This document shows positions 1 to 64,000 of a stretch of DNA of 64,000 nt, in pieces. The number at the start of each line of letters is the position of its first letter. Within the stretch, counting starts at the first letter, position 1. The DNA is from an uncultured bacterium (GTDB taxonomy: Bacteria > Patescibacteriota > Minisyncoccia > Phycocordibacterales > Zambryskibacteraceae), in the NCBI GenBank assembly GCA_963789635.1, contig CAWBLF010000001.1, forward strand, positions 59,568 to 123,567, in the 5' to 3' direction. The notes under the pieces were generated by a model. It saw nothing but the letters and a program-made list of their open reading frames with translations, did not search any database and was not told the DNA's origin. The position numbers and the translations under genes were made by a program.

Positions 1-132
1 GCCCAAAAATTAAAAAAGGTTGGGGACATATATATAGGCCTCACGATTCCAGACCAAGCAGGTCTTCTACAGAGTGTACACTCTCAAAGAACTATTGCTG
101 AAGCGTATGCCACAATGACAAATTGTCCTTGA
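1..132 (+). CDS. 3' end of an unidentified protein-coding gene (partial at window edge)
   Basis: The frame is open from nt 1 to TGA at 130-132 (...KLKKVGDIYIGLTIPDQAGLLQSVHSQRTIAEAYATMTNCP*). No family was recognised. Confidence 0.3.
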   Translation, partial: AQKLKKVGDIYIGLTIPDQAGLLQSVHSQRTIAEAYATMTNCP

Positions 133-224
133 AACTTCTACTTCCGCGTCCTGAATTAGTATATCATTTGTAAAGGACATTACCCATGTAACTGTGGATA
201 AGAATGTCTTTGACAAAAAAGCTG

Positions 225-989
225 TCAAGAAAGGTTGAGCTCTAGAGTGAGTGGACAGTGGTCTGAACCCATAAAATAGCTCAAAATTTCAATGTTTTTG
301 ACTTTCGATATAATATCTGGCGTAACAAAAAAGTAATCAATTCTCCACCCGACATTACGATCTCTAGCATAAGTTTTCATATCCCAATACGTGTAGACTC
401 CTATTTTGTCCGGATTAAAATGACGATATACATCTACATACCCGGCGCTTACAACCTTGTCAAGCCACGCTCGCTCCTCCGGCAAAAAACCTGTGTTTTT
501 TTCATTTTCTTTGGGTCTGGCTAAATCGATTTCATTGTGAGCGGTGTTGACATCGCCACAAAAAACAACCGGTTTATCTTTTCGCAATTTTTCCGTAAAT
601 TTCAGGAACTCATCATAGAACTTTAACTTGTAAGCCAACCGAACCGGTCCACCACCGCCATTTGGAAAATATACGTTGATGAGTGCGAAGTCTTTGAAAT
701 GAGCGACAATAATCCGACCCTCTTCGTCCTTGCCGTTCATGCCATATTCTATCTTCAGTGGTTTATCCTTGGTGTATATTGCTACTCCGCTGTAACCCTT
801 TTTAAAATCCGGAGCGTTGAAATATGAAAAATACCCTTTTGGACTGCGAGCTTCTTCCGATAGTTGTTCCGGCATAGCCTTAATTTCCTGCAAACAAACA
901 ATGTCAGGAGAATCTTTAAAAATTTGATCGAACAAATTCTTTTTTTGGACCGCTCGTAGACCATTTACGTTCCAACAGAGGATTTTCAT
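225..989 (-). CDS. xth: Exodeoxyribonuclease III (AP endonuclease, EEP fold)
   Basis: The ORF 225..1220 contains MKILCWNVNGLRAV...CLQEIK...GDVNTAH...WRIDYFF...GSDHCPLTLEL, a full-length Xth pattern. The upstream 77 codons overlap the xerC-like gene, so the start is placed at ATG 989. Confidence 0.9.
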   Translation of the reverse strand: MKILCWNVNGLRAVQKKNLFDQIFKDSPDIVCLQEIKAMPEQLSEEARSPKGYFSYFNAPDFKKGYSGVAIYTKDKPLKIEYGMNGKDEEGRIIVAHFKDFALINVYFPNGGGGPVRLAYKLKFYDEFLKFTEKLRKDKPVVFCGDVNTAHNEIDLARPKENEKNTGFLPEERAWLDKVVSAGYVDVYRHFNPDKIGVYTYWDMKTYARDRNVGWRIDYFFVTPDIISKVKNIEILSYFMGSDHCPLTLELNLS

Positions 990-1008
990 AAACTTAGTAT
1001 ATTTGAAA

Positions 1009-1935
1009 CTACGATACTTTTCTATTATGAAATTGTTTGTGAACTTCTTTGAGGTGTGAATCCGTAACGTGAGTATAAATTTGGGTAGTGGCAATGTTGG
1101 CATGCCCCAAAAGCATTTGGACCGAGCGAAGGTCTGCGCCATTTTGCAAAAGATCGGTGGCAAAACTGTGCCGAATAACGTGCGGAGTGACTTTTTTTGA
1201 AATACCGGCCTTGAGCGCATAGTGTTTGACCAATCTTTCTATAGAGCGCGGGGTAAGACGCTTGTCTTCGTTGTCATTTTTATTTCTGCCGACATTTATA
1301 AACATCGCGTCTTCCAAATCGGCGCGCTTGGCCAAATATTTCTTTACGGCTTCCTTGGCCTCACCGGACAAAAAGACTACTCGCACTTTTTCGCCCTTTC
1401 CCCGAACCGAGAACTCATCTCTGGACATATCTAAGTCGCGGGGGAGGGAAGCCAATTCGGAAACACGAAGTCCGGTTGAAAAAAGAAGCTCCAAAATAGC
1501 CCGATCACGAAGCGCCTTGACACTTTCGCCCTGCGGAGCCGCTATTATTCGTTCAAGCTCATTCGAGGTAATGAGGTCAAGTGATCGTTCCGGCACTTTT
1601 GCAAGCTCAATGCGATCCGGGGCCAGGGAAGGGATATCCCGTTTCATCAAATATTTTAGAAATGCTCGCAAGGCAATGAGATAATAGTTCTGAGTCCTCT
1701 TTTTAAGAGTCTCTTTTCTGCCACCGATAACCGTCCCCGACTCTCTACGATTGAGCCAAAGACGGTATTCGCGAATCACATCATCGGTAATATCTTTTGG
1801 ATTATTTATCTTTGAATAATGAAGAAAAGTTTCAAGATAATGGCCATAATTTTCTACCGTTTTTAAACTTCTGCCTCTGCCAACTTCCAAGTCTTCCAAA
1901 AACTGTCTCGTAAGTTTGTGAAGTTCAAGTGCCAT
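1009..1935 (-). CDS. xerC: Tyrosine recombinase XerC/XerD family
   Basis: Has an N-terminal SAM-like core-binding domain. The C-terminal catalytic region reads ...TPHVIRHSFATDLLQNGADLRSVQMLLGHANIATTQIYTHV (R..HxxR..Y signature). Confidence 0.85.
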   Translation of the reverse strand: MALELHKLTRQFLEDLEVGRGRSLKTVENYGHYLETFLHYSKINNPKDITDDVIREYRLWLNRRESGTVIGGRKETLKKRTQNYYLIALRAFLKYLMKRDIPSLAPDRIELAKVPERSLDLITSNELERIIAAPQGESVKALRDRAILELLFSTGLRVSELASLPRDLDMSRDEFSVRGKGEKVRVVFLSGEAKEAVKKYLAKRADLEDAMFINVGRNKNDNEDKRLTPRSIERLVKHYALKAGISKKVTPHVIRHSFATDLLQNGADLRSVQMLLGHANIATTQIYTHVTDSHLKEVHKQFHNRKVS

Positions 1936-2083
1936 AGGATTATAGGTTAATGTCGCACAATATTATAGCATCAAAAAACGTTGTCGGGTGATAGATATTG
2001 GAATTTTGTCCAAAAACCAAATAATGGCTAAGAATGGCTAAGGGCTTGCAATATAAAAGCTTTTATGCTATTGTCTTTCAACA

Positions 2084-2356
2084 ATGATTACCAAAACAAA
2101 GAAGAATAAAATCATCAAAGAGGTCAAAATTCACGACGCGGACACCGGTTCTCCGGAAGTCCAGATATCTCTATTGACGCATCAGATCGAGGAACTTGCT
2201 TCTCATCTCAAAAAGCACCAGAAAGACAACCACTCACGTCGCGGACTTTTGTCCATGGTATCCAGACGCCAAGCTCAGATGGGATATCTGCAAAAAAGAA
2301 ATCCTAAACGTTTTAATGTTTTGATGAAAAAACTCAATCTGAAGAAGAAGGCTTAG
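2084..2356 (+). CDS. rpsO: 30S ribosomal protein S15
   Basis: 90 aa with DTGSPEVQISLLTHQIEELASHLKKHQKDNHSRRGLLSMVSRRQ, the classic S15 signature. Confidence 0.95.
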   Translation: MITKTKKNKIIKEVKIHDADTGSPEVQISLLTHQIEELASHLKKHQKDNHSRRGLLSMVSRRQAQMGYLQKRNPKRFNVLMKKLNLKKKA

Positions 2357-2524
2357 AGAAATAAGGAGTGCACGACTATATTTCTCAAGTCCCGCCCCTC
2401 ATATAACTAGTGTATAATATCAGTGGGCGTAGAAGAATTTTTTAATAAAAATAGTTATTTTTAATCTTAATAGGGGGCGGGATGGCGATTTGTATAGTCG
2501 CTTCGCTCCTTATAAATCAGCCAC

Positions 2525-3067
2525 ATGGCAGTTATCAAACACAAAGATCAGCGCGTCGGCATTTTTATTGACACTCAAAACCTTTATCACTGCGCCAAAA
2601 ACCTATACCACGCCAAAGTCAATTTTGGGCAAGTTGTCAAAGACGCTTTGGCTGGTCGCGTCCTAATTCGCGCAGTCGCTTATGTGATAACTACCGAAAG
2701 CGGGGACGAAAAAGGGTTTTTTGAAGCCTTGGAAAAAGCTGGCATCGAAACAAAAACCAAAAACCTCCAAGTGTTTGCCGGAGGAGCAAAAAAGGGTGAC
2801 TGGGACGTAGGACTGGCCATGGATGCTGTAAAAATGGGACCAAAGTTGGACACAGTCATAATCGTTTCTGGTGATGGTGACTTCGTTCCTCTTGTTGAAT
2901 ATCTCCAAAACACTCACGGGTGCCAAGTAGAAGTCGTGTCTTTTGGCAAATCATCTTCAGGCAAGCTGATAGAAGCTACTGACGACTTCCTGGATCTTGA
3001 TTCTAATCCACGCAAGTATCTTATGGGCCGTCCTCAAAAAAGAGGCCCGAGACCGACAGAAATGTAA
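2525..3067 (+). CDS. NYN-domain (LabA/DUF88-like) putative RNase
   Basis: Contains VGIFIDTQNLYH...GDWDVGLAMDAV...VIIVSGDGDFVPLVEYLQ..G..VEVVSF, the typical NYN/LabA acidic motifs. Confidence 0.75.
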   Translation: MAVIKHKDQRVGIFIDTQNLYHCAKNLYHAKVNFGQVVKDALAGRVLIRAVAYVITTESGDEKGFFEALEKAGIETKTKNLQVFAGGAKKGDWDVGLAMDAVKMGPKLDTVIIVSGDGDFVPLVEYLQNTHGCQVEVVSFGKSSSGKLIEATDDFLDLDSNPRKYLMGRPQKRGPRPTEM

Positions 3068-3086
3068 TCCATAAAAAAGTATCTAA

Positions 3087-3115
3087 CAAAACCCGCGTTG
3101 TGCGGGTTTTGTTTT
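3087..3115 (+). terminator. Rho-independent terminator after the NYN gene
   Basis: aaaACCCGCgttgtGCGGGTtttgttttg: a GC stem followed by a T-run. Confidence 0.75.
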
Positions 3116-3165
3116 GTTCAGTTCTTCAATGCCTATGATAGAATAGAATTTGTAATTTTCTATTC

Positions 3166-4530
3166 ATGCCACCCGAAAAGGAATCTCACATTGAGTTTAA
3201 TGACGACACAATAGCAAAAGCAAGCGCCGAGGCAATAAGTCTTGGTAAAAAAAGTTTTGAGGAACAAAAAAATGCTTTTGGTACGGTGCAAAACAGCATA
3301 AGTGATGGCACTAAGCAAGAAACCGAGAAGGAAAATCAACCTGTGGTCATAAAAAGTCTGCGAACTTACCAAGGTGACATCGCCGAAGCCATAAAAAATC
3401 AAAATGCGTCAGTGTTAACCATTGCAATGGCAGAACAACAAAGGGTTGGGGAGAGGGAAGATCAAAAAGAAAAGGAAGAATTCAAGCCACGAACGATTCT
3501 TCAAAGAATAAAAGGTGAAAAGCCCAAACCTCGCACCCCGACGCCAGAGTTTGTCCCTCCCCGTATTGAGCCAAAGCCAAAACAAGCACCAGCGACGTTC
3601 ACACCACCTCCCATCTTCAATGTTCCTCCTACCCAGAGCGTCAATGTAAAACCAAGCAGGCCGGAATTCCCGTCAAAGATTGTTTTTGGAGAAGCGCCAC
3701 AAAAAAAGATTAACGACGCGTTTCGACGTGACACAGTCACCATCGCGATAAGCATCCTACTTATCCTTCTCGGTGTAGGCGCTGTAGCGGGTTTTTATTT
3801 TTTACAAAAGACTCCTCCAAAACCTGCCGCTGCGCCAGCCTCTGAACTCACAATTATCCCTTATGATACCAAGGAAACTATATCGACTGCCGACCTTGGT
3901 AGAGAGTCTTTGTTGCAAAAACTGAATGCCATTCGACGCGGGGCTCCCATTGCCGACGGCTCTGTTCATTATGTGGAATTGACCAGTGGAGCGACCTCTA
4001 CCATCCCTATTTCAACCAATGATTTATTTTCAATTCTCAATACAAATATTCCGGGCAACGCTATTCGCGCCTTCGGTCCAAATTTTATGTTTGGTTTCTA
4101 TGGAATAAACGGCAACCAACCATTTATTCTCATATCTTTGAATTCATTTGAAAACGCATATGCAGGCATGCTCGAATGGGAAAAGGATATGAATACGGAT
4201 GTGGGGGCGATATTTTCTCCTTCGGCTGTGGCTCTGACACAATATGTGCCAATTAACACACCAGCGGTAGCCAGCACGAGCGGCGTCAAAAATGTCATCG
4301 CCACAGGCACTACAGCTGTCACCACTATTGCAAACCTCGGTCCGGCATCAGATAGTCAGTTTGGAGATGTCACCATTCAAAACAAAGATGCCAGGGTGCT
4401 AAAAAACTCCCGAGCAGAAACGATTCTTTTGTATTCATTCATCAATCAAAATACTTTACTCATAACATCCAACGAATCTGTGTTAAGTGCAATGATAGGC
4501 AAATTCACACAGCAACAATATACTCGCTAG
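3166..4530 (+). CDS. Hypothetical membrane-anchored protein (Pro-rich linker, single TM)
   Basis: 454-aa ORF with a Pro/Lys-rich segment (PKPRTPTPEFVPPRIEPKPKQAPATFTPPP), then the TM segment TVTIAISILLILLGVGAVAGFYFL and a large C-terminal domain. No family was recognised. Confidence 0.6.
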   Translation: MPPEKESHIEFNDDTIAKASAEAISLGKKSFEEQKNAFGTVQNSISDGTKQETEKENQPVVIKSLRTYQGDIAEAIKNQNASVLTIAMAEQQRVGEREDQKEKEEFKPRTILQRIKGEKPKPRTPTPEFVPPRIEPKPKQAPATFTPPPIFNVPPTQSVNVKPSRPEFPSKIVFGEAPQKKINDAFRRDTVTIAISILLILLGVGAVAGFYFLQKTPPKPAAAPASELTIIPYDTKETISTADLGRESLLQKLNAIRRGAPIADGSVHYVELTSGATSTIPISTNDLFSILNTNIPGNAIRAFGPNFMFGFYGINGNQPFILISLNSFENAYAGMLEWEKDMNTDVGAIFSPSAVALTQYVPINTPAVASTSGVKNVIATGTTAVTTIANLGPASDSQFGDVTIQNKDARVLKNSRAETILLYSFINQNTLLITSNESVLSAMIGKFTQQQYTR

Positions 4531-4577
4531 ACACAAAAGACCAAACAGTTTGCATATCCCGTTTTGCTTGGTATCAT

Positions 4578-4943
4578 ATGGCCATGACAGAACAATACGA
4601 TAAATTCAAAGAAAAGTTGGAAGCGGAACGAGCTCTTCTGGAAAAAGAACTGGAGAGCGTAGGCCAAAAGAATCCCGATAATCCGAAAGATTGGGAAGCT
4701 ACTCCAGCGGTTATGGACACTCTCAAAGCAGATGAAAATGAGGTGGCCGACACCATAGAAGAATACGAGGGAAACACCGCGATATTGAAACAACTTGAAA
4801 CCAGGTACAACGAAGTGCTTTCAGCTCTAAAAAGAATTGATGCGTGCACATATGGTGTCTGTAGTGTCTGTGGCAAGCCAATCGAACCGGACCGCTTAGA
4901 AGCAAACATTGCGGCCGATACCTGCAAAGAACATCTGAGTTAG
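4578..4943 (+). CDS. DksA/TraR-family C4 zinc-finger protein
   Basis: 121 aa with a coiled-coil N-terminus and the zinc finger C..C...CSVCGKPIEPDRLEANIAADTCKEH. Confidence 0.7.
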   Translation: MAMTEQYDKFKEKLEAERALLEKELESVGQKNPDNPKDWEATPAVMDTLKADENEVADTIEEYEGNTAILKQLETRYNEVLSALKRIDACTYGVCSVCGKPIEPDRLEANIAADTCKEHLS

Positions 4944-4957
4944 TTATCGTTACTCAT

Positions 4958-6490
4958 ATGGCTTTTGCAAAAGTTCACAGTGCCCAGGCTTCGTTACTCA
5001 CCGCTCACATTGTCGATATTGAAATTGATCTAGCGAAAGGCCTTCCGTCTTTTGCAATTGTCGGCCTTCCCGACAAAGCCGTGGAAGAATCGCGTGATCG
5101 TTTTTCCGCCGCGGTAAAGCATTGCGGATTTACTTCTCCCAAAAGTAAAAGTCAAAAGGTGGTTATATCACTTGCGCCGGCAGACCTTAAAAAAGAAGGG
5201 CCTGTTTTCGACTTAGGCATGGCAGTAGCGTACCTTATTGCCTCTGGAGATATCGTCGCTGATGTGGAAAAAAGTATTTTCCTTGGAGAACTGTCACTGG
5301 ACGGAAAGGTCAGAAAAATTACAGGAGTATTACCGGTGGTTCAAGAGGCCAGAAGAAAAGGGTTTACAGAAATTTTTTTACCAAAAGAAAATGCAGAGGA
5401 AGGGGCGCTAATAGACGGTATCAATATATATGGCGTAGAAACTTTGACCGAAGTTTTGGAACATGTGAGAAAGGGGAGTGAAAAAAAACTTATTCCCCAA
5501 CCAAAAACCACTGTTGATCTTGAGCATTCGCAAGAAAATGAGATGGATTTTAATGATGTCAGAGGACAAGAGCACGTCAAAAGAGGATTGGAGATTGCTG
5601 CCGCCGGCGGACACAACGTCGCCCTATACGGCCCTCCGGGAACAGGAAAAACGATGTTGGCCAAAGCGTTTATTAACATTTTGCCTAACCTCACTTTTGA
5701 TGAAATGCTTGAGGCGACGGCCATTCACTCGGTGGCCGGACTTCTAAAGGGTCCTCTTATCACCACTCCTCCTCTACGTTCACCACACCATACCGCTTCA
5801 TATGTCTCCATTGTTGGTGGCGGAGCAACGCCAAAACCAGGGGAAATTACTTTGGCCCATCGTGGGGTGCTTTTTCTGGATGAATTCCCGGAATTTGAAA
5901 GACGAGTCATCGACGCGCTACGCCAACCCTTGGAGGATCGTGTGGTATCGGTGACCAGAGCCAAGGGGAGTGCTTTGTTTCCAGCTAATTTTATTTTACT
6001 GGCCGCGATGAATCCCTGCCCGTGTGGCAATTTTGGATTTAAAGGAAAGGAATGCATCTGTTCACCAATACAACTGATGCGTTACCAAAGAAAACTTTCC
6101 GGACCAATCTTGGAACGTATAGATATTTGGCTTGATGTGCCCCGTATTGAACACGAGAAACTCTCCGGCGCTTCGGTCGGAGAATCGTCTGAGGTGGTGC
6201 GCAAACGAGTAGCCGCCGCGAGACTTCTCCAACGCGCTCGTTTCAAAAAAAATAAAAGTAAATCCACCTTTAACGCCGAAATGAGTGTGCGTGACCTGGT
6301 CGGGTCTGTAGATTTGCCTGAAGAAAGCAAAAAACTACTGAATGATTCGGCAAAAAGTCTCGGTCTTTCTCCTCGCGTTTATCACAAAGTAATAAAAGTA
6401 GCTAGAACTATCGCCGACCTTGCCGAAAGTGAACAAATTTTGCCTGAGCACATTCTGGAAGCTCTGCAATATCGTCCTAAAAAACAATAG
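4958..6490 (+). CDS. comM: YifB/ComM family Mg-chelatase-like AAA+ ATPase
   Basis: N-terminal Lon-like domain (IVGLPDKAVEESRDR), Walker A GPPGTGKTMLAK, Walker B LFLDEFPEF and a Cys cluster NPCPCG. Confidence 0.9.
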   Translation: MAFAKVHSAQASLLTAHIVDIEIDLAKGLPSFAIVGLPDKAVEESRDRFSAAVKHCGFTSPKSKSQKVVISLAPADLKKEGPVFDLGMAVAYLIASGDIVADVEKSIFLGELSLDGKVRKITGVLPVVQEARRKGFTEIFLPKENAEEGALIDGINIYGVETLTEVLEHVRKGSEKKLIPQPKTTVDLEHSQENEMDFNDVRGQEHVKRGLEIAAAGGHNVALYGPPGTGKTMLAKAFINILPNLTFDEMLEATAIHSVAGLLKGPLITTPPLRSPHHTASYVSIVGGGATPKPGEITLAHRGVLFLDEFPEFERRVIDALRQPLEDRVVSVTRAKGSALFPANFILLAAMNPCPCGNFGFKGKECICSPIQLMRYQRKLSGPILERIDIWLDVPRIEHEKLSGASVGESSEVVRKRVAAARLLQRARFKKNKSKSTFNAEMSVRDLVGSVDLPEESKKLLNDSAKSLGLSPRVYHKVIKVARTIADLAESEQILPEHILEALQYRPKKQ

Positions 6491-6523
6491 CAAACAAAAA
6501 CTCCTTTACGGAGTTTTTGTTTG
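6491..6523. terminator. Bidirectional hairpin terminator between convergent comM and M23 peptidase genes
   Basis: CAAACAAAAACTCCtttacGGAGTTTTTGTTTG: a perfect 14-bp stem with A/T runs on both sides. Confidence 0.75.
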
Positions 6524-6557
6524 CTTACATAATGAAATATTTTAATTTGGTACCAAA

Positions 6558-7610
6558 TTAAAATGGATTTGGCGCTCCGCGAATTTCAAAGTGGAGGTGC
6601 GGACCTGTCACTTTACCGGTAGCTCCGACATAGCCTATGACTTGGCCTTGAACCACATCTACACCATCGGGCACGGCTTCGCGACTCATATGTGCATATA
6701 GAGTTTGAGTGCCATTGCCGTGCTGAATGACAATATAATTTCCGTAACCACCATTCCATCCTCCCATTTTTCTTACTATTACCTTGCCCGTGGCCGCGGC
6801 CACAATCGGCGTACCGTAAGGTGGGGCTATATCCACAGCGTTATATCCATGGATACCTTGGGTTTTTGGTCCCGTTGTCGGGCGAATATAATAACCGTCT
6901 GGAGAAGCCGCTGGACCGGTGGACATAAGAGGTGGCCCATATAAGGGAGCACTCCAATTATTGCCGGAAGAGGAAGAAGAATATGTTTGAGACGAACCGG
7001 AAGTATTCATTTCACCATCCGGTACTATGACAACGTCTCCGGGATTGAGAACGGTGCTATCGGTAATATTGTTGTACTGTTCGATTTCACCTACATTACC
7101 ATTGTAAAGTTTGGCAATAGATTTGATGGTGTCACCACTTTTAACTATATGACGAACTCCGGAAACAGGAAGAATGGTTAATGTCTGTCCAGGAGAGATG
7201 GTGTTACCACTTATATCATTGCCCCAACGAATGGTATTCACCGAAACTCCAAAAAGTTTGGCAATTGAAGAAAGGGTATCTCCAGGACGCACAATATATA
7301 GACTAATCTGGTCGGAAGATGGCGTTATGGTCTGGTTGGACGACAAACCACCTGGATCGTTGTCTGCCAATAGAGCGGACCCACCGACTACCGTAATATC
7401 GCCACCGCCGGTGTTTGGGCTCGGATCAATATTGACGGGGGCCTCCAGAAGGGCAACCGACTGAGAGCTTTTGACTGAAGCAGTTTGTCCTACCGGACTC
7501 AAAAGATTTTGAACGAAGGATAACACTCCGGCATTTGCGAGAACGGGGAAAGACAGGATAAAAGCCCAAATAATAAGGTTTTTTGAGTAAAAACCAGTTA
7601 TTACTCTCAA
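6558..7610 (-). CDS. Secreted LysM-repeat / M23 family metallopeptidase
   Basis: Signal/TM N-terminus and two LysM repeats (YIVRPGDTLSSIAKLFGVSVNTIRWGN; HIVKSGDTIKSIAKLYNGNVGEIEQYN). M23 core: GYNAVDIA...GNYIVIQHGNGTQTLYAHM...TGPHLHFEIRG. Confidence 0.9.
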   Translation of the reverse strand: MRVITGFYSKNLIIWAFILSFPVLANAGVLSFVQNLLSPVGQTASVKSSQSVALLEAPVNIDPSPNTGGGDITVVGGSALLADNDPGGLSSNQTITPSSDQISLYIVRPGDTLSSIAKLFGVSVNTIRWGNDISGNTISPGQTLTILPVSGVRHIVKSGDTIKSIAKLYNGNVGEIEQYNNITDSTVLNPGDVVIVPDGEMNTSGSSQTYSSSSSGNNWSAPLYGPPLMSTGPAASPDGYYIRPTTGPKTQGIHGYNAVDIAPPYGTPIVAAATGKVIVRKMGGWNGGYGNYIVIQHGNGTQTLYAHMSREAVPDGVDVVQGQVIGYVGATGKVTGPHLHFEIRGAPNPF

Positions 7611-7876
7611 TAATATTGAATTAAATCTGTCGCGAAAACCACCTAGCGAACGTTTAAACCGTGAAATAAGCTTTCAATTATTGATAATTCTGTCTTTTCA
7701 GTAAAATATGGCTCTGTTGAGCCATAAACAAGAGTTCGGGATTTTTGATGCACCTCCAATTGTACCAGTTTCACTCTGTTGGTCAACGACTGTGGGGATA
7801 TGGTGGGGACAGTGAAAACTAACAAATTGGCACCAATTTTTTAGTTTATAGTGATCCTTCTGGTATAGTAGGCAGT

Positions 7877-9823
7877 ATGACTAGGGTAAACGAGCTAAAT
7901 TCGCAACAAAAAAAAGCTGTGGAGACCACAAAAGGGCCTCTTCTTATTTTGGCGGGGGCCGGCGCTGGAAAAACTAAAACACTAACTGAACGCATAGTCC
8001 ATATTGTTAGTGGAGGTGTATCGCCGAAAGAGATACTGGCCATCACTTTTACCAACAAAGCGGCCAGTGAGATGAGAGATAGGGTGTTTAGCCGGCTGGC
8101 TGATGAAAAAACTTTAAATAACCCAGTTTCTATAACCGAAAAGCCTTTCATCTCTACTTTTCACGCTTTGGGTGTCCACATACTTAAAGAAAATGCTACC
8201 CTGCTTGGGTTACCGCGCCATTTTGGAATTTTTGATAAAGATGATTCAAAAAAGGCTGTCCGAAACGCCATTCGCGATCTAGACTTGGATCCAAAGCAGT
8301 ACGAACCGGGCAAAATCCTTTCCGCAATATCAAGAGAAAAAGGAAACGGGGTTTCATACGAAGAATTTGCGCTTAGGGCGCAAAATGATTTTTGGTCCGG
8401 CTTGATAAGCCAAGTCTGGCGCAAATATGAAGAAACCTTGAAATACGAAAAAGCTTTGGACTTTGATGATTTACTTTTGCGCACAATGAAAATTTTGGAA
8501 GATAAAAAAGTCAGAGAACATTATCAAAATATTTGGAAATACATTCATATCGACGAGTATCAGGATACAAACGGAGTCCAATATCATATTGCGAAATTAC
8601 TTTCTGAAAAAAACAGAAATATTTGTGTGGTGGGCGATATAGATCAAAATATTTATAGTTGGCGGGGGGCGCGCTTGCGTAATATTCTTGATTTTGAAAA
8701 AGATTATCCGGAAGCAACGGTGGTAACGCTCGAGGAAAATTATCGCTCCACCCAAACTATTTTGCACGTGGCCAATCACATAATTCAAAAAAATAAATTT
8801 CGTAAAGAAAAAAATCTTTTTACAAAAAATGTTTCAGGGGAACCACTTTCACTTTTTGAAGGGTTCGATGAGGTGTCGGAAGCGGAGTTTGTGGCAACAC
8901 AATGCGAAAAATTGATTCTGTCCGGGGTCTCTCCAGAGCAAATTGCTGTTTTATACAGGGCAAACTTTCAGTCGCGCGCGCTTGAAGAAGCGTTTTTGGC
9001 CTACGGGGTAAAATATCAGCTTCTCGGAACAAAATTTTTTGAACGCAAAGAAGTAAAAGATGTTCTTTCTTACATTAGGGCGGCTCTTGAACCCAAAAGT
9101 CTTACCGACCTAAAACGAATACTAAATGTTCCTCCTCGCGGTATAGGTAAGGTTTCACTCCTTAAAATTTTTGAAGGTCGTACGGATTCGTTGCCCATTG
9201 GTGTGCGTGGTCAATATCAAAATTTTATTATTTTATTAAAAACAATCGGGGAAGCGGCCCGTAATCTGTTGCCTAGCGAGACTGTAAGAATAGTTTTGAA
9301 AGAAAGCGGTTTGGAAAAACTATTGATGTCCGGGGGGGAAGATGATCGTGAGCGTTTGGAAAACATCCGTGAACTTGTGACACTGGCCAAACGCTATGAC
9401 AATAATCCCGGGGAAAAGGGTATTGAGGCGTTTTTGACAAATGCCGCTCTACAGAGCGATCAAGACGCGCTCGAAAAACCGCAGGAGGGAGTAAAACTAA
9501 TGACCGTACACGCTTCAAAAGGTCTTGAATTTGATTATATTTTTATTACCGGATTGGAAGAAAATCTTTTTCCGCACATGGGTATGGAAGAGGATGAAGT
9601 GGCTACCGAAGATGATGAGGAAGAACGAAGGCTTTTTTATGTCGCTATCACTCGCGCGCGCAAAAAAATTTATCTTTCCTATGCCAAAACGCGAATGCTT
9701 TACGGGTCGCGCCAAGTCAACATACCGTCGGAATTTGTTTTTGATGTTCCACAGGATATGATAGTCCGTGAAGAAGGAACATACGGACTGCTACGAAAGC
9801 CTATGTTTAAAATAGACTTTTAG
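7877..9823 (+). CDS. pcrA: UvrD/PcrA-type ATP-dependent DNA helicase (SF1)
   Basis: LNSQQKKAVE, Walker A LAGAGAGKTKTLTERI, DEYQDTN, YRS, and the C-terminal VHASKGLEFDYIFI...RRLFYVAITRARKKIYLSY. Confidence 0.9.
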   Translation: MTRVNELNSQQKKAVETTKGPLLILAGAGAGKTKTLTERIVHIVSGGVSPKEILAITFTNKAASEMRDRVFSRLADEKTLNNPVSITEKPFISTFHALGVHILKENATLLGLPRHFGIFDKDDSKKAVRNAIRDLDLDPKQYEPGKILSAISREKGNGVSYEEFALRAQNDFWSGLISQVWRKYEETLKYEKALDFDDLLLRTMKILEDKKVREHYQNIWKYIHIDEYQDTNGVQYHIAKLLSEKNRNICVVGDIDQNIYSWRGARLRNILDFEKDYPEATVVTLEENYRSTQTILHVANHIIQKNKFRKEKNLFTKNVSGEPLSLFEGFDEVSEAEFVATQCEKLILSGVSPEQIAVLYRANFQSRALEEAFLAYGVKYQLLGTKFFERKEVKDVLSYIRAALEPKSLTDLKRILNVPPRGIGKVSLLKIFEGRTDSLPIGVRGQYQNFIILLKTIGEAARNLLPSETVRIVLKESGLEKLLMSGGEDDRERLENIRELVTLAKRYDNNPGEKGIEAFLTNAALQSDQDALEKPQEGVKLMTVHASKGLEFDYIFITGLEENLFPHMGMEEDEVATEDDEEERRLFYVAITRARKKIYLSYAKTRMLYGSRQVNIPSEFVFDVPQDMIVREEGTYGLLRKPMFKIDF

Positions 9824-9827
9824 CTCT

Positions 9828-9848
9828 CCCAGGAGCTCAGCTCCTGGG
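9828..9848. repeat. REP-like hairpin copy 1 (5' flank of RAYT-like gene)
   Basis: CCCAGGAGC-tca-GCTCCTGGG. It lies within the 23-nt string TCTCCCAGGAGCTCAGCTCCTGG that is shared with copy 3. Confidence 0.8.
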
Positions 9849-9870
9849 GTGGTGGTATAATATTGAAATT

Positions 9871-10527
9871 ATGCGAAAGGTTACTTTTTCAGAAAATGAG
9901 TTCTACCATATTTATAATCGTGGGGTAGACAAAAGAATCATTTTTTCAGACGAAACTGATATTGGTAGGTTTTTTGAAAGTATGAGTTTCTTTAACACAA
10001 CAGACACAATGGGAAGTCTGCGCGACAAACACCATCCGACAAAAAATCTCAGGAGCCCAGCTCCTGAGACAAAGCTTGTTGAATTTACTGCATATTGCCT
10101 AAATCCAAACCATTATCACTTCATATTAAGACAAGTAGCAGAAAAGGGAATTGAGAAATTCATGCACAAACTGGGAACAGGATACACGAATTACTTTAAT
10201 ATAAAAAACAAAAGAACTGGTTCATTATTTCAGGGGAGATTCAAGGCAATTCACATTGACTCAAACGAATACCTTTTACATTTAAGCGCGTATGTGAATT
10301 TGAATAACTTGGTACACAAACTAGAAAATTCAACGCTAGTAAAAATCAGGTCGAGTTTTGGTGAATACGTAGGAACAAACACCAATAGCATTTGTGAAAA
10401 GGATATTGTGTTAAGTCAATTTTCAAACAAAGAAGAGTATTGCAAATTTGCAAACAATGCCCTTGAAAATATTCTTGAAAGAAAGGACGAATTAAAGGAA
10501 ATTTCTAATTATTTACTTGAACAATAA
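9871..10527 (+). CDS. IS200/IS605-type Y1 (HUH) transposase-like protein, REP-associated tyrosine transposase (RAYT)-like
   Basis: FYHIYNRGVDKRIIF, HUH motif NPNHYHFIL, GTGYTNYFNIKNKRTGSLFQGRFKA, and YLLHLSAYVNLN (candidate catalytic Tyr). The gene is bracketed by identical hairpins. Confidence 0.75.
   Translation: MRKVTFSENEFYHIYNRGVDKRIIFSDETDIGRFFESMSFFNTTDTMGSLRDKHHPTKNLRSPAPETKLVEFTAYCLNPNHYHFILRQVAEKGIEKFMHKLGTGYTNYFNIKNKRTGSLFQGRFKAIHIDSNEYLLHLSAYVNLNNLVHKLENSTLVKIRSSFGEYVGTNTNSICEKDIVLSQFSNKEEYCKFANNALENILERKDELKEISNYLLEQ
10047..10069. repeat. REP-like hairpin copy 2, inside the RAYT-like coding sequence
   Basis: TCTCAGGAGC-cca-GCTCCTGAGA. It has the same core as the flanking hairpins, with CC and GG removed symmetrically from the two arms. 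Translated in-frame as NLRSPAPETK. Confidence 0.7.
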
Positions 10528-10530
10528 AAT

Positions 10531-10562
10531 CATCTCCCAGGAGCTCAGCTCCTGGGAGATGA
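10531..10562. repeat. REP-like hairpin copy 3 (3' flank of RAYT-like gene)
   Basis: CATCTCCCAGGAGC-tca-GCTCCTGGGAGATG: a 14-bp perfect stem located 4 nt after the stop codon. Confidence 0.8.
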
Positions 10563-10572
10563 TGGGGTAAAA

Positions 10573-11392
10573 ATGAAAACATATTTTCAAAAAAAGAAGT
10601 CACTCGGACAAAATTTTCTTAGAAGTACGGCTGTCGTGCGTAAAATGGTGAAAGCTGGAAAGGTCAAAGCCGGTGACACGGTTTTAGAAATTGGCCCAGG
10701 CAAAGGGATCCTGACAAGGGTGCTTCTTGATGCCAGAGCAAATGTCGTGGCTGTTGAAAAAGATGACCGACTGGTTCCCGATACTAAAAAAAACGTTTGA
10801 AAAAGAAATCGCTTCTGGGCAAATCATTATAATTCACGGGGATATTTTAAATATTGAAGTAAAAAAAATACTCGGAAGCCGAGCTTCCAAATATAAGGTG
10901 GTCGCCAATATTCCTTACTACATTACAGGTCAGCTGTTTAGAATTTTCTTAGAAAGTGAAAACCAGCCCGTGACCATGGTGGTGCTTGTACAAAAAGAGG
11001 TGGCACAAAGAATCGTAGCTAGCGATAACAAAGAAAGTATTTTATCGATGAGTGTAAAAGCATACGGCACTCCAAAAATAGTTCAGAAGGTCAACAGAAA
11101 ATTATTTAATCCGGAACCAAACGTCGATTCTGCAGTACTGCTTGTCACTGATATTTCAAAAAGTTTTTTCGGAGATATTTCTGAAAATGAATTTTTTGAA
11201 ATTGTAAAAAAAGCTTTTTCGCAGAAGAGAAAGCAACTAGGAAAATCGCTGAAAAGTATGCTTGGTGAAAATGCTCAAAAAATATTTGAAATGAGTAATA
11301 TAAAGAGCTCCGAGAGACCAGAAAAACTTAAAACGAAAGATTGGAAAAAACTTGTTTTAGCTTGTGGCAACCTGATCCATAAGGCCCATTGA
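10573..11392 (+). CDS. rsmA: 16S rRNA (adenine1518/1519-N6)-dimethyltransferase RsmA/KsgA, interrupted by one +1 frame change near 10780
   Basis: ORF 10573..10800 gives KKSLGQNFL...VLEIGPGKGILT...VVAVEKDDRLVP. ORF 10727..11392 continues ILKKTFEKE...IHGDIL...VANIPYYITGQL. The join ...DDRLVP|ILKKTF matches the family pattern (B. subtilis DQRLLPILKDTL). Confidence 0.85.
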
Positions 11393-11795
11393 CGGCAAAG
11401 GTAGACAAGCGGTACCGACATACATCATGCAGGATCCAACGTCGGGAACATAAGTGCCCAACTCCCAAGTGAGAGGGATAGTGATTTTGTAATTTTTATA
11501 CAGGGTTGTGCGTGCCGGCGAATATACCAAAGCGCCAACAATCTTAAGGTTCACGCCGACTGTAGCGTTTACCGATGAGCCAACAATAGGAAGAGTAATG
11601 CTGTAGAAAAGAGGTGTATACCAAATCCAAAAAGAACCCGGACTGCAAGTACATGGGAGAGAGTAGCTCTGACGTCCTCCGAATCCTGAGTGGGTCAGCG
11701 CCTGAGCATTATGTATCGGTACAAATAACGAAATCAACGTCAGCAATAAAATAACGTTTAGAAAGCTGAGGATGATTGAAAATTATTTTTTTCAT
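11357..11795 (-). CDS. Small secreted hypothetical protein (start region needs one frame correction)
   Basis: The ORF 11357..11746 starts at TTG inside a signal-peptide-like stretch. ATG at 11795 plus removal of one T from a T4 run gives MKKIISIILSFLNVILLLTLISLFVPIHNAQA, a canonical signal peptide. Confidence 0.55.
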
Positions 11796-12903
11796 TGTTG
11801 AGTGTTTCTTATCTGCATAAGGTAACCTGTCCTGTCAACTCCACTCGAATTTTGAACAGTGAGCCACAGAGGGAAAGGGTTCATCCGCAATACTTCCTTC
11901 TATTTTACTAATAAACGGAAAGGAGGAAATGCGAAACAACAATTGTCTTACCGTCTTTTGAGGCCATGTTATCAACTGTTCCTAATGTTGAATAAATATT
12001 GTTGCCGGTGGTGGAAAAATTATCTCCGCTGATGGTAATGGTGCCAGAAGTTGGCGTGCTTGTCGGACTTACAGAAGTTATCTGTGGCTCTGGTTGCGGG
12101 TTGTTTGTAATTATGAAACTGATCGAGTTTTGAATATTACGACTTGAGCCATTTGAATTTGTAACCCACACTTCGTAATTTCCTGGGGTTAAAGAACTGG
12201 GCAAGACGACAGTAATGATAGAACCATCAGAACTTTTTAAATTTGGGACAAAGGAAGTCGGTCCGATAAAAACTGTATTGGTCGAATCGAGATTAAAAGA
12301 TGCGCCGTGCAATGTAATCGTGCTGTTTGGCATGGTTTGATACGGATCAACAAAAAATAGCTGTGGTGAGGGGTCTGGTTTTGGCAAAATCGCCGGACCG
12401 GTAAAGGAAAATCCTGAAAATATTCCTTGAGAAATTTGGCTTGGAATCTGATCCTGAACCAATGTGGAAAATGGGTTTGTTGGGACACTGTTTGTTTGGC
12501 TGGAAGTCGCGGGGAGCAAGTTCTTCACGGAGCCTGCGGATGTTTGGCTCGATGGCGCGTGGGACGACAAACTTTCCAGTTTTGCTCTGGTTCTTTCACC
12601 GACATATCCAGTACCTGAATAAAGACCGGACGGCGCCAAAATGTCGTTTGAGTATAATTCCTGAAATCTAATTACTGCATTTTGGGTCACGGGACCAAAA
12701 TAGTCTGTCTCGTTCCCGGGTGAGCCAGGGCCTGTTTGGGTCAATCTGGTAGCAGTATTTTCGTTAAGAGTTACCTGAAGTGAACGCACATCTGCGCCGA
12801 CATCTCCAAGTTTCAAGTCGCGTGAAAAAGTTTCGGCATTGGCAAAAGTAAAAGCGCCCATAAACAAAACCAAAAGCATGAGGAAAATATTGAACTTTTT
12901 CAT
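11792..12903 (-). CDS. Secreted protein with peptidoglycan-binding (PG_binding_1-like) domain and IPT/TIG-like repeats; C-terminus needs two +1 frame corrections
   Basis: Signal MKKFNIFLMLLVLFMGAFTFANA and PG-binding-like LKLGDVGADVRSLQVTLN...YFGPVTQNAVIRFQELY. Repeats read ITSVSPTSTPTSGTITISGDNF. The ORF track stops at 11908, but shifted frames continue ...ISSFPFISKIEGSIADEPFP / LWLTVQNSSGVDRTGYLMQIRNTQQ* to TGA 11792-11794. Confidence 0.65.
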
Positions 12904-12993
12904 ACACCCCAATTATATAGAATATTTGCCGGCCTACATAGGGAGTATATAAAACCAAAAAAATTAGAGCAATAATTTGTTATACTTTAGCCA

Positions 12994-13830
12994 ATGAACA
13001 GCCCGCGACGTGTCTTGCCGTCAAAGCGCCTTTATTTATTTTTCATTCCGGTTATTCTCGGACTGATTATTTTTGCGGTATACCAAAATAGTCAAATAAA
13101 TGTCGCCAACTCAAACAACCAAAATCAACTTACATCTATAGTAGATTCCAATAATTCAACATCGCCAGGAAATATTCCGTACGGTGAAATTTCTTCAAAC
13201 AATGGGACAGCGAGTGTCGCTACTACCACTTTCACCGAACAGATAGCACAAAAACTTTATTTAGGCTCTTTGTCGCTACAACAAAACGGTGCCGATAACT
13301 TGGGTAATTTTCAGAATTTGATATTGAGTACGGCAAACGATGTTCTGGCAAGCTCAACAAATAACACATATACCAGCAATGATTTAAATATCATTCCGGC
13401 ACCATCCGGAATCACGGCTTTTCTTTCTTTTGCAAATGCTTTTTTGCTCAAATCCAATCAAGTAAACCGTGATGTGCAAACCATTGGCATAATCGGAAAC
13501 TTGGCGGATCCGACGGCTCCTTATTTTGGTGAAACAATGGTAGCTGTATCAAAAACATACAAAAATTTCACCAGTGATTTACTACTAATAGCTGTGCCTC
13601 AAGAAATTGTGGAACCATATTTACTTTTAATAAATAACTACGCCAGTTTGGCAGAAGATTATGCGGGTGTCGGGGCTGAAAATGTAGATCCCTTGCTTTC
13701 TGTGGTTGCCATAAACAGAATTAAGAGTGATGAAGCAAAACAACAAACTATTGCCCAAACTTTAGGTAATTATCTCCAAACCCACGGAGTTGTTTATTCA
13801 AGTAAACTTGGTAAATACATTTTAAAATGA
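12994..13830 (+). CDS. Hypothetical N-terminally anchored extracytoplasmic protein
   Basis: 278-aa ORF with the TM segment LYLFFIPVILGLIIFAVY and an Asn/Ser/Thr-rich ectodomain. No family was recognised. Confidence 0.55.
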   Translation: MNSPRRVLPSKRLYLFFIPVILGLIIFAVYQNSQINVANSNNQNQLTSIVDSNNSTSPGNIPYGEISSNNGTASVATTTFTEQIAQKLYLGSLSLQQNGADNLGNFQNLILSTANDVLASSTNNTYTSNDLNIIPAPSGITAFLSFANAFLLKSNQVNRDVQTIGIIGNLADPTAPYFGETMVAVSKTYKNFTSDLLLIAVPQEIVEPYLLLINNYASLAEDYAGVGAENVDPLLSVVAINRIKSDEAKQQTIAQTLGNYLQTHGVVYSSKLGKYILK

Positions 13831-13944
13831 GTGGATTTTAAGTGAATGTGGCTAGCTATCTGTTTGTTTGTTGAAAACTTAATATAACCTGATTAACTCG
13901 TGATACAATTATCCTATAAGTATTATCTATATTTTCCAATAAAA

Positions 13945-15688
13945 ATGGGTAAGGAGAAAAAACTTAATAAAAGAAGAATCCTCATCGGCTGTATGGCTCT
14001 GTTTATTTTTCTGAGCGCGTCTTGGCCAACCGTTTCCCATGCGTTATTAGTTTGCAATGGTCTTCCTCCTGCTTCGGTCGGTTCAGCGGTAGGTACTGCA
14101 CAGGGGCAGTCGGTATTGGCGGTACCGTACCGGTCGCAGAGTCCGGACCTGTTAAGAATCTAATAACACAGGTCTGCGGGGATACAAATACCGTTTCAAT
14201 TGATACTACATTACAAAAAAATAAAAATGTTTCAATCGCTCCAAATATTTGTTTGTTTAATTTCTGCGCACCACCGTTACCCGCCCCATCTCCTACAGGA
14301 AGCTGGGATTCGTGGGCTTACTTTGCGGCACAAACTGCGCTTCGAGCAATGACAAATCAAATCGATAGCTATATTAATCAGAGTAATAAGGGAGGACCAG
14401 CTTTTGCGACTGATCCGGAACAATTTTTCCAACAAGATGCTGATAATGTAGCCATGGCTTTTATCAATAGCGCTCAAAATGCTGCTCTTGCACCAGGAGC
14501 TGCCCCCTATCAATCACAGGTAAACACAGCAGTTTTTCAAAATTATTCGGATAGTCGGCTTGTTTCAGCTAGCACTACGGGAGATAGAACTCCGTACCTG
14601 GCAAGCAATCCATTGTCTGGAACAACTCAAAGTCAACAAGCTTTTCTAAATGGAGATTTTAGTCAGGGTGGCTGGGACCAATGGTATGCTATGACACAAA
14701 ATGGAGGCAACGCTTATTCTGCTACTATCGATGCTCAAACTCAGTTAAGCACAAGGGTACAAACTTCACAACAGACACAACAATCGTTATTGAACTGGGC
14801 AAATGGTTTCATTGGCAAATCAATATGTATAGAAAAGGATGACAACGGTAACTGCACCAAAAACGGGCCGGTGCTTACTCCGGGTTCAACAATCGCAACA
14901 GAGCTGAGCTCAAGACTTGCAAACACTACTGGTGCATTGGAAAATGTTCACAACTGGAATGAGCTGCTGGTCCAGGTTTTTTCTACGATAGTGGACAAAG
15001 CAATATCAGGAGGGGGTCTTTTTACCAGTAGTCGCAACCAGCCAACCTCGGAAAACCTTCAACGGGAAACTCGAACGGTTCAAGCCTACGTTCCAACAAT
15101 GACACTGCTCGGAGATAATCCGATGACATTAATAGTGGGACAGCTATCAGGAACCGGGATATTCGGCCACAGACCCCAACGATGGATTAATTACCAACAG
15201 GTTGTCGTTACTGGTCCATTCCGCAATAATCTAATCCCCAAGCCGGGTCATCTGTCACCATTACGTACACCGTCACAGACTCTTCCGGGTTGACGGCCAC
15301 CCAAACAAGAACTGTCAATGTAATCTCGGCGACAAACCCGACATCTCCGTCGACACCCGGTAGTGTGCCTATAATTACTTTAATCGGGTCTGCAACAATA
15401 AATCTGACTGTTGGTGCCACCTTTACTGATCCGGGGGCAATAGCGGTGGATGTTGATGGCAGTAATATTAGCGGAAGCATAGTCGTGTCTGGGACAGTCC
15501 CGACAGACGCCAACGGAATCACCACCACGGCCGGAAGCTACACTCTGACATACAACGTTACTGACGCCAACGGACTTAGCGCCACGACGGTCACAAGAAT
15601 TGTGAACGTTTCTCAACCGACAAATGGTACCGGTAATACTGGCGGAGTAGGTAGCGGTGGAACTGCGGGTGGAAATGCGACTCAATAA
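13945..15688 (+). CDS. Large secreted protein with C-terminal Ig-like (DUF5011-type) repeats; broken into three ORFs by at least four frame changes
   Basis: ORFs 13900..14163, 14022..15293 and 15290..15688 read through as one protein. Features: signal/TM ILIGCMALFIFLSASWPTVSHA, a Gln/Asn/Ser-rich body, then PTMTLLGDNPMTLIVG..SYQEPGYSATDPNDGLITN..VVVTG...GSSVTITYTVTDSSGLTATQTRTVNV and a second repeat PIITLIGSATINLTVGATFTDPGAIAVDVDGSNISGSIVVSGTV...GSYTLTYNVTDANGLSATTVTRIVNV. Confidence 0.65.
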
Positions 15689-15691
15689 AAA

Positions 15692-18019
15692 ATGAGTAAA
15701 TTTAAAAAAATAATTCCATATGTGCTGATACTTACTGCGCTAGTGGGGTTGTTTAGCCCTGCATCGGGCACAGTTCCGCAAGCATATGCGGCCCCTATAT
15801 TGGGAAGCTGCAAATTAGCCAATGGTACCGTCACCCTAAATGTGACTGATGCTGCTTGCTTCCAGCTAACATCAGCCAACCCAGTTCCATGGACCGCAAA
15901 CGGGTCACCTGCCGGTCAATATGGTTACACGTTTAGTTCAACTACCGACAATAGTAATAGTGGATTTTGTGGCCATTGGGGCGCTGGCACCATATGTGCT
16001 GCTTTCGCCGACTTACTAATGATTCCTATGATTCTTACCAGCTGGGTGTTGTGGCTTGGCGGGGTGGTACTTAATCTTGTCCTCAATTACACTGTCACCA
16101 ATTTGGCAGGGAACATACAAGCAATTAGCGGTATAAGTCTTGCTTGGTCAACCATACGCGATCTATTTAATATTTTGTTTATATTTATCCTCTTGTATGT
16201 AGCCATAGGCACCATTATCGGAATGGAAAAAGTGAATTGGAAAAAGACTCTTACTAGCGTGGTCATCGCAGTCATATTCATAAATTTCAGTATGTTTTTT
16301 ACTGAAATAATAATAGATGCTTCTAATGTTGTAACTCTTGGTTTTTATAACCAAATAGTGCCGTCGGCGTCGGTCTTAACCGGATTATCAAATGCGATAA
16401 TGCAACCATTGGGCTTGAACACTTTATGGCACCCTTCGCAAGGAAGCGATCTGCTCCATAATTTGGGGGATAGTTTATCAAAAGTGGCCGTGGTGTCCCT
16501 AGGCAGTTCGGCATTTTTTATTGTAACAGCGTTTGTGTTTGTTGCTGTGGCAATTATGTTTATTGTCAGATTTGTGACATTCATATTTCTACTGATTTTG
16601 TCGCCAATAATGGTAATGGGCTCTGTCTTGCCTCGTTTGGGAGCACAATCTGCCAAATGGTGGAAACAGCTTTTCGGGCAAGCAATATTTGCTCCGCTTT
16701 TTATGATTATGATTTGGGTAGTGCTAACCATTATTAATTCGCCGGCTTTCTTTTGTCCAGGAGGAAATATGACTGCCATTTTCACAGGAGCAGTGAACGC
16801 CCCTGCCGCCACCGCCAATGCCGTTTCCAGTGGCGCAGTGGGTAGCGCTTGTGCCGGAGGAAACATTGGGCTGATTATGAACTACATTATTGTCATATCT
16901 TTCATTATTGGAGCGCTAACCATTTCAAAAGAAGTCTCCGAACAAGGCGGTAGCGCAGCGCAAAAAATTGTCGGTGGCGCACTCGGTTTTGGAGCCGGAG
17001 CCGTCGGTTATGCAGGAAGGAGAACAATTGGGACTGCCGGCAGAGCGTTGTCTGATAATGAAAAATTGAAAGAAACCGCTTCTAAAAAAGGGCTTACTGG
17101 ATTGGCATCGCGAATGGCTCTTAAGGGCGGTCAGAAAGCGGCCGCAGGAAGTTTTGATGCTCGCTCAAGCAGGTTTGCAGGCATGGGTAAATCTCTGGGA
17201 GTGGGAGATCTGGGTATCGGTGGCAAAGCCGGTGGAAAGGGTGGATATGATGCGTACACGAAAAAGAAAGCTGAGGATATAAACAAGTTTGCCAACTCTC
17301 TCAAACCTTCGGATATAGAAATTGATGCGGCACAACAAGCGGTTAAAAATACTAAGGAGGGGACTCCTGAAAGAGCCGCTGCTCAAGCAAGACTTGATAA
17401 GCTCAAAGGGGTATCAAAAAATGAAGTAATAAATAGGATCCAAAATGAAAAAAAGGCAAAAATAAAGGAAGCAACCGAAGCGTCTGGGCTTAATGAAGCT
17501 CAACAAAAAGAAAAGGAGCTACAGGATGAAGTGGCAAAACTACAAAAAGAAATAGACACAACTATACTTCCAGAATTAAAATCTCAAAAAGAAACCGAAT
17601 TAAAAACAATTAAGGAAAACCTCGCGACTCAGACAAAAAAACGGGAGGATATTGAAAATAGTCTTAACGAGCAAACAAAAACAATCAACGCTAACTATGC
17701 TAACCAGGAAAGTAATGCAAAGGAAATATCGAGCGCAGAAAAAAATAGAAAGGAAAGTTACGCAAGCGTAATATCAAAACCTGGAATAATCAGCACATAT
17801 CGAGTTGGGTTTGTTGGTAAAGTAAGAAAACAAAACTTACAAGCCGCCGCTCAAATGAGAGGTGCGGGGGGCAAAACCGATGAACAAAAATTTGTTGATA
17901 TGGCAATAAAATTAAATAAGAAAAAAATCGAGGAGAAAAGTGAGGAAGATAAAGAAGAAACTGGGAAGGATGAACCAACGCCAACAACTCCCCCCACAAA
18001 ACCAGAACCAACCACGTAA
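15692..18019 (+). CDS. Polytopic membrane protein with Lys/Glu-rich coiled-coil tail (VirB6/TrbL-like candidate of the T4SS-like cluster)
   Basis: 775 aa with a signal peptide, about 8 hydrophobic segments (ILTSWVLWLGGVVLNLV..., FIFILLYVAIGTII, VVIAVIFINFSMFFTEIII, etc.), then a KEA/KKE-rich C-terminus ending in PTPTTPPTKPEPTT. The assignment rests on architecture and context only. Confidence 0.5.
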   Translation: MSKFKKIIPYVLILTALVGLFSPASGTVPQAYAAPILGSCKLANGTVTLNVTDAACFQLTSANPVPWTANGSPAGQYGYTFSSTTDNSNSGFCGHWGAGTICAAFADLLMIPMILTSWVLWLGGVVLNLVLNYTVTNLAGNIQAISGISLAWSTIRDLFNILFIFILLYVAIGTIIGMEKVNWKKTLTSVVIAVIFINFSMFFTEIIIDASNVVTLGFYNQIVPSASVLTGLSNAIMQPLGLNTLWHPSQGSDLLHNLGDSLSKVAVVSLGSSAFFIVTAFVFVAVAIMFIVRFVTFIFLLILSPIMVMGSVLPRLGAQSAKWWKQLFGQAIFAPLFMIMIWVVLTIINSPAFFCPGGNMTAIFTGAVNAPAATANAVSSGAVGSACAGGNIGLIMNYIIVISFIIGALTISKEVSEQGGSAAQKIVGGALGFGAGAVGYAGRRTIGTAGRALSDNEKLKETASKKGLTGLASRMALKGGQKAAAGSFDARSSRFAGMGKSLGVGDLGIGGKAGGKGGYDAYTKKKAEDINKFANSLKPSDIEIDAAQQAVKNTKEGTPERAAAQARLDKLKGVSKNEVINRIQNEKKAKIKEATEASGLNEAQQKEKELQDEVAKLQKEIDTTILPELKSQKETELKTIKENLATQTKKREDIENSLNEQTKTINANYANQESNAKEISSAEKNRKESYASVISKPGIISTYRVGFVGKVRKQNLQAAAQMRGAGGKTDEQKFVDMAIKLNKKKIEEKSEEDKEETGKDEPTPTTPPTKPEPTT

Positions 18020-18039
18020 TTGTCAGTAACAAAAAAACT

Positions 18040-18626
18040 ATGGACCAAACGAACAGATAATAGAAGAACAAATAGAAAATGCCCCGCCAGAGATTAGAAA
18101 TTTTCTGGCAGATGATAGTTGGCGAAAAACGGTTGCTGATATCGCTCAAAAAAATAATCTTTCTCCGGAACAAGCGGTGTCACTTGAAAACGAAATACTA
18201 TTTGTACTGCTTGCGATGGAACTAAGGACGGATCTTCAGAAAAACATCACTAATAGTGTTGGCCCTTCAAAAGAAATTGCAAATTCAATTGCTAATGAAT
18301 TGAACTTGCGTGTATTTGGCGGTATTACAGAGTGGCTTCCCACAGAATTCGAAGAAGGCCCCGTCCCAAACAAACCACAAACACTAGACCAAGCGGAACT
18401 CGTGGGCGCCACAGATGTCTTGACCACCCCCAATCTGCCAAACGATGCCACTGTGGAGGAAACTCCTTCGTATAAAACTACAGCGCTTGATGAAAAAATA
18501 AATCCGTTAATAGGGACTCCAGGAGAAAAGGTGAATTGGGAACAGAGAAAACAACAAGTCGCGAACAAAATAGTCAGTGGTAGCAATTACGGAGAAAATG
18601 ATCCGTATAGGGAACCAATTAAATAG
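18040..18626 (+). CDS. Hypothetical protein (start region needs one frame correction)
   Basis: The frame of ORF 18177..18626 is open back to 18030 and encodes coherent sequence (NEQIIEEQIENAPPEIRNFLADDSWRKTVADIAQKNNLSPEQAVSLENEILFVLL...). The only nearby ATG (18040) lies in a different frame. Confidence 0.5.
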
Positions 18627-18657
18627 ATTTTAGAAGTTAGACATTAGATGTTAGTAA

Positions 18658-19020
18658 ATGCAACCAAAATACAAATCATTCAAAGACCTGATCGTTTGGC
18701 AGAAAAGTAAAAACTTGGTAATACTGGTGTACAAACTTACCTCTTCTTTTCCAAAAGAGGAGGTGTATGGTATAACTTCTCAAATCCGAAGATGTGCCGT
18801 GTCCATTCCTTCCAATATCGCAGAGGGTAGTATGCGTGGTACTCAAAAAGACTTTAAACATTTTTTGAAAATGGCTCTTGGTTCAGCCGCCGAACTTCAA
18901 ACCCAAATTGATATTGCAAAACTATTATTATTTGGGAAGAAAGAGGATTATAATGGGATAGAGAAATTGACTGAAGAAGTTATCAAGATGCTTCATGGAT
19001 TATCTGGAGCAATTAACTAG
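18658..19020 (+). CDS. Four-helix-bundle protein (23S rRNA intervening-sequence protein family)
   Basis: FKDLIVWQKSKNLVILVYKLTSSFPKEEVYGITSQIRRCAVSIPSNIAEGS...FLKMALGSAAELQTQIDIA, the family hallmark. Confidence 0.85.
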   Translation: MQPKYKSFKDLIVWQKSKNLVILVYKLTSSFPKEEVYGITSQIRRCAVSIPSNIAEGSMRGTQKDFKHFLKMALGSAAELQTQIDIAKLLLFGKKEDYNGIEKLTEEVIKMLHGLSGAIN

Positions 19021-19050
19021 CATCTAACCTCTGAAAACTAACCACTACCC

Positions 19051-19485
19051 ATGCGCTTTCAAGTCCCACAATTCATAGAGGTTGAAGATAAACTCATTGG
19101 TCCATTGACCTTCAAACAATTCGTCTACCTGGCCGGAGCGGGGGGTATAACGCTGGGGGCATTCAGTTTCTTCCCAAAAATTGTCGCCTTTTTGGTCTCC
19201 GCACCTATTGTCGTATTGGGGCTTGCTTTGGCCTTTTACAAAGTCAACAATCGACCATTTGTCATTGTGTTGGAATCTTTTGCCAGATACATTTTTAAAG
19301 AAAAACTTTATATTTGGAGAAAAGATGACAAAAAAGTGATAAAAGGGGGCGGATCCAACGCAGAAAACCCGATGGTTTATGTGCCCCGATTATCAAACAG
19401 CAAACTGAAAGATATGGCATGGAGTCTGGATGTGAGTAAAGGGGAAGCGGCTGACAACGAAGAAGGAATACCGAATAAAAAATAA
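19051..19485 (+). CDS. PrgI-family protein (small two-TM T4SS component, VirB3-like role)
   Basis: MRFQVPQFIEVEDKLIGPLTFKQFVYLAGAGGITLGAF followed by a second TM. This is the characteristic PrgI N-terminus, and the gene sits upstream of a VirB4-like ATPase. Confidence 0.75.
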   Translation: MRFQVPQFIEVEDKLIGPLTFKQFVYLAGAGGITLGAFSFFPKIVAFLVSAPIVVLGLALAFYKVNNRPFVIVLESFARYIFKEKLYIWRKDDKKVIKGGGSNAENPMVYVPRLSNSKLKDMAWSLDVSKGEAADNEEGIPNKK

Positions 19486-19491
19486 GGGGTG

Positions 19492-19593
19492 TTTCATGAA
19501 TATCTAATGCGGGCACGAAAGCGAATGGTGATTTAGACAATTATTGTTCTTGATTCGTTATTCGATTGTCCTCATTCAATATTCATTATTCAG
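19492..19593. repeat. GAATA/TATTC-rich palindromic intergenic element (copy R1)
   Basis: The right arm carries ATTCAATATTCATTATTCAG (19574-19593), 16 nt before the ATG at 19609. The left arm is a partial inverted copy (ATGAATATCTAAT). Confidence 0.5.
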
Positions 19594-19608
19594 TGTTAGA
19601 ATATATCT

Positions 19609-20256
19609 ATGGCATCAAAAGCGCGCGCCACACAAGAATTCGTTCCAATTGAAGAAATAAGGGACGGCATCATAATGATCAAAGACGGAGGGATGAGAGC
19701 TCTCGTCTTGGCTTCTTCCGTAAACTTTTCATTAAAATCCGATGATGAAAAAGCAGCTATCCTACTCCAATTTCAAGATTTCTTGAACTCTCTTGATTTT
19801 TCGGTTCAAATTTTTATCCAATCACGCAGACTGGATATACGGCCATACTTGGCTCTTTTGGAGGAGCAAAAGAAACACCAGATCAACGACTTGATGAAAG
19901 TTCAGATTAACGAATACATCGGGTTCATCAAAAATTTTACCGAAAACACAAACATAATGACTAAGAATTTTTTTGTTGTAATACCATACTCTCCAGCGCC
20001 ACTGCAGGGAAAATCAAACCTCCGCAACACCATAATGCCCCAAAAAAAATCGGAAAAGGCGAGTGCTTCAAAGGAAGAGAATTTTCAAGAAAACAGAACT
20101 CAGCTCGAACAACGTATTTCCGTGGTAGAACAAGGTTTGGTCCGCTGTGGTGTAAGAGTAGCGCGGCTAGGAACAGAGGAAATCGTTGAGCTTTTTTATA
20201 AAATATTTAACCCGGGAGACACGGAAAAACCTATTACTCAAGCGGCTCAACAATAA
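19609..20256 (+). CDS. Hypothetical protein of the T4SS-like cluster (precedes VirB4-like ATPase)
   Basis: 215 aa: QEFVPIEEIRDGIIMIKDGGMRALVLASSVNFSLKSDDEKAAILLQFQDFLNSLDFSVQIFIQSRRLDI. Its stop lies 4 nt before the ATPase start. No catalytic motif was found. Confidence 0.55.
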   Translation: MASKARATQEFVPIEEIRDGIIMIKDGGMRALVLASSVNFSLKSDDEKAAILLQFQDFLNSLDFSVQIFIQSRRLDIRPYLALLEEQKKHQINDLMKVQINEYIGFIKNFTENTNIMTKNFFVVIPYSPAPLQGKSNLRNTIMPQKKSEKASASKEENFQENRTQLEQRISVVEQGLVRCGVRVARLGTEEIVELFYKIFNPGDTEKPITQAAQQ

Positions 20257-20259
20257 TCT

Positions 20260-22086
20260 ATGGGAATCTTTGATTTTTTAAAAAGTAAAAAGAAAGGCGG
20301 CATGCCAACAGGAGGCGTCTCTATCTTGCCGCACGAGATATACGAAGCAAACACACTGGACTTAAAAGATATCATCGCCCCTTCGGCTCTCAAAGTAAGT
20401 CCGAAAGAATTGAATCTCGGTGAAAAAATTATTCGCACCTTTTTTGTTATTTCTTATCCGCGTTACCTAGGGGAAAGCTGGTTTGCGCCGATTATAAATC
20501 TCGACAGGGTTTTCGATGTTTCTATTTTTATCCACCCGATTGAAACTTCCAAAGTTTTGAAACAATTTCAAAAAAAGGTGGCGGAAGTCCAAAGCCAAAT
20601 TCATGAGAGGGAAGCCAAGGGCATTGTGCGTGACCCCATGCTTGATGTGGCCTATCAAGACCTGGAAAATTTGCGCGACAGTCTTCAACAAGCTCAAGAA
20701 AAGCTTTTTGACGTCGGTTTGTATATTTCAATATATGCAGAAAATGATCTAGAGCTGGACAAAATTGAGTCTGAAATAAAATCCATTCTCGAATCCAAAC
20801 TGGTTTACGTAAAACCGGCACTCTTCCAGCAAGAACAGGGGTACCGAAGTATTGTGCCGTTGGGAGATGACCAGCTTTCGGTGCATTCCAAACTAAACTC
20901 TTCTCCTCTTTCATCCTTGTTTCCGTTTATCTCGTTTGACCTTACTTCCGACAAAGGAATCCTCTACGGCATCAACCGACACAATTCATCTCTGGTCCTT
21001 TTTGACCGATTTAGTCTGGAAAACTACAATTCCATCACTTTTGCAAAGTCCGGTTCCGGTAAATCATACGCCACCAAACTGGAAATATTGCGCACGCTGA
21101 TGTTTGATGCTGATGTCATGGTCATCGACCCCGAACGTGAATATGAATACATGGCGGAAGCAGTGGGAGGAAGATATTTTAAGATTTCACTCAATTCCGA
21201 ACACCACATCAATCCGTTTGAATTGCCACCCATAGGCGAGGAAGAGTCCGGTGCGTCGGTCTTGCGTTCAAACATTATCAATCTTGTCGGATTGTTTCGA
21301 CTGATGCTCGGAGGACTTTCGGCGGAAGAGGATGCCATTGTCGATAGAGCCATTACTGAAACTTACGCCTTAAAAGACATTACCGCTGAATCCGATTTTA
21401 CCAGCGTGGAACCGCCTCTTCTCTCGGATTTTGAACTGGTACTATCGGGAATGGAAGGGGGAGAATCACTGGCTCAAAGACTAACAAAGTACACCCGTGG
21501 AACATGGGCTGGGTTTATCAACCAGCCGACAAACATCGATATAACCAAAAAATTTATTGTATTTTCTTTGCGTGATATGGAAGATGAGTTGAAGCCCATA
21601 GCAATGTACATAGTCATGCACTACATATGGAGCGCTGTGCGTAAAGAATTAAAAAAGCGGCTATTGGTCATTGATGAAGCCTGGTGGATGATGAAATCAG
21701 AAGACACGGCTTCATTCCTACTAAACCTAGCCAAGCGCGGACGCAAGTATTACCTGGGTTTGGCGACTATCACACAAGACGTTGACGACTTTATGAAATC
21801 ACCATATGGAACTCCAATTATTACAAACTCTTCAATTCAGGTTTTGTTGAAACAATCGCCGACCTCTATAGACAGACTCCAGCAAATATTTAACCTGACG
21901 GACGAAGAAAAATATCTTTTGCTCGAATCGGATGTCGGGGAGGGAATATTTTTTGCCGGACTCAAACACGTGGCTATCAAAATCATTGCTTCGTATACAG
22001 AAGATCAGATCATTACTTCCGACCCGTCACAAATACTGGCTATTCAAAAAGCAAAAAAGGATTTGGAAGAAAACGGTGGAAAATAA
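20260..22086 (+). CDS. VirB4/TrbE/TraC-like type IV secretion ATPase
   Basis: 608 aa with Walker A FAKSGSGKSYATK, Walker B LLVIDEAWWMM and LGLATITQDVDDF. The N-terminal domain carries the IIAPSALKVSP..L..G....RTFFVISYPRY pattern typical of Gram-positive-type VirB4 proteins. Confidence 0.85.
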   Translation: MGIFDFLKSKKKGGMPTGGVSILPHEIYEANTLDLKDIIAPSALKVSPKELNLGEKIIRTFFVISYPRYLGESWFAPIINLDRVFDVSIFIHPIETSKVLKQFQKKVAEVQSQIHEREAKGIVRDPMLDVAYQDLENLRDSLQQAQEKLFDVGLYISIYAENDLELDKIESEIKSILESKLVYVKPALFQQEQGYRSIVPLGDDQLSVHSKLNSSPLSSLFPFISFDLTSDKGILYGINRHNSSLVLFDRFSLENYNSITFAKSGSGKSYATKLEILRTLMFDADVMVIDPEREYEYMAEAVGGRYFKISLNSEHHINPFELPPIGEEESGASVLRSNIINLVGLFRLMLGGLSAEEDAIVDRAITETYALKDITAESDFTSVEPPLLSDFELVLSGMEGGESLAQRLTKYTRGTWAGFINQPTNIDITKKFIVFSLRDMEDELKPIAMYIVMHYIWSAVRKELKKRLLVIDEAWWMMKSEDTASFLLNLAKRGRKYYLGLATITQDVDDFMKSPYGTPIITNSSIQVLLKQSPTSIDRLQQIFNLTDEEKYLLLESDVGEGIFFAGLKHVAIKIIASYTEDQIITSDPSQILAIQKAKKDLEENGGK

Positions 22087-22109
22087 ACGTTTACTTATAA
22101 CGACACAAT

Positions 22110-23039
22110 ATGGATAGTGAAAAAGAACTGGAAGGATTGGAGAGGGAGGAAGCCAGTGAAAAGCTTGCTGGCAGTTCTTTGCCACCGGAAATGATGGCCC
22201 GACTTACCCGCGCTAGAGAAACGAGAAAAGTTTACGAATTAAACAAAAACAAAAGAATTCTTTATGAGGGTGGCGCTGGTGGCGCTTTCGGAACCGACGA
22301 ACAAATAACAAACAACAAGCGACCAACCAAAAATCTGGGGACACCAGCAGACAGTGATGACATAAAAAAATCTGTAGGAAATAATGGCAATTATCAATCG
22401 CCTTATGAAGGAAACAGTAGGTCATCTCAACAAACAAGTAACGATGATTACCCAACGACCAATAGAAAAAACAAACAAGGAGCCGAGGTCAGGAACCAAG
22501 AAGATCAGGAAAAAATTGAAGCAAATCGATGGACAAAAACGGGTGGAACAACAAGATCTTACCCCGGGAGTGAAGGCGAAAAGAAAAACAGGGAACCTAA
22601 AGCGATTGAAAAAACGACTGTCGGAAAATTTTTTAATGTTTATGGAAACATAAAAAAGGGTAGGGCGGTTCTTGGAACCACTAGTGTGTTCCTCATGCTA
22701 TCAACCTTCTTACTTTTTGATCTTACTCAAGCTGTGCTTAACCTTACTTTTGTGGGGGTTGTGCTTGTGCCAATCGTGGACATCGTAGCCATATTGACTA
22801 TGTATGTGTGGTTTAGGGGGAAAGGCGTAAATTTGGCTTCCCCCAAAAGACTAAAGAGAATGCTCGTTGGCGCGCTTATAGACGTGGTTCCTGTTTTGGA
22901 CGCCTTGCCCGTGTGGACCGGTACGGTTATATCCATAATGGGGACGCTCGAGGCAAAACCTCAAAAACAAGTACCAGTTGTAAATTCAAGATTAGAAACA
23001 AAAAATGTCGGACAAGAACAATATAAACAGGCCGCTTAA
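22110..23039 (+). CDS. Hypothetical membrane protein (charged N-terminal half, 3 C-terminal TM segments)
   Basis: 309-aa ORF with a low-complexity Lys/Glu/Asn-rich N-terminus. TM segments: VLGTTSVFLMLSTFLLF, FVGVVLVPIVDIVAILTMYVWF and ALIDVVPVLDALPVWTGTVISI. Confidence 0.5.
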   Translation: MDSEKELEGLEREEASEKLAGSSLPPEMMARLTRARETRKVYELNKNKRILYEGGAGGAFGTDEQITNNKRPTKNLGTPADSDDIKKSVGNNGNYQSPYEGNSRSSQQTSNDDYPTTNRKNKQGAEVRNQEDQEKIEANRWTKTGGTTRSYPGSEGEKKNREPKAIEKTTVGKFFNVYGNIKKGRAVLGTTSVFLMLSTFLLFDLTQAVLNLTFVGVVLVPIVDIVAILTMYVWFRGKGVNLASPKRLKRMLVGALIDVVPVLDALPVWTGTVISIMGTLEAKPQKQVPVVNSRLETKNVGQEQYKQAA

Positions 23040-23066
23040 GCATGTGAATTGTTCCTTTTTCTTTGA

Positions 23067-24089
23067 ATGGGCAGATTGTATAATGAGATGAGGATGAAAT
23101 TACTAACAGTATATTTTTTGTGTTTAGTTGCATTGTTTGGCACCCCAGTTTTCGCTTTTGCCCAGCAATTCCTGACCCCAAATACATTTATTCAAAACAT
23201 AGACGCTACGATTTCGCCCGAAATACCCGGCTCAAATCAACAAGTAACAATAAGTATTCAGGATTATTCTATAGACTTGAATGCGGCAATGATTGTTTGG
23301 TCCATAAACGGAAATAAAGTGTCGCAGGGTGTGGGTTTGACACAGTTTACTTTTCAAACCGGAAACAACGGAGTGACGTCCGATGTAAACGTCAGTATAA
23401 CCCCCAACGGGGCGCCCACTTTCACAAAGGATTTTATTTTTACTCCGTCGGATATCAATTTAATTTGGCAGGCCCTGACATATACTCCGCCATTTTATGA
23501 AGGAAAAGCGATGTTTCCCAACCAGTCAAAATTCACGATTGCGGCGTTACCGACATTCATTGAAAACGGCAAACTAATACCGAAGGAAAATCTTATATAT
23601 AATTGGAAACTAAACGGTGATGTTCTCCAGGCAAAATCCGGATACGGAAAATACTTTGTGACATTGGTGGGAGGATTTTTTGGAGGACCTCAATCGGTCG
23701 AGGTGGATGTCAGTTCTGTAGATGGGACACTTCAGGGAAGTGAGACTGCAACAATAAATCCATCACCGACAGAAATCATCGTTTACCAAAACCATCCTCT
23801 GTATGGGATACTGACAAACAATGCCATCACAAACTCATTCCAAATGACAGACAAGGAGGTTTCGTTCGTAGCTGAACCATTTTTCTTTAGCAATAATTTT
23901 GGCGTAGACCCAAACATTACTTTGAACTGGACGGTGAACGGCGAACCTGCCGGATCTGGAGCAAATGGTAATATGATTACTTTAAGACAAAACACCAATC
24001 AGACCGGAACATCTATGGTTGGGATTACCGCGAATGACAATTCCGGGACATTACAGCAGGCGGTAAGTCAATTTTCTATCACCTATTAA
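23067..24089 (+). CDS. Secreted hypothetical protein (beta-rich)
   Basis: The signal peptide MKLLTVYFLCLVALFGTPVFAFAQ begins 7-9 codons into the ORF. Repeated ...NW.LNG/NWTVNG segments follow. No family was recognised. Confidence 0.55.
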   Translation: MGRLYNEMRMKLLTVYFLCLVALFGTPVFAFAQQFLTPNTFIQNIDATISPEIPGSNQQVTISIQDYSIDLNAAMIVWSINGNKVSQGVGLTQFTFQTGNNGVTSDVNVSITPNGAPTFTKDFIFTPSDINLIWQALTYTPPFYEGKAMFPNQSKFTIAALPTFIENGKLIPKENLIYNWKLNGDVLQAKSGYGKYFVTLVGGFFGGPQSVEVDVSSVDGTLQGSETATINPSPTEIIVYQNHPLYGILTNNAITNSFQMTDKEVSFVAEPFFFSNNFGVDPNITLNWTVNGEPAGSGANGNMITLRQNTNQTGTSMVGITANDNSGTLQQAVSQFSITY

Positions 24090-24092
24090 AAT

Positions 24093-25142
24093 ATGAAATT
24101 ACTATTATCTTTTCTATTGGTATCATTCATAACTTTGTGTTTTGCCACCATTCCGGCTCATTATGCGATGGCAGTGGATAATTCCACTGGAAATTACACA
24201 CCGCTGGCGCCTCTTCCGGGAACTACAGTGGACACAGCGTGTAATCCGGCACAAACCAACCCTCCCGATCCCAAATGCCAAACCAATTTGACTACTTATC
24301 TGCCAGGAATTTTCAAACTTGCTATCGGTATAGCGGGAGTGCTTGCCGTAATTATGATTGTAATAGGAGGAGTCCAATACCTATCAACTGACGCCATCAG
24401 TGGCAAAAGCGATGGTAAGGAAAAAATTACAAATGCCCTCATAGGACTGCTCTTGGCCATAGGAGCATTCGTCATTTTGAATACCATTAATCCGGGGACT
24501 CTGAGCCTAACATTGGGTCTCAAGCCCATATCTCTTACGCCTACAGGACAGCCATTAACACCGACAACGCCGTCGACACCAAGTGCAAACGGTGGCGCCC
24601 TCACCGCCAACTGTCCGTTACCTAAGTCTAAGGGTGGTGGAACGGTACAATGTACCTGTAGTAGCAATTGTGTCAATGGATCATCAGCCCTTGTCTTTAA
24701 ACCTGGTCCGCAAACAAATACCGACTTGTCATCGACCTTGCTTAACAAACTTTCGCAAGTGCCAAATGACACAACAGTCAATCTGCCGAGCGCAGCCAAT
24801 GGGGGCGCTGGTTATAGTGTTTATATAAGTTGGCAAGTTACAGAGGCATGGCCTCCAACAGTGGGACACAAAGATCTTTGTCACTTTATCGGCACTTGTG
24901 TTGATTTGAACACAATACCGGCATTTGTCTCCGGTTCCAAACCGTCTCAATATGTAGTCTTACAATTGGCCGCATTGGCAAACCAACTAAAAAATCAGGG
25001 GTTTAGCGATGTTATTTATGAAGTATCTCAGTCCGACTACAACGCTTTAATGAGTGCCGGAAAATTGTATCAAGTGGATATGAGCTTCCTGCATTTGGAA
25101 TATGACACCACAACCGCGCCAAGTTTTCATGTGAAATTATAA
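24093..25142 (+). CDS. T4SS-pilin-like (TrbC/VirB2-type) N-terminal domain fused to a LAS/M15-like peptidase-like C-terminal domain
   Basis: Signal peptide, then YTPLAPLPG...LTTYLPGIFKLAIGIAGVLAVIMIVIGGVQYLSTDAISGKSDGKEKITNALIGLLLAIGAFVILNTINPG (two-TM pilin-like module). A PT linker follows. The C-terminal domain carries CHFIGTCVD (H-x2-G-x3-D spacing as in SxHxxGxAxD) and a terminal FHV. Confidence 0.55.
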   Translation: MKLLLSFLLVSFITLCFATIPAHYAMAVDNSTGNYTPLAPLPGTTVDTACNPAQTNPPDPKCQTNLTTYLPGIFKLAIGIAGVLAVIMIVIGGVQYLSTDAISGKSDGKEKITNALIGLLLAIGAFVILNTINPGTLSLTLGLKPISLTPTGQPLTPTTPSTPSANGGALTANCPLPKSKGGGTVQCTCSSNCVNGSSALVFKPGPQTNTDLSSTLLNKLSQVPNDTTVNLPSAANGGAGYSVYISWQVTEAWPPTVGHKDLCHFIGTCVDLNTIPAFVSGSKPSQYVVLQLAALANQLKNQGFSDVIYEVSQSDYNALMSAGKLYQVDMSFLHLEYDTTTAPSFHVKL

Positions 25143-25146
25143 TAAT

Positions 25147-26373
25147 ATGAATAAGAAAACCATATACATAATAATCGGTTCGGTCGTCATAATAGCCTTT
25201 GGTTTGATAATTTATTTTTGGCTGAACAGTTCAAAACCAAACACATCGACCCCAAGCGGTTCTCCCTTTGGTAATGGCGGGGCCAATGCATCGGCAAATC
25301 AAAACCAGCCGTCAAATAGTGGCGCAAGCGGAATTCAAACTTCATCAAGCAGTAGCACCCCTGTTTCGGGATTGCGAGAGATTGCTGTTGGTCCGGTGTC
25401 GGGCGCGACTATTTTTGCGGGCGCCAGCTCCACCACAGTCCGTTACGTTGATAGAACTACCGGAAATATTTATGAATACAACACCGAAACAAACGCAACA
25501 AACCGAATCACAAACACCACTATGCCAAAAATCGTAGAAGTGGCGTGGGGTAACAAAGGCAACAGCATGGTTATGAGGTTTCTCAACGGATCAAAGATTG
25601 AAAGCTATTTCGGGATAGTTTCCCCGATGACGGCTACAACTACGAATGATTCGCTGGCTGAACTCTCGGGCAACTACCTGCCGGAAAACATAAACGCGCT
25701 ATTATTTTCTCCTCTGAAAGACAAGATTTTCTACACCGTGCCGTCAGTTGTCGGTATTGACGGGTTTGTTGCTGATAAAAATGGGAGCAACGCTAAAAGC
25801 GTATGGCAATTCCCAACGACAGAATGGATGCCACAGTGGGTAACAGAAAACAGCCTGTCGCTTACAACAAAGGCTTCAAACGGGGTCCCAGGAAGCTCAT
25901 TTATACTCAATTTGAAAACCGAGGCCTTTTCCCCGATCATTTCTAACCTCCCGGGACTTACCACATTAGTAAATCCTGATGGAAACTTGGTATTGTATTC
26001 CCAATCTCAAGGTTCAAATATTTCACTTTATCTTTACAATACAAAAAATGACCAAACTGCAGAAATGCCGTTTGTCACTCTCCCGGAAAAGTGTCTCTGG
26101 GAAAACATTTCGACCTTCTTTTGCGCCGTACCAAATAGCGGGATGGGTGGGGACATCCCTGACGCATGGTATCAAGGGCTCACTTCGTTTAATGATTATA
26201 TCTGGCAGGGAACGGTGTCGGAGACAAGTTCAACGAAAAATACCGCTTCTGTAATAAGCACCATGGAAGGCAATTCCATTGACGCCATAAATCTCGCATT
26301 AAGTCCTGACAACAAAACTCTTATTTTTGAAAACAAAAAAGATTATTCTTTGTGGTTGTTGCCAATACAATAA
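25147..26373 (+). CDS. N-terminally anchored hypothetical protein (probable beta-propeller ectodomain)
   Basis: 408 aa with the TM segment IYIIIGSVVIIAFGLIIYFWL and a Ser/Asn-rich linker. Repeated strand-like segments follow (VRYVDRTTGNIYEYN..., LVLYSQSQGSNISLYLYN...). Confidence 0.5.
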   Translation: MNKKTIYIIIGSVVIIAFGLIIYFWLNSSKPNTSTPSGSPFGNGGANASANQNQPSNSGASGIQTSSSSSTPVSGLREIAVGPVSGATIFAGASSTTVRYVDRTTGNIYEYNTETNATNRITNTTMPKIVEVAWGNKGNSMVMRFLNGSKIESYFGIVSPMTATTTNDSLAELSGNYLPENINALLFSPLKDKIFYTVPSVVGIDGFVADKNGSNAKSVWQFPTTEWMPQWVTENSLSLTTKASNGVPGSSFILNLKTEAFSPIISNLPGLTTLVNPDGNLVLYSQSQGSNISLYLYNTKNDQTAEMPFVTLPEKCLWENISTFFCAVPNSGMGGDIPDAWYQGLTSFNDYIWQGTVSETSSTKNTASVISTMEGNSIDAINLALSPDNKTLIFENKKDYSLWLLPIQ

Positions 26374-26400
26374 ACCCCGTTGGGAAATGATATTGAAAAT

Positions 26401-27132
26401 TTAGACTTTCTTATTTCTTCTGGCTCTTCTCAAAGATATTTCTTGAGCCATAGTAAACACGTTGCTAGTAAACCAGTATATGGCCACTACTCCAGATATT
26501 GAATAAGAAATAAAACCAACAACAAAAGGGTAGATGTAACGCATTTGCATATTCATACTTCTGGCCAAGTCATCTTTAAAAGACGGTTCTGACCCTTGGG
26601 CTCTTTTTGGAGTGGGTGGCATAGAATAGCGCATTTGGAAAAAACTTGAGAGCGCGGCAATGACAGCCAAAGTAATACTTTTTTGGGTGATGTTTATCAA
26701 TCCCAAAAAATTCATATTGATATTGAGGTTGTGTGGAGCAAACGAATACAAAAGGTCCGTGTTTAGGGTGGGGAAACCGGTACGGAGAAACACAAAATAT
26801 AAAGCAAGAATGATTGGAATTTGAATAAGTATCACCACTATGCTTGAAAATGGATTTATCTTTTTATCCTTATACAAAGCCATTGTAAGTCTGGCTTGTT
26901 CCTGTTTGTTGTCTTGATATTTATCCCTGATGGCCTTGAGCTCCGGCTCAATAGCCTTGAGCTCCATCTGGGCATATACAGCTTTGCGGGAAAGGGGAAA
27001 GAGGGCTAACTTTACCAAAATTGTAAAAATGATAATGATAACTCCCGCATCAAACCACGGCAAAACACTCATCAATACGATGAAGGCGTTGTATAGTGGT
27101 CTCAGGAGGATGGTTGTGAATAGGGCTCCCAT
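26401..27132 (-). CDS. yidC: Membrane protein insertase YidC (short form)
   Basis: 243 aa with five TM segments and the pattern ILVKLALFPLSRKAVYAQMELKAIEPELKAIRDKY...NPFSS. It lies in the conserved position next to rnpA-rpmH. Confidence 0.9.
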   Translation of the reverse strand: MGALFTTILLRPLYNAFIVLMSVLPWFDAGVIIIIFTILVKLALFPLSRKAVYAQMELKAIEPELKAIRDKYQDNKQEQARLTMALYKDKKINPFSSIVVILIQIPIILALYFVFLRTGFPTLNTDLLYSFAPHNLNINMNFLGLINITQKSITLAVIAALSSFFQMRYSMPPTPKRAQGSEPSFKDDLARSMNMQMRYIYPFVVGFISYSISGVVAIYWFTSNVFTMAQEISLRRARRNKKV

Positions 27133-27168
27133 ATAATGAATACAATATTACCTTAATATTAGAAGTAA

Positions 27169-27507
27169 TTACAGAAGCCCCGCGGAAACAAAAATCTTCT
27201 TCAGATGATTGTGAATTTCCGCAGATGACAGATTTTTCACTTCCGCTTTTGGATACAAAAGACAAACAAATCCAGGTTTGCTTTTTAAAATAAACTCTCT
27301 TGCTGTGCCGAGAATTTTGCGACGAATACGATTGCGAACTACCGCTCTCAACGCCACTTTTTTTGAAACCACAACACTGAGACGCGTCGGTTCGGTAATT
27401 TTGTTTCTTACCACACGAAGAGTGATTGGTCCACTAAAAAAACTTCCGGAAGGATTTCGAAAAAGAGGAAATAATGATTTCGAAACACGTCGGTGTCGCG
27501 CAAGCAT
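27169..27507 (-). CDS. rnpA: Ribonuclease P protein component
   Basis: 112 aa, basic, with ...VSKKVALRAVVRNRIRRKI (RNR motif). It sits between rpmH and yidC. Confidence 0.85.
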   Translation of the reverse strand: MLARHRRVSKSLFPLFRNPSGSFFSGPITLRVVRNKITEPTRLSVVVSKKVALRAVVRNRIRRKILGTAREFILKSKPGFVCLLYPKAEVKNLSSAEIHNHLKKIFVSAGLL

Positions 27508-27512
27508 AGGTT

Positions 27513-27647
27513 CTAGACGGAAACCTTTTTTCTTCCTTTTTGCATTCGTCGTTTAAGGGTTTTTCTTCCGCCCGGGGTGGCGCTGCGCTTCAAAAAACCG
27601 TGGGCTCGAGCTCTTTTTCTTTTTTTTGGTTGATATGTTTGTGACAT
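27513..27647 (-). CDS. rpmH: 50S ribosomal protein L34
   Basis: Not in the ORF track (44 aa). My own translation gives [44 protein letters not shown], a canonical L34. Confidence 0.9.
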
Positions 27648-27860
27648 GGCGTACATAGTAACAAATAATTGATAACTTACAACTGGTTACTGATAATAAG
27701 AAACACCCTATTGATTTTTGTTACAAGTTGTTGGTTATTGATTAAAAAGTTATTTATTGTCCCCAACTTATCAACATAATTTTGTGTTGTGGACAAGTTT
27801 TCGGGCTTTTTATTCGGTATATACTAGTGGATACAAAGTTAATGAAACTCTAAAAACACT
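27648..27860. promoter_or_regulatory. rpmH-dnaA intergenic region with DnaA-box-like 9-mers (dnaA promoter / oriC part 1)
   Basis: TTATCAACA (27768-27776), TGTGGACAA (27788-27796; reverse complement TTGTCCACA) and AGTGGATAC (27826-27834). Confidence 0.6.
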
Positions 27861-29216
27861 ATGGATCACACACAACTTTGGAATAGTGTTTTGACAGAAA
27901 TGGAACTGGCTGTTTCCAAAGCCAACTTTCATACTTGGTTTAAAGATACGCAAATTACCAAACAAGAAGAGAGCACCGTCTTTTTGAGTGTCCCAAATGC
28001 TTTTGTTAAAGAGTGGCTTATGAACAAATATCATGGCGCCATTTTGAAATACATCCGTGACAAAGCCCCAAATATTCACTCGGTAGAATACATCATTTCC
28101 AAAGACGATGGAAAGCCGAGAGACGGCCAGAAAGCTGCAAATATTGGCTTTTTGGCCCCTGTCAGAGGGGAACTGCCTCTCAGTGAATACTACATAAACA
28201 AGGAAAACAACCTTAACCCCCGCTATACTTTTGAAAACTTGGTTGTTGGATCATTTAACGAGTTTGCCAACGCTGCCGCGCAAGCGGTCGTCAAAAAACC
28301 CGGAATCGTATACAACCCGCTCTTTATTTATGGAAATACGGGCCACGGCAAAACCCACCTTATCCAAGCTGTAGGAAACGCCATCAAACAAGCAAACAAA
28401 GATGCTCGAGTGCTTTACGTGACCTCCGAACGTTTCGCGTCAGACATAATAACGGGGTTGCAAACTGGAAAAATCAATCAAGCGAAGGAAAAATATCGCA
28501 CTTACGATGTTCTAATAATGGATGATGTGCAGTTTTTCTCAAAAACAGAAAAAAGTCAGGAGGAACTCTTCCACCTATTCAATACTTTGTATGAAAATAA
28601 TCGCCAAATTATTTTTTCCTCCGATAAACACCCAAATCTCATCCCAGGCATCGAGGATCGCTTAAAATCACGCTTTGGGGCCGGAATGACAGTGGATATT
28701 CCAGCCCCAGACCAGGAATCAAGGGTGGCGATACTCAAAAGCAAAGCTAGAGCCCACAATCTTGATCTTTCACCGGAAATTTTGGAATACATGGCCCACA
28801 CTGTGGTAGGAAATATAAGAGACTTGGAAGGAGCTCTCAACTCCCTTATGTGCCAGATCCAGCTCAAAGGCAGGGATCTTTCCCTAAACGAGACGCGAAA
28901 CTTCATAAAAATAAGCGCCAAACCTAAAAAAATGATTTCTATCAAAGAGATAGTAAAAATTGTGGCCGATTACTACCAAATTGGTGAAGAAAGTATTTAT
29001 GAAAAGACTCGACGCAAAGAAATTATTAAACCGCGTCAGGTCGCGATGTATTTGTTGAGAGAAGATTTTAATATTTCATATCCTTCTATAGGACAAAAAA
29101 TGGGTGGGAGGGACCACACAACCGTCATTCACTCGTGTGAAAAAATTAAAAAGGAAATCAAGATGGACGCGGCCCTTCTTCGAGAGTTGAATGAGCTTCG
29201 ATCGATGATTGTATAA
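27861..29216 (+). CDS. dnaA: Chromosomal replication initiator protein DnaA
   Basis: Walker A GNTGHGKTHL, LIMDDVQFF, box VII/sensor region and the C-terminal DNA-binding helix RQVAMYLLRE...SYPSIGQKMGGRDHTTVIH. Confidence 0.95.
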   Translation: MDHTQLWNSVLTEMELAVSKANFHTWFKDTQITKQEESTVFLSVPNAFVKEWLMNKYHGAILKYIRDKAPNIHSVEYIISKDDGKPRDGQKAANIGFLAPVRGELPLSEYYINKENNLNPRYTFENLVVGSFNEFANAAAQAVVKKPGIVYNPLFIYGNTGHGKTHLIQAVGNAIKQANKDARVLYVTSERFASDIITGLQTGKINQAKEKYRTYDVLIMDDVQFFSKTEKSQEELFHLFNTLYENNRQIIFSSDKHPNLIPGIEDRLKSRFGAGMTVDIPAPDQESRVAILKSKARAHNLDLSPEILEYMAHTVVGNIRDLEGALNSLMCQIQLKGRDLSLNETRNFIKISAKPKKMISIKEIVKIVADYYQIGEESIYEKTRRKEIIKPRQVAMYLLREDFNISYPSIGQKMGGRDHTTVIHSCEKIKKEIKMDAALLRELNELRSMIV

Positions 29217-29438
29217 TGTGTGGATTGGTTGTTAAAAAAGATGAAATTTTGGGGAATAGAAAAGGATAAGAATCACCACGTTTCCGCAAAAAAAATATTT
29301 ATCCCTAAATTATCAGAAACTATCCACAGAGTTTAAAAATTAAAATTGTTATATGAACAAGACAGTGAATAGTAAAATAGACTTATCAACATTGTCCACA
29401 GATCTAATAGTAACTATAAGTATTTAAATAAATAATCT
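29217..29438. other. Candidate oriC (dnaA-dnaN intergenic DnaA-box cluster with AT-rich tract)
   Basis: Boxes: TGTGGATTG (29219-29227), GGATAAGAAT (29264-29273), TTTATCCCT (29298-29306), CTATCCACA (29320-29328), and TTATCAACA (29383-29391) immediately followed by TTGTCCACA (29392-29400). An AT-rich stretch sits at 29329-29375. Confidence 0.65.
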
Positions 29439-30539
29439 ATGAATATAGAATGTGTAAAAGATAAATTTCTGGAGGCTGTTCAAAAGATTGACAAAATAAC
29501 CGGCAAGAATCTTTCTCTGCCAATCCTTTCTTGTGTTTCGCTTGAGGCGAAAGGGGGAGAAATACTTCTCAAGGCCACAAACCTTGATATGGGAATTGAA
29601 ATTTCCTTTCCAGCAAAAGTAATCTCTCCAGGAAAAGTGGCAATTCCAAACAACATACTGCTCCAATTTCTTTCCAACCTGTCCACAAACGAGAAGATTT
29701 CACTTCAAGTTTTGGACGGAATGGTTCACATAACTACAAAAAATATTTCTACAAAAATAAAAACCCAACTGCACGAGGAATTCCCTATCATTCCCAAGAT
29801 AGCCGACGGAATGGCGTTTGAGGTCGAGCCAGATGGTTTTGTTTCAGGACTACGAAGTGTGTGGTATAGCTCGGCGGTAAGCAGTATGAAGCCAGAATTG
29901 GCATCGGTGTATATCTACAGCTCGGATGATTTTCTGGTCTTTGTTGCCACAGATTCGTTTCGACTGGCGGAAAAAAGAATAAAGGCCAAAAAAATAAAAG
30001 ACTTCGGAAACATCCTTATTCCTTTTAAAAATGTCTCTGAGATTATTAGAATTTTGGAATCGGCCCACGATCTAGTGGAAGTGGTTATAAATCAGAATCA
30101 GATTTCATTTTCATGGAATGGTGTTTATTTGGTGTCCAGAATAATCGACGGCGTTTTTCCGGACTACAAGCAAATTATTCCCAAAGATCCAAAAACTGAA
30201 GCAGTCGTACTAAAAGAAGACTGCGTTCAGGCCTTAAAAAGAGCCAACATTTTTTCTGACACCTTTCATCAAGTGACCTTTCGCATTGAACCCAAAGAAA
30301 AAATTTTTGAAGTAAGTACTCGTAACAACGATGTTGGTGAAAACCACGAACAGGTTGATGGAGTTCTAAAAGGTGAAGGGGTCTCCATTAGCTTCAATTA
30401 CAAGTACTTGAGTGATTGTTTCCAATCGATTAACGTAGATAGTCTGAGCCTCAGTTTTGAAGGTTTGGGACGACCTTTGGTCATTAGGGGGGTTTCCGAT
30501 CAGTCATTTTTGTATTTGGTAATGCCAATGAACAAATAG
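29439..30539 (+). CDS. dnaN: DNA polymerase III beta subunit (sliding clamp)
   Basis: 366 aa, three-domain length and the position after dnaA. Ends ...RPLVIRGVSDQSFLYLVMPMN. Confidence 0.9.
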   Translation: MNIECVKDKFLEAVQKIDKITGKNLSLPILSCVSLEAKGGEILLKATNLDMGIEISFPAKVISPGKVAIPNNILLQFLSNLSTNEKISLQVLDGMVHITTKNISTKIKTQLHEEFPIIPKIADGMAFEVEPDGFVSGLRSVWYSSAVSSMKPELASVYIYSSDDFLVFVATDSFRLAEKRIKAKKIKDFGNILIPFKNVSEIIRILESAHDLVEVVINQNQISFSWNGVYLVSRIIDGVFPDYKQIIPKDPKTEAVVLKEDCVQALKRANIFSDTFHQVTFRIEPKEKIFEVSTRNNDVGENHEQVDGVLKGEGVSISFNYKYLSDCFQSINVDSLSLSFEGLGRPLVIRGVSDQSFLYLVMPMNK

Positions 30540-30644
30540 CTATAGTTTTAGAATACTTTAAAATAGGCATCTTAAATAAGAAGCAACAAAAACCACCCAC
30601 TATTGTTAATCGACAAATAAACTGCTTTATATTTGCGTCAAACC

Positions 30645-30896
30645 ATGAACAACCTAGAACGGTATCTTAAAAAGTTCAAAACAATTATTGGAGACAAAGC
30701 GGAAGAGAAACGCACTATTCAAGAAGTTTTGAAGTCGGAAATCAACCTAGATGTTCTTTTGGACCAGATTAGAATTGACAAAGGGGTCGTTGTTTTTGAC
30801 CTCAGCCCGATAGAGAGGGGAGAGATCATTATGCACAAAAAAACAATATTAGAATCATTTTTAAAAAAGGGGCTTAGGGTTATTGATTTGCGTTGA
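30645..30896 (+). CDS. Small hypothetical protein downstream of dnaN
   Basis: The ORF 30633..30896 has a likely ATG at 30645 (MNNLERYLKKFKTIIG...). The position is reminiscent of DUF721/YaaA-type small proteins, but no motif was confirmed. Confidence 0.4.
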   Translation: MNNLERYLKKFKTIIGDKAEEKRTIQEVLKSEINLDVLLDQIRIDKGVVVFDLSPIERGEIIMHKKTILESFLKKGLRVIDLR

Positions 30897-33429
30897 CGTT
30901 AAACTGTGTGTCGGATTCAACAGAGTTGAACACGGAATCATTTAATACCACCTTCAGAACGTTGGTGTTGGTGATGAAAGGAAAGTCTTTAGGAGTGAAA
31001 GTTAGAGAAAACGGTGGGGTGGTAACTTTTCCTATCAAATTATCATTTACATAATAATCAATTTCTTTTACCGGAAATTGATCCGTGTATGTAATTGCGG
31101 TAGTAATGGGCTGTTCCTGTCCAAAAGTACTGCCTTGAGCTGGATTTGAAATTGTAAGTGTGGGTTTGTTGCTTTGCAAATGAACGTTATCGTAACCAAC
31201 CGGAAGAACCGGGTCCGGTGGCTGGCTAATTCCTTGTTGGGTAAGCCATCGATCCAACGCAAACTCCCAATATTTAAACTGGGGGTCGTTGTTTGGGTCT
31301 GTCGGGGCCGGGCCTCTAGGGTCATCTTTGTTTAACCAGTACAAAATGGAGTGAATGCCACCAGAAAGAAGCTCTTCGGTACTTGCGACGGGTGTGAAGG
31401 TGGTTGCGTTTAGACCACTGACTTTGTCAACAAGGTGAGAAATTCCACCTTGCCATTTTCCACGTAGTACGGGTTTCAGATCAAAAGAATTATCCGGTGG
31501 GGGTTGGGCGAATGTTTCCACAGGTACCGTCGCCAGTATTTTGTCCATAAAAGCACGCCACATTGGCGCCACGATAAGTCCGGCAACCTTTTTTTGCATC
31601 GGTGTATTGTCGTTGTTGCCTGCCCAAGCGCCAAGAGCCACCGAAGGAGTGTATCCGATAATCCAGGCGTCTCGGTAGTCGTTGGTCGTTCCAGTTTTTA
31701 CTGCAACATCACGGTTTGGAAAATATAGGGCGGACGTTTGTCCATAGGCCGGTTCTCGAGCAACGTTGTCTGAGAGAATATTTGAAATTTTATCTACAGT
31801 GTCCTGGGGCAACACCTGTTGTTCACTGTCTTTGTAAGACTCCAAAACATTACCCTCACGATCATCCACCTCAAGAATGGAGTTGTAAGGGTGTCGCACC
31901 CCTTCATCCGCAAAGACACCATAAGCGCTTGTCATGTCTAGCAATGATACCTCCCCACCTCCAAGCACCAAAGTCAGTCCGTATTGGTCAGCTCCTTTGA
32001 GACTTTGTATTCCCATATTTTCCGCGACATTGAGCGCATTATCAATTCCAGCGAGATACAGAACTTCAACGGAAGGAACGTTTATTGATTGCGCCAAAGC
32101 GTCTCTCAAGGTCATAGGCCCACGAAATTTTCCATCATAATCAACCGGAGAGTAACACCCGTTTTCGTTGGAGGTGCTGTCCGGTGAGCAACTGGTGGAA
32201 AATTGCGTCGGCACATCAAAAAGGACGGTGTCGGGCGTGTAACCCTTATTAAATGCAGCAGCATAAACAAATGGTTTGAAAGTTGACCCCGGTTGGCGAT
32301 AGGCGGTGGCTATATTGAAGTTGCCATCAATTGTTTTGTCAAAATAGTTTCTAGAACCAACCATCGCCAGTATCCCACCAGTTTTTGGGTCAATCACAAC
32401 AAAAGCGGCGTTTGAAGCGTTGAAATTTTTTGTATTTTGCAGAGCGTATTGGTCGGCAATCTGTTCGCCTTCCTGTTCTATGTTGTAGTCAAGCGTTGTT
32501 ATGACTTTGAGTCCGCCGTTTTGCACAAGGTCAGTGCCGTATTTTTGTTCCAATTCACCCAAGACATAAAAAACAAAATGAGGCGCTTTGATTCCACCAC
32601 TTTGTTGGGGTAAAAAGGTGACTTTTTCTGCCATGGCCTGATTGTACTGATCTTGGGTAATAAATTTGTTTATCAACATTTCCTGCAAAACCAAATTTTT
32701 TCTTTCTTCCAACTTATCTCTATGCGCTCCGTACGGAGAATAATAGGATGGCGCTTGAGGAAGAGCAGCCAAGTATGCCGATTGGGCAAGGGTGAGGTCG
32801 GAAGCGTGGACACCAAAAAAAGTTTCGCTGGCCTCTTCTACGCCGTAAATAGTCCCGCCGTATGGAATCTCATTCAGATACATATTTAGAATCTGATCTT
32901 TGGTGTAAATTTGTTCCATTCTAATAGCGAGCACAATTTCCTTTATCTTTCTTGATATTGCTTTTTCTGAGCTCAAAAGGGAATTTTTTACAACTTGTTG
33001 AGTGATAGTAGAGCCACCCTGACTAAAACTCATCGTTGTAATATCCGCCAAGAGCGCTCGGAAGAAAGAGGTTATGTCGATACCACCGTGTTGATAAAAG
33101 TTTTTATCCTCTATCGCGATGGTGGCATTTTTCACGTTTTGAGAAATCTGATCAAAAGAAACCACTGTGCGCTGGGTGTTTTGGTTGGCGTCGTATAACA
33201 GTATTTTGCCGGTTCGGTCATAAATTTTGGTGGACTCAATAATCTGTCTGTCAGAAAAATCCTGCAAAGTGGGGATTTTCAAGGTCGAAACCCAAATCAA
33301 CAGTAGGCCTGAAAGAAAAATGACAACCGCCATAAGCAGAAGCCCAAGATTTTTCCACTGTCTTTTGCTAATACCGCTAAGGCGGTTTTTTACGGTTCTA
33401 CCTTGCTGTTGCATACTATGTTTGGCCAA
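30880..33429 (-). CDS. mrcA: Bifunctional penicillin-binding protein 1A (GT51 glycosyltransferase + transpeptidase) with C-terminal extension
   Basis: N-terminal TM. GT51 motifs: AIEDKNFYQHGGID, GGSTITQQVVKN and RKIKE. Transpeptidase motifs: GSTFKP, SINV and KTGTTND. Confidence 0.9.
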   Translation of the reverse strand: MAKHSMQQQGRTVKNRLSGISKRQWKNLGLLLMAVVIFLSGLLLIWVSTLKIPTLQDFSDRQIIESTKIYDRTGKILLYDANQNTQRTVVSFDQISQNVKNATIAIEDKNFYQHGGIDITSFFRALLADITTMSFSQGGSTITQQVVKNSLLSSEKAISRKIKEIVLAIRMEQIYTKDQILNMYLNEIPYGGTIYGVEEASETFFGVHASDLTLAQSAYLAALPQAPSYYSPYGAHRDKLEERKNLVLQEMLINKFITQDQYNQAMAEKVTFLPQQSGGIKAPHFVFYVLGELEQKYGTDLVQNGGLKVITTLDYNIEQEGEQIADQYALQNTKNFNASNAAFVVIDPKTGGILAMVGSRNYFDKTIDGNFNIATAYRQPGSTFKPFVYAAAFNKGYTPDTVLFDVPTQFSTSCSPDSTSNENGCYSPVDYDGKFRGPMTLRDALAQSINVPSVEVLYLAGIDNALNVAENMGIQSLKGADQYGLTLVLGGGEVSLLDMTSAYGVFADEGVRHPYNSILEVDDREGNVLESYKDSEQQVLPQDTVDKISNILSDNVAREPAYGQTSALYFPNRDVAVKTGTTNDYRDAWIIGYTPSVALGAWAGNNDNTPMQKKVAGLIVAPMWRAFMDKILATVPVETFAQPPPDNSFDLKPVLRGKWQGGISHLVDKVSGLNATTFTPVASTEELLSGGIHSILYWLNKDDPRGPAPTDPNNDPQFKYWEFALDRWLTQQGISQPPDPVLPVGYDNVHLQSNKPTLTISNPAQGSTFGQEQPITTAITYTDQFPVKEIDYYVNDNLIGKVTTPPFSLTFTPKDFPFITNTNVLKVVLNDSVFNSVESDTQFNVNANQ

Positions 33430-33499
33430 TTATAACACGATAGTCTCGTTTAGACTTCTTTCTGTGTCCGCCAATCAGAAAATGTGTTAGATTAGTCTT

Positions 33500-34879
33500 A
33501 TGTCTCAAGTTAAAAATGAACTAGTCATAGATGAGCTTCTGACCAGAGGGGTAGGCGAATTCATCGACCCCGATGGATTGTTTCGTAAAAAAATCCTGGA
33601 AAACCCCAAAAAGGTGGTTATTAAATTCGGCGTGGACCCCACCCGCCCCGATATTCATCTTGGGCACGCGGTAGTGTTGCGAAAGTTAAGAAAATTCCAA
33701 GACCTCGGTTGCAAGGTGATATTTCTTATAGGAGATATCACAGCCCTTATCGGCGACCCATCCGGCAAAACCAAGGTGCGTCCGGAAGTTGAACAGGAGG
33801 AAATTCAAAAAAATATGGAAACTTATCTTTCTCAGGTAGGCAAGATTCTTTTGACGAACAACGAAGTTTTTTCTTGGACCAAAAATTCTGATTGGCTTCT
33901 GTCGGTAAACGACGTTGAAGCAAAAGATAAAACCACGATTAAAATGCAGGCAGACGGCAAAGAAATCACTCTACCCGAATTACCCCAAAACAATGTGTTG
34001 GTAAAAGCGTTTGTTTGGGAAACAACCCGAATGCAAAAAGGTAGGGTGGTCAGTTATTCTTTCCTGAACATACTTTCAATACTGCGTAAGGTAACGTACG
34101 GTAGGCTTATTACCCGTGACCTTTTTCAAGAAAGAATAAAAGATGGCGGTGAGCTATATATGCACGAGATGTTGTACCCAATTCTTCAAGGGGTTGATTC
34201 AAGCGCTTTGGCTCAAATCTATGGTTCATGCGATTTGGAAGTGGGGGGTACAGACCAAACCTTCAATATGCTCATGGGTAGAGATATTATGAAAATTAAC
34301 AAACAAGAGCAGCAATCGGTGTTGGCTTTTGAACTTCTGGTCGGCACAGACGGTAAGGAAAAAATGAGCAAGAGTCTGGATAATTATATCGCCATTACAG
34401 ACACCCCTGCCGATATGTATGGCAAAGTCATGTCTATCCCTGATTCTTTGATCCCGTCATATTTTACTTTGTGCACCTATACCCCGACCGGCGATATCTC
34501 TTCCATTGAAGAAAATTTAAAGAAAGGAAAAGAAAATCCCCGCGACATAAAGATGCGCCTGGCCAGAGAAATAGTCGAGATGTATCACGGTAAACAAAAA
34601 GCCAACGAAGCGGAAGACAGCTTCGTAAAAATTTTCAGCAAAGGAGGAATTCCGGAATCGATTCCGATGGCAGAAGTCTCAATCGGTACCTTGCTTATAG
34701 ATGTGCTCGTTGATCATGGCTTTGTCACCTCAAGAGGGGAGTTCCGTCGTTTGATAGAAAGCAAATCGATTGAACAAATGGAATCCAAAAGCATTGTCTC
34801 GGCCACAGATATCGCGTTGAAAGAATCAGGCACCTACCGCATTGGCAAAAAACGATTTATTAAGATTGTTGTGACCTAA
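33500..34879 (+). CDS. tyrS: Tyrosine--tRNA ligase (with internal insertion and C-terminal S4-like domain)
   Basis: HIGH-type motif PDIHLGHAV, GDPSGK, KMSKS (EKMSKSLDNYI) and a C-terminal S4-like segment SRGEFRRLIES. Confidence 0.85.
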   Translation: MSQVKNELVIDELLTRGVGEFIDPDGLFRKKILENPKKVVIKFGVDPTRPDIHLGHAVVLRKLRKFQDLGCKVIFLIGDITALIGDPSGKTKVRPEVEQEEIQKNMETYLSQVGKILLTNNEVFSWTKNSDWLLSVNDVEAKDKTTIKMQADGKEITLPELPQNNVLVKAFVWETTRMQKGRVVSYSFLNILSILRKVTYGRLITRDLFQERIKDGGELYMHEMLYPILQGVDSSALAQIYGSCDLEVGGTDQTFNMLMGRDIMKINKQEQQSVLAFELLVGTDGKEKMSKSLDNYIAITDTPADMYGKVMSIPDSLIPSYFTLCTYTPTGDISSIEENLKKGKENPRDIKMRLAREIVEMYHGKQKANEAEDSFVKIFSKGGIPESIPMAEVSIGTLLIDVLVDHGFVTSRGEFRRLIESKSIEQMESKSIVSATDIALKESGTYRIGKKRFIKIVVT

Positions 34880-34881
34880 AC

Positions 34882-34907
34882 AAAACCCCCGCGCAAGCGG
34901 GGATTTT
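34882..34907. terminator. Bidirectional rho-independent terminator
   Basis: aaaaCCCCGCgcaaGCGGGGatttt lies between convergent tyrS and a small acidic ORF. Confidence 0.75.
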
Positions 34908-34908
34908 G

Positions 34909-35055
34909 CTATTCATCGATATCGTCAAAACCGTCTAGCTCTTCATCTTCGTCGACTTCAACGTCTTCGTCATCAGGAGTGATTGCTCCCGGTGGTTTCG
35001 CCAAAAGATCTTCATCATCCGGCTCCACAGGGTCGATAGCATCATCATCAGGCAT
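34909..35055 (-). CDS. Candidate 48-aa highly acidic protein
   Basis: Not in the ORF track. My own translation gives MPDDDAIDPVEPDDEDLLAKPPGAITPDDEDVEVDEDEELDGFDDIDE*. The stop abuts the terminator and no clear SD sequence is present. Confidence 0.35.
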   Translation of the reverse strand: MPDDDAIDPVEPDDEDLLAKPPGAITPDDEDVEVDEDEELDGFDDIDE

Positions 35056-35222
35056 GTTACTTTTTTTATGTTAGTAATTCTGATAAAAAAGTCTTTGTAG
35101 GACCATCCTTGTTTAGGATTTCATATTTGTATCAAATCTGTTTGTCTTTGCAAGTGGTCAATACACATCCTGTGGATAAGAATTCAACCATCATTGGATG
35201 GAAATATATAAAAGACACAAGC

Positions 35223-35747
35223 TCACCTGTTTCTATGAATTGCAAAGCAGGTGAGAGCTACGGCGATAGCGTCGTATTCGTCATCAAGCATTTTCTTTGT
35301 TGATACCCCGATTAGGCGCGGAATCATAGCAATCATTTGTTTTTTATCGGCTCTACCGTCACCAGTAACGGCAACTTTTATTTGAAGTGGAGTAAATTCA
35401 CGAACGGTTAACCCCAAAAGTGTTCCGGTAACCAGTATTACTCCGCGTGCCTCGGCCACACGCATAGCGGTTTTTTGATTCGACTCAAAAAATAGGGTTT
35501 CCACGGCAAGAATGTTAGGTCTATACTTTTTTATCTGATCCTCCAAATTTTTGGCAATAATTTTCAGCCGTTCCGGATGAGAAAATTTTTTGTCGGTGCG
35601 TATGCAGTCAGAATAAATAAGAATTTCTTTGCCTCGAACATCTTTTTCCACAATAGCAACACCGACCCGCTCATACCCAGGATCGATTCCCAAAACACGG
35701 TAGGTGTTGTCTTTAATTAACGAAAGCTTTTTTGTTTTTTGGGCCAT
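35223..35747 (-). CDS. ruvC: Crossover junction endodeoxyribonuclease RuvC
   Basis: VLGIDPGYERVGVAIVE..., ...LAVETLFF..., ...DEYDAIAVALTC. The start is chosen at the internal Met (MAQKTKK...) of ORF 35223..35816. Confidence 0.85.
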   Translation of the reverse strand: MAQKTKKLSLIKDNTYRVLGIDPGYERVGVAIVEKDVRGKEILIYSDCIRTDKKFSHPERLKIIAKNLEDQIKKYRPNILAVETLFFESNQKTAMRVAEARGVILVTGTLLGLTVREFTPLQIKVAVTGDGRADKKQMIAMIPRLIGVSTKKMLDDEYDAIAVALTCFAIHRNR

Positions 35748-35828
35748 ATACTTTGAAAAAGGAGTCGAATAAAACGAATAAGGATTTGATTTTGCTCGCT
35801 GTTCAACATTCATCATTCGTTGCTTGTT

Positions 35829-36356
35829 CTATTCCGCGTTTGTGAACACCTCCTGCACCTCATCATTCTCTTCCAATTCATCCACCAAATCCGAAAGTTT
35901 TAAGCCATCCTCATCCGAAAGAGGTATGGTGGTTTTCGGGACCCAACCCTCATGCGTTTTTTCAAATGCCCACGTGGCGCTTCCCATGCCGGCAAGAGAG
36001 AGACCATGATTGGATAGAATAAATTTTATTTCTTGTGCCGCTTTGTTTCGGTTTTCGGTCAGGGCTTCTATAACAATGGCGCATCCACCGGGACCGTATG
36101 CTTCGTAGGTCACTGACTCCATAGTGGCACTTGATTCACTGGCTTTCTTGACCGCGCGGTCAATGTTGTCAGATGGCACGTTTTCAGCCCGTGCTCTTTC
36201 TATCGCGGCACGCAAACTCGGAGACGATAAATTACCACCAACCTTTTTGGCTTCCACAGTAATGAGGCGAACAAACTTGCCGTAAATCTTGCTTTTCTGG
36301 GCATCAGTTTTTTCTTTCTGACGCTTTATTTTTGACCATTTATTGTGTCCCGACAT
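35829..36356 (-). CDS. yebC: YebC/PmpR-family transcriptional regulator (short form)
   Basis: MSGHNKWSKIKRQKEKTDAQKSKIYGKFVRLITVEAK...SPSLRAAIERARAENVPSDNIDRAVKK...YEAYGPGG..IVIEALTENRN. Confidence 0.85.
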   Translation of the reverse strand: MSGHNKWSKIKRQKEKTDAQKSKIYGKFVRLITVEAKKVGGNLSSPSLRAAIERARAENVPSDNIDRAVKKASESSATMESVTYEAYGPGGCAIVIEALTENRNKAAQEIKFILSNHGLSLAGMGSATWAFEKTHEGWVPKTTIPLSDEDGLKLSDLVDELEENDEVQEVFTNAE

Positions 36357-36430
36357 TGGATTGGGTGTTAGCTAATAGGTTATAGCTGATAGCTTAATAA
36401 AACTATCAATCAAAGTCCAACAACGGATCT

Positions 36431-36943
36431 TTAAACTTTGTACTTTTCGTACATTTCTTTCGTTCCATCTTCAAGACTACTTAAACCCATTACCTTTCTT
36501 CTTTCATCGACGGCCTCTCTATTTTCAATTGGCCTTGGCACAAATTTTCCACCCGTTTCAGTATATTGTGTTCCATAAACTTGATATTTGCCACGGTTTA
36601 TTCTTGTTCTGTCCTCTAGATATGCAATGTCGTGAGGGCTTACTTCACCAGGAGGTTCTTGTTTCATTAGATTTAAACAAAGCTCTTGAAAATCAACATC
36701 ATGGTCTGCGTGTTGAACCAAAAGCCAGGCATTTTCTGAACCAGCTCCCCCAACCTTAGATATTGTCGGCCAGCCAATCTCTTTCACAATTTCTTTCATT
36801 CTTTTTGTGTTTTCGATATCAATTGAATAATCTGCTGGACCCTCACCTTTTAGGTGTTTTATTCTTGCGGTTTGGTCGCGTTCTACCATTGCCATCATTT
36901 CTTCAGCAACTGATTGGAATTTGATTTGTTCGGGACCCTCCAT
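36431..36943 (-). CDS. Hypothetical protein
   Basis: For ORF 36431..36988, starting at Met16 (36943) avoids overlap with the ruvB stop. Sequence includes ...AWLLVQHADHDVDFQ... No family was confidently recognised. Confidence 0.5.
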   Translation of the reverse strand: MEGPEQIKFQSVAEEMMAMVERDQTARIKHLKGEGPADYSIDIENTKRMKEIVKEIGWPTISKVGGAGSENAWLLVQHADHDVDFQELCLNLMKQEPPGEVSPHDIAYLEDRTRINRGKYQVYGTQYTETGGKFVPRPIENREAVDERRKVMGLSSLEDGTKEMYEKYKV

Positions 36944-36944
36944 G

Positions 36945-37988
36945 TTATAAAAGTTTTTCTTGTAAATTTTTGAGTGGTTTTTTACCAATGTGTTTGTAGG
37001 CGTGTTCCGTCAGCGTGCGCCCGCGGGGGGTGCGTTCAATGAAACCAATTTGGAGTAAATACGGTTCGTTGAATTCTTCAATGGTATCCTCTTCTTCCGA
37101 TAGAGCGGCTGAAAGGGTATTGAGCCCCACCGGGCCACCAGAAAATTTGACCGCAATCGCTTCCAGTATGGCCCTATCCGATGCGGCAAGGCCCCGTTCG
37201 TCGACACCCAAAAGCTCCAGTGCCTCCATAACAAGAGCTTCATTGAGCGGACGTTTGTTGACTTGTGCATAATCTCGGACACGCTTCAGGAGATAGTTGG
37301 CGGTGCGTGGAGTGAATCGGCTTCTTTTGGCAATTTCCGATATGGCTTCCGGTTCCACTTTTACCGCAAGAATTTTCCCCGAACGGTCCAATATTTTTTC
37401 TATCTCATCCTGGGTGTAAAATTCCAGGCGAAAAACACCACCCGAAAAACGTGAACGAAGCGGGGAAGAAATCAATCCGACTTTCGTGGTAGCGGCAATC
37501 AAAGTGAAGGGGGGTAGATCGAGCTGGATGGTGCGGGCCGACGGGCCTTTGCCGATAATGATATCGAGTACACCAGATTCCATCGCGGGGTAGAGCACCT
37601 CCTCAATGGCTTTGTTGAGACGATGAATTTCATCAATAAACAAAATATCTCCGGGAGAAAGGTTGGTGAGAATGGAGGCGAGGTCCCCGACTTTTTCAAT
37701 GGCGGGACCAGAAGTGACTTTCATTTGTGAACCGGTTTCTTTAGCGATGAGATGAGCCAGAGTAGTCTTGCCGAGACCGGGAGGGCCATAAAAAAGAATA
37801 TGTTCAGGAGGATGTTTGCGTTCGGAAGCGGCGGTAAGCAGAATTTTTAGGTTATCTTTGATGTTTTTCTGGCCGATGTATTCGTTCCAACGCGAAGGCC
37901 GGAGTGTCTGATCCAAAAAACCGACATCCTTGTCTTCATCATTTGATGAATCTCTTTTTTTACCCTCTTTTTTTGCAGTTTTTGGCAT
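36945..37988 (-). CDS. ruvB: Holliday junction branch migration helicase RuvB
   Basis: LRPSRWNEYIGQ, Walker A GPPGLGKTTLA, Walker B LFIDEIHRL and a winged-helix C-terminus ...EPYLLQIGFIERTPRGR. Confidence 0.95.
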   Translation of the reverse strand: MPKTAKKEGKKRDSSNDEDKDVGFLDQTLRPSRWNEYIGQKNIKDNLKILLTAASERKHPPEHILFYGPPGLGKTTLAHLIAKETGSQMKVTSGPAIEKVGDLASILTNLSPGDILFIDEIHRLNKAIEEVLYPAMESGVLDIIIGKGPSARTIQLDLPPFTLIAATTKVGLISSPLRSRFSGGVFRLEFYTQDEIEKILDRSGKILAVKVEPEAISEIAKRSRFTPRTANYLLKRVRDYAQVNKRPLNEALVMEALELLGVDERGLAASDRAILEAIAVKFSGGPVGLNTLSAALSEEEDTIEEFNEPYLLQIGFIERTPRGRTLTEHAYKHIGKKPLKNLQEKLL

Positions 37989-38041
37989 GCTTTTCGTCTG
38001 AAGCCTATTATAGCGAAAAAAAGAGAGAAGCGCTTAACCAC

Positions 38042-38070
38042 TTGACAGAAAAATTGTTATATGCTAGACT
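38042..38070 (+). promoter_or_regulatory. Sigma70-type promoter in front of the sRNA candidate
   Basis: TTGACA (38042-38047), a 17-nt spacer, then TAGACT (38065-38070). No protein-coding gene lies downstream on this strand. Confidence 0.5.
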
Positions 38071-38076
38071 ATTCGG

Positions 38077-38292
38077 TGATATAGGAAAGGGTAAAAGACA
38101 AGCAATTCTCCCAGCTTCTTTGGAATCCAAAATATAAATCTCTAAGCAACGAGGCTCTCGGGCTTACCAGACGTTCCTTCAAGGACGTCCTGGCTGGACT
38201 TGTTCTATGCTGGGGCTATCCTCAGAGTTACGCCGGACTTTCAGTATGATTATTGAAAGTGTTGCTTAGAGATTTATGTTTTGGATTTTTTT
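38077..38292 (+). ncRNA. Candidate structured small RNA (unassigned family)
   Basis: A 25-bp closing stem pairs 38126-38150 with 38261-38285. Its single non-Watson-Crick position is G-U only on the + strand, and it is followed by T7 (38286-38292). Internal hairpins: CCAGACGTTCC..GGACGTCCTGG and ACTTTCA..TGAAAGT. The start is inferred from the promoter. Confidence 0.5.
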
Positions 38293-38361
38293 GTAACCAA
38301 AACACTCTCTAGCCCCATTATTCATAAAAGAAAATTGCAGGCAATAGAAAAAAACAATGTG

Positions 38362-40050
38362 TCACTCTTCTTTCTCCAGGTCAATAACTCTTGCCAATTC
38401 TGCCATTGATGTCGTACCTTGAAGCACTTTTATAATACCGTCTTGTTTCATAGAGAGTATGTTTTGAGGAGCGGCCACCTTTCTTATCTCCCTTTCACTC
38501 GGGTTTGTCAGTACGACTTTTTCAATAGCTTCGTCCGCCAAAATTGCCTCAAAGATACCGATTCTGCCCACAAAACCCAACATATTGCATTTTTCACATC
38601 CGACCGATTCCCAAACCTTTTCTCTTTGTATTCCATCCAAATATGATTTGTCTGTCACACTTTCGAGTGTCGTCTCTATGATTTTTTTGTCAGCATCTCC
38701 GGCTACAACTTCTTTTTTGCAGTAAGGGCAAAGGACACGAACCAATCTTTGGGCTATGGAAATGTTGATAGCGGAAGTAATCACTTTCGGGTTTACTCCC
38801 AAGTCCATGAGACGAGGGAATGACCCCGCGGCGTTGTTTGTGTGTAGTGTCGATAAAACCAAGTGACCGGTGAGGGCAGCGTTTATGGCTGTCTCAGCGG
38901 TTTCATTGTCACGAATTTCACCGACCATAATGACATCTGGGTCTTGTCTCAGAGCGGCGCGCAATCCAGCGGCGAATGTATAATTTGTATCCTCGTTTGT
39001 TTGTGTTTGCACGATACCTTGCAAATGATATTCAATAGGATTTTCAATAGTTATCACTTTTATCTCCGGATTGTATATTTTTTTCAAAAAAGCGTAGAGG
39101 GTAGTAGTTTTTCCAGAACCGGTAGGGCCGGTGACCAATATCATCCCGTTTGGTTTGTTTATTTCATGAAGAAATATTTTTAATAGTCTGGGGTGTATGC
39201 CTCGTCCCTCGAGATCTACGGATGTGGCTTTCGGATTGAGCAATCGCAAAACCACGGATTCGGTGTAAGCGCCCGGCAGTAGGGAAGTACGAACTTCCAC
39301 ATCACCGTCGGGAATTTTGATTGAGAAGCGACCATCTTGAGCTCCGGTGACGTTTAGTTTCAGATCAGAAATAAGTTTTATGCGGGAAAGAAGGAGTTTG
39401 AAAGTTTCGTGGTCAAAATACAAAATGTCGGTGAGAACTCCATCCAAACGATACCGTAAACGCACCTGGACCTCTTCGGGCTCAATGTGTACGTCTGACG
39501 CTTTCATCGCCAAGGCTCCGGCAAGAATAATTTCAAAAATTTTCGATATGCGATAACTTTTTTTTGCTGAGAGGACCTTGTCAATTTCGTTTTTAAGCGA
39601 ACCGACGTTTGTAACATTTTTTAGAAGATTGGCAATTTCTTCGTTTGAGATATCCAAGGCGCCACCTTGTGTTTCAAATGAATAGGAAAGGTCTTTGTAG
39701 CGGTTCCACACTTTGTTCAGACTCTCGTGAGAAACCATATAAATGGTAGGGATATATCCTGCTTCTTTGAGCTTGCTCACAGCTTCTTGGGTTTCCGAAC
39801 TTTCGGGCGCCAACACAGCCACGTCAATTTTTTTATCGATTACGTTAAAGACCGCAACCTTGGCGGCGCGAGCATCTTCTTCACGGATAACCCTGAGCGC
39901 GTCAATGTTTATAGGTACAGCGGATAGGTCCAAGTAGGCCACGCCATATTTGGTGGAGAGCATTTGAGCCAGGTCCTCTTCTTCCTTTTTTTTAAGAACC
40001 TCAAAGCTTTTTAGTTGTTTTTCTTCGTTGAATTCTGGAAGATCTGGCAT
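38362..40050 (-). CDS. pilB: Type IV pilus assembly ATPase PilB / GspE family
   Basis: Walker A GPTGSGKTTTLY, Asp box, Walker B VIMVGEIRD, His box LTGHLVLSTLHTN and a tetracysteine motif CPYC...CEKC. The start is placed at MPDLPEF (40050) inside ORF 38362..40131. Confidence 0.9.
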   Translation of the reverse strand: MPDLPEFNEEKQLKSFEVLKKKEEEDLAQMLSTKYGVAYLDLSAVPINIDALRVIREEDARAAKVAVFNVIDKKIDVAVLAPESSETQEAVSKLKEAGYIPTIYMVSHESLNKVWNRYKDLSYSFETQGGALDISNEEIANLLKNVTNVGSLKNEIDKVLSAKKSYRISKIFEIILAGALAMKASDVHIEPEEVQVRLRYRLDGVLTDILYFDHETFKLLLSRIKLISDLKLNVTGAQDGRFSIKIPDGDVEVRTSLLPGAYTESVVLRLLNPKATSVDLEGRGIHPRLLKIFLHEINKPNGMILVTGPTGSGKTTTLYAFLKKIYNPEIKVITIENPIEYHLQGIVQTQTNEDTNYTFAAGLRAALRQDPDVIMVGEIRDNETAETAINAALTGHLVLSTLHTNNAAGSFPRLMDLGVNPKVITSAINISIAQRLVRVLCPYCKKEVVAGDADKKIIETTLESVTDKSYLDGIQREKVWESVGCEKCNMLGFVGRIGIFEAILADEAIEKVVLTNPSEREIRKVAAPQNILSMKQDGIIKVLQGTTSMAELARVIDLEKEE

Positions 40051-40194
40051 GGTGGATAGTATGTGGATATTGTAGCATTTTACAGTCTCCGTTCCACTCC
40101 TTTTGACGCTGTACTTGACAATTTTGGGCAAAGTATGATATAATAGACAGAGTAAAGAAGGGCATCAGGAGTCCATCTTATCGTGGAGGTCTCA

Positions 40195-40581
40195 ATGTTT
40201 CGCCCAAATAAGCTCATTCTCGTGTTGTTCGCGGTGGCCACAGCCGGCTGTGGCGGAAGTATCGGCATTACTGGTGTGGGAGGGGTAATCAACATCGGTT
40301 TTGCCCAACCCATGCCCGTCACCAACTTGGTGTCAAGGCAGCAGGTGACCTTCGTGGATGTGGTAAATCCATGCAACCCCGCCAAGACGGTGTTGCGACT
40401 CACACTGTCGGAGGGGGGTAACATTTACCCCTCCAAGTTCAACTGTTACTTACCATATAGTTTTCAACTGATGGCCAAGGGCTATCTTGTTGAAGGAGAC
40501 ACGGTTTACGTCGGGTACGCGACGACGTACGTAAACCGTCAATACCCACAGGCGTGGAACATCACCTACCTGTGGCAGTAG
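40195..40581 (+). CDS. Putative lipoprotein
   Basis: MFRPNKLILVLFAVATAGCGG (lipobox ATAG|C), with GGAGG located 5-9 nt upstream of the ATG. Confidence 0.6.
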   Translation: MFRPNKLILVLFAVATAGCGGSIGITGVGGVINIGFAQPMPVTNLVSRQQVTFVDVVNPCNPAKTVLRLTLSEGGNIYPSKFNCYLPYSFQLMAKGYLVEGDTVYVGYATTYVNRQYPQAWNITYLWQ

Positions 40582-40583
40582 AA

Positions 40584-40617
40584 AAAGGGGGCGCGCAGTC
40601 ATCACGGCGCGCCCTTT
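40584..40617 (+). terminator. Rho-independent terminator-like GC hairpin
   Basis: aaaGGGGGCGCGCagtcatcacGGCGCGCCCttt. Confidence 0.6.
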
Positions 40618-40640
40618 CATATTGCCAAAATTTAACTAAA

Positions 40641-41096
40641 ATGAAGGAAACACACATGAAAACGACTGTTTCAAAAAATATTGAGGATACCCGCAAGTTG
40701 GCAGTTACTTTTTTGCAAAATCTCAAAGCATCCCAAAAAGGAGCCACCGTAGTATGCTTATCTGGAGATTTGGGTTCCGGCAAAACCGCTTTCGCAAAAG
40801 AAGTCGGTGACATTGTCGGTATTCCGCGTGATGAAATCACCAGCCCCACGTTTGTCATAATGAAAATATTTGATATACAGCACCCAGACTTTAAACGTTT
40901 GATTCACATTGATGCTTACAGGCTTCAAAAAGAAAACGAACTGATAAATCTAGGTTGGAATGAAATAATTGATGAACCGAAAAATCTTATTCTTATTGAA
41001 TGGCCGGAAATGGTGCGGGGACTTATACCAAAAGACGCGCAGACGATAAAGTTTACTTTTGTTGATGAGCAAACAAGAGAAATAAAAGTTGAATAA
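40641..41096 (+). CDS. tsaE: tRNA threonylcarbamoyladenosine biosynthesis ATPase TsaE (YjeE)
   Basis: VVCLSGDLGSGKTAFAKEV...ITSPTFVIMKIF...HIDAYRL...GWNE. The start is taken at MKETHMKTT (40641). Confidence 0.85.
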   Translation: MKETHMKTTVSKNIEDTRKLAVTFLQNLKASQKGATVVCLSGDLGSGKTAFAKEVGDIVGIPRDEITSPTFVIMKIFDIQHPDFKRLIHIDAYRLQKENELINLGWNEIIDEPKNLILIEWPEMVRGLIPKDAQTIKFTFVDEQTREIKVE

Positions 41097-41157
41097 CGAA
41101 TGTCGAATAGTGAATGAACGAAAAATCATTATTCTTAATTCCATATTCATTATTCAA
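41097..41157. repeat. GAATA/TATTC-rich palindromic intergenic element (copy R2)
   Basis: Left arm: CGAATAGTGAATGAACGAA. Right arm: ATTCCATATTCATTATTCAA (41138-41157), 21 nt before the polA ATG. Confidence 0.55.
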
Positions 41158-41177
41158 ATCCAGGTAACAAAAGTTTT

Positions 41178-43591
41178 ATGCCCACACAAGAAATAAAGAA
41201 AAAAAATTCAGCAAACAATAAACGCAGGCTTGTGTTGCTCGACACTCACGCTATTTTGCATAGGGCTTACCACGCCCTGCCGGAGTTTTCTTCGTCAAAA
41301 GGCGAACCTACTGGGGCATTGTATGGGCTTGTCGCTATGCTCATAAAAATTATCGGCGAGCTCAAACCGGATTATGTGGTCGCTTGCTATGACCTGCCTG
41401 GCCCCACCTATCGTCATGAAGCGTATGAAGGTTACAAAGGCACCCGCAAAGAAATTGAAAGTGATCTGGTGGCTCAGATCAAGCGCTCAAACGACGTATT
41501 TAATTCCTTTCACATCCCCATATATTCATCCCCCGGTTTTGAAGCGGATGATATTCTCGGCACCATTGTGGAAGAGACAAAAAATGACAAAGACTTGGAA
41601 GTTGTGATTGCATCCGGTGATATGGACACATTGCAACTTGTAAATGGCGAGAAAGTGAAAGTTTACACTTTGAAAAAAGGGATTAACGACACGATTTTGT
41701 ACAACGAAAAAAAAGTGCAAGAAAGATTTGGTTTTCCGGCAAAACTTTTGCCGGACTACAAAGGGCTTCGAGGTGATCCATCGGACAACATCATCGGCAT
41801 AAAAGGGATCGGAGAAAAAACAGCCACTACTCTCATAACCACTTTTGGGGCCATTGAGAATATGTATAAACTTTTAAAGAAAGACAGTGAACCTTTCAAA
41901 AAAGCTGGAATTACACCGCGGATAATTGAGCTTTTGAAAAACAACGAGGAGGAAGCCATCTTTTCCAAAATGTTGGCGACCATTCGTCGTGATGCACCAA
42001 TCTCTTTTTCTTTGGGGAAGCCGTGGAGAGAGTCATTCTCTCAAACTGATGCCGAGGCCCTGTTTTTGGATTTGGATTTTCGCACCCTAAGTCAGCGTTT
42101 GTCTTCCGTCATGAATCTTGAAACCAAAAGTAGTTCGCCGGTTCAAGCGTCACTGACCGCGACACTAGACAGAATCGATAGACGGGCAAGAGCTGGAAGA
42201 GACGACTTTGGCATTGTGGGTGGTTGACTCCAATTTTACCAACCCTACCCAAGATGATGTTTTGCGTTTTGCAAAGACGAACGACTTTAAAAAAGCCAAA
42301 GAAATTATTTTTGCAGAGCTCAAAAAAAGAGGTGGGGAATTTGTTTATTATGAAATTGAAAAGCCCCTGATTCCGATTGTGAGACAAATGGAAGAGACGG
42401 GAGTGAAGATAGATAAAATTTATCTGAAGGAACTTTCGCGTAATTATCACAAAAAGCTCGATGCTTTGGAGAAAAAAATTTGGGCGTTGGCTGGAGAAGA
42501 ATTCAATATCAATTCCCCCAAACAAGTGGGGAATATCCTTTTCGACAAACTGCAGCTCACGGCCAAAAATATGAAGAAAACAGCAGGCGGGGAGAAATCG
42601 ACTCGGGAAAGCGAGCTCGAAAAACTAAAAGACCTGCACCCGATTATTCCGCTCATTCTTGAATACCGCGAGTTTCAAAAACTTCTCTCCACATATATAG
42701 ATAATATTCCGGATATGCTGGACAAAAACGATCGTCTGCATACCAGCTCTGCGCCAGGCGGGCACCACTACCGGCAGAATGTCTTCTACAAATCCGAATC
42801 TTCAAAATATTCCAATTAAGACCGAACTCGGAAGAAATATTCGAAATGCTTTCGTGGCCGAAGAAGGATACTCGTTTGTGTCATTTGATTATTCACAAAT
42901 TGAATTGAGAGTGGCGGCCATTCTTTCCGACGATGAAAAACTTTTGGAAATTTTTCGCAACGGAGAGGATGTCCACACCGCGGTGGCGTCGCAAGTCTTC
43001 GGCGTGCCGTTTGATAAAGTCGATAAGGAAATGCGTCGCAAGGCCAAAGTCATCAATTTTGGGATTCTTTACGGCATGGGCGTCAACGCTCTGAAGCAAA
43101 ACTTGGGAGGAACCCGCGAAGAAGCCCAGATTTTTTACAACGAATACTTTGCCAAATTTGAAGGAATTTCCAAATACCTGGACAGAATTAGAGCCGAAGC
43201 TACTCGAAAAGGGTACACAGAAACCCTTTTTGGAAGGCGTCGTTATGTGGAAGGTATTCAATCAAAGATTCCATACATTCGCTCAGCCGCAGAAAGGATG
43301 GCAATCAATGCGCCAATTCAAGGCACGGCCACCGGTGATATTATGAAACTTGCCATGAAAGCTATCGCCCAATTTATTAAAGATAAAAAACTTGGTAAAG
43401 ATGTAAGAATGCTTTTGCAAATTCATGACGAGTTGGTATTTGAAATTAAAAAAGAAAAAGTTAATACCGTCATGCCAGAAATAAAAAAACTAATGGAGAA
43501 TGTCCTTACGCCGGAACAATCCAAAGGAGTGGTATTGGTTGCCAACGGTGAAGCAGGCAAGAATTGGGGAGACGGAGTGGAAATTAACTGA
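41178..43591 (+). CDS. polA: DNA polymerase I (5'-3' exonuclease + family A polymerase; no recognisable 3'-5' exonuclease motifs), split into three ORFs by two +1 frame changes
   Basis: ORF 41178..42227: LLDTHAILHRAYHA...YKGTR...GFEADDILGT...GIKGIGEKTA. ORF 42208..42819: ...YYEIEKPLIPIVRQME.TGVKID...LILEYREFQKLLSTYID...RLHTS. ORF 42779..43591: (GTTTGR)MSSTNPNLQNIPIK...FDYSQIELRV...KVINFGILYGMG...QIHDELVFE. Confidence 0.9.
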
Positions 43592-43619
43592 TGTCGATTT
43601 TGGGATTGATAAACAATTT

Positions 43620-44345
43620 ATGATTTACCTCATTTACGGAAATAAAAATGATGAGATTCGCGACAAAGTGCACTCGATAGTGGCTACCCAGGTGGCCAAA
43701 AAACTGGACGCCCTCCATTTTCGAGTGGATAGGGAAAACTGGGAAAAGACCAATCTTGAAGAGCTTTTACAAGGTCAGGGGTTGTTTGTCCAAAAATATA
43801 TCGTGATTTTTGACCATCTGCTTAAGGAAAAAGGTGAGGAGCAAAGAGACGAGGCCTTATTGGGAAGATTGGCCGACTTCGCAAAGTCAGAACATATTTT
43901 TATATTTGCCGAGGGGGAATTGACCAAAGAAATTTTGAAAAAATTTGAAAAGAAAGCAGAAAAAGTCCAAGAAATTTCTAACGCAGAAAAAAATGGTAAA
44001 GAAAAATTTAATATTTTTTCCCTGACAGACGCTTTTGGAAATCGTAATAAAAAAAACCTATGGGTGCTTTATCAGAAAGCGCTGATGGCGGGCGTGATAC
44101 CGGAAGAAATACACCCTGTGCTATTTTGGCAGGTGAGAGCCATGCTGGCTTCCTCCCGATCGCATTCTGCTGTCGAATCCGGTTTGAACCCTTATGTCTA
44201 TAACAAGGCCAAAATGTTTGCAGGGAATTTTTCTGGGGAAGAACTTCGAAAATTATCATCAAAACTTGTCACTCTTTATCACGACACCCGCAGGGGAAGG
44301 GTTGAATTTGATAGCGAGATGGAGAAACTTATTTTGGCATTGTAG
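43620..44345 (+). CDS. holA: DNA polymerase III delta subunit-like (HolA-like)
   Basis: MIYLIYGNKNDEIRDKV...LLQGQGLFVQKYIVIFDHL... and C-terminal LFWQVRAML. The assignment is weak and based on length, pattern and its position after polA. Confidence 0.55.
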   Translation: MIYLIYGNKNDEIRDKVHSIVATQVAKKLDALHFRVDRENWEKTNLEELLQGQGLFVQKYIVIFDHLLKEKGEEQRDEALLGRLADFAKSEHIFIFAEGELTKEILKKFEKKAEKVQEISNAEKNGKEKFNIFSLTDAFGNRNKKNLWVLYQKALMAGVIPEEIHPVLFWQVRAMLASSRSHSAVESGLNPYVYNKAKMFAGNFSGEELRKLSSKLVTLYHDTRRGRVEFDSEMEKLILAL

Positions 44346-44420
44346 GTAAATATAGACAAAACAAAATATTTTCGCTATAGTTTTGTTCATGTTTTGAGAG
44401 TTTTCCTTTTTTCTCAATTC

Positions 44421-44623
44421 CAATTAAATATGCGCCCATAGCTGTTTTGGTAGGTATACAGGGAATGTGGTAAGTTTGAAAAGTAAATAAATTATGCGCC
44501 CATAGCTGTTTTGGTAGGTATACAGGGAATGTGGTAAGTTTGAAAAGTAAATAAATTATGCGCCCATAGCTGTTTTGGTAGGTATACAGGGAATGTGGTA
44601 AGTTTGAAAAGTAAATAAATTAT
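44421..44623 (+). repeat. Tandem 64-bp repeat (3 units) made of the tRNA-Lys 5' end fused to a conserved core, directly abutting the tRNA
   Basis: Units start at 44432, 44496 and 44560 (period 64), and the true tRNA starts at 44624. The unit is GCGCCCATAGCT+GTTTTGGTAGGTATAC+agggaatgtggtaagtttgaaaagtaaataaattat. Confidence 0.9.
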
Positions 44624-44696
44624 GCGCCCATAGCTCAGCTGGTAGAGCAGATCCCTCTTAAGGATAAGGTCGTAGGTTCGATCCCTACTGGGCGCA
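44624..44696 (+). tRNA. tRNA-Lys (anticodon CTT)
   Basis: Hand-folded cloverleaf: acceptor GCGCCCA/TGGGCGC, D arm GCTC-AGCTGGTA-GAGC, anticodon loop CT-CTT-AA, T arm GTAGG-TTCGATC-CCTAC. Confidence 0.9.
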
Positions 44697-45029
44697 CAAA
44701 ATACAGAAACATCCCGCCTGCGCGGGATTTTCTGATTCTGTGCGAGGCGCAGACATGTTTTGTAGTAACAAAACAGTCGAGCCGGGGTCGCGAGATTTTT
44801 CTGCAGAAAAATACTTGTGACCACAAATACAGAAACATCCCGCCTGCGCGGGATTTTCTGATTCTGTGCGAGGCGCAGACATGTTTTGTAGTAACAAAAC
44901 AGTCGAGCCGGGTGAGAGCGAACACTCGGAGCTTTGCAAGACCTTGAGCGTTTTGTATTCAAAATGCGAAAGGTGTACAGATCCTGTAAGGATCGCGGAA
45001 ATTTTCAGTAGAAAATTATCTGTGACCAC
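44695..45029 (+). repeat. Two tandem copies of the tRNA-trailer composite element (H1-H2-H3-GTGACCAC); the second copy carries an ~85-nt insertion
   Basis: Copy 1 spans 44695-44824 and copy 2 spans 44822-45029. The first ~90 nt are identical (period 126). See findings for the hairpin structure. Confidence 0.85.
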
Positions 45030-45036
45030 TAGACAC

Positions 45037-45444
45037 TTACAAAGGCAAATCAAAAGCGAGGAAACCGGCGCCAGTGAAAAGAAGTGACAGAGCGATGACA
45101 AAGATAAGAAGATAAAATGCCATATCGCGTTTCATCAAAGTCTCTTCGTGGTATTCAATAAACATTTCTATGCCGTTGAGAATAACGAAAACTAGCGCAG
45201 CAATTTGGGTGTAGAAACCGACAATAAGAGCGACACCGCCAATAATCTCAATCGTGCCGACAATAACAGTGCCAAATTCTTTTTGTTTGTTAAGACCGAT
45301 GAGCTTAAAAATGGTCTCCCAACTGTCTCTTTCACGGGTGAGCTTGAGGTAGCCGAGGTTGGCCAAGATGAAGCCGATAGTGACCCGTAGAAAAAACGGT
45401 CCGATAAGAGAATATGTCAATAAGTCTGGAAATGGATTAAGCAT
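45037..45444 (-). CDS. DoxX-family membrane protein
   Basis: 135 aa with four TM segments: LIGPFFLRVTIGFILANLGYLKL...GTIEIIGGVALIVGFYTQIAALVFVIL. Confidence 0.7.
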   Translation of the reverse strand: MLNPFPDLLTYSLIGPFFLRVTIGFILANLGYLKLTRERDSWETIFKLIGLNKQKEFGTVIVGTIEIIGGVALIVGFYTQIAALVFVILNGIEMFIEYHEETLMKRDMAFYLLIFVIALSLLFTGAGFLAFDLPL

Positions 45445-45461
45445 AGGAAGATAATAACATA

Positions 45462-45548
45462 ACGAATAATGAATATCGAATAAGGAATATTGGGAGAAGC
45501 CAAATCGTTATTTGCTTTCATCCCCCGCATTCTTTATTCTTGATTCAA
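45462..45548. repeat. GAATA/TATTC-rich palindromic intergenic element (copy R3)
   Basis: ACGAATAATGAATATCGAAT (45462-45481) is the reverse complement of ATTCGATATTCATTATTCGT. A degenerate forward copy, ATTCTTTATTCTTGATTCAA, lies at 45529-45548. The element sits between divergent doxX-like and trmH-like genes. Confidence 0.55.
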
Positions 45549-45597
45549 AAATAATCAAAAACTTTTCAAAACCAATTCTTTCCGCTATAGTTCGCAC

Positions 45598-46074
45598 ATG
45601 AAAAAGGATAAACTTTCCTACCTAGTTCTTCATAATATAAGAAGCTCACAGAACGTCGGGTCGCTTTTTCGCACTGCCGACGCAGCCGGAATTACAAAGG
45701 TTTTTTTGACGGGTTATACTCCGGCGCCTCTCGACCGATTTAACCGTCCGGTAAAGGAAATCGCGAAGACAGCTCTAGGCGCCGAAAAAAGCGTACCTTG
45801 GGAGAAAACCACTTTCACAAAATGTGTGGAAAAATTGAAAAAGGAAAAAACATTTATTGTCGGCATCGAGCAGGACAATAAATCGATTCCATACAAAAAA
45901 ATAAAAATTAAATACCCTACTGCCTTTGTGTTGGGTAATGAAGTAGAAGGACTTGATGGCAAGGCCCGCAAAGCCTGTGACACCCTTGCGGAAATTCCCA
46001 TGAGGGGCTCCAAAGAATCGCTCAATGTTTCTGTGGCTGGTGGAATAGCAATGTTTCAAATACTCGGGGTCTAG
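45598..46074 (+). CDS. SpoU/TrmH-family RNA 2'-O-methyltransferase
   Basis: NIRSSQNVGSLFRTADAAG, FVLGNEVEGL, IPMRGSKESLNVSVAGGIAMF (SPOUT motifs 1-3). Confidence 0.85.
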   Translation: MKKDKLSYLVLHNIRSSQNVGSLFRTADAAGITKVFLTGYTPAPLDRFNRPVKEIAKTALGAEKSVPWEKTTFTKCVEKLKKEKTFIVGIEQDNKSIPYKKIKIKYPTAFVLGNEVEGLDGKARKACDTLAEIPMRGSKESLNVSVAGGIAMFQILGV

Positions 46075-46991
46075 AGCATTTTCTGATGTGCCGGGCAAAA
46101 ATGAGCGCTACGGCCACCGACTTTGATGCGGTGAATAATTCCTTTGCACCCGCACTTGGGGCAGGGTTTGCCAGTTCGACGGTATGCGTTGTGGTGAAGC
46201 TGAAATTTTCCCAGTTTACCCTCGAGGTTGCGGTAGTCGGACATTGAGTCGCCACCGAAATCTATTCCTTTGCGTAAAATCCTTTTTGTATTTTTCCAGA
46301 TATTTTGAAAGTCTTTTGATTTGAGTTTGGACACCTTGGTCAAGGGATGAATATCCGAAGCCCAGAGAATTTCATCGGAATAAATGTTTCCTATGCCGGC
46401 AAGGACAGTCTGATCCATAAGTACGGTCTTGATTTTGCCGTTCGGTTTTGTTTTCAATCTTTCAGCTAAAACCTTAGCGGTAAAAGATTTTTCCAAGGGC
46501 TCCGGTCCTATCGTTGAAAGGTCATCCGATTGAAAAAGTTCGCCAGTCGGAATGAGTGTCACTTTGGCGAAACGTCTCATATCCGAAAGGACAAGATGTT
46601 TGCCGTTTGAAAAGGAAATGACAAAACGAATGTATTTATTGAACGGGTCGCGAAGCGGACCGGTTTTCAAAACCGGATCCCAAGGGTCTTTGTCTCGAGT
46701 AGTCTTTCTGTATTTGCCGTACATCACATGACCGGTCATCTTCATATGAATAAGTATAGTTTTGCCGTTTGAGAGTTCTATTAAAACGTTTTTGGCACGT
46801 CTATCCGCTTTGATAATTTTTGCCCCAATTACTTCCTTTTTAAATTTGGCAAAAAATAATTTATTTTTGATGTGTTTTTTGCCTTCGTATTGCAAAGAGC
46901 CGTAATCGGTCCAGACGTCCGCTATACGCAATCCTTTTGCATATTTGTTTATTCCATTTACTGTAGTTTGGACTTCCGGAAGTTCGGGCAT
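46071..46991 (-). CDS. mutM: Formamidopyrimidine-DNA glycosylase (Fpg/Nei family)
   Basis: N-terminal MPELPEV, H2TH region LMDQTVLAGIGNIYSDEILW and a C-terminal zinc finger CPKCG...HFCPAHQ. Confidence 0.9.
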   Translation of the reverse strand: MPELPEVQTTVNGINKYAKGLRIADVWTDYGSLQYEGKKHIKNKLFFAKFKKEVIGAKIIKADRRAKNVLIELSNGKTILIHMKMTGHVMYGKYRKTTRDKDPWDPVLKTGPLRDPFNKYIRFVISFSNGKHLVLSDMRRFAKVTLIPTGELFQSDDLSTIGPEPLEKSFTAKVLAERLKTKPNGKIKTVLMDQTVLAGIGNIYSDEILWASDIHPLTKVSKLKSKDFQNIWKNTKRILRKGIDFGGDSMSDYRNLEGKLGKFQLHHNAYRRTGKPCPKCGCKGIIHRIKVGGRSAHFCPAHQKML

Positions 46992-47063
46992 GCGATTGAT
47001 TTTAAATGAGTTTAACGAATATTAAAATCATCGTCCCGAGCCGTTTGAGCGAGGGAAACGATT

Positions 47064-48365
47064 TTATTGAAATCTTTTCTCCAATGCTTCCCGTGCAATT
47101 TCCGCATCGTCCCACGGGATTTTTTTGCCACCAGATACGCACATGTATTGTTGTGAGCCCATGCCGGTGATTAGAATCACATCATTTGGTTTGGCAATCA
47201 AGATTGCTTCCCGCACAGCTTCACGGCGATCAATAATTATTTTTGGGATATGTCTTGTGATGCCCGGCATCATGTCGTCAATAATGTGTCTAGGATCCTC
47301 GTCGTATGGATCTTCGGTTGTCAGAATGATGGTGTCGCAAAAAGTGTCCGCAACCTTGGCCATACCCGGGCGTTTCCACGTATCACGACCACCGCCGGTG
47401 TTGCCCAATACGCAGATCAATTTCTTTTTAGAAATTGATCCCGAGTTTTCACGCGGGATAGAATTACTGAATGATTTATAAAGCGCTTCGAGCGATTCAA
47501 TGGTATGCGCATAGTCAACAACAACATCAAAGTTTTGTTGGTCACCAATCTTAACGTGTTCACCGCGTCCACGAATGACAGACAGTTTTGAAATACCATG
47601 CGAAATTACTTGCAACCCAATTCCAAAAGCTTCAGCAAATGATATTGCTGCCACAAGATTTGAAACATTGTAGTCACCTTTTAATGGAGAATGCATTGTT
47701 ACTCCTTTGTAATGAAGTGTTATTCCGTTTTCATTACTAACAAAAGGTTTTGCGTTTTCCAATGAATAACGAACGACTTCTGTGGCTTTTCTCGGAACAA
47801 AAAAATCTGCCGCTTTGTCATCAGCATTGATTATTGCCACCCGGCGTTTTTTGGGTGATTCGGAAAGAAGCTTGGCGATACGCTGTTTGTGTTTGCTATA
47901 TTTCTCAAATGAGCCGTGTGACTCTATATGCTCCGGCGCCAAGTTTGTAAAAACAAAAGCATCAAGGTAAATAAATTTGTGACGAAATTGTTTTGCCCCC
48001 TCCGAAGTCATTTCAATGACCGCCCAGTCACATTTTTCGTTTATCGCCTTTTTCAGAAATTTTTGTAAATAAGAAAGCCCCGGCATACTCATTCCAAAAT
48101 TATTCAATTCCGATTTGTTTCCGATTTTGAACCGAAGGGACCCACTAAGCGCTGTTTTGTAGCCCGCTTCTTCCAGTATGGCGTTTATCATTTCTGCGGT
48201 GGAAGTTTTGCCTTTAGTTCCGGTGATGGCCACTACACGTAAATTGCGAGAAGGGAAGCAGTAGTACGTGGCTCCGAAAAAAGCAAGAAAGTAGTGATAA
48301 GCAGGTTGAAAAAACTTAAAAATTTTCTTTGGTATGAGATGACGAAGAAATTCTTTGATGCTCAT
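47064..48365 (-). CDS. Mur ligase family protein (MurE-like)
   Basis: P-loop AITGTKGKTSTAEM, central and C-terminal Mur ligase domains (...VDYAHT..., ...GNTGGGRD...). Substrate specificity is not assignable from sequence alone. Confidence 0.7.
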   Translation of the reverse strand: MSIKEFLRHLIPKKIFKFFQPAYHYFLAFFGATYYCFPSRNLRVVAITGTKGKTSTAEMINAILEEAGYKTALSGSLRFKIGNKSELNNFGMSMPGLSYLQKFLKKAINEKCDWAVIEMTSEGAKQFRHKFIYLDAFVFTNLAPEHIESHGSFEKYSKHKQRIAKLLSESPKKRRVAIINADDKAADFFVPRKATEVVRYSLENAKPFVSNENGITLHYKGVTMHSPLKGDYNVSNLVAAISFAEAFGIGLQVISHGISKLSVIRGRGEHVKIGDQQNFDVVVDYAHTIESLEALYKSFSNSIPRENSGSISKKKLICVLGNTGGGRDTWKRPGMAKVADTFCDTIILTTEDPYDEDPRHIIDDMMPGITRHIPKIIIDRREAVREAILIAKPNDVILITGMGSQQYMCVSGGKKIPWDDAEIAREALEKRFQ

Positions 48366-48940
48366 TAATTTTTATTTCCAAGAATTTTTAGGGAATGTTT
48401 TACTCTTTCGCCGGTGTCGGTGATTTCTTTGGGCACTTTTTTCATGGCCTCGCGGGCTTCTCTTTGGGAGTATCCCAGAGCGGTCAGCGCCTCGATGACA
48501 TCACTATCATCGGTAATTGCCGTCTCGTCGCCCGCTACCGCCGGTCCCAATTTACCAGAAAGTTCCAAAACAATCTTTTCCGCATTCTTTTTGCTTAGGC
48601 CAGAAACTTTGGTGAGCTCGGTCGTATCCTCGGTAAATACGGCGTTGCGGAGCATTTTGATACTGGCCACATTCAGGATTGCCAAAGCTGTTTTCGGACC
48701 AATGCCGGAAATCGTAATAAGTAGTTCAAAAAAATCCAAGGTTTCTCGATCGGCAAAGCCATAAAGGTCTAGCGCCGTTTCTCGGACAGCCAAATAAGTC
48801 CAAAGAGAAGCAGTTTGTCCTTCGTGAAGAGTCGAAAGGAGTTGGCCGGTGGCGCTTATTTTGTAGCCCACGCCGTGAACATCGAGCACAACCCCGTGCG
48901 TGTTGACTGATATAACCGTGCCTGTAAGGTGAGAAATCAT
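48365..48940 (-). CDS. ruvA: Holliday junction DNA helicase RuvA
   Basis: MISHLTGTV...VLDVHGVGYKI, HhH motifs LLITISGIGPKTALAIL and TKVSGLSKKNAEKIVLEL, and the C-terminal domain EALTALGYSQREA. Confidence 0.9.
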   Translation of the reverse strand: MISHLTGTVISVNTHGVVLDVHGVGYKISATGQLLSTLHEGQTASLWTYLAVRETALDLYGFADRETLDFFELLITISGIGPKTALAILNVASIKMLRNAVFTEDTTELTKVSGLSKKNAEKIVLELSGKLGPAVAGDETAITDDSDVIEALTALGYSQREAREAMKKVPKEITDTGERVKHSLKILGNKN

Positions 48941-48994
48941 GATACGAATTATAGCGAATAAGGACGAATGATACGAATGACTCCGGGCCTAATA

Positions 48995-49054
48995 CCGAAT
49001 AATGAATATCGAATGAATCCAATCGTTATTCGTAATTCCTAATTCACTATTCGT
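48995..49054. repeat. GAATA/TATTC-rich palindromic intergenic element (copy R4)
   Basis: CCGAATAATGAATATCGAAT (48995-49014) faces ATTCCTAATTCACTATTCGT (49035-49054), between divergent ruvA and rpsT. Confidence 0.6.
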
Positions 49055-49098
49055 TCTAAAACTTGCGTTTGAGCAAGGTTTCGGGTAGTATCTCCTTC

Positions 49099-49362
49099 AT
49101 GCCAATTACCACATCAGCCAAAAAGGCCCTACGAAATTCCAGACGAAAACGGGATTTTAACCTTGCCCGTAAAAAAACTCTCACTCTTTCAGTCAAAACA
49201 CTGAAGAAGCTTATCGGAGAAAAGAAAGTAAAAGAGGCCAGAGCATTTTTCCCAACGGTTCAGCAGGCGTTTGATAAAGCAGTAAAAACAAATCTTATAA
49301 AAGCAAAGACATCTTCCCGTAAAAAAACTCGTTTGGCGGCAGCAATAAAAAAGATTTCATAA
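49099..49362 (+). CDS. rpsT: 30S ribosomal protein S20
   Basis: MPITTSAKKALRNSRRKRDFNLARKKTL...AFDKAVKTNLIKAKTSSRKKTRLAAAIKK. The ATG at 49099 lies inside the TTG-initiated ORF 49063..49362. Confidence 0.9.
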   Translation: MPITTSAKKALRNSRRKRDFNLARKKTLTLSVKTLKKLIGEKKVKEARAFFPTVQQAFDKAVKTNLIKAKTSSRKKTRLAAAIKKIS

Positions 49363-49363
49363 C

Positions 49364-49392
49364 AAAAAACCGGACATGCGTCCGGTTTTTTG
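49364..49392 (+). terminator. Rho-independent terminator of rpsT
   Basis: aaaaaaCCGGAcatgcgTCCGGtttttt. Confidence 0.8.
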
Positions 49393-49431
49393 TTTGCATC
49401 TGAGTAGGAGTATCTCCTTCGACTAAATTAT

Positions 49432-49572
49432 GTGGTCACGAATAATTTTTGTTTCGTCAAACAAAAATTTTCTCGACCCCGGCTCACCATAGCCAATTGC
49501 TATTGGCTATATGTTTGCGCCTAGCACAGAATCAGAAAATCCCGCGCAGGCGGGATGTTTCTGTATTCTGTG
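49432..49572 (-). repeat. tRNA-trailer composite element copy (3' of tRNA-Arg-GCG)
   Basis: On the tRNA-sense strand: H1 identical to the 44.7-kb copies, H2 = ATAGCCAAT-agca-ATTGGCTAT, GAGCCGGGGTCG, H3 = AATTTTTGTTT-gacg-AAACAAAAATT, and the end ...TTCGTGACCAC. Confidence 0.85.
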
Positions 49573-49642
49573 CTCCCAGTAGGAATCGAACCTACATTTT
49601 AACTTCCGCAAAGTTATATCCTATCCATTGAACGATGGGAGC
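49571..49642 (-). tRNA. tRNA-Arg (anticodon GCG)
   Basis: Hand fold: acceptor GCTCCCA/TGGGAGC, anticodon arm TAACT-TT-GCG-GA-AGTTA, T arm GTAGG-TTCGATT-CCTAC. The D stem relies on G-U pairs and the variable loop is 4 nt. Confidence 0.75.
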
Positions 49643-49647
49643 AATAC

Positions 49648-49670
49648 TTTTGTCGACTACGTCGACAAAA
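49648..49670. terminator. Bidirectional hairpin
   Basis: TTTTGTCGAC-tac-GTCGACAAAA lies between the tRNA-Arg 5' side and the 3' end of the beta-helix protein gene. Confidence 0.5.
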
Positions 49671-49808
49671 TATGACTAAAAATGCTTTTACATTATAAAC
49701 CAGTTTGCAAATTATCCGCAAAAAAACAAAATTTTTTTGGCCAACATTTATGCTTGTCGCATGAACTCACGATACTATCACAACAAACGGAAATTTGTTA
49801 GGTTTGAA

Positions 49809-51944
49809 TTATTGGCTGACACTCCTTTTGGTTAAGCTACCAAAATACCCAGTAGGATTTATGCCAACACTTTTTTGATATTCAATTAGCGCGGCTTTGG
49901 TCAACTGTCCGAAATATTTTGTGGCCCCGTGCATTTTTAGTTCCAAAGATCTCGGTCCCGCATCTTTGTTCATCAAAAAACTCTGGAGAGCAGTCACATC
50001 CGGTCCGGAAAGTCCCAAGTAGAGATCGCGGGTATAAGCGTATGTGGATACGGTGTTTGTGCCCGACGATGTCGTGGCAGGCAAGGTGCCAGTGTCAAGA
50101 ATCTGAATAAGACTTGATGGAACATATATGCCTTTTGCCTGAGCTTCCAAAATCAAAGCCTTGTTTGCAATTATCAGGGAAATTATTTGCTGTTTCAAAG
50201 CCGTAGCAGAAACATTCGAATTGGTGACGCCACTACTACCAGATGTCGGTGGTATTGAATACGAACTACCACCACCGCCACCCCCGCCACCACTTGAGAC
50301 TGTGGGCGTCGGAGTGGGCGCTGATCCTCCTCCACCGCCACCAGAGACGACTGGGGTTGTGACGACTGGAGCGGGCACTGTGACTGGCGGAGTCACTACA
50401 GGAGGGGTGGTTGGGGTGACAGGTGTAACGACCGCAGGGGCGGGGGCAGTAGGCAAGCTTGGCGGAGTCACTGAGCCGGCGCCCATATCTGGGCAGACGC
50501 CAGAGTCAATGAGGCTGTAATTGTTTGATGAAGGACTGACAAAGATTTTTGTAGGGTCCGATTGGATAATGAATTTGGAATTGGTATCGAATCCGTAGAG
50601 CCGATTTGCTGTTGTGTAATTGTCAAATTCTGATGGGTTACCGGTGTTCCAATTTCTTTTGACAAACAAAGTGTCTGAGCTTGGAGTAATGAAACAATTC
50701 TGGTCTGAATGAGTCTTCTGAAGAATGGAAAGTGCCGGGCTCACAGGATCCGAGGCGACATAACTTTTACTAATATACGCCGGCGTATCCCAACCCGCGC
50801 CAGTGGTTTCACCGTTCATTCCGAAGAATATATTGTTTGATATTACATTTCCCTCACCGCTACCGATATTCATAATATTATTCAGTCCCACGAATGTGTT
50901 GTTTTGAATTATTTCATTTTGTCCTTCTATGGCCTCGATGTTTGGGTCGGTGGACTCTTGGAATCCGAGCCCCCAGAATCCATCGGGAACCGCATAGACT
51001 AGGTTGTGGTTGAAGTGAACATTGGAAGCATCGGCTAAAGCAATAGTGTCAGAATCGTGAATGATGTTGCCGTGTATTTCTATCGGTCCATCCATCGGAT
51101 TTTTGAAGAAAAAGGCTTGGGGGAGGTTGTACATTTCATTTCCAGTAATTTCAATGTAGCCCGTGCCACCTGCGGCAAAGTTGACATAGACTTGAGCCGA
51201 CAAAACTGTCACCGCGCCATAGTGCTGGAAGTCAGCGACGCCGTGCCATACTCCCGGATTCGAAGGATCGGACATCCCGTGAAATTTGTTGTTGCTGATA
51301 AAAATATTGTATGCGCCTCCCTTATCGGCACGATCGATTTTTATCATCCCGACATTGTTACCACTTCCTCCGTATGACACAAAATCGTGAATATTGTTGT
51401 TCTCAATAATGATGTCGTGCGAATTGCCGGTGATATAAATATCTGAAGTATTTTTTTCCTGACTTCCGTCGATGTCAAACCCACTAATAGTCCAGTACGA
51501 TTTATCAATATTGATGTGTGATGTCTGGGTAAACATCGGAACTTCTCCAGGATAGTTTTTGATTGTAATCGGTTGCCCCGGCAAACCATTACGAACAGTG
51601 TATTTCGGAATGGTGCTGCCCCAATAGTCTTGAATAGATATCATCACTTGCGATTGCTGGCTAGCATAATAGCTGACATAGAGCATGGAGTTTGCAGAAG
51701 TGTAAGTTCCTCCACGCGCATAAATGAAATCTCCCGGCATAGCCGCAATAATGGCGGGTTGGAAGGTTTTGAACGGCGCGCCAAAAGTACCGGCGTTGGA
51801 ATCACTCCCGTCAGGCGCAACGTAGTAACAGTGCGCCGGAGCGACAGCTTCGCATATGCCTGTATCAGCTAAAACACGGGAAGATGAAAAAAAGAACAAC
51901 GGGATGGTGAGGAGAAGGAGAGCGACGTGTCTATAATGTTTCAT
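49809..51944 (-). CDS. Secreted right-handed beta-helix protein with Pro/Thr and poly-Gly linkers and C-terminal peptidoglycan-binding domain
   Basis: Signal LLLLTIPLFFFSSSRVLA and repeated NN.I.. / GN.I..N beta-helix rungs (IIIENNNIHDF, IFISNNKFHG, IEITGNEMYN, IIQNNTFVG, VISNNIFFG). Linkers: PAPAVVTPVTPTTPPVVTPPVTVPAPVVTTPVVSGGGGGGS...SSGGGGGGGGSS. C-terminal PG_binding_1-like segment: LGLSGPDVTALQSFL...YFGQLTKAALIEYQ. Confidence 0.7.
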   Translation of the reverse strand: MKHYRHVALLLLTIPLFFFSSSRVLADTGICEAVAPAHCYYVAPDGSDSNAGTFGAPFKTFQPAIIAAMPGDFIYARGGTYTSANSMLYVSYYASQQSQVMISIQDYWGSTIPKYTVRNGLPGQPITIKNYPGEVPMFTQTSHINIDKSYWTISGFDIDGSQEKNTSDIYITGNSHDIIIENNNIHDFVSYGGSGNNVGMIKIDRADKGGAYNIFISNNKFHGMSDPSNPGVWHGVADFQHYGAVTVLSAQVYVNFAAGGTGYIEITGNEMYNLPQAFFFKNPMDGPIEIHGNIIHDSDTIALADASNVHFNHNLVYAVPDGFWGLGFQESTDPNIEAIEGQNEIIQNNTFVGLNNIMNIGSGEGNVISNNIFFGMNGETTGAGWDTPAYISKSYVASDPVSPALSILQKTHSDQNCFITPSSDTLFVKRNWNTGNPSEFDNYTTANRLYGFDTNSKFIIQSDPTKIFVSPSSNNYSLIDSGVCPDMGAGSVTPPSLPTAPAPAVVTPVTPTTPPVVTPPVTVPAPVVTTPVVSGGGGGGSAPTPTPTVSSGGGGGGGGSSYSIPPTSGSSGVTNSNVSATALKQQIISLIIANKALILEAQAKGIYVPSSLIQILDTGTLPATTSSGTNTVSTYAYTRDLYLGLSGPDVTALQSFLMNKDAGPRSLELKMHGATKYFGQLTKAALIEYQKSVGINPTGYFGSLTKRSVSQ

Positions 51945-51982
51945 TTTTATTGATGATAGCTATTTATTAAAATAAATGCTCT

Positions 51983-52450
51983 TTAAAACCCGATGTATTC
52001 CATCAGCTTGTGAAGGACCGATTCATTGTGAAATACTTCTGGCAGATGATGTAAAAGATACTCGTGGACATCGTCCGGGTCGGCATCGCTAATCGGCAAA
52101 ATGATATAAGGCATCACAAGCCGCTGGGATTTGATAAGGACTCTGGAACTCGCCTCATTTTCCTCGAGCCAGAATGATTCAAGGGTGTGATACGGATAAA
52201 ATACTTTCTCCACGCGAACACCTTTTTCGTTCAGGGTAATATCAATCTCTTTTGGCGGCCGTGCCGCGTATAAGGACAGGACAAAACCGGAGAGGACAAT
52301 GACGAAAGCAAAGAGCACATCGTGGAGAATGATAGCCGTTATGGATAATGCAATGGTAATGATGCCCACTGCCCAAAACCAATCAGGGCTTCGTTCGTGG
52401 TAATCGTATTCCATCGCCTGCCATCCCAATTCGTTATTTTTTTTCGTCAT
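51983..52450 (-). CDS. Hypothetical two-TM membrane protein
   Basis: 155 aa: WFWAVGIITIALSITAIILHDVLFAFVIVLSGFVLSLY. No family was recognised. Confidence 0.5.
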   Translation of the reverse strand: MTKKNNELGWQAMEYDYHERSPDWFWAVGIITIALSITAIILHDVLFAFVIVLSGFVLSLYAARPPKEIDITLNEKGVRVEKVFYPYHTLESFWLEENEASSRVLIKSQRLVMPYIILPISDADPDDVHEYLLHHLPEVFHNESVLHKLMEYIGF

Positions 52451-52488
52451 ACAACTTTGAATTATATCATGACTTCACTTTAGAGGGG

Positions 52489-52938
52489 TCAGCGCAGTGC
52501 CATCAAAAGGTCTAAAACTTTGGTATTTGCTATAAACAAAGTCAGGATAAAAATGACCGTGCACATGAGGGCGGAAAAAAGGCACCAAGTGCACCAGTGT
52601 TTGATGACAAACATTTGTATTGACGTGAGATACATTGAAAAAAGGAATCCGCACAAGCATACTCCGACGATAAGATAAGGCCCAAAGTAGGGCATCTGAG
52701 AGGGCAACAAAACAAAAAATGCATAGAAAACAAAGATGAATGAGTAATAAATCATTCCAAGGATTTCAACATTAAGTCCAAAAATTTTGGAGTAATCACT
52801 ATGGACCACTCTTTCACAGCTTCCCTCGAGTGGGCAGACTAGAGGGATGTCCGCTTTTTTGGTGGCGTGGATGTAGGCTGCGATAGTGAAACCGGCGGCA
52901 GAGAATGTCAGGGCCAATATTTCCGCGAGGAACGTCAT
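52489..52938 (-). CDS. Vitamin K epoxide reductase (VKOR) family protein
   Basis: Four TM segments, loop cysteines VCPLEGSCERV, YSKIFG..VEILG and the CxxC active site HWCTWCLFSA. Confidence 0.8.
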   Translation of the reverse strand: MTFLAEILALTFSAAGFTIAAYIHATKKADIPLVCPLEGSCERVVHSDYSKIFGLNVEILGMIYYSFIFVFYAFFVLLPSQMPYFGPYLIVGVCLCGFLFSMYLTSIQMFVIKHWCTWCLFSALMCTVIFILTLFIANTKVLDLLMALR

Positions 52939-53098
52939 TGCAATAAGTTTATCACAGAAAAATCGTACTGACGCGCAAAGGTGTGCGCTTTTTTGTCGCG
53001 CGTATTCGGATAACCCGATTTGATAATTGCCAAAATTTTAAAATTGAAAAAAGTGGTGAATTGTGTCAATATTTCAAAGCAATTTAAGTGTGTAATAC

Positions 53099-53185
53099 GG
53101 AGGAGTGGCAGAGTGGTCTATCGCACCGCTCTTGAAAAGCGGAAGGCTCGAAAGGGTCTCGTGAGTTCGAATCTCACCTCCTCCG
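53099..53185 (+). tRNA. tRNA-Ser (anticodon TGA)
   Basis: Acceptor GGAGGAG/CTCCTCC, anticodon arm CCGCT-CT-TGA-AA-AGCGG, a long variable arm, and T arm GTGAG-TTCGAAT-CTCAC. Confidence 0.9.
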
Positions 53186-53337
53186 CAATGATCCGCGAAA
53201 ATGTCTGGGAGACATTTAAACGGAGCATCATTTCTAGAGGAGGTGAGATTCGAAAGCCATAGGCCAGCGTAGGCTGGCGAGGCGGGGTAGCGGAAATTTT
53301 CAGCAGAAAATTATCCGTCGCCGAATCTCACCTCCTC
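53186..53337 (+). repeat. tRNA-Ser trailer element variant, ending in a 16-nt direct repeat of the tRNA 3' end
   Basis: An inverted 18-nt copy of the tRNA 3' end sits at 53237-53254. H2-like hairpin: GCCAGC-gtag-GCTGGC. Then GAGGCGGGGTAGCGG, H3 AAATTTTC-agca-GAAAATT, and the direct repeat CGAATCTCACCTCCTC (53322-53337 = 53168-53183). Confidence 0.8.
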
Positions 53338-53381
53338 AACCAACCAGAGATAGGTTATTGTGCTCGAGAAGCATTAAAACA

Positions 53382-53513
53382 ATGATATATAAAGAGTTAC
53401 CATCGGACTGGAAAGATTTACAGCAAAAAGTAGCCAATATTTTTCTTGATGTTGGTTTTTCTGACGTTGGTATTGAAAAGAGTATAAAAAGTGCCAGGGG
53501 AACAATAAATTAG
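53382..53513 (+). pseudogene. 43-codon ORF resembling the N-terminus of a PD-(D/E)XK (Mrr-like) nuclease, apparently truncated
   Basis: MIYKELPSDWKDLQQKVANIFLDVGFSDVGIEKSIKSARGTIN* stops just where such nucleases continue with the catalytic (I)D(V/I) strand. A CTCCG..CGGAG+T-run terminator follows. The family call is pattern-based and weak. Confidence 0.3.
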
Positions 53514-53747
53514 GCCACTCCGTATTCTCGGAGCGGTTTTTTCTTATCTGAGGAATGGCTTTGGATACTAGTGATGACGACTTTTTTGTTGTTGTTGTAA
53601 TTTTTAAACCATGAAGCAGTTACTCGTTTATATACGTTGTTTATAACTTTTTTAGTAAATTCTTGCCCCGAAATGCTTACCAGATAACTATTAACGTGTA
53701 GTTGTGTTTGTGTTTGGAAGACACATTATTAGCCTAGCCAAAAAAAT

Positions 53748-55439
53748 ATGAAATTAAACAAAAAATATATGAATGAGGTTAGGGAATTAAACATAAACCA
53801 CTCCGAAGAGAGACAGCGAAGAATTATTTATTCGCTTCTAGTTGCTTTGGTCTATGTATTACTCCCGTTGAGTTTTGGAAATATTGTTTTTGCAGAACAA
53901 CAAGGCAATGGACAGATCAATGGAAATTCAAATTATGGTTCTGGCTTAAACGCCGGAGGAAATGCTTCTAATTTTGGTTCTGGTGTGGGTGGTAATACTG
54001 ATAGTGATGGTGGCAGTAGTGGAGGAAGTGTAAACTCCGGAAGCAGTAGCGTAGATACTTCTGTATCAGAATCAAGTAGTAATAATTCTGGTGGAGTTAA
54101 TGCGGGCGGGGTAAACTCAGGAGGGGGAAGCGGTGGTACCGGTGGTTCAAAAGGTGGGGGTGGAGAAGTGGAAACTACCGCAGGGAATAATCTTTCGTTT
54201 CCTACGATTGCTGGCGATGGATTTGCCATTGTTCCCATATCACAAACATTGTTTACTAAGCAATACAGCGGTCTTTATGTAGGGCTTACGGCAGAGGAAA
54301 TCGCTTCCCTTCAAGGATACGAGTGGTATGCCCAAAAAACTGATGGAAATATATGGCAAGCTGGTTATTTCCTAAATCCATCTGGAACTCGCATAAATAT
54401 TTTCGGTGTTGATTGGGGTGATAATGTTGAATCGGTCAATCCTCTTCTTGGTCAGCCGTTTAGGTTGGAAGTGACACTTTATACGAAGCCAACCACACTG
54501 ATGATCGGATACAACATGAGAGCGCTTGCAAATCCAAGTAGTCCAGATGAGATTCAGGGGACAAACAAGGTAACATATGAAAGTTTGTTTGCGACAGTGG
54601 CTTCCCCGCGCCCAACTATGGTTATTCAGCATATTCTAGATGCGAGCGCAACTTCTAGTTTGGTCTGGAATGGGACAGCATGGACTAAGGATGGATTAGT
54701 TATTCCAACAACGACCATTAGTTTCGGACCTGAGCTCAATGTTGCAGGTAAATATGTATATGGTGCATCGAGTGGGGGATGGAGACCCGTTGAAGATGGT
54801 CTTTATCGTTTGACCTTCTATGCCCCTGCAAGTGACATATCATTTCGAGATGCAGTCGTAGGTAACCTTGCAGACTGGAGTACAACAACAGAAGTTGCAA
54901 CCGAAACAGAAACTGGCGTAGCGAAGCCGGTAATTGATGTGGCGGATAATCTCACATATATAGACACAACGGTTGTCTCTGGTCGTACGGGCCAAAAACC
55001 TGCAAGTACCAGTGGGTCAGGAAGTAGTTCAGGCAATACGGGCGGGGGGAGTGGTGGGCAAACTTCATCTACTCTGCTAACCGCAAGTGTTTTGAGTAGT
55101 GTTGATGCTAGTACTGACAGTACAAACACAAACGGAAACAATAACTCTAAATGCGAGCCATACCTTACAGATTATTTGAGTCCTACCAAACAAAATAATC
55201 CATATCAAGTTATTTTGCTTCAGGAATTCTTAAATGAAACACTGGGTACAAATATTCCATTAACCGGTGTTTATGGAAATCAAACTATAAATGGAGTAAA
55301 TCTTCTTCAGACAACATATCCGGATGAAATACTAAAGCCATGGGTTGATGCTGGACACGAAGATGTTTCTCTTGTAAAAGGTACGGGCAATGTATATGTG
55401 ACAACTCTTGCCAAAATAAATGGTATGAAGTGTCACTGA
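53748..55439 (+). CDS. Secreted Gly/Ser-rich surface protein with C-terminal PG-binding-like domain
   Basis: TM/signal IIYSLLVALVYVLLPLSFGNIVFA and long GS/GN low-complexity regions around a central globular domain. C-terminal segment: CEPYLTDYL...QVILLQEFLNETLG...LTGVYGNQTINGVNLLQ. Confidence 0.6.
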   Translation: MKLNKKYMNEVRELNINHSEERQRRIIYSLLVALVYVLLPLSFGNIVFAEQQGNGQINGNSNYGSGLNAGGNASNFGSGVGGNTDSDGGSSGGSVNSGSSSVDTSVSESSSNNSGGVNAGGVNSGGGSGGTGGSKGGGGEVETTAGNNLSFPTIAGDGFAIVPISQTLFTKQYSGLYVGLTAEEIASLQGYEWYAQKTDGNIWQAGYFLNPSGTRINIFGVDWGDNVESVNPLLGQPFRLEVTLYTKPTTLMIGYNMRALANPSSPDEIQGTNKVTYESLFATVASPRPTMVIQHILDASATSSLVWNGTAWTKDGLVIPTTTISFGPELNVAGKYVYGASSGGWRPVEDGLYRLTFYAPASDISFRDAVVGNLADWSTTTEVATETETGVAKPVIDVADNLTYIDTTVVSGRTGQKPASTSGSGSSSGNTGGGSGGQTSSTLLTASVLSSVDASTDSTNTNGNNNSKCEPYLTDYLSPTKQNNPYQVILLQEFLNETLGTNIPLTGVYGNQTINGVNLLQTTYPDEILKPWVDAGHEDVSLVKGTGNVYVTTLAKINGMKCH

Positions 55440-55526
55440 ATTCACCAAAGGTAGGGGAGGTGTGCAAATTCCAATTCGTTGCAAGACATCGTTCGAGGAT
55501 AAGAACCTAACTCTGTGTTTTAGCGC

Positions 55527-55562
55527 AAGACTCTCGCTTGGCTTTGGCCAAGCGAGAGTCTT
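55527..55562. terminator. 16-bp perfect hairpin after the surface-protein gene
   Basis: AAGACTCTCGCTTGGC-tttg-GCCAAGCGAGAGTCTT. There is no strong T-run, so terminator function is uncertain. Confidence 0.45.
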
Positions 55563-55653
55563 AGTTCAAAGTGTGTTTGCGGATCTAGCATGAGGGAGCT
55601 TGGTAGTACAAAAAATGGTATTATCTACAGATAACAGTTAATAATTTAAATTT

Positions 55654-55950
55654 ATGTGGAATACTTATGATTCTTTTGGATACGGCATGCACATGACTTC
55701 CTTTTTTGGTCTTTTTGCGCCGATTATCTTGGCCTTTGTTCTGATAGTGATTGCCCTCAAAGGTTACACTTTGTGGCACGCGGCAAGGCGAGATGAGAAG
55801 TGGTGGTTTATCGCTCTTCTCATCATAAACACAGCAGGCATTCTGGAATTGATTTATATAATCTTCTTTTTGAAAAAATTCTCGGTAAAAACTGAAAACC
55901 AAACACTCAAAGAAGACCACAAGGTTGAACATCAGAACGAATCGAAATAA
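55654..55950 (+). CDS. Small membrane protein (DUF5652-like)
   Basis: 98 aa: LKGYTLWHAARRDEKWWFIALLIINTAGILELIYIIFF, a pattern seen in small CPR membrane proteins. Confidence 0.6.
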   Translation: MWNTYDSFGYGMHMTSFFGLFAPIILAFVLIVIALKGYTLWHAARRDEKWWFIALLIINTAGILELIYIIFFLKKFSVKTENQTLKEDHKVEHQNESK

Positions 55951-55961
55951 AAGTTTACAAA

Positions 55962-56345
55962 ATGAAACTGCTCGGAATTGACTATGGAGCGAAACGCGTA
56001 GGCATCGCCATATCCGATGATGGAGGAAGTGTGGCTTTTGCCAAATCGGTTTTGCCGGCGGGGCGAGAGCTTGTTTCCGAGATTCAAAAAATATGTGCCG
56101 AAGAAAAAGTGCAAGGAATTGTCATCGGAGAGTCTAAGGATTATTCGGGAGCCGAAAATCCAATAATGAAAGAAATTCACGAATTGAAGAAAGAATTTGA
56201 GGAAAAACTTAAACTTCCTGTATATTTTGAACCAGAGCTTATGACCAGTGTTGAGGCCCAGCGCATTCAGGGACAGAATGAGATGAACGACGCATCGGCG
56301 GCGGCAATAATCCTACAAAGTTACATAGAAAGAAATAAAAAATAA
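55962..56345 (+). CDS. ruvX: Pre-16S rRNA nuclease / Holliday-junction-resolvase-like YqgF (RuvX)
   Basis: MKLLGIDYGAKRVGIAISD...VIGESKDYSG...DASAAAIILQSY. Confidence 0.85.
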   Translation: MKLLGIDYGAKRVGIAISDDGGSVAFAKSVLPAGRELVSEIQKICAEEKVQGIVIGESKDYSGAENPIMKEIHELKKEFEEKLKLPVYFEPELMTSVEAQRIQGQNEMNDASAAAIILQSYIERNKK

Positions 56346-56462
56346 GAAATAATATGATGATAAATAAAACTAAGGCGTCGGACGTCCAAAAAATGGAAAC
56401 CGTGCGGACAACTTCTCAACTCCAGATTCGTGTCACTCGATCTTATTCGCTATAATTAGTCC

Positions 56463-56789
56463 ATGATTTCCTTTGACGATTTTAAAAAAGTAGAAATGAA
56501 AATAGGAGAGATTCTTTCGGCCGAAAGGGTAGAGGGGTCGGAAAAGCTACTTAAGTTGTCCGTAAACTTTGCCGAGGAAACGCCACGACAAGTCATCTCC
56601 GGTATAGGCAAATATTTTACTGATTTAAACACGCTTGTTGGAAAACATTATGCTTTTGTCACAAATCTTGAGTCTAGAAGCATAATGGGGTTTGAAAGTC
56701 AGGCGATGATTGTGGCCGCAAATACCGATGAAGATATTGCATTTTTTGATGCGGGACAAAAGATTCCTCCCGGAACATTGCTCAAGTAA
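56463..56789 (+). CDS. tRNA-binding domain protein (CsaA/EMAP-II OB fold)
   Basis: FDDFKKVEMKIGEILSAERVEGSEKLLKLSVNF...RQVISGIGKYF...LVGKHYAFVTNLE. Confidence 0.8.
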   Translation: MISFDDFKKVEMKIGEILSAERVEGSEKLLKLSVNFAEETPRQVISGIGKYFTDLNTLVGKHYAFVTNLESRSIMGFESQAMIVAANTDEDIAFFDAGQKIPPGTLLK

Positions 56790-56867
56790 ATAATCAGCCG
56801 GAACTTTTCATTTTAGGGGACAATTAGCAACTTTTGGTATCAAATTTTGTTGTATAATTCAGATGTA

Positions 56868-57917
56868 ATGTCCAAAAGCTTCTTTGATTTTTTCCCCACC
56901 CCAAAATTTCTTGAAATGCCTGCCCCCGGTATGGCGCTTACAGACGCAGGCATCACTTTCATAGAATTTGGCTATCACAATGACGAGCTTGAAATAGAGC
57001 GGTATGGTTCGGCTGACCTTCCTCAAGGCCTGATAGTCGGAGGAGTAATAAAAGACCAGGAGCATTTTGTTCACGCTCTAGAAAATTTTCGTAAAAGCTT
57101 TAAGTTGCAACATATTCGTACCTCATTTCCAGAAGAAAGAGCGTATTTGTTTCAAACGACAGTGCCGGATGTAGGCACCGGCGAACTTCGTGACGCGGTG
57201 GAGGCGACCATCGAAGAAAATGTTCCACTTTCTTTGGCGGAAATTGTTTTTGATTACAATGTTTTGCCCCAAACAGACACCACCTTGGAAGGCAAGATAA
57301 ACGTCTCCGTATCCGTGGTGCCGGAAACGGTAGTGCTTGAATATTTGTCTGCTTTTAGAACAGCCGGTTTCATACCGCTTCACTTTGATGTGGAATCACA
57401 GGCAGTTACCAAAGCTCTAGTTTCACCCAACGACGCGGGGGTAAGCCTGATTGTGAATCTCAACACGACCAAAGCGGGCATTTATATTGTTTCCGATAGC
57501 GCGGTGACATTTAGCTCTATTATCAATGTCGAACCGCCAAACAAACCACGTACACATTTTTCTAAAATCCAAAACAAAAATGTAGAGATGTCTCAAGTTG
57601 ACATACTTTCGGATTATTCCGGACTCCCATCGCTGGTCCAAGAAATAAAAAAAATATTTTTGTATTGGCAAGCGCAAGCGGACAGACTCAACCAAAGACC
57701 ACGACAAATAGAACGTATCATTTTGTGTGGAAATGAAGCCGGCAGACCGGGGATAACGGAATATATAGAGAGCGAGACAAAACTTAAAACCGAGCTTGGT
57801 AATGTGTGGCGCAATGTTTGCACATTTGAACATTACATACCACCCATTCCTTTGGCCGAGTCTTTGGCTTATGCAGGAGCTGTGGGACTGGCTCTTCCAC
57901 ACCAAGATATTTCTTAG
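56868..57917 (+). CDS. pilM: Type IV pilus assembly protein PilM-like (actin-like ATPase fold)
   Basis: ~350 aa immediately upstream of PilN/PilO-like genes, with the pattern ...GLALTDAGITFIEF...IVFDYNVL...LIVNLNTTKAGIYIV... ATG 56868 lies inside the TTG-initiated ORF. Confidence 0.65.
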   Translation: MSKSFFDFFPTPKFLEMPAPGMALTDAGITFIEFGYHNDELEIERYGSADLPQGLIVGGVIKDQEHFVHALENFRKSFKLQHIRTSFPEERAYLFQTTVPDVGTGELRDAVEATIEENVPLSLAEIVFDYNVLPQTDTTLEGKINVSVSVVPETVVLEYLSAFRTAGFIPLHFDVESQAVTKALVSPNDAGVSLIVNLNTTKAGIYIVSDSAVTFSSIINVEPPNKPRTHFSKIQNKNVEMSQVDILSDYSGLPSLVQEIKKIFLYWQAQADRLNQRPRQIERIILCGNEAGRPGITEYIESETKLKTELGNVWRNVCTFEHYIPPIPLAESLAYAGAVGLALPHQDIS

Positions 57918-57934
57918 TTTTTATATTTATTGTC

Positions 57935-58474
57935 ATGTTCAACCTTCTTCCAGAACCAGAAAAAAAGCAAATACTCGATGAATATAAACTTCGTCGTTTG
58001 ATAGTCCTTTTGTTTTTCATTTTTGTCATCGGACTTGTCGCTCTCATCTCTATATTCCCTTCATATATTCTGGCTTCCGCGAAGATCAACGAAGCGCAAG
58101 GCAATCTGCTTTCGGTGAAAAATTCCCCGATTTTTTCAGAAGGAATCGCTCTTACAAACCAAATTACACAAGTAAATCAAAAGCTTGTAGCTCTACAACC
58201 ACCACCGGGTGAGGCGTATGTGGAAGATATTTTCAACGCTGTAATTAAACACAAAATACCTACTGTGCGCATAAATGGGCTGTCGTTTGCCAGGGGCACT
58301 TCCGGTGGCAGTGATCTCGTAGTGAGCGGGGTAGCGAGTTCACGAGATGCACTTTCGGCTTTTGTGGACGCTTTGAAACAAGAACCTCTTTTTAGCAACG
58401 TGAATTTGCCCGTGTCTAATTTTGCCCAAGACGTCAACGCCGATTTTTCCGTAGACATAAAGGGAAATTTTTAA
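57935..58474 (+). CDS. pilN: PilN-like fimbrial assembly protein
   Basis: MFNLLPEPEKKQ (the INLLP-type N-terminus), a single TM LIVLLFFIFVIGLVALISIF and a periplasmic domain. Confidence 0.65.
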   Translation: MFNLLPEPEKKQILDEYKLRRLIVLLFFIFVIGLVALISIFPSYILASAKINEAQGNLLSVKNSPIFSEGIALTNQITQVNQKLVALQPPPGEAYVEDIFNAVIKHKIPTVRINGLSFARGTSGGSDLVVSGVASSRDALSAFVDALKQEPLFSNVNLPVSNFAQDVNADFSVDIKGNF

Positions 58475-58478
58475 TGAC

Positions 58479-59069
58479 ATGAAAAACAGTACACCGACAA
58501 AAAAAATATTGGAAATGGCGATTGCTCTGAATGTTTTGGTTTTTGGCGCATACGGTTTTCTTTTTTGGAGCATTCAGAATAAGGAGGCACAAGCCGGAGT
58601 GATTTTGTCGGAAGTGGTGCAAAACAACGCAAGGAACGATTCGCTAATAGCCATAAAGTCGTCACTCAGTGAAAACCAAGATTTCATTTCGCAGATTGAT
58701 TCGCTGTTTATCCCGAGCGATGGGGCAGTGGCTTTCATAAATATGCTTGAGACGCTTGGGCAACAAAGTGGCGTAAAGGTGTCCATCAATTCTGTGGGAG
58801 TGACTCAAGATCCAAAAATTGCAAAGGATTTTAAGCAGACTCTCCACCTGAATCTGATGACCGATGGTTCGTGGAGCAACACATTCGCATTTCTTTCAAT
58901 TGTTGAAAACTTGCCATATCGTATCCAATTTGAACAGGTGAACCTCACTCTTTCCGGTGGGGCTGACAGCATATTGTATAAGGGTGCAAACATGAACAGT
59001 CCACGGACCAGGGCGGCAAACGAATCATGGAACGGTATATTTGATGTTACAGTTTTGCAACTACAATAA
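58479..59069 (+). CDS. pilO: PilO-like pilus assembly protein
   Basis: Single N-terminal TM (AIALNVLVFGAYGFLFW), a coiled segment and a ferredoxin-like C-terminal domain. The assignment rests on position and architecture. Confidence 0.5.
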   Translation: MKNSTPTKKILEMAIALNVLVFGAYGFLFWSIQNKEAQAGVILSEVVQNNARNDSLIAIKSSLSENQDFISQIDSLFIPSDGAVAFINMLETLGQQSGVKVSINSVGVTQDPKIAKDFKQTLHLNLMTDGSWSNTFAFLSIVENLPYRIQFEQVNLTLSGGADSILYKGANMNSPRTRAANESWNGIFDVTVLQLQ

Positions 59070-59070
59070 A

Positions 59071-59403
59071 ATGAAAAAAATTAACTTTAAAAAATTAATC
59101 TCACAGATACACCTACCGAAAAAGAAGGAGTATCGGACTATAAGCGGAAAGGCGCAACACGATTGGAAAATATTATCGATAGGCTTTATGGTTGTTGCCC
59201 TTATCGTGATTGGAGTAAATACACTTTTATTTTTCAAAGTGAACAACCCAGGACCTTCACAGGGCGCGTCTGCCCAAGATATGACAAGCGGTGTCATCAG
59301 CAAGAAAAACCTTGATGATACGGTTCAATTTTTTCAAGCAAGGGCTACACGCCTAACCGAATTGAAACTGAATAAGCCGAACGTCCCAGATCCATCTCTA
59401 TAA
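59071..59403 (+). CDS. Hypothetical single-TM protein, last gene of the pilMNO operon
   Basis: MKKINFKKL... with the TM segment ILSIGFMVVALIVIGVNTLLFF. The start is taken at ATG 59071 within ORF 59041..59403. Confidence 0.5.
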   Translation: MKKINFKKLISQIHLPKKKEYRTISGKAQHDWKILSIGFMVVALIVIGVNTLLFFKVNNPGPSQGASAQDMTSGVISKKNLDDTVQFFQARATRLTELKLNKPNVPDPSL

Positions 59404-59406
59404 TTG

Positions 59407-59497
59407 TGGTCAGTGGTTTCGTCTACAGACGAAACATTACTTAGCTCGGCACAGAATCAGAAAATCCCGCGCAGGCGGGATGTTTCTGTATTCTGTG
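59407..59497 (-). repeat. Short tRNA-trailer element copy (3' of tRNA-Arg-TCT)
   Basis: On the tRNA-sense strand: canonical H1, CCGAGCTAAGTAAT, the hairpin GTTTCGTC-tgta-GACGAAAC, and the end CACTGACCAC. Confidence 0.8.
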
Positions 59498-59567
59498 CCC
59501 CCGGTAAGAATCGAACTTACATTGACGGCTTAGAAGTCCGCAGTTCTATCCATTGAACTACGGGGGC
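59496..59567 (-). tRNA. tRNA-Arg (anticodon TCT)
   Basis: Acceptor GCCCCCG/CGGGGGC, D arm GTTC-AATGGATA-GAAC, anticodon loop CT-TCT-AA (the stem has one G-U pair and one A/G mismatch), T arm GTAAG-TTCGATT-CTTAC. Confidence 0.8.
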
Positions 59568-59623
59568 ATGCATAACTAATCTTACACAAAAGCGTTATAT
59601 ATTAAAGCAAAAATATTGTGTTG

Positions 59624-59705
59624 TGGGCACGGAGAGATTTGAACTCTCAAGCCTTGCGGCATACGCTTCTGAAGCGTACGCGTATACCAGTTCCGCCACG
59701 TGCCC
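59624..59705 (-). tRNA. tRNA-Leu (anticodon CAG)
   Basis: Acceptor GGGCACG/CGTGCCC, anticodon arm TACGC-TT-CAG-AA-GCGTA, a long variable arm (TGCCGCAAGGCT), T arm GAGAG-TTCAAAT-CTCTC. Confidence 0.85.
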
Positions 59706-59763
59706 ATTATCTACCTACTTATCATATCAGTGCTTTATAATACGCATAACAATCGTGCATTTG

Positions 59764-59783
59764 TACCAGTTCCGCCACGTGCC
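59764..59783 (-). repeat. Orphan 20-nt copy of the tRNA-Leu(CAG) 5' end (tRNA nt 2-21)
   Basis: TACCAGTTCCGCCACGTGCC at 59764-59783 is identical to 59685-59704 inside the tRNA. The copy lies 58 nt upstream of the tRNA in the tRNA orientation. Confidence 0.85.
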
Positions 59784-59794
59784 AAAATGTGTTT

Positions 59795-59930
59795 GTGGTC
59801 ACAGATAATTTCTTTGCCGTCGCAAAGAAATTTACGCGACCCCGCCTCGCGGTTTTGCGTACTCGCAAAACATCGCTGTGGCTCCCACAAAAGCACAAAA
59901 TCTGCCGAAGGGAGGTCTTTGTGTCTTTTG
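59795..59930 (-). repeat. tRNA-trailer composite element copy (3' of tRNA-Val)
   Basis: On the tRNA-sense strand: a divergent H1 (CACAAAAGACACAAAG...CTTTTGTG), H2 = GTTTTGCG-agta-CGCAAAAC, GAGGCGGGGTCGCG, H3 = AATTTCTTTGC-gacg-GCAAAGAAATT, and ...TCTGTGACCAC. Confidence 0.8.
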
Positions 59931-60003
59931 TGGGCGGTAGAGGATTCGAACCCCTGACATCTTCAGTGTAAATGAAGCGCTCTACCAACTGAGCTAACCG
60001 CCC
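59931..60003 (-). tRNA. tRNA-Val (anticodon TAC)
   Basis: Acceptor GGGCGGT/ACCGCCC, D arm GCTC-AGTTGGTA-GAGC, anticodon arm CTTCA-TT-TAC-AC-TGAAG, T arm AGGGG-TTCGAAT-CCTCT. Confidence 0.9.
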
Positions 60004-60251
60004 GTTACCTGCGTATACCTACCAAAACAGCTAATCGCCCGCTTACGTATACCTACCAAAACAGCTAATCGCCCGCTTACGTATACCTACCAAAACAGCT
60101 AACCAAACACAACACCTGCGTATACCTACCAAAACAGCTAACCAAACACAACACCTACGTATACCTACCAAAACAGCTAACCAAACACAACACCTGCGTA
60201 TACCTACCAAAACAGCTAACCGCCCATCACTCACGTATACCTACCAAAACA
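60004..60251 (-). repeat. Array of 7 copies of the 22-nt unit TTAGCTGTTTTGGTAGGTATAC (tRNA-sense strand) with short recurring spacers, directly 5' of tRNA-Val
   Basis: Plus-strand copies of GTATACCTACCAAAACAGCTAA lie at 60013, 60047, 60081, 60120, 60159, 60198 and 60235 (the last truncated). Spacers: tcgcccgcttac (x2), ccaaacacaacacct[g/a]c (x3) and ccgcccatcactcac. Confidence 0.9.
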
Positions 60252-60326
60252 AACGACTATGTCTGTACAACTTACAACAAAACTACTCTTAATGCCAGAT
60301 TATCAAATTTACTATATATTAGACGC

Positions 60327-61115
60327 ATGTCTATTTTGGATGAAATAAAAATTCTTTATGAGGATGATAATATTTTGGTGATCAATAAACCGGCTGGCCT
60401 TGCCGTGCACGCTGATGGCCGGACAAAAGAAGAAACGCTTGCCGACTGGGTGCTGGCCCATTATCCGGAGATGAAAGATGTGGGGGAGCGCGCGAGGCCG
60501 AGTAACGAATTACGAATAACGAACGATGATTCAATATCCAATTCTAAATTCGAAATGCAAAATTCTAATGTTTTGCGACCGGGAATAGTTCACCGTATTG
60601 ACCGCGACACTTCCGGAGCACTTATCATGGCCAAAAGCCAAAAAGCATTTGAATTTTTGAAGTCTCAATTTAAAAATCGATCCGTCCGCAAGGAATATCA
60701 CGCTTTTGTCTATGGCAACATTGATGAAAACTTTGGCACCATAGATAAGCCGATCGGCAGAAGCAGAAGTGATTTTCGCAAATGGTCGGCAGAAACAGGA
60801 GCCCGGGGGGAACTTCGGGATGCTCTGACTTATTTTGAAGTTATTAAGCGAGGTAAAGACGCCACTTTTATACGGGTGTTGCCCAAGACCGGTCGGACGC
60901 ACCAGATACGCGTGCATTTCAAAGCAATACATCACCCAATAGTGGCCGATGCGCTCTACGCTCCAAAAAAAGATAAACTTTTGGGATTTCAAAGAGTGGC
61001 TCTTCACGCATATTCGTTGGAGTTCAAAGACTTGTCCGGCAAAACTGTCGTAGTAACCGCTCCGTATCCTGCCGATTTTTTGCACGCAATGGAAGAATTT
61101 GATAAGAAAAGCTAA
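60327..61115 (+). CDS. RluA-family pseudouridine synthase (no S4 domain) with a ~30-aa insertion before the catalytic motif
   Basis: DDNILVINKPAGLAVH, catalytic HRIDRDTSGALIMAKS, and TGRTHQIRVH. Extra segment: ERARPSNELRITNDDSISNSKFEMQNSNVL. Confidence 0.85.
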   Translation: MSILDEIKILYEDDNILVINKPAGLAVHADGRTKEETLADWVLAHYPEMKDVGERARPSNELRITNDDSISNSKFEMQNSNVLRPGIVHRIDRDTSGALIMAKSQKAFEFLKSQFKNRSVRKEYHAFVYGNIDENFGTIDKPIGRSRSDFRKWSAETGARGELRDALTYFEVIKRGKDATFIRVLPKTGRTHQIRVHFKAIHHPIVADALYAPKKDKLLGFQRVALHAYSLEFKDLSGKTVVVTAPYPADFLHAMEEFDKKS

Positions 61116-61158
61116 AGTTGCATAACCGGCAATGCTGTGATAATGTGGTTTCCATTCT

Positions 61159-61587
61159 ATGAATACAAAATCAATAAAAATTTCTCCGGTCAATATGGCA
61201 AGCCGAGCGAAACTCGCGCTTCGGGCCGGTGACACGGTCAAGGTTTCTCAGAAGATTCAGGAAAAAGGTAAAACCAGACTTCAGATATTCGAAGGACTTG
61301 TCCTCGCCGTCAAGCATGGCAAAGAAGCCGGCGCCACTTTCACTGTGCGCAGGGTAGCTAGTGGGGTAGGAGTAGAAAAAATTTTCCCTTTGTATTCTCC
61401 AATGATAGACAAGATTACAGTTACAAAAAGTTCTGAAGTTCGACGTTCCAAGCTTTATCATATTCGTGAGAAGGCCGCCAAAGAAATCAAGCGACAAATG
61501 CGCAACGCCCGTTTTGTCGCGCCTGCGGAAGAGGAGACAGAAGAAGTTATTGTAGAAGTGCCCGTTGAAGAAGCCAAAACCGAATAA
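61159..61587 (+). CDS. rplS: 50S ribosomal protein L19 (with acidic C-terminal tail)
   Basis: GDTVKVSQKIQEKGKTRLQIFEGLVLAVKHGKEAGATFTVRR.ASGVGVEKIFPLYSP.IDKI.V......RRSKLYHIREK. Confidence 0.9.
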   Translation: MNTKSIKISPVNMASRAKLALRAGDTVKVSQKIQEKGKTRLQIFEGLVLAVKHGKEAGATFTVRRVASGVGVEKIFPLYSPMIDKITVTKSSEVRRSKLYHIREKAAKEIKRQMRNARFVAPAEEETEEVIVEVPVEEAKTE

Positions 61588-61671
61588 ATTAAAGATTAGT
61601 AAACCCTCCAAATATTTTCACGCGGATTTTCATTTGAAAAATAACACTTTTTACATATAATGTTCTGACTT

Positions 61672-61753
61672 GCCCGGGTGGAGAAATTGGTAGACTTACT
61701 ACCTTGAGGTGGTAGCGCCGAAAGGCATGCAGGTTCGAGTCCTGTCCCGGGCA
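61672..61753 (+). tRNA. tRNA-Leu (anticodon GAG)
   Basis: Acceptor GCCCGGG/CCCGGGC, anticodon arm CTACC-TT-GAG-GT-GGTAG, a long variable arm, T arm GCAGG-TTCGAGT-CCTGT. Confidence 0.85.
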
Positions 61754-61801
61754 CAGAATGCAAAAACATCCCACACAAACGGGATGTTTTTGCATTCTGT
61801 G
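61752..61801 (+). repeat. H1-type trailer hairpin variant (perfect 21-bp stem) abutting tRNA-Leu(GAG)
   Basis: CACAGAATGCAAAAACATCCC-acacaaac-GGGATGTTTTTGCATTCTGTG. It shares the CACAGAAT/ATTCTGTG base and ATCCC/GGGAT top with the canonical H1, while the middle segment differs on both arms. Confidence 0.85.
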
Positions 61802-61904
61802 CCTGAAAGTATGCTTTTGAGTTTACATAGCTATTTCCTGGTGTAGTATTAAGAAGCAGAGATATAAGATAAACATATTTATATTATCAGATTTATTTTA
61901 AATT

Positions 61905-63278
61905 ATGATTAACCAACAGTTGCTTGATTACATCAAGCAACAACTGCAGCAGAATACAAGTAAAGAACAAATTAGAAGTACTCTAATAACTAATGGTTGG
62001 CAACCGCAAGATGTAGACAACGCTTTTTCATTTATATCGAACCCTGTTAATCCACCATTGCCAGCCCAACCACCAACACAAACCATTTCTACCTTGCCAA
62101 GCGCCACTGCGATTCTCGGTCAATCATGGTCGTTATATAAGCAAAGACTTGGGACCTTTTTGGGAATAATGATAATCCCAGTGCTAGTAATAATTATGCT
62201 TTTTGCCATTTTGGCAGTAGGTGGATCTTTGTTTGTTGTTTTATTTTTGTCAAAACTTGCATCTGGTGGTCTTGGTTTAATACTGCTTTTATCAATTTTA
62301 ACCTTTTTATTTTTGATAGTTATTTTTTTAGTTCAAGTTTGGGGACAGACAGCACTGCTTTATGCAATTAAAGATAGCCAAGAAGGAATCGGAGTGGTGG
62401 AATCGTACAGACGGGGATGGCATAAAATATTACCTTATTGGTGGATAATTTTGTTGTCGATGGTTATTACTGCCGGAGGTTTTATTCTTTTGGTTGTTCC
62501 TGGAATTATTTTTGCAATTTGGTTCAGTTTGGCGATATTTGTTTTGATTAGCGAGGACAAAAAAGGAATGAGTGCTTTGTTGAAAAGCAAGGAGTACGTG
62601 AAAGGTAAATGGGGTGGTGTACTTTGGCGTTTATTTTTTATTAGTGTGACGTCTTTTATAATTTCTTTAGTTGTTGCTTTTATTTTTGGTATTCTGAAAG
62701 TTCCTTTTGGTTCGCAAATTAGCAACCTTATTATTGTATTATTTGTAACGCCGTTGGTGGTAACATACTCGTTTTTGATCTACAGTAACCTCAAAGCTAT
62801 CAAGGGCGAAATTGTTTTTGCGCCGACAGCGAGAAAAAAAGCAACCTTCATTATTATTGGTATAATTGGACTTCTGGTTATTCCAGCTATTGGAATTTTT
62901 TCATCCGTAATACTTGCCAGTCTTAACACCTCTCGTGCAACTGGGACAAATAACGCCATAAAGACAAACTTAGGAAATATGCGAGCTCAGGCTGCGATAT
63001 ATTATGATAGTAATGCTGGTAGTTATGGAATTGCGCAAAACGATTCTTGTGTGAACACCCCAGGCACATTGTGGAATGACCCAATTACGCAAACGATTAT
63101 CACTGCAATTACGAACGCTGACGTAATTCCTGTGTGTAACAGTGCGGCAACAGCATGGGCAATGTCTGCTACCCTAAAAGTACCAGAAACAGGGGGTTCA
63201 TATTGGTGTGTTGATTCTACCGGAGTCTCAAAAGGTGAGAGTACAAATCTTGGCTCCGGGGTTGTGGCTTGTCCATAG
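61905..63278 (+). CDS. Polytopic membrane protein with C-terminal type-IV-pilin-like domain
   Basis: N-terminal soluble helix (QLLDYIKQQLQQNTSKEQIRSTLITNGWQPQDVDNAF) and about 7 TM segments. The C-terminus reads ...IGIFSSVILASLNTSRATGTNNAIKTNLGNMRAQAAIYYDSNAGSYG...C...C...YWCVDSTG...C, a pilin-like alpha1 helix, globular domain and Cys pairs. No G|FTLIE prepilin cleavage motif is present. Confidence 0.55.
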   Translation: MINQQLLDYIKQQLQQNTSKEQIRSTLITNGWQPQDVDNAFSFISNPVNPPLPAQPPTQTISTLPSATAILGQSWSLYKQRLGTFLGIMIIPVLVIIMLFAILAVGGSLFVVLFLSKLASGGLGLILLLSILTFLFLIVIFLVQVWGQTALLYAIKDSQEGIGVVESYRRGWHKILPYWWIILLSMVITAGGFILLVVPGIIFAIWFSLAIFVLISEDKKGMSALLKSKEYVKGKWGGVLWRLFFISVTSFIISLVVAFIFGILKVPFGSQISNLIIVLFVTPLVVTYSFLIYSNLKAIKGEIVFAPTARKKATFIIIGIIGLLVIPAIGIFSSVILASLNTSRATGTNNAIKTNLGNMRAQAAIYYDSNAGSYGIAQNDSCVNTPGTLWNDPITQTIITAITNADVIPVCNSAATAWAMSATLKVPETGGSYWCVDSTGVSKGESTNLGSGVVACP

Positions 63279-63390
63279 TTATTTTATTTATTACTGGGTT
63301 CTTGAGCTAGCAGATTAGTTATTAAATATCTTCACTAGTTTCAATTTCTGAATTCTGTGGTATAAATGGGGAGCTTTATCTGAAGCATAT

Positions 63391-63463
63391 GGTGCCTATG
63401 GTGTAATGGTTAGCACTGAAGTTTGTGGAACTTCCAGTTCGGGTTCAAATCCCGATAGGCACC
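63391..63463 (+). tRNA. tRNA-His (anticodon GTG, with encoded G-1)
   Basis: G-1 plus acceptor GTGCCTA/TAGGCAC, anticodon arm GAAGT-TT-GTG-GA-ACTTC, T arm TCGGG-TTCAAAT-CCCGA. Confidence 0.9.
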
Positions 63464-63590
63464 CAAGAGACATTTTTCCTCGATAAACATTTATTTTGAA
63501 GATTGTTTGTGGTTCTGATCGACAGGTTGCCGAAAGGCGTTTATAAGAACATACTTAACGGGTTAATTTAGCAGTCTAACTTTTAACTAT

Positions 63591-63764
63591 ATGCACTCAC
63601 TCACCGTGTTTTTTGTCGGCATTGCCGTCGCTCTCGCTATTGTGTTGTGCCTCACATATTTCATCAGGGGTGGCACTCGTTTCAATAGCACTGTCATATT
63701 TGTCGCCGGTTTTGTCATAGGTATGCTCACCTTGTATATTAAAGTTAAATTGTTGGGTTTTTAG
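63591..63764 (+). CDS. Candidate 57-aa two-TM membrane peptide
   Basis: Own translation: MHSLTVFFVGIAVALAIVLCLTYFIRGGTRFNSTVIFVAGFVIGMLTLYIKVKLLGF*. It falls below the ORF-track cutoff. Confidence 0.35.
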   Translation: MHSLTVFFVGIAVALAIVLCLTYFIRGGTRFNSTVIFVAGFVIGMLTLYIKVKLLGF

Positions 63765-63878
63765 TCAAGTAATAGTGGTTTCGTGCACAGGGTTAAGTGC
63801 TGGGGTATAAAATGAGATCCTTTTGGCCATTAGTTTAAGTGATACAATTAGATTGTTATTATCGATAACAAAATTTCA

Positions 63879-64000
63879 ATGTCTCGTAATCACAATCTTC
63901 GCGAGATCGCAAAGTTTCTTTCTGGTCTAGTGGTGGGAGACTTTTTTTGTGGTCTTTGGTTCTCGGCGTACCAAGTATTACCCGTCAATTTTTTCGGCGT
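63879..64000 (+). CDS. 5' end of a hypothetical membrane protein (partial at window edge)
   Basis: ATG 63879: MSRNHNLREIAKFLSGLVVGDFFCGLWFSAYQVLPVNFFG... The frame is open to the end of the window. Confidence 0.35.
   Translation, partial: MSRNHNLREIAKFLSGLVVGDFFCGLWFSAYQVLPVNFFG

Follow-up and report, generated by a model that had tools for sequence, protein, structure and literature searches.

A Probable RAYT-Type HUH Nuclease Gene of Patescibacteria with Its Own, Nearly Private Hairpins

A 218-residue protein encoded between uvrD and ksgA in patescibacterial DNA is probably a RAYT-type (class 2 TnpAY1) HUH single-stranded DNA nuclease, the product of a vertically inherited, single-copy gene that carries its own, nearly private set of cognate hairpins. 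The arrangement is REPtron-like, in that a REPtron consists of a tnpAREP gene flanked by REPs, with the particularity that the hairpins are almost confined to the gene. We read it as neither an insertion sequence (IS) nor a REP system of the classical, high-copy kind. RAYTs, domesticated transposases of wide distribution, have a cellular role that is still not known. These enzymes have been studied almost only alongside hundreds of REPs, and the function of the gene has therefore been confounded with the proliferation of the repeat. The locus described here extends this known but poorly understood partnership of enzyme and hairpin to a new lineage, the Patescibacteria (CPR).

Results

The features of the locus are collected in Table 1, with positions counted in the window, by which we mean the whole 64-kb stretch of DNA that was analysed. 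An earlier note on this DNA had recognized a Y1 protein with an HYH motif and a conserved tyrosine in AYVNLN. The open reading frame and a match of its 218-residue product to Pfam Y1_Tnp (27.9 bits; cut-off 23) confirm this identification. Since a profile search of PDB sequences with the Y1 family gave no match at E values up to 1, solved relatives had to be sought by fold comparison. The AF2 model of the protein (pLDDT 80.9, helical C-terminus) found its top match in 4er8_A, a structure of the RAYT of E. coli in complex with REP (E 2.8e-5, probability 1.0), followed by the TnpA proteins of IS608 and ISDra2. H81, H83, and Y141 are unchanged in 81/81 homologues, and the same set retains the motifs NH[YF]H and Y[VI]NLN throughout; LFQG/FQ and Y[VI]NLN[ND] are further motifs of the family. 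The structural match and the motifs NH[YF]H, FQ, and Y-x-N-L-N agree with the assignment to the RAYT type made in the earlier note, and they support placing the protein among the Y1 HUH enzymes of this type (class 2 TnpAY1) and not among the IS200 transposases. Against the NCBIfam RAYT equivalog NF047646 the protein scores 25.6 bits and misses the cut-off of 80.

Table 1. Annotated Features of the uvrD–Y1–ksgA Region (Positions in the 64-kb Window)
Feature	Position	Strand	Sequence	Remarks
uvrD/pcrA helicase, upstream neighbour	7877–9823	+		Pfam UvrD-helicase 278.6 bits, UvrD_C 229 bits
5′ flank hairpin (family site "5f")	9825–9848		TCTCCCAGGAGC-TCA-GCTCCTGGG	about 40 nt 5′ of the ATG
Predicted extended −10 box	9853–9861	+	TGGTATAAT	4 nt past the 5′ hairpin, 9 nt before the ATG
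Gene of the Y1 HUH protein, RAYT type	9871–10527	+		218 aa
In-frame hairpin inside the gene (family site 1)	10045–10068		AATCTCAGGAGCCCAGCTCCTGAG	encodes (N)LRSPAPE, aa 59–66
HUH motif NHYH	10108–10119			aa 80–83
AYVNLN with catalytic Tyr141	10288–10305			aa 140–145
Eroded remnant of site 2	10318–10341		AAACTAGAAAATTCAACGCTAGTA	encodes KLENSTLV, aa 150–157, directly after the catalytic Tyr helix
3′ flank hairpin, 17-bp stem	10529–10563			holds the identical 24-mer, 10533–10556
ksgA/rsmA, downstream neighbour	10573–11392	+		two overlapping ORFs in different frames
Family-consensus hairpin (ACTTGG...CCAAGT) in frame within ksgA	10868–10894		ATACTCGGAAGCCGAGCTTCCAAATAT	encodes ILGSRASKY

The protein belongs to a very large family of about 1,000 clusters (50% identity, E up to 1e-30) with more than 5,000 close homologues, and every relative with a named source is labelled either as Patescibacteria-type or as an unclassified bacterium. 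Among 5.8 billion proteins searched, the nearest relative is 63% identical and the protein's own cluster has one member; the exact protein was found only in an 11-kb Logan contig identical to this region of the window. The gene is present in one copy in the 64 kb, in line with the earlier note. Its position between pcrA/uvrD and ksgA, with a hairpin right behind the helicase stop, was also described correctly, judging from the Pfam matches and a spacing of 1 nt. The two ksgA reading frames cover positions 2–71 and 66–258 of Pfam RrnaAD, and the frame breaks near an A8 run (around 10785–10792). The order uvrD–[Y1]–ksgA is common to five diverged genomes (L003, L015, L020, L051, and L059), in which UvrD is 52–62% and the Y1 protein 50–59% identical.

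A Y1 HUH protein with hairpins on both flanks could also be a minimal autonomous element of the IS200/IS605 type, in which one flanking hairpin would form the left end, the other the right end, and the entire 740-bp cassette would transpose. Most of the 80 homologous loci that we surveyed have no match to the neighbour genes of the window, as would be expected for such an element, but this observation may reflect either a different context or neighbours that are too diverged or lie off the contig. In one genome (L086), two paralogues bracket three genes with LamG domains. Several observations speak against transposition of the cassette. The gene has no second copy in the 64 kb and no near-identical relative, and it has retained its syntenic position while UvrD diverged. 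The motifs are those of class 2 (NHYH and Y-x-N-L-N) rather than the DH[VI]H and Y---Q of IS200 (Table 1 of PMC6006769). Beside the gene, where the neighbours are uvrD and ksgA, a tnpB partner is absent, and the flanks are identical perfect palindromes instead of a distinct LE and RE. No relatives of the Y1 gene were detected in 2.9 million viral contigs, and plasmids gave only distant matches to the protein (23–37% identity). Finally, transposition leaves the hairpin copies inside the gene unexplained. We consider this interpretation very improbable and already largely refuted. The Y1 gene is low-copy, looks vertically inherited, and has no close relatives in the plasmids and viral contigs searched; these are traits of REPtrons.

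The two flanks of the gene share the 24-mer TCTCCCAGGAGCTCAGCTCCTGGG with 100% identity. None of 100 shuffles produced a match to this 24-mer, so that the chance expectation is 0.00. The 5′ copy begins 1 nt past the uvrD stop codon (TAG, 9821–9823), ends 22 nt short of the ATG, and folds as single-stranded DNA with −10.4 kcal/mol (z −3.6). The larger 3′ hairpin begins 1 nt past the Y1 stop codon, ends 9 nt before the ATG of ksgA, and folds with −18.7 kcal/mol (z −7.8). Of the distances given in the earlier note, the 22 nt upstream are correct; downstream, the 24-mer starts 5 nt rather than 4 nt after the stop codon. At site 1, a single loop base and a single stem pair depart from the flank copies, the stem change being compensated (C>T with G>A), and the hairpin folds with −10.5 kcal/mol (z −7.2). 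According to the model, this copy would fall into a disordered loop (aa 55–64). The remnant at site 2 no longer folds into a hairpin (−1.8 kcal/mol, z −1.1), and occupies the same position as the HQLGxxxSKLV hairpin of 50/81 loci. The copy at site 1, the eroded site 2, and the hairpin in ksgA had all been overlooked, and the in-frame copies are the most distinctive feature of the locus.

Since the internal copies are translated, and since a peptide frame Q-L-G...K-L recurs in the family, the repeat might be thought to reside in the protein, with the peptides forming a structural motif and the flanks matching by chance. We regard the probability of this explanation as negligible. The non-coding flanks share their nucleotide sequence with the internal copies, which already refutes it, and the shuffled controls described above contained no match. 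In addition, loop flips change the encoded residue, the peptides are found in loops of low model confidence, and a 6-of-8 self-match is present in 81/120 of the closest homologues and never in shuffled proteins.

To describe the family we compared 81 loci, consisting of the window and 80 homologous metagenome loci. In the latter, a locus-specific palindrome is found at up to four fixed positions, at about −40, at +176, at +450, and at the stop codon. Of the 81 loci, 72 have a hairpin at the 5′ flank and 66 have one at the 3′ flank; within the gene, site 1 is occupied in 56 loci and site 2 in 50. All four sites are filled in 25. One internal site precedes the HuH motif and the other follows the catalytic Y. 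This architecture of a 5′ flank site, two in-frame sites in surface loops, and a 3′ flank site is kept across a large family of Patescibacteria. Distant paralogues each have their own cognate flanking hairpins. About one-third of the loci have lost one internal site to erosion, which indicates that not every copy is required. Loci without a hairpin at site 2 retain a segment of almost the same length, suggesting that this site erodes rather than being excised. Mixed hairpin types occur at some loci (L007, L033, and paralogue B of L086). In the position-specific composition of the family hairpins, the palindrome is merely prolonged symmetrically to (C)CACTTGG...CCAAGTG(G), with no asymmetric 5′ motif, and the 5′ GT[AG]G guide tetranucleotide is absent from this composition as well as from the window hairpin.

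Comparison of the central 21 nt gave a median hairpin identity of 100% (mean 91.5%) within a locus versus 61% between loci. Flanks resemble internal copies (0.90–0.93) as closely as they resemble each other (0.92). Six loci at the syntenic uvrD–[Y1]–ksgA position contain six different hairpins, the similarity of hairpins among loci follows protein distance, and two paralogues located only 7 kb apart have kept different hairpins. Because the copies are identical within a locus and dissimilar even between syntenic loci, this sequence must have evolved in concert and in place; copies within one locus evolve together, and the hairpins of orthologous loci differ in sequence. What is constrained is a DNA palindrome and not a sense RNA or a peptide. 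Stem positions are Watson–Crick paired in 96% of cases, 20 differences between copies are compensated on both sides, and the sequence of the coding copies also occurs in non-coding flanks. The remaining mispairs are equally often G–T (25) and A–C (24), which argues against a sense-RNA structure. The orientation of the loop flips freely among sites. Near-identical strains (L083–L088) showed no hairpin polymorphism and thus gave no opportunity to observe excision or insertion directly. Recombination at the hairpins was addressed by comparing distance matrices computed for three modules (N-terminal, core, and C-terminal), but the comparison was uninformative, since the within-module control correlation was itself only 0.05.

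The earlier note had also proposed a REP system, and this half of the proposal was not supported by the DNA sampled. In the window, the remaining 63 kb contain no further copy of the hairpin, and the guide tetranucleotide typical of REPs is missing. With no dispersed copies in these 63 kb, mobilization of REPs is at most hypothetical here. Relatives contain 17–18 copies in about 550–570 kb. Away from the gene these amount to only about one per 30–70 kb, and they cluster near it: at distances of up to 1 kb the density is 0.6–0.75 per 10 kb, and beyond 4 kb it is down to 0.11–0.15. In 185,579 species genomes (the source genome is not among them), CCCAGGAGCTCAGCTCCTGGG has a single site, which is located in an unrelated Actinomycetota MAG and which we take as a chance match. 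A unit of about 27 nt does occasionally turn up in frame in nearby genes. The ksgA gene of L015 contains a 27-nt (9-codon) in-frame insert that is L015's own cognate hairpin. In the window, the hairpin in ksgA is the sole one of the family-consensus type in 64 kb (0.04 expected), and orthologous ksgA genes have no family-type hairpin at the same site. Its two C–A mispairs on the plus strand are G–T pairs on the minus strand.

Other classes of elements were considered. Intrinsic terminators on the plus strand were rejected since no T-run follows the hairpins; T-runs are present at the evident intrinsic terminators of this genome (3085, 6489, and 49361). "Terminator-like" calls on the minus strand correspond to A-rich sequence before the hairpins on the plus strand of the window, and the family-wide composition contains no A-run before internal hairpins. 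A CRISPR, an integron attC site, and a MITE were dropped because none of them would account for four copies that keep fixed positions at a single gene; neither a CRISPR array nor an integrase nor terminal inverted repeats are present at the locus.

The 5′ copy is placed directly against a predicted extended −10 box. The pattern TGnTAnnnT abuts the hairpin at the 5′ site in 42/70 loci (60%), compared to 1/54, 0/49, and 2/64 at the other three sites. Across the family the end of this box is mostly 6–9 nt away from the ATG. With 9 nt in the window, the predicted transcript would be leaderless or nearly so. A generic promoter scan of the window did not list the box at 9853–9861, as the 5′ hairpin provides no match to a −35 element here.

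These positions raise the question of whether the hairpins serve the host rather than the enzyme. They could be cis elements that act as promoter operator, as insulator after uvrD, as stabilizer of the 3′ end, or as pause sites. Nearby copies would then be made uniform by template switching or gene conversion in which the Y1 enzyme has no part, and the Y1 protein would have its substrate elsewhere. Perfect palindromes and loop flips are classic products of template switching, and both are observed. The location of the 5′ copy at the −10 box in 60% of loci and of the 3′ copy at the stop codon would fit such roles, and clustering within about 1 kb of the gene, together with the different hairpins of paralogues 7 kb apart, fits copying that depends on distance. 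However, this explanation gives no reason why the hairpins should be tied to one gene family across at least 80 diverged genomes and distant paralogues, nor why copies should reside at two conserved coding sites. The solved relatives of that gene family are hairpin-specific single-stranded DNA nucleases. The hairpins also lack the T-runs of the genome's intrinsic terminators, and the equal frequency of G–T and A–C mispairs speaks against function as sense RNA. We therefore judge a purely host-regulatory origin to be possible but rather unlikely.

Discussion

Co-location and co-divergence of gene and palindrome suggest that the RAYT-type enzyme and its hairpins belong together. According to this preferred reading, the enzyme would bind, and probably nick and rejoin, hairpins that are extruded on single-stranded DNA. 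This activity, short-range template switching, or both may copy one version of the hairpin onto the others. Protein bound to the promoter-embedded 5′ copy may in turn repress its own transcription. Copying of hairpins would explain the identical copies, the loop flips, the clustering near the gene, and the rare new insertions. Counted against this interpretation is that homogenization could be purely replicative, by template switching without the enzyme, and that canonical features of RAYT recognition are missing, namely the guide tetranucleotide and a passing NCBIfam score. Also counted against it are the predicted promoter without a −35 match, the mixed hairpin types, and the eroded internal sites.

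In a stronger version of this proposal, the hairpins are working substrates, the enzyme nicks and rejoins them and so rewrites all four copies, including two stretches of its own coding sequence, whenever the target drifts, and the promoter copy provides feedback control. We consider this version unlikely. If it were true, gene and target would form a closed self-referential unit, and the protein would be a rare example of one whose editing of its own gene keeps pace with its DNA specificity. If the hairpins are working substrates, the locus would represent a RAYT stripped of its REP population, with the long-sought "housekeeping" activity exposed in minimal genomes. Retention of the gene in extremely reduced genomes suggests that it is of use to the cell and not merely selfish. 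The locus provides a natural system of about 740 bp for the study of hairpin recognition by a RAYT-type enzyme, of copy homogenization, and of autoregulation. Its useful properties are clean concerted evolution, coding copies in frame, one copy embedded in a putative promoter, and hairpins that are nearly confined to the gene. The label "transposase" that annotation pipelines assign to such genes overstates the mobile-element content of CPR genomes. A literature search found no report that links RAYT or TnpAREP to hairpins of Patescibacteria or CPR; one preprint carries just a KEGG term.

The E. coli TnpAREP/RAYT with its REP-BIME, the "REPtron" (PDB 4ER8), belongs to subclass 2.2 of Quentin et al. 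(2018) and to Group 2 of Bertels et al. (2017). It shares with the locus described here the Y1 HUH fold, in which it is the best structural match, a single-copy gene with vertical-looking inheritance, cognate palindromic hairpins that flank the gene, and a separate hairpin family for each paralogue. In contrast to the E. coli system, the patescibacterial family has perfect palindromes of 23–27 nt without a 5′ GT[AG]G guide and contains copies inside the gene. Copy numbers also differ, with none elsewhere in 63 kb here and about 10 per Mb in relatives versus hundreds for REPs, and the sequence relationship is weak, as apparent from the NCBIfam score and the lack of a PDB sequence match.

Genes of subclass 2.4 (Bertels Group 4; Cyanobacteria and Bacteroidetes) are tnpAREP genes with REPs in frame inside (Quentin et al. 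2018, PMC6006769). As in our family, cognate copies flank the gene and sit within it, the frame remains intact, and the inserts map to loops that are peripheral in the model. The two groups differ in their motifs (NH[IFV]H, WQ, and YIxNNP in subclass 2.4 versus NH[YF]H, FQ, and Y[VI]NLN; PMC6006769), in the GT[AG]G guide, which REPs of subclass 2.4 possess ("long" or "double foot" types) and our hairpins do not, in the two fixed insert sites of our family, before HuH and after Y, and in lineage. By motif comparison, the closest motifs are those tabulated for one variant of subclass 2.1 (Bertels Group 1; the TIRYT of Di Nocera et al.), which read NH[YF]H, FQ, and Y[IV]HLNP (PMC6006769, Table 1), as against NH[YF]H, LFQG, and Y[VI]NLN in our family, where H is replaced by N and the final P of Y---NP is lost. 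A size of about 220–240 residues and a C-terminal extension would be common to both groups (about 238 residues in subclass 2.1; 218, with a helical C-terminus, in the window protein), and membership in subclass 2.1 is at most a possibility. Near genes of subclass 2.1, Quentin et al. did not detect REP-like sequences (PMC6006769), whereas hairpins are the rule in nearly all loci of our family. The IS200/IS605 TnpA proteins of IS608 and ISDra2 have the same fold in second-tier matches and gene-adjacent hairpins, and similar single-stranded DNA chemistry would be expected. They are set apart from our gene by its single copy, syntenic position, and class 2 motifs, and by the absence of near-identical copies and of tnpB.

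The in-frame copies may have a parallel in the Rickettsia palindromic elements, which are palindromes inserted in frame in protein-coding genes. In both cases, proteins would accommodate in their surface loops a short palindromic unit whose length is divisible by three, as seen here in ksgA of the window and of L015. In contrast to the Rickettsia elements, the patescibacterial unit is far shorter (about 27 nt) and is linked to a cognate HUH gene. Quentin et al. (PMC6006769) also mention REPs within coding regions, with reference to Di Nocera et al.

A RAYT-type Protein between uvrD and ksgA

The gene for the HUH protein (the Y1 gene) lies between uvrD/pcrA and ksgA/rsmA, with its first hairpin abutting the helicase stop codon, as an earlier note made from the sequence had described. 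The Y1 signature proposed there was also borne out, since the protein carries the NHYH and AYVNLN motifs and matches Pfam Y1_Tnp with 27.9 bits (curated cut-off: 23 bits). An AlphaFold model built from 32 homologues (mean pLDDT 80.9) has one significant match among solved structures, 4er8_A (E 2.8e-5, probability 1.0), which is the E. coli REP-associated tyrosine transposase (RAYT) with a bound REP hairpin; the TnpA proteins of IS608, ISDra2 and IS200 rank after it. Links at the level of sequence are weak: the family profile gave no match to PDB sequences, and the protein scores 25.6 bits with the NCBIfam RAYT equivalog, below the 80-bit cut-off.

Among 81 homologues H81, H83 and Y141 are invariant, and the shared motifs (NH[YF]H, LFQG and Y[VI]NLN) assign the family, by motif, to the RAYT-type class 2 of Quentin et al. 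2018 (PMC6006769). By motif, the nearest subclass tabulated there is 2.1, for which that study found no REP-like sequences. IS200 transposases carry DH[VI]H and Y---Q, unlike this family. We also reject an insertion sequence because the gene is single-copy in the window, its protein forms a cluster of one member, and the uvrD-[Y1]-ksgA synteny is retained over deep divergence. The tnpB partner that the earlier note had proposed to look for is not present beside the gene, where uvrD and ksgA adjoin. No relatives of the protein were found in 2.9 million viral contigs, and plasmids contain no close relatives, only matches at 23–37% identity.

More than 5,000 homologues were found among the candidates scored, the nearest of these with 63% identity. 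Those of the scored homologues that have a named source are of Patescibacteria type (Paceibacterota, Yonathbacteria, Kaiserbacteria, Minisyncoccia) or unclassified "bacterium". A profile search run exhaustively against 1.84 billion representatives gave 1,010 clusters with E no higher than 1e-30 and 9,521 with E no higher than 1e-10. Because JGI already labels some family members "RayT", the enzyme assignment is not new.

Four Hairpin Sites per Locus

Features in the window, with the positions (relative to the Y1 ATG) and occupancy of the hairpin sites in 81 loci. Some contigs stop near the gene, so the counts for the flanks are minimum values.
Feature	Position	Description	Family position	Loci with hairpin
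5' flank hairpin	9825-9848	starts 1 nt past uvrD stop codon; ends 22 nt before Y1 ATG	~-40	72/81 (lower bound)
Extended -10 box (sequence prediction)		TGGTATAAT; 4 nt past 5' hairpin; ends 9 nt before Y1 ATG		
Y1 ORF	9871-10527 (+)	218 aa; NHYH aa 80-83; AYVNLN aa 140-145		
Internal site 1 hairpin	10045-10068	third copy, in frame within Y1 ORF; codes LRSPAPE	~+176	56/81
Internal site 2 remnant	10318-10341	AAACTAGAAAATTCAACGCTAGTA (KLENSTLV); directly after catalytic-Tyr helix	~+450	50/81
3' flank palindrome	10529-10563	17-bp stem; contains the 24-mer	at stop codon or just past	66/81 (lower bound)
3' flank 24-mer	10533-10556	starts 5 nt past Y1 stop codon; core of larger palindrome		
ksgA hairpin, other type	10868-10894	ATACTCGGAAGCCGAGCTTCCAAATAT; in frame within ksgA (ILGSRASKY)		
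A-rich runs (+ strand)	10040-10047, 10521-10528, 10859-10867	before site 1, 3' flank and ksgA hairpins		
ksgA/rsmA ORFs	10573-10800, 10727-11392	overlapping, different frames; Pfam RrnaAD positions 2-71 and 66-258		
A8 run	~10785-10792	near ksgA/rsmA frame break		
tRNA-Lys, tandem units	44422-44645	three 64-nt units of partial tRNA 5' parts, ending in intact tRNA-Lys (44624-44697)		
tRNA-Val, tandem units	59971-60251	34/39-nt units of tRNA 5' part beside tRNA-Val (59930-60003)		
Hairpin repeat	44699-44786, 44825-44912, 49524-49598, 59449-59523	75-88 nt, with hairpin AAAATCCCGCGCAGGCGGGATTTT		
AT-rich intergenic elements	19454-19592, 41093-41156, 45459-45547, 48992-49060, 60502-60550	(NNCGAAT)n heptads, then inverted (ATTCNNN)n		

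The 24-mer TCTCCCAGGAGCTCAGCTCCTGGG occurs identically in both flanks and had no match in 100 dinucleotide-preserving shuffles. The identical flanking palindromes of the earlier note and their upstream spacing of 22 nt stand, and the downstream gap of the 24-mer is 5 nt instead of 4. The copy at internal site 1 differs by one loop change and by one stem pair altered on both sides (C>T with G>A), so that pairing is kept. As single-stranded DNA, the three window hairpins fold much better than shuffles (z -3.6 to -7.8). Folding is lost at internal site 2, the position of the fourth hairpin in most homologues, and the window sequence is an eroded state of this site. In the model, site 1 falls within a disordered segment (aa 55–64) and site 2 within the loop behind the Tyr helix. 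The A-rich runs preceding the site 1, 3' flank and ksgA hairpins make these score as terminator-like on the minus strand; family-wide composition shows no A-run before internal hairpins.

We retrieved 80 homologous metagenome loci and searched them, together with the window, for hairpins with fixed calling thresholds (stems with 8 or more matches and no more than 1 mismatch, loops no longer than 6), so that weakly eroded hairpins are counted as absent. As many as four fixed positions carry a palindrome specific to the locus, and in 25 of the 81 loci all four do. Two duplicate pairs (L041/L044 and L045/L047) were kept in these site counts and removed before copy density and the promoter motif were tallied. 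The palindromes follow the consensus (C)ACTTGG-NNNN-loop-NNNN-CCAAGT(G), whose inner stem and loop vary; the window type CCCAGGAGC is among several outliers. Protein alignments contain the same short peptide twice per homologue, varying among proteins (for example SEAS/SEAS, GKAS/GKAS, SSTP/SSTP); such peptides are the translation of a codon-level palindrome. Loci without an internal hairpin retain a segment of near-equal length (18.6 vs 21.0 residues at site 1; 11.4 vs 12.3 at site 2), which argues that the internal sites are ancestral and were lost through erosion rather than precise excision. In some homologues (P0198, P0223, P0226, P0253) the profile match is split in two by about 25–45 extra residues at site 1, and locus L072 has a double hairpin there; this site may be able to accumulate several hairpin units.

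Concerted Evolution of the Palindromes

Identity over the central 21 nt has a median of 100% (mean 91.5%) within loci and is 61% between loci. Internal copies resemble the flanks (0.90–0.93) as the flanks resemble each other (0.92). The uvrD-[Y1]-ksgA arrangement is common to the window and loci L003, L015, L020, L051 and L059 (UvrD 52–62% identical), and these six loci contain six different hairpins, each homogeneous in its own locus. Hairpin similarity is 1.00 at protein p-distances below 0.1, 0.82 at 0.25–0.35, and at background above 0.45. One contig (L086) carries two Y1 paralogues, separated by 7 kb, that retain different hairpins, and distant paralogues in L023 and L075 (34% identity) have their own flanking hairpins. 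Paralogue B of L086 shares one type between its 5' flank and site 1 and another between site 2 and its 3' flank, which hints at a recombinant gene or pairwise local homogenisation. In L086 (2894–10666), and also in L083 and L087, two same-orientation paralogues enclose three large LamG/pentaxin-domain genes.

A purely protein-level repeat is excluded because the coding copies recur with the same sequence in the non-coding flanks. Watson–Crick pairs occupy 96% of stem positions, and the mispairs are equally often of G-T type (25) and A-C type (24), which counts against a sense-RNA structure because RNA selection should favour G-T. Between copies of the same locus, 20 differences are compensated on both sides, and loop orientation flips freely among sites, altering the encoded residue at the internal ones. 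These sequence patterns show that the constraint acts on the DNA palindrome. We conclude with high confidence that the gene is of RAYT type and that its cognate hairpins evolve in concert.

Copies beyond the Gene

The window contains no further copy of its hairpin in the 63 kb beyond the cassette; related loci contain 17–18 outside copies in about 550–570 kb. Copy density, based on small numbers, is 0.6–0.75 per 10 kb within 1 kb of the gene and 0.11–0.15 beyond 4 kb. The ksgA hairpin is the sole palindrome of family-type class in the 64 kb (0.04 expected); its site differs from that of the L015 insert and shows no clear length change relative to orthologues. In L015, ksgA contains a 9-codon insert (PLGGSASKW) that is exactly the cognate 27-nt hairpin and is missing from orthologues, and L086 has a copy in frame inside a giant ORF. 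These copies in other genes, together with the density falloff, show that the unit can give rise to copies elsewhere, mostly close by, but builds no large REP population in the DNA sampled. The frame break in the window ksgA/rsmA may be a frameshift introduced by sequencing or assembly, or mark a pseudogene.

The locus behaves like a REPtron, in which REPs flank a tnpAREP gene. The RAYT/REP system claimed in the earlier note holds for the fold (4er8_A) and the class 2 motifs, but not for the classical features of high copy number (judged on the other 63 kb of the window and on the related loci), a GT[AG]G guide, and the equivalog score. For subclass 2.4, Quentin et al. describe REPs lodged in frame within tnpAREP genes. 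We found no paper connecting RAYTs with Patescibacteria hairpins. The novelty lies in where the system occurs (Patescibacteria), in a conserved layout of four sites, two of them fixed within the reading frame, in cleanly concerted evolution, in the overlap with the predicted promoter, and in dispersed hairpins being almost absent.

A Predicted Promoter and a Possible Mechanism

In 42 of 70 loci the motif TGnTAnnnT directly adjoins the 5' hairpin at its 3' foot; it is rare at the other three sites (1/54, 0/49 and 2/64). In related loci the -10 hexamer mostly ends 6–9 nt before the ATG. This position implies that the predicted promoter has its -35 region and spacer within the 5' hairpin, which lies outside a predicted near-leaderless mRNA. 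A generic promoter scan did not list the window -10 site because the 5' hairpin there has no -35 match. The promoter-embedded copy suggests autoregulation. The main rival, in which the hairpins serve the host as regulatory elements and are homogenised independently of the enzyme, seems unlikely to us. Solved relatives of the Y1 fold recognise and cut single-stranded DNA hairpins, the catalytic residues of the protein are invariant, and the hairpins co-diverge with the gene and are paralogue-specific. These observations lead us to infer that palindromes extruded on single-stranded DNA are bound by the protein, which probably also nicks and rejoins them. This activity, short-range replicative template switching among neighbouring copies, or both would overwrite one hairpin with another, with the conserved outer stems supplying microhomology and palindromic symmetry permitting either orientation. 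Overwriting would explain copy identity, loop flips, clustering near the gene, and occasional in-frame insertions. We hold the enzymatic and regulatory steps with moderate confidence, and judge the reading as a whole, a RAYT-type enzyme with cognate hairpins that are homogenised by its activity and/or template switching and may serve autoregulation, rather probable.

Other Repeats in the Window

The tandem copies of tRNA 5' parts may have been left behind by repeated integration or excision events at tRNA genes. The repeat with hairpin AAAATCCCGCGCAGGCGGGATTTT directly adjoins several tRNA genes (Lys, Arg-GCG, Arg-TCT) in both orientations. The five heptad elements make up a second family of repeats that has no relation to the Y1 hairpins.

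Follow-up and report, generated by a model that had tools for sequence, protein, structure and literature searches.

6S RNA (ssrS; RF00013) is a stand-alone, strongly promoted bacterial RNA of about 150-190 nt. Its 5' and 3' ends form a long closing stem, which is typically bulged, and a large open bubble separates this from another long stem, which is irregular. The molecule binds sigma70-RNA polymerase as a mimic of an open promoter and serves as a template for product RNA (pRNA). In the bacterial Y RNAs (YrlA/Yrn1), which are partners of Rsr/Ro60, the ends also form a long stem. This stem has a sequence-conserved, protein-binding segment and joins a multi-branched, tRNA-like module. The CPR bacteria (Patescibacteria) have very small genomes and, to our knowledge, almost none of their non-coding RNAs have been characterized experimentally. 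In the literature on structured non-coding RNAs or 6S RNA from CPR, Parcubacteria, or Paceibacteria, we found no relevant description.

Here we analyze an intergenic element from a 64-kb stretch of DNA (the window: the whole stretch that was analyzed) from a CPR bacterium. The element is a plus-strand RNA gene with its own promoter, a conserved fold, a single copy, and a constant position next to ruvB. By comparative sequence analysis, it represents a new family of structured sRNAs in a Paceibacteria-type clade of the CPR, and the family matches no entry in Rfam and no description that we found in the literature. A preliminary description, made from the sequence of the window, had proposed a stand-alone sRNA on the plus strand. 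Aside from small slips in coordinates and lengths, that description was accurate.

An RNA gene between ruvB and pilB

The element lies in a 373-nt gap (37989-38361) between two minus-strand genes, ruvB and a T2SSE/PilB-like ATPase gene (pilB), just as first described. The features of the region are:

36945-37988, minus strand: ruvB, the left neighbor of the gap
38007-38012, minus strand: TATAAT, the probable -10 of ruvB, 18 nt before the gene's ATG, as read from the sequence
38042-38047, plus strand: -35 hexamer TTGACA, from the sequence and a promoter scan
38062-38070, plus strand: extended -10, TG-c-TAGACT (TG at 38062-38063, TAGACT at 38065-38070), with a 17-nt spacer from the -35
38077-38123, plus strand: variable 5' leader, its start placed by inference about 7 nt past the -10 and not mapped
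38124-38150, plus strand: 5' strand of P1, with an outer half at about 38124-38137 and a sequence-conserved inner core, ...AAAUCUCUAAGCAAC
38152-38167, plus strand: P2, a short hairpin (AGGCU-CUCG-GGCUU)
38170-38234, plus strand: P3, a long arm that comprises P3a, P3b, P3c, and an apex
38170-38177 / 38227-38234, plus strand: P3a, the base of the arm
38181-38185 / 38219-38223, plus strand: P3b, nearly invariant, AGGA(C) / (A)UCCU
38187-38194 / 38209-38216, plus strand: P3c, which holds the CUGG/CUGG tandem U.G-G.U
38195-38208, plus strand: variable apex of P3
38237-38259, plus strand: P5, a hairpin of 9-10 bp (CUUUCAGUA...UAUUGAAAG; strands 38237-38245 / 38251-38259)
38261-38287, plus strand: 3' strand of P1, which pairs with 38124-38150
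38286-38292, plus strand: run of seven T (T7) directly at the end of P1, from the sequence
38362-40131, minus strand: pilB, the right neighbor of the gap

The promoter had been reported as a good sigma70-type promoter, TTGACA-17 nt-TAGACT. It is near-consensus with an extended -10, and it scores 10 of 12 in our promoter scan. It is also conserved. Across the homologous loci (described below), 106 of 117 have a promoter that scores at least 10 of 13 upstream of the element on the RNA strand. Of these 106, 99 have TTGACA as the -35 and 103 have the TGn extension, with spacers of 16-18 nt; the -10 variants include TATACT, TAGACT, and TATATT. In comparison, scores of 10 or more were obtained for 11 of 117 shuffled upstream regions and for 4 of 119 regions on the minus strand downstream of the element. 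On the strand that reads towards ruvB, 25 of the same 117 upstream regions reach this score; ruvB's own promoter is expected there.

The TATAAT at 38007-38012 (minus strand) is probably the -10 of ruvB, as judged from its sequence and position, and it is context that lies outside the RNA. In an alignment of close relatives (A1), CCTATTATAGC at this putative -10 is invariant. In the window, the promoter of the RNA and the probable promoter of ruvB are back-to-back and about 30-60 nt apart.

The element does not appear to encode a protein. As had been noted, it contains no ORF of note: the longest complete ORF within the element has a median length of 25 amino acids across the homologs, and none is conserved. 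On the plus strand of the window, no gene follows the element directly, and the neighbor on that side differs among the homologous loci.

The element is single-copy and adjoins ruvB in diverse relatives

The best relatives of the window's RuvB are from metagenome-assembled genomes of Candidatus Paceibacterota or the Parcubacteria group. In contigs whose RuvB is 78-98% identical, the gene order PolA-TsaE-PilB-gap-RuvB-...-YebC-RuvC is kept. In the alignment of these gaps (A1), conservation is far higher in the element and its promoter than in the flanks, and the leader has indels even between the closest relatives.

Homologous intergenic sequences lie beside ruvB in more than 120 lineages of Paceibacteria-type CPR bacteria, whose genomes are tiny. 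We scanned public metagenomes for a two-arm pattern that corresponds to the inner part of P1 (ATCTCTAAGCA...TGYTTAGAGAT), and we found at least 120 loci, many of them from the Hainich aquifer. Together with the loci that we had found earlier, these gave 122 distinct homologs (alignment A2), which are about 40-50% identical to the window's element outside of the search pattern. Each of the 120 or more metagenomic loci contains one element. Wherever the flanking sequence is long enough, a divergent ruvB (62-98% identical) is immediately upstream, across a gap of 23-415 bp, and the orientation of the element relative to ruvB is the same in all loci. The other neighbor is usually pilB, which is displaced or absent in some loci. 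Downstream of ruvB, yebC directly adjoins it in only 21 of 52 loci.

A locus whose RuvB is 74% identical (L004) has the same inner arm sequence. Two other loci (L005, RuvB 66% identical, 39 bits; and L008, RuvB 58% identical, 30 bits) have an equal architecture at the same site upstream of ruvB, with entirely different helix sequences. A covariance model of the element has no match close to ruvB in 75 further loci of bacteria, whose labels include Saccharibacteria, Doudnabacteria, and Falkowbacteria.

We also looked for additional copies of the arms, as would be expected for a mobile element. Neither a second copy of the P1 arm nor one of its near-complement is present in the 64-kb window (0 matches are expected), and the covariance model has a single match in it. 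Overall, the copy count covered the 64-kb window and about 0.74 Mb of related loci, with one element per locus. A search of viral contigs gave 0 matches.

The closing helix

The inverted-repeat arms that form P1 are 27 nt long, 96% complementary, and 110 nt apart. P1 had been described as a 25-bp closing helix; the helix is real, with a length of 27-29 bp, as it lengthens to 29 pairs in the minimum-free-energy fold. The plus strand of the window's element folds at -83.9 kcal/mol (z = -6.1), and none of 200 shuffled sequences was as stable; for the minus strand, the energy is -64.7 kcal/mol (z = -4.6).

The outer 12-14 bp of P1 covary freely: for instance, three of these pairs are UA63/AU48/GU8, AU56/CG53/UA10, and AU40/GC39/CG8 across the homologs. 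Across P1 as a whole, 93.3% of the cells of the alignment are paired. The inner core stays constant throughout a clade with 62-98% identity in RuvB and only about 40-50% in the remainder of the RNA. For the set of 122 sequences, the search pattern itself required the inner 11 bp to be invariant, and the real signal in the core is only its persistence over a clade with RuvB identities of 62-98%. The core is clade-specific and not universal, as it differs in L005 and L008.

A predicted four-way junction

Because the linkers between the helices are only about 1-3 nt, the domain is predicted to fold as a four-way junction, with P1 as the closing helix and P2, P3, and P5 as the branches. Three branches inside P1 are found in 86 of the 122 individual minimum-free-energy folds. 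The conserved core is 150-175 nt long (mean 163).

The two short branches are conserved as hairpins of varied sequence. P2 forms with 4 bp or more in 91 of 122 homologs, with 82 distinct sequences, and its mean ΔG is -3.0, compared to -1.05 for shuffled sequences; all 4 of its modeled pairs have changes on both sides. P5 forms in 121 of 122 homologs, with 108 distinct sequences and a mean ΔG of -7.6 (shuffles, -2.2), and 8 of its 9 pairs have changes on both sides. The loops of both hairpins vary in sequence. P5 had been picked out beforehand as a hairpin at 38237-38260.

The long arm, P3, combines covariation and sequence conservation. At its base, all 8 pairs of P3a have compensatory changes (for example, one pair is CG23, GU20, AU18, GC18, UA16, and UG14). 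P3 also includes an internal-loop region with the invariant AGGAC / (C/U)AUCCU. The tandem wobble in P3c is conserved, with UG in 106 of 122 and GU in 104 of 122 homologs. Outside of the search pattern, the bases with at least 90% conservation, up to full invariance, are those of AGGAC, UGG, CUG, and AUCCU and those at the base of P5.

A further internal hairpin had been proposed at 38168-38194. Its true position is 38167-38193, and it is a local alternative that the relatives do not keep: 55.0% of its cells can pair, as compared to 56.2% in shuffled alignments. We rejected it as part of the conserved fold.

Covariation and the coding strand

RNAalifold, run on alignment A2, gives 36 pairs, of which 24 have compensatory changes. 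We also derived a 61-pair model from the pairs that recur in the individual minimum-free-energy folds. Compared to shuffles, which ignore phylogeny, the 61-pair model has more cells with standard pairs (84.5% vs. 72.2%; none of 500 shuffles reached the observed value), more cells that changed on both sides (997 vs. 398), and a higher covariation score (0.380 vs. 0.173). If the partners are slid by 1-3 columns, just 38-54% of the cells pair. The percentages for P2 and P5 (about 67%) are understated because MAFFT misaligns these variable hairpins. The alignment to the covariance model (A3) mixes forward- and reverse-strand matches because P1 is palindromic, so we left it out of the pair counts.

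Several lines of evidence indicate that the RNA is encoded on the plus strand. In the window, the sole position of P1 that is not a Watson-Crick pair is U.G on the plus strand and A.C on the minus strand. This clue, which was pointed out in the preliminary description, generalizes: across the homologs, there are 1029 G.U or U.G cells and 239 A.C or C.A cells. For instance, in the column of P1 that lies opposite an invariant G, 61 sequences have U and 59 have C, which leaves only 2 non-standard pairs (A.C in the RNAalifold run). This is a constraint at the level of the RNA, on the plus strand. Also, RNAalifold gives -36.8 for the plus strand and -12.9 for the reverse complement, which retains only P1, and the plus strand has the better fold in 117 of 122 sequences, with a mean gain of 13.6 kcal/mol. 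(The higher bit scores of the forward strand are partly circular, because the covariance model was built in the plus orientation.) The proposal of a stand-alone plus-strand RNA gene with its own promoter is supported. The evidence for the plus strand, together with the TATAAT (38012-38007, minus strand) between the element and the ruvB ATG, rules out that the element is the 5' UTR of ruvB.

Comparison to Rfam

We compared the window to Rfam 15 (4,227 families). At the gathering threshold, the only hits in the whole window were to tRNAs elsewhere. At E ≤ 10, the hits within 37950-38400 were scattered chance matches, and none was to 6S RNA. For 16 diverse homologs, at E ≤ 1, there was no match to 6S RNA and no recurrent match to any family. 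ARAGORN found no tRNA or tmRNA in the region. These results agree with the earlier report that signatures of SRP RNA, tmRNA, and RNase P RNA could not be found, and we rejected all of these, as well as a fragment of rRNA, as identities for the element. The resemblance to 6S RNA that had been suggested is not supported: a scan for 6S, SRP, and other families matched neither the region nor the 16 homologs, and hairpins P2 and P5, which covary, replace the bubble.

The ends of the RNA

The preliminary description proposed that the sRNA runs from promoter to terminator, with a T7 run directly after the helix. The T7 run is present in the window, where P1 and the U-run would make a terminator-like 3' end. 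(Our consensus terminator scan misses this site because the enclosed "loop" is 110 nt.) But just 39-40 of the 122 homologs have at least five T at the end of P1, so "promoter-to-terminator" describes the window's copy but probably not the family. Even the closest relative (L001) already lacks the T-run. In a crude scan, a further 19 of 122 homologs have a separate hairpin with a T-run up to 130 nt downstream, and 62 of 122 have neither. The conserved unit of the family thus seems to be the promoter and the domain enclosed by P1, probably without a terminator.

The 5' end varies as well. Across the loci, P1 lies 7 to 122 nt past the -10, and we found no correlation between the length of the leader and the presence of a T-run. 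Given that only about a third of the lineages have a T-run and that the leaders vary, the ends of the RNA are probably formed by processing. Variable leaders and trailers, a covarying outer P1, and a near-perfect duplex of 25-30 bp together fit an RNase III-type processing stalk.

A proposed mechanism

We think that the element is probably the gene, present in a single copy, of a non-coding RNA that is stable and structured; the gene is on the plus strand and divergent from ruvB. We infer that the RNA is processed and acts in trans through a protein partner. Most likely, it is a stable RNA that binds protein. We propose that the near-consensus sigma70-type promoter drives a primary transcript in which the domain of about 165 nt follows a lineage-variable leader and precedes a 3' end that varies as well. 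In the outer half of P1, double-strandedness would suffice, and this half would act as a processing stalk, of the type that is a substrate of RNase III, from which the leader and the trailer are trimmed. In about a third of the lineages, including the window, the stalk abuts a U-run and may double as a terminator. The mature RNA would retain the sequence-conserved inner core of P1 along with P3, and the inner core and the invariant P3b and P3c would be the likely protein-binding surface. The RNA could then act in trans, either within an RNP or by sequestering a protein, by analogy to 6S, Y, or SRP RNAs.

Alternative explanations

It is possible, but unlikely, that the RNA is a functional analog of 6S RNA, which would bind the housekeeping RNA polymerase holoenzyme as a mimic of an open promoter. 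P1 would be the closing stem, P3 would be the terminal stem, and P2 and P5 would melt into the bubble. The dimensions are suitable: the core is 150-175 nt, and each of its two long helical arms has about 25-30 bp; the strands that link P1 to P3 are bubble-sized (about 17-27 nt and about 26-30 nt); and the promoter is strong and of the stable-RNA type. Also, canonical 6S was not detected in the 64-kb window, which is a fraction of a genome, and some 6S RNAs do have hairpins in a strand of the bubble. However, here both of the "bubble" strands are conserved hairpins of varied sequence, joined by linkers of about 1-3 nt. Furthermore, neither the window (at E ≤ 10) nor the 16 homologs (at E ≤ 1) match Rfam's 6S family, P1 is a near-perfect duplex instead of a bulged stem, and the strongest conservation is within helices (P3b, P3c, and the P1 core) rather than around a bubble.

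We are more doubtful that the RNA, or its gene, is functionally coupled to ruvB, either by regulating ruvB (through promoter competition, supercoiling, or antisense pairing) or by acting on the RuvAB/RuvC machinery for Holliday junctions. This idea has some appeal. The RNA adjoins ruvB in 100% of the loci with enough sequence, while yebC directly adjoins ruvB in just 21 of 52 and some loci have pilB elsewhere or not at all; in the window, the two promoters face away from each other at a distance of about 30-60 nt; and the RNA is itself a predicted four-way junction. But all of these loci were chosen because they carry the RNA, and a back-to-back arrangement of promoters can by itself keep two genes together. 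In the window, the RNA and the ruvB mRNA show no evident overlap, as the putative start of the RNA is about 75 nt upstream of the probable start of ruvB and divergent from it. Interference between promoters does not require an elaborate, covarying fold of 165 nt, and RuvA and RuvC recognize DNA junctions.

A specific version of this, which we consider quite improbable, is that an abundant RNA with a four-way junction might be a decoy or regulator of RuvA, RuvB, or RuvC in these episymbionts with reduced genomes. We know of no precedent for an RNA decoy of RuvA or RuvC. The 100% linkage to ruvB, the four-way junction, and the conserved arm lengths are compatible with a decoy. We also considered whether the RNA might replace RuvA. 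The window encodes a homolog of RuvA at 48548-48940 (38% identity over 132 amino acids, E = 5e-23, with E. coli RuvA as the query), so the RNA does not replace RuvA, and we rejected this idea.

A DNA-level element is highly improbable. This could be a MITE with terminal inverted repeats of 25-27 bp, such as the 160-bp MITE that had been raised as the alternative to an sRNA, or an invertible promoter segment flanked by repeats that bind a recombinase. The 27-nt arms are indeed near-perfect, and the conservation of the inner arm as sequence over a wide clade is more typical of recognition of DNA by protein. But the window and each of the loci have a single copy, at a constant syntenic site beside ruvB, and viral contigs have none. 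Also, the mismatches in the arms are overwhelmingly G.U on one strand, and the interior helices covary. Since the orientation relative to ruvB is constant in all loci, no inversion is seen. The called neighbors across the loci (PolA, TsaE, T2SSE, RuvB, YebC, RuvC, class I aaRS, and PBP) do not include a transposase or invertase.

An element of the minus strand, such as a structured 5' UTR or an intercistronic processing site in a pilB-ruvB transcript, is just as implausible: it would fit the position between two minus-strand genes, a minus-strand fold that beats shuffles (z = -4.6), and a weak promoter-like site on that strand (38344-38317), but it is contradicted by the 1029 G.U vs. 239 A.C cells, by the loss of every helix but P1 in the reverse-complement consensus fold (-12.9 vs. 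-36.8), by the greater stability of the plus strand in 117 of 122 sequences, by the strong and conserved promoter on the plus strand (with the minus-strand upstream region no better than shuffles), by ruvB's own TATAAT between the element and the ATG, and by the loci where pilB is not the upstream neighbor.

Implications

A structured RNA of about 165 nt with a near-consensus promoter, a single copy, and abundant compensatory changes in more than 120 lineages is very likely to be important in its clade. This would add a well-supported class of RNA to a major uncultivated branch of the bacteria. The covariance model should be useful to annotators, as the gene is now left as an "empty" intergenic gap. 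The RNA also raises the question of what partners with the arm that carries the invariant AGGAC/AUCCU and the tandem G.U, and with the conserved core of P1. The RNA would be of greater interest if it proved to be the clade's equivalent of 6S or to be tied to RuvB. If a decoy for Holliday-junction proteins, it would be a regulator of recombination that mimics a nucleic acid, analogous to the mimicry of an open promoter by 6S RNA.

Comparison to known RNAs and elements

Like MITEs and REP-like palindromic elements, the element has inverted terminal repeats of about 25 nt around a short non-coding intergenic segment. In contrast to them, it is single-copy and syntenic, with a fixed orientation, a pairing constraint at the RNA level, and interior helices that covary.

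The new RNA shares with 6S RNA its stand-alone gene, strong promotion, and size, as well as the pairing of its ends in a long closing stem with a second long, irregular stem opposite. Like 6S RNA, it is probably processed from a longer precursor, and it probably binds protein. The two differ in that there is no similarity at the level of covariance models; that the new RNA has a tight predicted four-way junction with two conserved hairpins instead of a large open bubble; that its closing helix pairs almost perfectly over 25-30 bp, while the stem of 6S is typically bulged; and that its conserved nucleotides are in P3 and the P1 core.

The bacterial Y RNAs are similar in another way. Their ends form a long stem with a sequence-conserved segment, which in Y RNAs binds protein, and the stem joins a multi-branched module (tRNA-like in the Y RNAs). 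Both are non-coding, and a stable RNP is what we propose here. Rfam gave no match to Y RNAs or tRNA-like structures in the region or the 16 homologs, and we saw no T-loop or D-loop signatures in the loops of P5 and P2. Bacterial Y RNA genes normally adjoin rsr, and there was no rsr (TROVE) gene among the called neighbors of our loci.

Finally, as in the precursors of rRNA and other stable RNAs that have RNase III stems, a mature domain lies inside a long duplex of flanking sequences, with a strong promoter, a variable leader and trailer, and a conserved enclosed RNA. Here, the enclosed RNA is not rRNA, tRNA, tmRNA, RNase P RNA, or SRP RNA, and the cleavage is our prediction. Unlike in those precursors, the inner half of the stem is conserved in sequence and is probably kept in the mature RNA.

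Promoters and motif flanking the RNA

The sequence between ruvB and the structured RNA contains a probable promoter element of ruvB and one of the RNA, which are back-to-back, about 30 nt apart (within 38007-38047). Together with a conserved motif on the other side of the RNA, the features are as follows.

38012-38007, - strand: TATAAT, probable -10 of ruvB (from reading the sequence)
38042-38047, + strand: -35 of the RNA (from reading the sequence)
38317-38330: motif CCATTATTCA (reverse complement TGAATAATGG), conserved with L001, L003, L084, and L085

If TATAAT is the -10 of ruvB, then its position implies that the 5' UTR of ruvB is probably just ~11 nt. The motif CCATTATTCA lies directly downstream of the RNA and directly past the stop codon of pilB, and it is in the equivalent place in L001 (the closest relative) and in the related loci L003, L084, and L085. 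In a promoter scan, it overlapped a weak promoter-like site (38344-38317, - strand).

Distribution of the RNA

The records for two metagenome-assembled genomes, L004 and L005, are titled "uncultured Candidatus Saccharibacteria", yet both carry the RNA. Their RuvB proteins are 74% (L004) and 66% (L005) identical to RuvB from the window, whose closest named relatives are from Paceibacterota. When we scanned other Saccharibacteria-labelled loci (L012, L016, L020, and L048) with the covariance model, the RNA was absent near ruvB. The titles of the L004 and L005 records may be mislabels.

At one locus, L175, there was an extra weak match to the covariance model, located apart from the main element (2431-2504, - strand; 74 nt, 28.6 bits, E = 4e-4, GC 0.26). 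This match is probably due to chance.

Other inverted repeats in the window

The repeat scan that gave the P1 arms of the RNA also gave an inverted repeat at 61750-61803, whose 23-nt arms (GGCACAGAATGCAAAAACATCCC and GGGATGTTTTTGCATTCTGTGCC) are perfectly complementary and enclose a loop of 8 nt. Separately, a tRNA gene (53099-53185) is followed by a perfect 18-nt inverted copy of its 3' end (region 53099-53254), with these arms from the repeat scan:

53166-53183: first arm
53237-53254: second arm

The ruvB gene cluster

The ruvB cluster in the window comprises ruvB, a 185-amino-acid ORF, yebC, and a 197-amino-acid ORF; the counterparts of the latter three in L001 are a DUF6624 protein, YebC, and RuvC, respectively. 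Using tblastn with E. coli RuvA as the query, we found a RuvA homolog in the window at 48548-48940 on the - strand (38% identity over 132 amino acids, E = 5e-23). ruvA and ruvB are usually found together as the ruvAB operon, whereas in the window they are unlinked, as the RuvA homolog is ~10.5 kb away from ruvB.

Follow-up and report, generated by a model that had tools for sequence, protein, structure and literature searches.

Tandem decayed tRNA copies with a shared rewritten D-arm upstream of tRNA genes in Patescibacteria

In the window (the whole stretch of 64,000 nucleotides analyzed here), a tRNA-Lys gene and a tRNA-Val gene are each preceded by a tandem array whose units are decayed copies of the cognate tRNA gene, and these units have in common one rewritten D-arm, hereafter called the core. 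The core had originally been predicted to be a foreign sequence joined to two different tRNA 5' ends at nt 12/13. This part of the prediction has to be given up, since the core lies inside a decayed cognate copy and cognate sequence resumes behind it. We consider it probable that the units are tandem, internally decayed pseudo-tRNA copies placed between a sigma-70-type promoter and the mature tRNA, and that the core has been spread among them by exchange. The pattern is apparently undescribed; the core string was found in no paper searched, and a study on tRNA introns in Patescibacteria makes no mention of upstream tRNA fragments.

The array upstream of tRNA-Lys consists of three perfect 64-bp units, each made up of GCGCCCATAGCT (tRNA nt 1-12), the core 16-mer GTTTTGGTAGGTATAC and 36 additional nts (Table 1). 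The TAGACA…TATAGTTTT segment of the candidate promoter in front of this array is kept in two relatives (L012 and L261), whereas the rest of the spacer is not. The gene order at this locus is tsaE-polA-holA-tRNA-Lys-doxX-spoU-fpg-murC-like, all conserved housekeeping genes, and homologs of holA, which flanks the tRNA, were found in Parcubacteria/Paceibacterota metagenome bins. Compared with an intact ortholog, polA of the window is interrupted by two frameshifts, which points to assembly errors or pseudogenes.

Upstream of tRNA-Val, which adjoins an rluA-like gene, seven cores follow one another at distances of 34, 34, 39, 39, 39 and 37 bp. In total, 10 exact copies of the 16-mer are present in the window, compared with 0.44 expected (mean of shuffles), and none of 100 shuffles reached 10; the coordinates and sequences originally given for both arrays are hereby confirmed. 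The report of seven copies of the string near tRNA-Val holds for the 16-mer but not for the 20-mer that includes AGCT, which occurs six times, the most distal core being preceded by CGTTT. Similarly, the claim that these cores are joined to the 5' end of tRNA-Val is correct for three units with a clean end (GGGCGGTTAGCT once and GGGCGATTAGCT twice) but not for three others, in which the end is degenerate (GTGTTTGGTTAGCT). Neither further diverged copies of the core beyond chance nor copies away from tRNAs were detected in the window.

Table 1. Positions of the tRNA genes, pseudo-tRNA units and candidate signals in the window
Feature	Positions	Strand	Remarks
Sigma-70-like promoter TAGACA-17-TATAGT, 5' of Lys array	44353-44381	+	10/12 consensus matches; consensus scan only
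Pseudo-tRNA-Lys unit 1	44432-44495	+	nt 1-12 copy 44432-44443, core 44444-44459, 36-nt remainder 44460-44495
Pseudo-tRNA-Lys unit 2	44496-44559	+	same sequence as unit 3
Pseudo-tRNA-Lys unit 3	44560-44623	+	contains TTGGTA-N18-TGGTAAGTT (44596-44604), possible extended -10 promoter
Functional tRNA-Lys(ctt)	44624-44697	+	ARAGORN; Rfam tRNA model 68.5 bits; no encoded CCA
Terminator-like hairpin 3' of tRNA-Lys	44703-44745	+	conserved; compensatory stem changes in L261
20-nt copy of tRNA-Leu(cag) 5' end	59764-59783	-	79 nt upstream of that gene; decayed sequence follows; no core
Functional tRNA-Val(tac)	59930-60003	-	ARAGORN; Rfam tRNA model
Array of seven short pseudo-tRNA-Val units	60004-60250	-	cores separated by 6-11 nt linkers and tRNA-Val nt 1-12 copies, intact or degenerate
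Val cores	60013-28, 60047-62, 60081-96, 60120-35, 60159-74, 60198-213, 60235-50	-	exact 16-mers
Sigma-70-like promoter TAGACA-16-TAAATT, 5' of Val array	60306-60333	-	9/12 consensus matches; candidate

What the units retain of the cognate tRNA comprises nt 1-12, the TTGGTAG of the D-loop (TGGTAG in Lys) and a few bases from nt 26 on. The D-stem, anticodon arm, T-arm and 3' acceptor strand are gone, so the units are unable to fold as tRNA, and within the arrays both ARAGORN and Rfam detected the terminal gene only. The core corresponds to nt 13-25 in rewritten form: CAG is replaced by GTY and AGC by GTATAC with a duplication of GGTA, such that CAGTTGGTAGAGC becomes GTTTT-GGTA-GGTA-TAC and every D-stem pair is destroyed. 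Similarity to the tRNA was originally thought to end at nt 12; it extends further, as TTGGTAG/TGGTAG represents the D-loop and nt 26-27 come directly behind the core. Among the matches listed from a genome scan (see below), the five nts after the core agree with cognate nt 26-30 at a mean of 3.0 of 5 positions in 18 strictly defined loci, a value not attained in 10,000 permutations in which the cognates were reassigned, and the first two nts are cognate nt 26-27 in 16 of these 18 loci. Examples of such matches are AGATC (Lys), GCCAC (Thr) and AATCG (Ala). Moreover, T-loop remnants (TTCGAT, GTTTGA) are found at the expected place in the units, and the spacer between core and tRNA measures 42-49 nt in 16 of 25 loci, resulting in a unit of 70-77 nt, the length of a tRNA. 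The Lys (64 nt) and Val (34-39 nt) units of the window are internally deleted versions.

Because the Lys units carry GTTTTGG where the live tRNA-Lys gene has CAGCTGG, the core is not simply derived from the neighboring gene. Several other sources were considered and rejected. A chimera with the D-arm of tRNA-Leu (shared GGTATACGC) and a core templated by the T-arm or trailer complement are based on short similarities judged to be coincidental. An interpretation of TAAGTTTGAGAAAA solely as a decayed T-arm was also abandoned; this motif occurs as an ordinary promoter/leader motif at a locus without pseudo-copies (L202), and its origin is ambiguous. A mini-ORF of the form ATG-NNN-NNN-TAG (AT plus G1…U8A9G10) is likewise present at real tRNAs, is missing at tRNA-Val and has no ribosome-binding site.

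An exact scan for the 16-mer, using one genome per species, yielded at least 119 stretches. Among the matches listed, the 16-mer is preceded by the first 12 nts of a tRNA located 10-55 nt downstream in 18 stretches according to a strict test (approximately 24 by eye), and the remaining listed stretches lie in coding sequences from other phyla and match by chance. The core-bearing loci among these matches belong to about 24 Patescibacteria genomes, whose bins are labelled Nomurabacteria, Taylorbacteria, Yonathbacteria, Paceibacterota or Parcubacteria; several are automatically named 'Saccharibacteria', a label that we do not trust. The tRNAs behind the core are Lys(ctt), Val(gac, tac), Phe(gaa), Thr(tgt, cgt), Ala(tgc) and Asn(gtt), i.e., at least seven isoacceptors. 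All of them share the D-arm TAGCTCAGYTGGTAGAGC, and the core stands before none of about 30 neighboring tRNAs with other D-arms, both among the matches listed. In the same set, the core constantly follows tRNA nt 12 (…TAGCT) ahead of each of these isoacceptors. Thus, the search proposed originally for the core at other tRNA loci and genomes gave a positive answer, the junction position proved to be constant, and the argument that local slippage alone is insufficient is upheld by one sequence being common to different tRNA types. Multi-unit arrays were also present in several other assemblies (L015, L019, L054, L070, L104, L113 and L115), with one to three units elsewhere. In secondary units among the matches listed, the core is changed by transitions at positions 3, 11 and 15 only.

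We also examined loci that were chosen regardless of the core. Among 105 distinct loci anchored on the body of tRNA-Lys(ctt), a pseudo-copy with GTYTTGGTAG is present in three, in which the 3' half of the core varies (ATAAC, GCTC; AATGCA is also among the unascertained variants), and other pseudo-fragments occur in about eight more. Among seven tRNA-Phe loci anchored on an upstream protein of 76-85 aa, one has a unit, with a decayed core (GTTTTAATAGAATGCA). The module is sporadic in its distribution, and the exact search itself accounts in part for the 16-mer looking perfectly conserved in the genome scan. Within 224 nt downstream of the live gene, the tRNA-Lys(ctt) metagenome sample contains no pseudo-copy, only a real second tRNA. 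In addition to the tRNA-Leu case in the window, metagenome contigs have core-free copies of tRNA 5' ends at Lys, Cys, Gln, Leu and Met genes, and several of these copies contain hairpin or other inserts in the D-loop region.

Comparison of relatives provides information on how the arrays evolve. In L012, whose holA is 78% identical, the conserved promoter is directly followed by tRNA-Lys with zero units. By contrast with this locus, L261, a relative assembled independently from a separate JGI sample (holA 90% identical in protein, 85% in DNA and 70% at third codon positions), contains the promoter, three 64-nt units and a tRNA-Lys with anticodon ttt. Between the window and L261, the array is 96-97% and the tRNA 97% identical, whereas the spacers on either side of the array are 51% and 33% identical with many indels. 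The units of the two genomes differ at two positions (GGTAAGTTTG in L261 vs GGTAGTTTTG in the window), and this two-base variant is genome-specific and present in all three units of each genome, which represents concerted evolution. Such a pattern of identity could reflect either constraint on the unit or recent exchange of a block comprising array and tRNA. In the tRNA-Val(gac) loci of L070 and L115, the tRNA is 100%, the array 79% and the flanks 70% identical, and the best conserved parts of the array are the fragment, the core and about 9 further nts. Between genomes whose flanking protein is approximately 50-70% identical, the unit has been scrambled except for its core, which is conserved. 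Taken together, the comparison of the window with L261 and the identity of the core across tRNA types suggest that the shared rewritten D-arm is under selection.

The explanation that we favor starts from a tandem duplication of the tRNA gene followed by decay of the upstream copy, which the evidence supports. Arrays may grow, shrink and homogenize via slipped-strand or unequal recombination between the 12-nt direct repeats, and no recombinase would be needed for nt 1-12 to stay the same as in the selected gene. Converting the D-arm into the core needs about six substitutions and a gain of three bases, so independent origins of the shared core are implausible; instead, pseudo-copies would have passed it to one another by gene conversion or template switching, with TAGCT…TTGGTAG as the homologous stretch, and purifying selection would have acted as well. 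Since the arrays sit between promoter and mature tRNA, transcription most likely includes them in a long 5' leader. RNase P cleaves pre-tRNA at +1, and this cut would remove the leader with its units. Their likeliest role would be to influence in cis how the tRNA behind them is expressed or processed, and the Lys unit may provide an added promoter (TTGGTA-N18-TGnTAnnnT). Among the points that count against this explanation, neutral decay plus slippage would not produce one identical 16-mer in pseudo-copies of different tRNAs, exchange between loci rests on very short homology, and none of the functions considered finds general support. If the shared rewritten D-arm is indeed selected, it would add a further case of non-allelic tRNA loci exchanging sequence under the guidance of the D-arm.

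Among the competing explanations, the one that survives best, though it is still on the unlikely side, is that the units are functionless remains of tRNA gene duplication which persist by slippage alone and share their core by historical accident. Their sporadic occurrence is in line with this, as are the decayed versions at L254 and in distal units of L113 and L057, and plastid trnF arrays are generally held to be non-functional (PMC3786074). However, relics of this kind would hardly be 96-97% identical between the window and L261 where third codon positions have dropped to 70%, the core would not outlast the scrambling of the rest of the unit, and independent decay cannot yield identity across tRNA types. 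If the units are nevertheless only relics, CPR genomes, despite their extreme reduction, keep turning over tRNA pseudo-copies in leaders. This would affect annotators and those who use tRNA flanks in phylogenetics, an issue already recognized for plastid trnL-F markers.

On another, unlikely reading, the 28-nt module (nt 1-12 plus core) forms a binding or decoy array, as RNA or as DNA. It would attract a factor that normally recognizes U8, the D-loop and the 5' acceptor strand of tRNAs, for example a regulator or an enzyme that processes or modifies tRNA. Apart from this module, the long units (64-77 nt) have no part in common with the short Val units (34-39 nt); precisely the D-stem partners are lost through the rewriting, and U8, G10-U12 and G18G19 stay; no other part is as well conserved between diverged genomes as the core, whose changes in secondary units are limited to the three transitions mentioned above; and a copy number of three has been retained in two diverged genomes. 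On the other hand, the leader-plus-tRNA transcripts fold no more stably than shuffles (z = -0.73 and +0.32), the only notable pairing in these folds is the trivial one of the pseudo 5' strand with the real 3' acceptor strand, and the arrays match no Rfam 15 family other than tRNA, even at E = 10. The module is also missing from most orthologous loci and is hence dispensable, no candidate binding protein was found, and the conservation of nt 1-12 can be explained by homogenization against the live gene. The original suggestion of a functional 5'-leader module fits the constraint for which there is some evidence between the window and L261 and between L070 and L115. A related proposal, to which we likewise assign a low probability, is that the rewritten D-arm (TAGCT-GTYTTGGTAG-GTATAC) is a selected cis element of Parcubacteria tRNA genes that is independent of tRNA type. 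It would function in tandem, on the DNA or within the leader of the pre-tRNA, as a signal for binding or processing, and would be spread by D-arm-templated conversion. If this were true, reduced CPR genomes would contain a regulatory or semi-mobile module of a class not recognized before and associated with tRNA genes. Selection on the rewritten D-arm would mark an unknown step of tRNA expression, processing or modification in bacteria not yet grown alone, and the 28-nt module would then offer a concrete bait for its partner.

It is similarly doubtful that each unit carries a promoter and that the array raises or uncouples the transcription of a single-copy tRNA gene. In the Lys units, TTGGTA-N18-TGGTAAGTT has the appearance of an extended -10 promoter, and the substitutions in L261 give TGGTAGTTT at the same place, so that TTGGTA-N18-TGnTAnnnT fits both genomes; TTGGTA-18-TACAAT in L022 and TTGGTA-18-GATAAT in L037 are comparable. 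It could also be argued that the six unit-free tRNA-Phe loci have no room for a promoter of their own, the tRNA starting 2-38 nt after a stop codon. Nevertheless, the arrangement is not general: TGnTAnnnT is not enriched in proximal spacers (2 of 25 vs 1.6 expected by chance), and the 34-39-nt Val units lack the TTGGTA-N18-TGnTAnnnT arrangement and have neither a plausible -10 element nor room for a promoter. The core was also rejected as a fixed promoter element: -10-like hexamers lie anywhere between 1 and 23 nt away from it, TTGGTA can serve as a -35 element in short-spacer variants only, and a sigma-54 reading of the core is one base off in spacing by inspection. The promoter scans amount to consensus matching.

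A mobile cassette or site-specific recombination that inserts the core at nt 12/13 and regenerates the 5' end, for instance as a long target duplication, appears improbable. It would account for one core at one junction after TAGCT before at least seven isoacceptors in many genomes (among the matches listed) and for the sporadic distribution with clean 'empty' sites in relatives. In addition, the pseudo-copies at L136 and L187 have hairpin inserts exactly after nt 12, and this recurrence of the left boundary with other inserts hints that nt 12/13 is a special position. However, insertion does not predict that cognate nt 26-30 and T-loop remnants continue past the core. The duplicated leader varies from 0 to approximately 21 nt, which is not a target duplication of constant length, and the units have no terminal inverted repeats. 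No integrase, recombinase or transposase gene was found at the loci, where the neighbors are the conserved housekeeping genes tsaE, polA, holA, doxX and the rluA-like gene; nor does any mobile segment lie between the repeats, since the units are contiguous and flanked by holA, doxX and the rluA-like gene. The recombination or insertion at the D-arm proposed originally is therefore not supported. Besides the absence of core copies away from tRNAs in the window, viral contigs gave only 11 chance matches for the exact core, and TAGCTGTYTTGGTAG gave chance matches plus one coding repeat (L309), so a phage origin was discarded. Other repeat classes do not fit either. A CRISPR array was rejected because the Lys units are identical throughout and the Val 'spacers' are tRNA fragments; the sole CRISPR repeat match is a weak chance match on the terminator hairpin (18 bits vs a 35-bit cut-off). 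RNA repeats of type III toxin-antitoxin systems (ToxI type) were rejected as well, as a tRNA and a terminator follow the arrays with no downstream ORF in the transcription unit.

Finally, a mis-assembled repeat is very improbable: although assemblers can mis-size perfect repeats and the window has the two polA frameshifts, a three-unit array with its own variant in the independent L261 assembly from another sample excludes an artefact of this kind, and the multi-unit arrays in several other assemblies speak against it too.

Several known systems resemble the arrays in part. The attL/attR repeats left by integrases also place a partial tRNA copy beside an intact gene, but between them lie kilobases of mobile DNA that include an integrase, and what is copied is usually the 3' part, whereas the present units are 5' parts, adjacent and in tandem, with no mobile genes. 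Stable-RNA operons have tandem promoters, such as rrn P1/P2, and the Lys units alone are similar in that several promoter-like elements may stand in series before a stable-RNA gene. Classical tandem promoters, however, are not pseudo-copies of the gene, and a promoter role of the present units is putative and, for Val, implausible. In Escherichia coli tyrT, about three distal repeats of 178 bp each contain the last ~19 nt of tRNA-Tyr and are attributed to unequal recombination. Like the present units, they are tandem, begin or end inside the tRNA gene and carry a tRNA fragment; unlike them, they lie on the 3' side, derive from the 3' end, are confined to a single locus and show no remodelled motif across tRNAs.

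The closest counterpart is provided by the trnF(GAA) pseudogene arrays in the plastid trnL-F spacers of Brassicaceae, Asteraceae, Solanaceae and others, in which 1-7 partial copies, each 32-73 bp long, are lined up in tandem immediately 5' of the functional gene (PMC3786074). In view of these arrays, the original statement that no element with such an organization has been described is too strong. Both kinds of array consist of partial cognate-tRNA copies in tandem, 5' of the gene and near a sigma-70-type promoter; in both, copy number differs between relatives and a short border motif recurs between copies. The features that characterize trnF-type arrays are also found here, namely upstream copies arranged head to tail on the same strand, homology to the cognate tRNA, no tRNA fold and variable copy number. 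The plastid copies mostly lack acceptor-stem residues and keep the anticodon domain, whereas the present units have retained nt 1-12 but not the anticodon arm. Moreover, the plastid arrays involve one tRNA, while in the bacterial genomes analyzed here one rewritten D-arm is common to at least seven isoacceptors across many genomes.

The tRNA-Lys gene of the window was compared with that at the same locus in two relatives, L261 (independently assembled and carrying the three-unit array) and L012 (with the promoter and tRNA-Lys, but no unit). The syntenic gene has the anticodon CTT in the window (44624-44697) versus TTT in L261 (3972-4045) and L012 (4340-4413), with identical acceptor and T arms and, in L012, a compensated 27-43 pair. 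This looks like an isoacceptor switch through point mutation at one locus.

Recurrent elements were also found downstream of and close to tRNA genes in the window (see the table). The stem of the terminator-like hairpin starts with the final tRNA bases, and compensatory changes are present in this stem in L261. Both the terminator and a second hairpin are duplicated by the 88-nt repeat, of which L261 has a single full copy only. The intergenic element is also present in L012, L161, L258, and L261 and is conserved across several Parcubacteria contigs. In addition, a third case of a pseudo-copy in the window was detected before tRNA-Leu(cag), where the copy of the tRNA 5' end is followed by decayed tRNA-like sequence without the 16-nt core (the rewritten D-arm shared by the tRNA-Lys and tRNA-Val pseudo-units).

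Features near tRNA genes in the window
Feature	Position	Strand	Location
Intergenic element: GGGTCGCG, AT-rich hairpin, GTGACCAC	44785-44824, 44990-45029	+	close to tRNA genes
Same element	59842-59796	-	close to tRNA genes
Identical long terminator-like hairpin (ACAGAAACATCCCGCCTGCGCGGGATTTTCTG…)	44703, 44829	+	after tRNA-Lys (twice)
Same hairpin	49564, 59489	-	after tRNA-Arg(gcg), tRNA-Arg(tct)
Perfect direct repeat, 88 nt	44699-44786 and 44825-44912	+	downstream of tRNA-Lys
tRNA-Leu 5'-end copy, 20 nt	59764-59783	-	79 nt upstream of tRNA-Leu(cag) 59623-59705

In metagenome contigs, pseudo-copies were observed upstream of other tRNA genes as well. Those of tRNA-Cys (L151, L176, and L204) have in common a conserved D-loop insert, C(A/G)TGAGCGYAGCGAA, and that of tRNA-Gln (L252) has the conserved D-loop insert GTGAAGCGTAGCG; with these inserts, the D region in pseudo-tRNA leaders shows a further kind of recurrent remodelling. 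Upstream of tRNA-Lys(ctt) in five contigs (L136, L186, L187, L203, and L179), a pseudo 5' fragment is directly followed by a GC-rich hairpin. Two of these contigs, L203 and L179, have a remnant of the 3' acceptor strand further downstream, with which the fragment itself pairs.

The polA gene of the window (41178-43591, +) changes frame close to 42161-42169 and again close to 42746-42762, and is split across three reading frames. Its L261 ortholog is intact (803 aa, 93-95% identical). The frame changes represent either assembly indel errors or a pseudogene.

A tRNA-like gene (GCCGTTGTAGCTCAGTTGGTAGAGCACGTCATTGGTTAAT…) was also noticed in another contig (L015, about 3170-3330); before it stand two short pseudo-units whose cores are variants. 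The gene was not called by ARAGORN, possibly due to an interrupted anticodon loop; group I introns have been reported in Patescibacteria tRNAs (PMC13011429).
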